DNA of 12,132 nt, taken from the NCBI GenBank assembly GCA_039588295.1, contig JBDHAB010000069.1, positions 1 through 12,132 on the forward strand. The letters run 5' to 3'. The notes below the pieces were generated by a model. The model searched no databases. It had not been told where the DNA came from and worked only from the letters and a program-made list of their open reading frames with translations. Origin of the DNA: Gemmatimonadota bacterium (GTDB taxonomy: Bacteria > Gemmatimonadota > Gemmatimonadetes > Gemmatimonadales > GWC2-71-9). Below are positions 1 through 12,132 of this stretch, piece by piece (within the stretch, counting starts at the first letter, position 1; the number at the start of each line of letters is the position of its first letter). A program made the position numbers and the translations under genes.

Positions 1-1
1 G

Positions 2-241
2 AACATCGGCGCCGAGCTACAGACGGATCAGGCTGAAGCCGACAAGCGGATCGCGCAGGCCCAGGCGGAGAAGCGGCGCGCGATGGCGGTGGCAGAGGAG
101 CAGGAGATGACGGCGAGAACTCAAGAGATGCAGGCGCAAGTGGTCCAGGCTGAGGCTGAGGTGCCGCTGGCTCTCGCCGAGGCATTTCGCGCTGGGCGCC
201 TTGTGGCCGCGCGGGCTGGGCAGCAGCGGGATGAACGGTGA
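2..241 (+). CDS. floA: 3' end of flotillin-like protein FloA (YqfA/UPF0365 family); 5' part lies outside the window
   Basis: Not in the ORF track. Manual translation of frame 2 gives [82 protein letters not shown] at 239-241. [36 protein letters not shown]...[12 protein letters not shown] is the recognisable FloA/YqfA C-terminal coiled-coil signature. Confidence 0.9.
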
Positions 242-271
242 CTTGCGACGACCCGCGGTTTGAAGTTCGCA

Positions 272-306
272 GCTGACAGCTGAAAGCTGGCGGCTATTGG
301 CTGACG
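272..306. repeat. Short tandem heptamer repeat tract (GCTGACA-type, 5 degenerate units)
   Basis: gctgaca gctgaaa gctggcg gctattg gctgacg, lying between the convergent floA and DUF362 stop codons. Confidence 0.75.
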
Positions 307-307
307 G

Positions 308-1399
308 CTACAGCTCCTGCACCCCCCACGCCTTGTTGATGCTCTCCCAGTTGATCACGTTCGGCTTCACGAATGGCCGCCGTACGCTCTCCAGTTTCTC
401 TCCCCTCACTTCGACGTCGCTCACGCTCGCGGGGCCTAGACCTGCGCGGTAGGCCCATGTAAACGTGGGGACTTCGTGCACCCCGAATCCCATGATGTCT
501 GCCGCGACCATGTCAGTGGCCAGCGGGTTGGTTCCCGCGATGATCACGTTCATAGGAACGAGACTCCCATCAGACGGGCCGTCTCCTTCCATCGCCATTG
601 ACCCGTCGACGACGGTGAGCCCGAGCTTGTTGGCGCGGACCATGTCGATCGTCTCGAAGGCAATGCCCGGCGATTCGGCCATCGCCGCCTGGTCGTGCAG
701 CCACGACCTGACCGAGTAGTAGACCGTTCCAGGATACAGACCAATCAGGTTCTTCATGCCCAGCGTCACGGTCGCCAGAACGTGGGTCTTCATCATCGGA
801 ACGGAACACAGCAGGTCGATGTCGGTCAGCGATTGGTGCAGCGTGATCTTGTCGAACACGAATCCGTTCGGCACCGCGACCTCAGCCATGTCGCCCGAAT
901 GGAGGTTGATGAGCGGAGCCCGCAGGGAGCTGGCAAGGTCCGTGTAGCCCAGTCTGTCGAACACGTAGCGCTGCATCCCGTCCAGTATCTCGCGGTTCCG
1001 CGTCCTGTAGGTGACATCGCCCCGGACGTTGAATCCGTTTCCCGCGGCCGATCCTTCACCGATCAGCACTTCCTTTCCCGACCGCTGCATGAGTTGGGCG
1101 AGCGTTCTCACCACGCCCGGTTTGGTCGTGAAGTGCGGACCCTCGGCCACCAGGTTGGGCTTGAGCATGATCCGATCTTTGCCCTTTGCCACCGTCTCGA
1201 TACCTCCGAGGAGGTCAATGGCCGCTTCGACGGCACGATCGACCCTGCCGTTCCGGATTCTCACGACGCTGACGACCGGTTTCTCTGCCGTGAAACGGTC
1301 CCCACGCCACGCTGGTGTCAGACCACCGGCAGCGGTCCCAAGCACCACGCCGGCACTCGTCTTCACGAAGTCCCTGCGTGACAGATGTCGGTGTCTCAC
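308..1399 (-). CDS. DUF362 domain protein with twin-arginine (Tat) signal
   Basis: 363 aa, GTG start 6 nt after GGAGG (1406-1410 on minus). N-terminal SRRDFVK plus hydrophobic stretch. DUF362 motifs LKPNL, IGEG, PMMKTH..xTLGMKNLIG, DGxxAMEGDGPxxG and NPLATD. Confidence 0.85.
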   Translation of the reverse strand: MRHRHLSRRDFVKTSAGVVLGTAAGGLTPAWRGDRFTAEKPVVSVVRIRNGRVDRAVEAAIDLLGGIETVAKGKDRIMLKPNLVAEGPHFTTKPGVVRTLAQLMQRSGKEVLIGEGSAAGNGFNVRGDVTYRTRNREILDGMQRYVFDRLGYTDLASSLRAPLINLHSGDMAEVAVPNGFVFDKITLHQSLTDIDLLCSVPMMKTHVLATVTLGMKNLIGLYPGTVYYSVRSWLHDQAAMAESPGIAFETIDMVRANKLGLTVVDGSMAMEGDGPSDGSLVPMNVIIAGTNPLATDMVAADIMGFGVHEVPTFTWAYRAGLGPASVSDVEVRGEKLESVRRPFVKPNVINWESINKAWGVQEL

Positions 1400-1541
1400 C
1401 GGATTCCTCCCGGTCGTTAGGCACGGCTGTGTTTGCCTCCTCCTACGTCATCGGTGGCGCGGGGTTTCCCTGCATCGCCGGAGATCTTGTTAATGCGAGC
1501 GTCGCGCTTGGGATTCGGCGTTCTGCCTGATGGTCAGCGCG

Positions 1542-1629
1542 AGTTGTCGGTTATCAGTTGTCAGTTGTTAGTCATCAGCTAACGGCTTGTGGCCATCACC
1601 GATAACTGATGACTGACAACTGAGAACTG
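1542..1629. repeat. Two heptamer tracts in inverted orientation (TTGTCAG-type then CTGACAA-type), able to form a hairpin
   Basis: Left arm ttgtcgg ttatcag ttgtcag ttgttag tcatcag (1544-1578). Right arm ccgataa ctgatga ctgacaa ctgagaa ctg (1599-1629) is its approximate reverse complement. Confidence 0.8.
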
Positions 1630-1632
1630 TGC

Positions 1633-1680
1633 AGCGGAGGGCGGGGGCCTCGAAGCGAAGCGCATGCGAGCGGACCGGGC
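1633..1680. repeat. 48-bp direct repeat, copy 1 (partner at 3509-3556)
   Basis: agcggagggcgggggcctcgaagcgaagcgcatgcgagcggaccgggc; 43/48 identical to copy 2 by ungapped manual alignment. Confidence 0.9.
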
Positions 1681-1807
1681 GGTGCGGGTTCGCTCCTCCT
1701 CCCTCTTCCCCCGCCCCCCTGTTGCACCGCCACCACCGATAGCAGACTTATGCCATCCTGGACGGACCCTGGACCATCCTGATCTGATCACACGGAGAGA
1801 CACACAC

Positions 1808-2419
1808 ATGCGTCTCTTGCCACGGACCGAAGAGTTCTTCGACCTGTTCACGGAAGTGGCGCGGCGGTCGTACGAAGCCGCCGGCTATCTCCGTGAGCTG
1901 TTTACCAGCCCGGAGCGATTAGCCTACTGCGTCGAAAGCATCAAGCGCCTCGAGCACGAGGCGGACGAAATCACGCAAGATGTTGCCAGGCGGCTCGATC
2001 GCACCTTCATCACGCCCATCGACCGCGAGGATATCTATCTGCTCGCATCGGATCTCGACGATGTGATGGACACGATCGACAGCACCGCACGCCGAGCGCA
2101 GATCTTCCGCCTCGGGACAACTCCGGACGGCATCGTCCAGATGTGCGATCTGGCGATCGCGGTCACGGGCGAGGTGGAATCGGCGGTCAAGAAGCTCCGC
2201 GGCAAGAACGATCTGATGGGGCACCGGATCGAGGTCAAGCGCATCGAGGAAGAGGCCGATGCCGTGTTTCACGAGATGCTCGGCCGACTCTTCGATACCG
2301 AGTCGGACCCCATCGCGATCATCAAGTGGAAGGAGATGTTCGACAAGATCGAGACGGTAATCGACAAGGCCGATGACGTGGCCGGGGATCTCGAGTCGAT
2401 TGCGCTGAAGCACGGCTGA
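1808..2419 (+). CDS. DUF47 family (PhoU-like) phosphate transport regulator / Pit accessory protein
   Basis: Start moved from the track's 1664 to ATG 1808 (GGAGAG at 1794-1799), giving 203 aa. Motifs FFDLF, IKRLEHEADEI, TFITPIDREDI, LDDVMD, EEEAD and IIKWKE. Stop overlaps the pit start (TGATG). Confidence 0.92.
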   Translation: MRLLPRTEEFFDLFTEVARRSYEAAGYLRELFTSPERLAYCVESIKRLEHEADEITQDVARRLDRTFITPIDREDIYLLASDLDDVMDTIDSTARRAQIFRLGTTPDGIVQMCDLAIAVTGEVESAVKKLRGKNDLMGHRIEVKRIEEEADAVFHEMLGRLFDTESDPIAIIKWKEMFDKIETVIDKADDVAGDLESIALKHG

Positions 2420-3454
2420 TGCTCGAGTCCGTCTGGTTCGTGCTCGCGATCGTGGCGGTCGCGCTCGTCTTCGACTTCATCAACGGGTTCCACGACAGCG
2501 CCAACAGCATCGCCACGATCGTCTCCACCCGCGTCCTGTCGCCGGTGGCCGCGGTGGCCTGGGCGGCATTCTTCAACTTCGTCGCCGCCTTCGGGTTCGG
2601 CACCGCCGTGGCCAAGACCATCGGCAGCGGGCTCATCGACCTCTCGATCGTCGATCCGGTCGTGATCCTGGCCGGCCTCCTCGGGGCCATCGGCTGGGAC
2701 GTCGCCACGTGGTATCTCGGCATCCCGTCCAGCTCGTCGCACGCGCTGATCGGCGGGTACGGCGGCGCGGCGCTCGCCAAGGCCGGAGTCGACGCACTCA
2801 TCCTCGGCGGCTGGGTGAAGCCGATCCTGTTCATCTTCGTGGCGCCCATCCTCGGGATGGCCCTGGGACTCGGGCTCATGGTGGGGGTGGCCTGGACGTT
2901 TCGCCGTGCCAGGCCCGTCTCGGTGGACAAGCACTTTCCGCCGGCTCCAGTTGGTCTCTGCGGCGGCGTACAGCCTGAGCCACGGCACCAACGACGCGCA
3001 GAAAACCATGGGGATCATCGTCGGCCTCCTGGTCAGCTCCCAGCACCTCTTCACCGAGTTCCCGATCCCGGCATTTCATCTCACCACGGCCGAGGTCATC
3101 CCCACGTGGGTGATCCTCTCGGCACACGCGGCGATCGCCGCGGGCACGGCCGCCGGCGGATGGCGCATCGTCAAGACGATGGGGTCACGGCTCACCAAGC
3201 TGAAGCCGGTGCACGGGTTCTGCGCTGAAACCGGCGGGGCGATTTCGGTCTTCGTGGCGTCGGCACTCGGCGTTCCGGTGAGCACCACGCACGTGATCAC
3301 CGGCTCGATCGTCGGCGTGGGGTCGGCGCAGCGGCTGTCGGCCGTTCGGTGGGGACTGGCGGGTCGGATCGTCTGGGCCTGGATCCTTACGATCCCCGCC
3401 TCCGCGGGGCTCGGTGGGATTTGCTACCTTGGCCTCCACCTGGTGATCCGGTAG
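2419..3454 (+). pseudogene. pit: Inorganic phosphate transporter, PiT family, split by a +1 frameshift at about 2935-2939 (real lesion or sequencing error)
   Basis: First frame has FDFINGFHDSANSIATIVSTR and GIPSSSSHALIGG up to VDKHF. Second frame continues FRRLQLVSAAAYSLSHGTNDAQKTMG...GVPVSTTH...VRW...AWILTIP. Removing one base from cactttccgc gives a continuous 344-aa protein. Confidence 0.88.
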
Positions 3455-3508
3455 GAGCGATCACCTCCCGAGATGCGCGCGTGCCCGGTGAAAGCCGTCC
3501 CCGCGTTG

Positions 3509-3556
3509 AGCGGAGGGCGGGGGACTCGACGCGAAGCGAACGCGAGCGGACCGAGC
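3509..3556. repeat. 48-bp direct repeat, copy 2
   Basis: agcggagggcgggggactcgacgcgaagcgaacgcgagcggaccgagc; 5 mismatches to 1633-1680. Confidence 0.9.
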
Positions 3557-3608
3557 ATCGGCCGCCGCCGATGCGACGGTCAACCCCCAAGGGCTTGCGC
3601 CCGGCGGT

Positions 3609-3753
3609 TTTCAAGTTCTTGGCGAGTTCTTGCTTGTCGTTGCTTTCCTTTGCAAATCGTTGCAGTAGCGGGCAGTTAAACGCCCTCCCTTTTTCATTCT
3701 TTTGCATTCCTTTGCATCTGTTTGCAGCGAGACCTTCCCAAAAAGCTTCCCAA
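3609..3753. promoter_or_regulatory. Array of phased protein-binding-like motifs, putative integrase attachment (att) arm region
   Basis: TTTCAAGTTCTTG (3609-3621) is one mismatch from the IHF consensus WATCAANNNNTTR. TTGC occurs at 3630, 3640, 3650 and 3660. TTT(T/G)CA occurs at 3691, 3701, 3711 and 3721. CTTCCCAA occurs at 3734 and 3746. The motifs are seen directly; the att interpretation is inference. Confidence 0.5.
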
Positions 3754-3791
3754 GAACCGAAAGCCCCGAACGCCGCGTGACGCTCGGGGCT
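3752..3791 (-). terminator. Probable intrinsic terminator for the minus-strand kinase/STAS pair
   Basis: Minus strand reads AGCCCCGAGCG-tcacgcgg-CGTTCGGGGCT (11-bp stem, one G-U) followed by TTCGGTTCTT, about 125 nt after the STAS stop codon. Confidence 0.55.
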
Positions 3792-3915
3792 GGTGGTTTT
3801 GCCCCCACCTCGTCGGCGGGGGGAAGGGAGTTGCAGCACGCGAGCGGCGCGACTCCTCACCGGGTGAGCTCATCGCGAAAGGCACTCGCGTCCGCGTTAT
3901 GGTCCGCCGTTATGG

Positions 3916-4248
3916 CTAGACCCCCTCGAGCGCTTCGGCTTCCGTCCTGAACACCTTGAGGATCATGCTGAACCCGGAGATCTCGAACACCTCTTCCACC
4001 GTCTCGTTCAAACCGAACATGTGCAGGGTGCCGCCCACGCCTTGGACACGCTTGGCAGTTGCCAGGAGTACTCGGAGCCCGGCGCTGCTGATGTAGTCGA
4101 CGTTCGTGAAATCGACGACGATCCTATGACCGCCACCTTCGACGATGCCATCCAACGCCTGTTGTGCCTCCGGCGATGTATTGGTGTCGAAGTCGCCGGC
4201 GAAGGCGATGAGCGAGACGTCATTCTGCGTGCGTACGGCGATGTCCAT
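3916..4248 (-). CDS. STAS-domain anti-sigma factor antagonist (SpoIIAA/RsbV family)
   Basis: Start moved to ATG 4248 (AAGGTAGGGAGG just upstream), giving 110 aa. Motifs GDFD, IVVDFTNVDYISSAGLRVLL (phospho-acceptor Ser motif) and VEEVFEISGF. Confidence 0.93.
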   Translation of the reverse strand: MDIAVRTQNDVSLIAFAGDFDTNTSPEAQQALDGIVEGGGHRIVVDFTNVDYISSAGLRVLLATAKRVQGVGGTLHMFGLNETVEEVFEISGFSMILKVFRTEAEALEGV

Positions 4249-4270
4249 AGCCTCCCTACCTTGCACGGTG

Positions 4271-4705
4271 TCAGTCGTCAGTGACCCTTTTGGCGAGCAT
4301 GACGACGTTGCGGTCGGTGCGTCGGTGATAGCTGACCTCATCCATCGCCTGTCGTACGAGGTGAATGCCAAGCCCACCTATCCTTCGCTCCTGCGTCGAG
4401 AGGAGGGTATCGGGGGGCTCCTCCCGAAAGGGATTGAAGGGCTTGCCATCGTCGGTGATCGTCACGGACAGCCGATCACCGGCCAGCTCCACGTCTACGG
4501 TGATCTCGCCGCTGTCCCGTCCTTCGAATCCATACGAGATGGCGTTGTTCAACAATTCGTCGAACACGACTCGCACGCTCCGTCGGATCTTCGCAGGGAG
4601 GTCGTGCACCTCTGCGAATTCGGCGAAGGCGGCATTGACACGGTCGATCTCAGCGAGATCGATGCCGACGGTAACGGCAAAGCTCTTGCGAATCTGGCCC
4701 TTCAT
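4271..4705 (-). CDS. RsbW/SpoIIAB-like anti-sigma factor Ser/Thr kinase (HATPase_c_2)
   Basis: About 144 aa from ATG 4705; start uncertain, no clear SD. N box DELLNNAISYG, G1 ITDDGKPFNP, G2 ERRIGGLGIHLVRQAMDEVSY. Adjacent to and co-oriented with the STAS gene. Confidence 0.9.
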   Translation of the reverse strand: MKGQIRKSFAVTVGIDLAEIDRVNAAFAEFAEVHDLPAKIRRSVRVVFDELLNNAISYGFEGRDSGEITVDVELAGDRLSVTITDDGKPFNPFREEPPDTLLSTQERRIGGLGIHLVRQAMDEVSYHRRTDRNVVMLAKRVTDD

Positions 4706-5057
4706 CGAGGCGTTCGGTAAGGGTCGGCGGAGGAAGACCTGCCTCCACAATCCGGGATCGCTGCAAGGGGCCGCGCTGTCGGACGATGCCAGCTCACTCG
4801 GAGCCCTCGATGCACGGATGGCCTACCCGGTACCTTGCAGGCGTCTTTGTGCACACCTAGCTTGGCCGGACGCACACAAGCTTTCGACTACTGAATCGTT
4901 CACCTATTCTGATCGGCTCGTCCGACCGGCGCAAGGCGAGGACGGTGCAGATTCCGTTCGGGTAGTCGGTCGGATTGACGCATTCAAGTTTCACTATGCC
5001 GCCCTCTGGATGGGGTGCCGAATGGCGTCGTCCAACCTTTGGCGTTCTGAGTTGTAG

Positions 5058-5609
5058 TTGACTGAGAGACCTGCTGCCGCGCACGAACACGACCGCGCAC
5101 TGGTCAAGCGGTGCCTCGAAGGCCAAGGGGACGCGTTTGGCGAACTCATTGATCGACACCACAAGCCGCTGTTCAATGTCGCGCTTCGCATGCTCAACAA
5201 CGTCCAGGACGCCGAGGACGTCACGCAGACCGTGCTTCTCAACGCATTCGTCAAGCTCCGGACCTACGACCCGAGGTACAAGTTCTTCAGTTGGATCTAT
5301 CGCATGACGGTGAACGAATCATTGAACACGCTCAAGCGTCGGAAGCCGACGGTGACGCTCGAGCCCAGACTCCATATGCGGGCGCCGGTGGCTGCATCCG
5401 ATAGTGCGGCGGAGTTACAGGACCGGGTCGGAAAGGCTCTGATGTGCCTGAAGCCCGACGATCGTGCCGTGGTGGTTCTCAAGCATTTCGTGTCCTTCTC
5501 CTATCAGGAGATTGCCGACGTGCTGGAGATTCCCGTCCGAACCGTGAAGTCACGCCTCTTCACGGCACGGGAACGGTTGAGGGACGCACTGCGGGAAGGA
5601 GAGCGGTGA
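5058..5609 (+). CDS. ECF (group 4 sigma-70) RNA polymerase sigma factor, SigW/RpoE-like
   Basis: 183 aa, TTG start without an obvious SD. Region 2 DRALV...AFGELIDRH...DAEDVTQ...FFSWIYRMTVN. Region 4 RAVVVLKHFVSFSYQEIADVLEIPVRTVKSRLFTARERLR. Confidence 0.95.
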   Translation: MTERPAAAHEHDRALVKRCLEGQGDAFGELIDRHHKPLFNVALRMLNNVQDAEDVTQTVLLNAFVKLRTYDPRYKFFSWIYRMTVNESLNTLKRRKPTVTLEPRLHMRAPVAASDSAAELQDRVGKALMCLKPDDRAVVVLKHFVSFSYQEIADVLEIPVRTVKSRLFTARERLRDALREGER

Positions 5610-5613
5610 GCCC

Positions 5614-6417
5614 GTGCTGAACCGGCAACAGATCGAGCTCATCCATCAGGAGATGGATGGTGTCAATGCTCCGGCAGAGCGTGCCGCGTTCAGGTCTTTG
5701 ATCGAGAAAGATTCGGAGGCCAGGGCGCTTGAAGCAGATCTGCGGAATGTCACCCAGCTCTTGGACCGTGTGGGAAGCATCGATCCACCTCGCCATATGA
5801 CGGAGGCGATTCTCAATGCTCTACCACAACAGGTTCGAGCGAGATCGCGTTGGGAAGCTCTCGGAGCGCCTTTGAAAGCCATCGTGGACGGATTTCAAAA
5901 GAGGCCCCGATTCGCCTTGGTGTCTTCTTTGTGCGTCGGCCTCGTGGCCGGATTCGTGGCATACGCCGCCTTGGCAGGCACCGTGTTGATCGATCATCCG
6001 GATACCAGTGGTCTAAGAGGCACGTTGTTCGAGCGCCGCGCGGCCGACGAGTTGGAGACGGTGCATGACGTCACGATCGACGTCGACCGAGTGAGCGGCC
6101 GCGTCGGCGTCCAGATAGCTCAGAACATCGTCTTTGTCGAACTCGAATTGGATGTGGAGCATGCGATGGAGGTTCGGTTGACCTTCGATGAGGGGGCGTA
6201 CGGCTTGCTTGGGTTTTCACAGCTGAGGAGCGAGGCGGGGCCGTACTTCACTGCCGAGCCAGGTCTCATCCGAGTCACGACGTCGGGCGCGAACACGCAT
6301 ACCTTCGTCTTGAACCATGAGGGGCCAGTGTCGCCACTGGCCTTGTCCCTTTTCGAAAACGGCGAGGAGGTCTTCGCCACGACACTTTCTGCACGAGGAC
6401 TGGACCAGGGTGGATGA
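5614..6417 (+). CDS. Putative single-pass membrane anti-sigma factor with a beta-rich extracytoplasmic domain
   Basis: GTG 4 nt after the sigma stop; 267 aa. N-terminus ELIHQEMDG...AERAAFRSLI...DPPRHMTEAILNAL follows the anti-sigma-domain helical pattern. One TM segment (FALVSSLCVGLVAGFVAYAALAGTVLI). C-terminal part has alternating beta-strand patterns. Confidence 0.8.
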   Translation: MLNRQQIELIHQEMDGVNAPAERAAFRSLIEKDSEARALEADLRNVTQLLDRVGSIDPPRHMTEAILNALPQQVRARSRWEALGAPLKAIVDGFQKRPRFALVSSLCVGLVAGFVAYAALAGTVLIDHPDTSGLRGTLFERRAADELETVHDVTIDVDRVSGRVGVQIAQNIVFVELELDVEHAMEVRLTFDEGAYGLLGFSQLRSEAGPYFTAEPGLIRVTTSGANTHTFVLNHEGPVSPLALSLFENGEEVFATTLSARGLDQGG

Positions 6418-6488
6418 CGCCATACGCGAGCATTCAATGGTTCGTTCATAGGCTGAGATTCGGCACTGAACGACTGTAAGGAGGCGAA

Positions 6489-7688
6489 ATGACCAAGAAG
6501 ACGATGATTCTCGGAGGTACCGTTTTGGCATTGGCGATCGTCATCGCCGGCATCGTGACCGGCTTTCCACCCGGGGGCGACGAAGCCGGTACGATCGGCG
6601 GGGTCGAGGAGGCGGCGCGGTACAAGGGCCGTCTTATGACCGAGGCCGACGTGACCCTCGAGAATCCCGAGGTCGCGGTGCTGTTCCAGAACGATCAGGT
6701 CCTACGCCTGGTCAAGAGCGATGTGTTCCGCGAAGTGATGCGGAGTGAGGCCTACCGGGAGCTCATGGCCAGCGAGGCCTATCGAGAGGTCATGGCCAGT
6801 GATGCCTACCGGGAGGTCATGGCCAGCGAGGCCTATCGGGAGGTCATGGCCAGTGATGCCTATCGGGAGGTCATGGCCAGCGAGGCCTATCGGGAGGTCA
6901 TGGCCAGTGACGCCTACCGGGAGGTCATGGCCAGTGAAGCCCACCGGGAGGTCATGGCCAGTGACGCCTACCGGGAGGTCATGGCCAGTGAAGCCCACCG
7001 GGAGGTCATGGCCAGCGAAGCCTACCGGGAGGTCATGGCCAGCGAGGCGTACCGCGAGATGCAGGCCAGCGAGGCCTATCGCCGGCTCCTGGCCAACGAG
7101 GCCTTCCGCGACCTGCAGGCACAAGGGGCGTTCCGCGACCTGCAGGCCACCGAAGCCATGCGCGAGCTAGAAGCCAACGCGGCGTTCCGCAACCTGCAGG
7201 CCAACGCGGCGTTCCGCGACCTACAGGCCAACGCGGCGTTCCGCGCCCTACAGGCCAACGCGGCGTTCCGCAACCTGCAGGCCAACGCGGCGTTCCGCGC
7301 CCTACAGGCCAACGCGGCGTTCCGCGCCCTGCAGGCCAACGCGGCGTTCCGCGCCCTGCAGGCCAACGCGGTGTTCCGCGCCCTGCAGGCCAACGCGGCG
7401 TTCCGCGCCCTACAGGCCAACGCGGCGTTCCGCGACCTGCAGGCCAACGCGGTGTTCCGCGACCTGCAGGCCAACGCGGCGTTCCGCGCCCTACAGGCCA
7501 ACGCGGCGTTCCGCGCCCTACAGGCCAACGCGGCGTTCCGCGAGATACAGTCCATGGAGGCGTTCCGCGACCTGCAGGCCATGGACGCGTTCCGCCAGCT
7601 CCAGGCGAACGAGGTCTTCCGATCCCTCTCCAGAAGCCAGGAGCTGTCGGAAGTGTTCATGAAGGAGGCCATGCGCATCGCGCGCTGA
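6489..7688 (+). CDS. Exported or membrane-anchored hypothetical protein with 38 tandem 9-aa repeats
   Basis: Strong SD AAGGAGG before the ATG; 399 aa. N-terminal MTKK plus hydrophobic ILGGTVLALAIVIAGIVTG. Residues 58-399 divide exactly into 38 nonamers (AS[ED]AYREVM type, then ANAAFR[ADN]LQ type). Several differences between DNA units are synonymous in this frame (agc/agt, tat/tac, cta/ctg), supporting it as the coding frame. Confidence 0.9.
   Translation: MTKKTMILGGTVLALAIVIAGIVTGFPPGGDEAGTIGGVEEAARYKGRLMTEADVTLENPEVAVLFQNDQVLRLVKSDVFREVMRSEAYRELMASEAYREVMASDAYREVMASEAYREVMASDAYREVMASEAYREVMASDAYREVMASEAHREVMASDAYREVMASEAHREVMASEAYREVMASEAYREMQASEAYRRLLANEAFRDLQAQGAFRDLQATEAMRELEANAAFRNLQANAAFRDLQANAAFRALQANAAFRNLQANAAFRALQANAAFRALQANAAFRALQANAVFRALQANAAFRALQANAAFRDLQANAVFRDLQANAAFRALQANAAFRALQANAAFREIQSMEAFRDLQAMDAFRQLQANEVFRSLSRSQELSEVFMKEAMRIAR
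6714..7631 (+). repeat. Coding 27-bp tandem repeat array with two homogeneous blocks
   Basis: Block A, about 6768-7037, unit gccag(c/t)gaNgcc(t/c)a(c/t)cgggaggtcatg. Block B, about 7173-7550, unit gccaacgcgg(c/t)gttccgc(gcc/gac/aac)ct(a/g)cag. Confidence 0.97.
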
Positions 7689-7735
7689 CGGTGAAGCGCG
7701 GGACGCGCCCGCCTGTCCAGGTTTGATTGGGCCCC

Positions 7736-7780
7736 CGCGGTGATCCCGGCTCGAGACTCACCAGAGCTGGGATCACCGCG
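7736..7780 (+). promoter_or_regulatory. Strong intercistronic stem-loop without a U-tract (mRNA stabiliser or attenuator)
   Basis: cgcggtgatcccggctc-gagactcacca-gagctgggatcaccgcg: 17-bp stem with one G-U and an 11-nt loop, between the repeat gene and the outer-membrane gene. Confidence 0.7.
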
Positions 7781-7806
7781 TACATTCTCCCCTTGGTGCA
7801 CTGACA

Positions 7807-10800
7807 ATGAATCGACTCCGATTCATGGGGAGAGTCTGCCGCGCGGGCGGGTGCCTCGGTGATCTGACCGACCCTACCCTGGGCGGGGCGGCCTTCGGAC
7901 GCATCTCGGAGGTCCTGGCGCTCCTCGCGTGCGTATGGACGTTTGCACCTTCCGATCTCGCCGGGCAGTTTCAGACGCGCGAGACCGGCAACATGCGGCT
8001 GGTGTATACCTCTCCGCTTCAATCCCACCTCGTACGCCAGGTAGGCAGAAGCTTCGAGAATTCACTGCAATTCTACCGCGACCTCTTCGAGTACACGCCA
8101 CCGGGCAAGATCAACGTGCTGATGCACGACCTGTGGCACTACGGCAACGCCGGTGCGCGTCCGGTTCCGGAAAACCACATCACCGTTGGGATTGCGCCGT
8201 ACGCCCACGTGTACGAGTCCGCTCCTGCAAACGAGCGAATGGGTTCCTCCTTCAACCACGAGATGGCCCACATCGTCACGGTGGACAAGGCTACCGCGTC
8301 TGACCGGTTCTTCCGATCGGTGTTCTTCGGCAAGGTCACACCCAACGCTGAAGAACCCCTGTCCATGCTTTACAGCTACCTGACCACGCCACGGTGGTAT
8401 TCACCGCGGTGGTATCTGGAAGGGATCGCGGTGTATCTGGAAACGTGGATGAACGGGGGATTGGGACGCGTCATCGGCGCCTACGATGAGATGGTGTTTC
8501 GCACCCTCGTGCGTGACAGCGGCACCATCTACGACGTCGTCGGGTTGGAGTCGGAAGGAACGACCATCGACTTCCAGGTAGGAGTGAACTCCTACCTCTA
8601 CGGAACGCGCTTCATCAGCTATCTGGCTCTTCAATACGGAAACGACAGCCTGCTGGCATGGTTCAATCGCACGGAAGGCAGCAAGAGCTACTTCTCCAGG
8701 CAGTTTCGGGAAGTGTACGGAAGATCGCTCGAAGACGAGTGGTCGCGATGGATCGAGTGGGAGCGAGAGTGGCAGCGAGCCAACCTGGAGGCGATCAGAC
8801 AGAACCCGACTACCGCATTCCGCCCGCTCACGGAGCAAGCACTTGGATCGGTGTCTCGGGCGTATTTCGACTCGTCGAATCGGAAGATGTACGTGGCTGT
8901 TCGGTACCCAGGGCAAGTCGCCCACATCGCCGCGATTGACCTCGAGTCGGGTACCCTCGAACCTGTGAGGGAGGTCCTCGGCGCATCTGGATTCTACGTG
9001 ACTGCCTTGGCGTTCGATGCAACATCGAGGACCCTGTTTTACACCACCAACAACGCCGATTGGCGTCACCTCGTCGCGTTGGACTTGGAGACCGGTCGGT
9101 TCGAGGTCCTGCTCAGGGACGTGCGGGTTGGCGATCTCGTCTTCAACCCAGCGGACCGGTCGCTCTGGGGAGTCCGGCATGACAACGGGTGGTCGACATT
9201 GGTCCGCATCCCGCCTCCCTACGAGGAGTGGAATCAGATCCAGACCTTACCCTACGGGGAGGATCTGTTCGACCTGGATATCTCGCCGGACGGATCGATC
9301 CTGATCGGCTCGATGTCCGAGATTAGTGGTCGTCAGCGGCTGGTGAAAATGGACGTGGCGGCTCTCGTGGAAGAACGTGAACGGTACGGTGATCTACCAG
9401 ACACCACCTACGAGGTCCTAACCGACGAGTTTGATGTTTGGCCACCGTCGAACTTCGTGTTCTCCCCGGATGGGCGGTACCTGTTTGGTTCCTCCTATAA
9501 GTCAGGTGTCTCCAACATCTTCCGCTATGACTTGAACGCGGACACCCTGGAAGCCCTGAGTAACGCGGAGACCGGCTTCTTCAGACCAGTCCCCGTATCC
9601 GACGACTCCGTTGTCGTGTTCCGGTATACCGCCCGAGGATTCGTCCCGTCGATGATCCCGAACCAGGTCCCCGACAGCGTGAGCGCGATACGCTTTCTGG
9701 GCAACGAGATTGCCTTTGAACGGACCGTGGTGCAGTCATGGGAGCTGCCGTCCGCTTCGCGCATCAACCTGGACTCGCTCACGACGTCGAGAGGGACCTA
9801 CCGGTCGCTAGGCCACTTCAAGTTGGATAACGCGTATCCCATCGTGGAAGGGTATGAGGATGCGGCCGGCACCTACGCCGTAGCCGGCGGCATGCGGTTG
9901 AACTTCTCCGATCGGATTGGCACGACGGCTCTCGACCTGAGCGCGTCGTACTCTCCCCACGGGGGCCTGGCGCCTGCTGAGCGCCTCCACCTGAGCGCGG
10001 ACTTCCACCATTGGAACTGGCGAGTATCCGCAGTCCTGAACCCAGCCGACTTCTACGACCTCTTCGGGCCCACGAAGACGAGTCGCAAAGGGTATGGGCT
10101 GGCGCTGCGATATCAGAACAACCTCTTCCTCGATGGCCCGAAGAGTCTGGGGTACTCACTGCAACTGGCGGGGTATGGCGGCCTGGAGACCGTACCGGAG
10201 TACCAGAACGTGACGGCTTCGTTCGACAAGCTCCTGTCGTTCTCCGCCAACCTCGAGTATGGATCCCTCAGGAGCTCCCTCGGGGCCATCGACCACGAAC
10301 TGGGAACCACGTGGGGTTTGACACTCCGAAGCAACTATGTCGACGGGTCGCTGTACCCCCGCCTGAACCTGGACGTTTCCAGGGGGTTCTTGCTTCCCCT
10401 GAACCACTCGTCGCTGTGGCTCAGAGGCTCGGCGGGGGCGGCGCTGGCAGGGGACCGAAACGAGCCGTTTGCCAACTTCTTCTTCGGAGGCTTCGGCAAT
10501 AATTGGGTGGACTACCGGGCCATCCGGCAGTTCCGCAACACCGAGAGCTTCCCCGGCATCGAGATCAACGAAGTCGGCGGCGCCAACTACGGAAGAGTTC
10601 AATTGGAGTGGATGTTGCCGCCCCTCCGATTTCGCCGCGTCGGGATTCCGAGCTTCTACCTCCGGTGGGCCGGGCTGTCGTTCTTCGCTACGGGCCTCAT
10701 GACCAACGTCGATGAGGCGGTGACCCGACGTACGATCGCGAGCGTGGGCGCGCAACTCGACCTCCGATTGGTCACGCTCTCCCATCTCAACTCCACGTTC

Positions 10801-10878
10801 TCAATCGGGTTCGCCGTGACCCGTGAGCAGGGGGTCCCGCTAAGGTCCCAATTGATGCTGTCGTTCAAGATCCTGTGA
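7807..10878 (+). CDS. Large outer-membrane protein: gluzincin-type (peptidase MA-like) zinc metallopeptidase + TolB/PD40-like beta-propeller + C-terminal Omp85/BamA-like beta-barrel
   Basis: 1023 aa; exact start uncertain. Signal-like VLALLACVWTFAPSDLAG/QF. HEMAH (8257-8271) followed by PRWYLEGIAVYLE (from 8404). Propeller blades DLVFNPAD, LDISPDGSILI and FVFSPDGRYLF..S...GVSNIFRYDL. C-terminal amphipathic strands with FFFGG...GG.NY....LEW.LPPL and ASVGAQL. Confidence 0.8.
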   Translation: MNRLRFMGRVCRAGGCLGDLTDPTLGGAAFGRISEVLALLACVWTFAPSDLAGQFQTRETGNMRLVYTSPLQSHLVRQVGRSFENSLQFYRDLFEYTPPGKINVLMHDLWHYGNAGARPVPENHITVGIAPYAHVYESAPANERMGSSFNHEMAHIVTVDKATASDRFFRSVFFGKVTPNAEEPLSMLYSYLTTPRWYSPRWYLEGIAVYLETWMNGGLGRVIGAYDEMVFRTLVRDSGTIYDVVGLESEGTTIDFQVGVNSYLYGTRFISYLALQYGNDSLLAWFNRTEGSKSYFSRQFREVYGRSLEDEWSRWIEWEREWQRANLEAIRQNPTTAFRPLTEQALGSVSRAYFDSSNRKMYVAVRYPGQVAHIAAIDLESGTLEPVREVLGASGFYVTALAFDATSRTLFYTTNNADWRHLVALDLETGRFEVLLRDVRVGDLVFNPADRSLWGVRHDNGWSTLVRIPPPYEEWNQIQTLPYGEDLFDLDISPDGSILIGSMSEISGRQRLVKMDVAALVEERERYGDLPDTTYEVLTDEFDVWPPSNFVFSPDGRYLFGSSYKSGVSNIFRYDLNADTLEALSNAETGFFRPVPVSDDSVVVFRYTARGFVPSMIPNQVPDSVSAIRFLGNEIAFERTVVQSWELPSASRINLDSLTTSRGTYRSLGHFKLDNAYPIVEGYEDAAGTYAVAGGMRLNFSDRIGTTALDLSASYSPHGGLAPAERLHLSADFHHWNWRVSAVLNPADFYDLFGPTKTSRKGYGLALRYQNNLFLDGPKSLGYSLQLAGYGGLETVPEYQNVTASFDKLLSFSANLEYGSLRSSLGAIDHELGTTWGLTLRSNYVDGSLYPRLNLDVSRGFLLPLNHSSLWLRGSAGAALAGDRNEPFANFFFGGFGNNWVDYRAIRQFRNTESFPGIEINEVGGANYGRVQLEWMLPPLRFRRVGIPSFYLRWAGLSFFATGLMTNVDEAVTRRTIASVGAQLDLRLVTLSHLNSTFSIGFAVTREQGVPLRSQLMLSFKIL

Positions 10879-11885
10879 CGGTCGTCGTTGCGGTTGCGGT
10901 CAGTGTCCTACCGGTCTTTCTGTTTCTTGGGGCACTGGTTCTCATCGACAGCTATAAGCTCGTCGCACTGCGAGCGATCCTGCTCTCGGTGTTGGCGGGA
11001 GCGCTCGCCGCCCTCGCAAGCTACGGGGTGAACATCTGGCTCCGATACGCCCTCGGTCTGGATGTGGCCCGATACTCCATGTACGTGGCACCCATTGTGG
11101 AGGAATCGCTCAAGGCCACCTTCGTCATCTATCTGCTACGGTCGAGCAAGGTGGGATTTGTCGTGGACGCGGCCATCCACGGATTCGCCATCGGAACCGG
11201 CTTCGCATTCCTGGAGAACCTCTACTATCTGCAGACGAATCCCGACGCGACGCTCTGGACGTGGACCGTGAGAGGGTTCGGCACCGCAATCATGCACGGC
11301 GGCACGACGGCTATCGTGGCGATGGTCTCCAAGACGTTCCACAACCGACTCGATCGCTTCGGCCCTCACCTCCTCCTGCCGGGTCTCGGTGTGGCCGTGG
11401 TTCTGCACTCGTTGTACAACCACTTCTTGTTGCATCCCCTCCTGGCAACCGCGCTGATCGTCTTGGTCTTTCCGTACCTCAGCATCGCGGTCTTCCAGCA
11501 CAGTGAACGAGAGACGAGAGCATGGCTTGGAGCGGGTTTCGACACGGACCAGGAGCTGCTGCGGGTCATTCGCTCGGGGCACATCTCGGAGACCCCTGTC
11601 GGGAGGTACCTGAAAACCCTGCGCAGCAGCTTCCCCGCAGAGGTGATCGTCGACATGTTGTGCCTCCTGCGGTTGCACGCCGAGCTCTCTATCCGCGCGA
11701 AGGGCGTCTTGATGATGCGTGAGGCCGGGTTCGATGCCGCGCCGGATCCGAGCCTGAAAGACACCTTCGAGGAGCTGCGGTACCTGGAGAAGAGCATCGG
11801 CAGGACGGGGCTGCTCGCCATAGATCCGTTCCTCCACACCAGCACGCGGGACCTGTGGCAACTCCACATGCTCAACGAAATGTAG
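10875..11885 (+). CDS. PrsW-family glutamic-type intramembrane protease with a soluble C-terminal extension of about 130 aa
   Basis: GTG overlaps the upstream TGA (GTGA); 336 aa, multi-TM. All four PrsW motifs are present: APIVEESLK, GFAFLENLYY, RGFGTAIMH and AVVLHSLYN. Confidence 0.92.
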   Translation: MTVVVAVAVSVLPVFLFLGALVLIDSYKLVALRAILLSVLAGALAALASYGVNIWLRYALGLDVARYSMYVAPIVEESLKATFVIYLLRSSKVGFVVDAAIHGFAIGTGFAFLENLYYLQTNPDATLWTWTVRGFGTAIMHGGTTAIVAMVSKTFHNRLDRFGPHLLLPGLGVAVVLHSLYNHFLLHPLLATALIVLVFPYLSIAVFQHSERETRAWLGAGFDTDQELLRVIRSGHISETPVGRYLKTLRSSFPAEVIVDMLCLLRLHAELSIRAKGVLMMREAGFDAAPDPSLKDTFEELRYLEKSIGRTGLLAIDPFLHTSTRDLWQLHMLNEM

Positions 11886-12029
11886 CCGTGGCCGCCATCG
11901 AACCGGCATGGGATGAAGGAAGGGTGAAGGAACCACGGATGCTCTAGCCGCACCCCCCGCCAACTCGTATCTTTTGCCATCCACCACTGCCATTGATGAT
12001 GGGTACCGACTTAGGATCCAGCCCGGCGC

Positions 12030-12056
12030 CGACAGCGTCGTACACCGACGCTGTCG
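12030..12056. promoter_or_regulatory. Perfect 11-bp inverted repeat (hairpin or operator)
   Basis: cgacagcgtcg-tacac-cgacgctgtcg; no U-tract on either strand. Confidence 0.55.
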
Positions 12057-12096
12057 AGGCATTCGGCAGCCACGGAAACTGACCGGAGCCTGTCGC

Positions 12097-12132
12097 ATGA
12101 CCAACCCGCCTCCGCGCAAACCCTCGGACGCG
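12097..12132 (+). CDS. Possible 5' end of the next gene, truncated by the window edge
   Basis: GGAG at 12085-12088, ATG at 12097, open to the end of the window (MTNPPPRKPSDA). Too short to identify. Confidence 0.35.
   Translation, partial: MTNPPPRKPSDA

Follow-up and report, generated by a model that had tools for sequence, protein, structure and literature searches.

The nonapeptide-array protein encoded in the window, by which we mean the whole stretch of 12,132 nucleotides that was analysed (a whole contig of a 4.5-Mb genome), belongs to a real and conserved family for which no matching family or paper was found in the libraries and literature searched. The main fact, absent from the sequence-only reading made earlier of this DNA, is that most close relatives have the array module as the predicted outer portion of an anti-sigma factor. 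The window carries it as a gene of its own, within a cassette whose order is a divergent STAS/RsbW pair, an ECF sigma factor, an anti-sigma factor, the array protein, an outer-membrane-type HExxH protein, and PrsW. The array gene and the segments of its product that precede the repeats are as follows.

6489..7688, + strand: array protein gene, 399 aa, with a basic N-terminus, one hydrophobic anchor, a conserved neck, and 38 nonapeptides
6501..6563, + strand: hydrophobic segment, about residues 5-25, a likely type II signal-anchor (Kyte-Doolittle; internal TM helix in fused homologues)
6564..6659, + strand: conserved neck, PP..GTIGGV..A.RY....D(V)L, with invariant columns; putative cleavage or docking region

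The open reading frame is preceded by a Shine-Dalgarno (SD) sequence, GGAGG, at 6480-6484, and its 399 residues divide into 57 followed by 342 (38 x 9), the last unit reaching the stop. Across units 3-36, position 6 was Arg and position 8 was Leu, Val, Ile, or Met in all 34, position 5 was Phe or Tyr in 31, and position 2 was Ser or Asn in 30; the array contains no Cys, no Trp, one Pro, and one Gly. The indel-free 38 x 9 array, its unit positions, and its block sums had all been described in the sequence-only reading, and every such positional or charge statement was reproduced from the translation. Tandem Repeats Finder (TRF) reported two 27-bp arrays within the gene (scores of 484 and 707). 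No paralogue of the gene was found in its own 4.5-Mb genome, and no RNA holder of the locus was among the entries listed. Portions of the locus, some from within the array, were present at 99% or higher identity in contigs of public sediment runs; none of these contigs spans the locus, and the exact unit count therefore rests on this assembly. Pfam matches to Plasmodium_HRP, BACK_BPM_SPOP, and LemA were rejected as low-complexity, the first two being below the cut-off for the window protein, and NCBIfam gave no family match for the array protein.

The Kyte-Doolittle mean over 19 residues reached 2.46 in the hydrophobic segment. No lipobox Cys occurred within the 40 residues before GTIG in any of 108 proteins, and no conserved signal-peptidase AxA site was found after the segment among the homologues, the -3 position being Asp in the window and Arg, Phe, or Gly elsewhere. 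In the fused homologues described below, this segment is a TM helix inside the longer polypeptide. For these reasons the protein, which had been called exported, is better read as membrane-anchored, and that of the window is likely held in the inner membrane and facing the periplasm. The neck is the most conserved part of the protein and is kept across phyla.

Fused and split gene forms and a putative internal start

Three sets of sequences were compared. The close set comprised the best 120 of 164 homologues between 224 and 2000 aa long; stand-alone forms, with assemblies that often break within the array (as at loci L027 and L028), are under-represented in it. Searching 1.84 billion representatives with a profile yielded 741 matches at E <= 0.001, and a neck-pattern search gave at least 80 metagenome loci, of which at least 68 are non-redundant and form the distant set. 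For counts of repeats, 158 arrays were examined, 34 were dropped as truncated, unanchored, or duplicate, and of the 124 complete arrays 12 were out of register, leaving 112; these arrays are kin, and the array counts given below are therefore not independent. The unit number among the 112 ranged from 10 to 38 with a median of 20, that of the window being the longest. The upstream features needed for the comparison are listed here.

5058..5609, + strand: ECF sigma factor (PF04542 and PF08281 over cut-off; TIGR02937)
5614..6417, + strand: separate anti-sigma factor, 267 aa, with an N-terminal anti-sigma-like domain, a TM helix, and a beta-rich outer domain
6394..6488, + strand: end of the anti-sigma gene and intergenic DNA, with homology to the in-frame linker that fused genes carry (local DNA alignment)

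The array is fused behind an anti-sigma domain in 118 of the 120 close homologues (best 120 of 164), and the remaining two have a divergent or partial anti-sigma domain. In phmmer searches, the N-terminal domain of the window anti-sigma factor matched 105 of 107 parsed close homologues, and the 13 unparsed proteins all begin with that domain; the same domain aligned to the fused proteins with an hhalign probability of 99.9, although the window anti-sigma factor itself matched NF052375 only below the cut-off (E 8.7e-5). The window, L027, and L028 have the array as a gene of its own; when further stand-alone close relatives were sought, 20 proteins were obtained, of which 18 were already in the homologue set. 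In the split form the anti-sigma domain runs on into a TM helix and a beta-rich domain of its own (35 close clusters). Among the 68 distant loci listed, 37 are fused, 15 are split, and 16 are unclassifiable, so that 15 of 52 classifiable loci are split. An anti-sigma factor of 255-282 aa with the same layout was recovered in 13 of these 15 split loci (among the matches listed), the window-type outer domain also being present in distant split loci, and tblastn matched that outer domain in one of the other two. The G-T-hydrophobic triplet of the neck also occurs 11-20 residues after the TM helix of the separate anti-sigma factors, in 35 of 35 close and, among the matches listed, 13 of 13 distant proteins; we infer that this short motif may be a common protease or docking site.

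The window array protein has no anti-sigma domain: it begins with the anchor, and a stop lies 4 codons ahead of its start. The DNA at 6394-6488 aligned to five fused linkers with z scores of 9.6-15.1, and to six of twelve with z below 3; it reads GWMTPYASIQWFVHRLRFGTERL-stop, against GWMSPRAILRWSVHQLKLGAEHMEEAI in L026. On the sigma tree, the fused/split label switched several times (six changes for the fused label, at least three of them forced by starred branches). The best trees place the split form of the window among fused forms, and the window lacks the array promoter present in most distant split loci, but a topology with split forms basal was not rejected by AU tests (p 0.36 and 0.41). 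The homology may reflect either a decayed linker or the capture of an intergenic region, the trees being compatible with both.

The fused genes retain the start of the short protein. An SD sequence of -7 kcal/mol or better precedes the anchor Met in 12 of 12 close fused loci, compared to 3% of 155 ATGs lying within the HExxH genes, used as a control. Among the matches listed, 33 of 37 distant fused loci retain the SD and start, against 7 of 246 control windows selected in the same manner; at 34 of the 37 the retained start is 32-35 codons upstream of the neck motif. With a strict pattern, 120 of 126 proteins had a Met ahead of the anchor. The GGAG(G) encodes Glu-Glu in one clade and Gly-Gly in others, a difference in residues that points to selection on the DNA; a synonymous shuffle of the internal SD gave only p of about 0.04, and the SD could partly be a by-product of Glu or Gly codons.

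Two further elements bear on expression.

5032..5056, + strand: ECF-type promoter-like motif CCAAC-N16-TGTA, with no other strong match in the genome
7736..7780, + strand: RNA hairpin of 17 pairs between the array gene and the outer-membrane gene (z -3.81 for 7689-7806)

The CCAAC-N16-TGTA motif precedes sigma in 48 of 52 loci. In a scan of the window genome the cassette site scored 32.7 and the next site 20.1, and a regulon scan gave 17 matches of 13 bits or more versus 0-24 expected, only the cassette site standing out; no sigma-70 promoter was found in 4600-8000. Among the matches listed from the distant set, the start of the array is likewise preceded by the motif at 9 of 15 split loci, at 5 of 30 fused loci, where it lies inside the coding linker, and at 6 of 13 unclassified loci; none of 15 Gemmatimonadota-type loci, the window included, has it at that place. 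A hairpin with z <= -3 follows the array gene in 24 of 57 loci, and that at 7736-7780 is likely a transcript-stabilizing or attenuating element. Because the SD and start are retained at the frequencies given above, in some cases with a sigma-type promoter, the fused genes likely make both a long and a short product. Both gene forms may thus yield the short anchored array protein, which would be the main output of the cassette sigma factor.

Predicted mini-helices and two proposed arms

The array divides into two halves around a single central unit.

6660..7145, + strand: arm 1, units 1-18, acidic in this genome
7146..7172, + strand: central marker unit 19, with Met replacing the aromatic residue at position 5; proposed turn (marker near the centre in 27 of 43)
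7173..7685, + strand: arm 2, units 20-38, with a conserved C-cap at its end; its basic charge is confined to this genome

In the homologue arrays, position 2 was Ser, Asn, Asp, or Thr in 1347 of 1450 units; of the 54 prolines, 52 were at position 3. These N-cap residues and position-3 prolines are the signature of a helix predicted to restart every nine residues. The nine-residue period corresponds to 2.5 turns, and a continuous helix would therefore alternate its hydrophobic face. Such a period, together with the N-cap residues and the proline at position 3, does not describe a heptad coiled coil. When run on the single sequence, AF2 drew mini-helices throughout the window protein (pLDDT 49.5). 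With 115 sequences it gave a pLDDT of 76, a pTM of 0.59, and confident caps, with mini-helices at residues 60-211 but two long helices at 213-292 and 303-373. Over the first half of the array, both models interrupt the helix at intervals of 9 residues, in agreement with the earlier proposal of N-capped mini-helices rather than a heptad coil. The alignment-based model does not show two mini-helix arms, since it draws long helices in the two latter stretches; we regard these modelled long helices as doubtful but possible. Fold searches gave no match to a known fold in the libraries covered.

The marker is also at unit 19 in the closest relative. In 43 arrays with a single Met-5 marker it lies within one unit of the array centre in 27, compared to 4.6 expected, with arm lengths around it of 7/7, 9/10, 11/12, and 13/14, and of 18/19 in the window. 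It is off-centre in the other 16, 7 of which belong to one clade at 15/3, and 67 of the 112 arrays have no Met-5 marker. Arm lengths showed no overall correlation across arrays (rho -0.13), and a mirror-identity test for arm pairing was flat. Among the matches listed, seven distant proteins have five N-terminal units and about five C-terminal units flanking unrelated inserts of 11-12-mers, and three have a long helical insert in place of the middle of the array. Conserved ends around an exchangeable middle are what a fold-back that brings the caps together would allow. We conclude that the two equal arms, of predicted mini-helices, likely fold back on each other. Fold-back had been suggested earlier from the opposite charges of the two blocks; it gains from the equal arms and the tolerated central inserts, and not from the charge, for reasons given below.

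The cassette, a proposed mechanism, and its rivals

The remaining genes of the cassette are these.

3916..4750, - strand: RsbW-like ATPase and STAS pair, divergent (PF13581, PF01740; beside sigma in 13 of 14 loci)
7807..10878, + strand: 1023-aa protein with an HExxH motif, a PD40-like propeller match, and a likely C-terminal outer-membrane barrel
10875..11885, + strand: PrsW-family intramembrane protease (PF13367, 68.5 bits, over cut-off)

Matches of the 1023-aa protein to Peptidase_MA_2 (E 0.014) and PD40 (E 7e-4) were both below cut-off, and its HExxH motif is kept in 36 of 37 homologues. The PrsW motifs EE..K, F...E, and H are intact in the window protein, and an M50 site-2 protease is encoded in the same genome (PF02163 matches). 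The relatives that were named are Gemmatimonadota metagenome-assembled genomes (MAGs) and one Eisenbacteria MAG, and the same gene order was found in 14 loci wherever the contig reaches. The array is present in 17 of 401 genomes of the phylum (in one only as a C-terminal piece), with the HExxH gene beside it in all 17; one more genome has the HExxH gene at a contig edge, and another gave a weak partial match. Among the matches listed from the distant set, the HExxH gene follows the array in 24 of 28 loci with at least 600 nt downstream, and PrsW follows in 10 of 10 with at least 4300 nt. The four exceptional loci, which are alike and form one clade, have a fused gene that does not adjoin HExxH or PrsW genes, and a duplicate of one of them has unrelated genes downstream. 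Genome G149 contains two array-HExxH-PrsW units with no adjacent sigma factor, which makes the proteases the tightest partners of the array. The sequence-only reading had offered the array protein as cargo, ligand, or substrate of its neighbours; what stands of this is the link to the neighbouring proteases, by 1:1 co-occurrence.

We propose, in a model that we consider about evenly balanced between right and wrong, that the anchored array protein is the protease-cut trigger or substrate of an ECF-sigma cassette, with cleavage at the neck releasing sigma. The arms would pair into a rod whose N- and C-caps lie near the membrane and whose tip is variable. A change in the rod, or its contact with the HExxH protein, would expose the neck to cutting by the HExxH protease, PrsW, or both, and the site-2 protease would finish the release of sigma. 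In fused forms neck cleavage would free sigma directly. In split forms, including that of the window, release would proceed via the separate anti-sigma factor, which has the same G-T-hydrophobic motif and might be shielded by the array protein as by RseB; since the window array protein carries no anti-sigma domain, its role would require interaction with a partner. The freed sigma would then transcribe the cassette, with the consequence that fused loci would make many short copies alongside some copies tagged with the anti-sigma domain. Our best guess for the signal is envelope or outer-membrane assembly stress. The model is directly testable, because the promoter motif, the internal start, the neck motif, and the turn position all have coordinates and the natural split and fused forms provide ready comparisons.

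A broader formulation, possible but on the unlikely side, is that the ECF sigma factor controls essentially one product, an anchored fold-back rod with an interchangeable tip, which PrsW and the outer-membrane protease process or export, a step that the cell would monitor through a minority of copies tagged with the anti-sigma domain; the internal promoter, SD, and start would have survived repeated fusion and fission, in multiple phyla.

Tagged copies could also serve as reporters of export. The reporter idea has a precedent in FlgM, which reports working export. Under this explanation, which we judge unlikely, PrsW would release the array protein from the inner membrane, the barrel-protease would trim it and display or secrete it, and the anti-sigma-tagged copies would report that export. 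The array, HExxH, and PrsW genes do occur together even where sigma is missing, the tip is hypervariable and accepts unrelated inserts, and the array promoter in 9 of the 15 split loci (among the matches listed), the lack of another strong genomic site, and the hairpin are features that an abundant product would be expected to have. PrsW domains have moreover been proposed to process and export cargo, in the part of that study retrieved (PMC3482391). However, neither a secretion signal nor a cleavage site was found among the homologues, the likely barrel of the HExxH protein has no solved relative, and the array is intact in the clade that lacks adjacent HExxH and PrsW genes.

The array might instead be an STI1-like periplasmic holdase, its Met/aromatic grooves binding unfolded envelope proteins and passing them to the HExxH protease, with client loading as the signal. 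PF17830 (STI1-HOP_DP) is found in 10-23% of members of the top Atlas clusters, and its cut-off was passed by 6 of 68 distant proteins among the matches listed. We find this decidedly unlikely: the window protein has no PF17830 match, only 2 of 115 close members match, weakly (best E 3.4e-5), many arrays are Ala/Gln-rich and Met-poor, and equal arms are not known for STI1. The fold-search matches listed included no STI1 chain.

The last explanation concerns charge. In the window array, units 5-15 sum to -11 and units 20-33 sum to +10, and the sequence-only reading took these near-equal blocks as the key to the protein. The near-equality depends on the borders chosen, because the whole array sums to -5 and its halves to -15 and +10. 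Among the 112 in-register arrays, only that of the window has one half of -5 or less and the other of +5 or more; the next-nearest is -11/+4, both halves are within 3 of neutral in 68, and the charges of the two halves correlate positively (rho +0.29). The closest relative has an acidic second half, in that its C-terminal piece, which is on a separate contig and is assumed to belong to the same gene, comprises nine units summing to -5. Within the window, the basic block is a DNA-homogenized unit, with one 27-mer present 5 times, and its constant Arg no longer has an acidic partner there. Homologues lacking the partition had been named beforehand as evidence that would speak against it, and comparison of block charge showed that they do lack it. 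The candidate of charge complementarity between the halves was rejected on the grounds of one array in 112, a positive rho, and the acidic second half of the closest relative. We conclude that the partition is not a family trait; it is, as far as the arrays compared indicate, a lineage quirk of repeat homogenization confined to this genome. The blocks coincide with the two arms and could at most add salt bridges between them here. A charge-driven head-to-tail filament or a fixed-length periplasmic ruler is accordingly highly improbable, even though both blocks are real in this genome and coincide with the arms and GerD, in the text retrieved, shows short helices building a superhelical rope (PMC11841064), given the charge counts above and an array length of 10-38 units, which fits badly with a ruler spanning a fixed periplasm.

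Comparison with known systems

The cassette represents PrsW-linked ECF signalling in a form that was not found described in the literature searched. No description of it was found in the portions retrieved of the open literature on PrsW, Gemmatimonad anti-sigma factors, and nonapeptide repeats; the terms used found no such group in the main text and part of the supplement of the ECF re-classification (PMC7826278); and titles and the beginnings of abstracts gave no report of an internal start in an anti-sigma gene.

As given in the portion of PMC10202637 retrieved, PrsW is the site-1 protease of RsiW in the sigmaW/RsiW/PrsW/RasP pathway. The window resembles this Bacillus subtilis system in having an ECF sigma factor beside a single-pass anti-sigma factor, a PrsW-family protease, and an M50 protease in the genome. 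It differs in its diderm host, in the presence of PrsW within the cassette, in the extra 1023-aa HExxH protein, in the divergent STAS/RsbW pair, and in the nonapeptide-array protein, whether separate or fused; the scores of the window PrsW and sigma fall well short of the cut-offs of the B. subtilis equivalogs. The window array protein has RsiW/RseA-type traits, namely a single TM segment with an extracytoplasmic domain and an ECF sigma neighbour, but the N-terminal anti-sigma domain is missing, and by this sequence criterion it is not itself an anti-sigma factor.

The role proposed for the split form is like that of RseB in the Escherichia coli RseA/RseB system, in which, per the text retrieved from PMC8103513, a periplasmic partner encoded after the anti-sigma factor gates site-1 cleavage of RseA. 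Unlike RseB, the array protein carries a membrane anchor of its own and in many homologues is joined to the anti-sigma domain, and no sequence or fold link between the two was found.

For the 1023-aa protein, the nearest described types are the WD40-Omp85 and Metallo-Omp85 classes, whose metallo domain is PF00149 in the part of PMC4104836 retrieved; the window protein has HExxH instead, and an Omp85 barrel is not assumed.

The array itself matched no solved structure by sequence. With STI1/HOP DP (PF17830) it shares, as predicted, short N-capped helices with Pro at N1; the STI1 domain, a hand of short helices with a Met-rich groove according to the excerpt of PMC13083928, has six helices, unlike the 10-38 strictly periodic units of a bacterial, membrane-anchored array. 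GerD, described in the retrieved text of PMC11841064 as a membrane-anchored rope of intertwined short helices, is similar in being an anchored short-helix rope; it is a trimeric lipoprotein, whereas the array protein has no lipobox Cys and its proposed fold-back is intramolecular.

In gene logic only, the array genes are like SctQ/HrcQ/SpaO, in which an internal ATG with an SD gives both the full-length protein and a C-terminal product, HrcQa and HrcQb being separate proteins in Pseudomonas syringae pv. tomato according to a table of the same source (PMC8553256, retrieved in part). The SctQ/HrcQ/SpaO proteins are unrelated and cytoplasmic, and the short product of the array genes is a prediction. 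If the readings proposed here are true, an anti-sigma gene would yield from an internal start a second product with no anti-sigma domain, and a two-armed mini-helix rod coupled to PrsW and an outer-membrane-type metalloprotease would constitute a third design in diderm ECF signalling.

Start of the sigma gene and its upstream motif

The promoter-like ECF-type motif (CCAAC-N16-TGTA) directly abuts the start of the ECF sigma gene in the window.

5032-5060, ECF-type motif abutting the sigma start

The TTG start codon of the window's sigma gene lies 1 nt past the TGTA element, and in three other loci an ATG or GTG is found 2-4 nt past it. Given this spacing, RNA initiated from the motif would start at or within the sigma open reading frame, so the motif may drive only the downstream genes or may yield a leaderless message. 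To the left of the cassette, the window carries the following genes.

2-241, forward strand, end of a FloA flotillin-like gene
308-1399, reverse strand, TAT-signal DUF362 protein
1664-2419, PhoU-like gene, ahead of the PHO4/PiT transporter
2419-3454, PHO4/PiT phosphate transporter, split between two frames that overlap (2419-3228 with 2906-3454)

The division of the transporter is a frameshift or an assembly error. The PhoU, PHO4, and DUF362 genes show no conservation beside the cassette among the loci compared.

Variation in the array and its gene arrangement

In seven homologous loci (L085, L090, L110, L071, L123, L143, and L091) the middle of the nonapeptide array is swapped for tandem Pro/Asp/Gly-rich 11-mers or 12-mers, present in up to ∼19 copies, and in three others (L074, L100, and L132) a long helical insert takes that position. 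The distant homologous proteins P0134 and P0147 carry insertions of Cys-x-x-Cys or Trp-rich units between their nonapeptides. At locus L046 (G290:C66) an open frame extends upstream of the membrane anchor, with a linker unlike the others; this locus clusters with the window's clade of separately encoded arrays (98/97) and possibly represents a second fusion. Genome G149 holds two array-HExxH-PrsW units with no adjacent sigma gene, and the array of L194 is seemingly broken by a stop or frameshift.

L193, 5639-11086, array-HExxH-PrsW unit
L194, 6106-10983, array-HExxH-PrsW unit

A second motif and an additional gene

Between the sigma and ATPase genes, many Gemmatimonadota loci share another conserved motif, a bipartite one (GCATTGC ... 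GTGCACGTT-like), which was not obvious in the window.

L020-L026, L031, L032, L034, and L035, second motif upstream of the divergent ATPase/STAS genes

Two loci have a gene 3' of PrsW whose N-terminus, judged by eye only, resembles a PP2C/RsbU-type phosphatase.

L024, 14404-15243, putative PP2C/RsbU-type gene
L033, 12740-13573, putative PP2C/RsbU-type gene

Together with the STAS and RsbW genes, this putative phosphatase gene would complete a partner-switch set.
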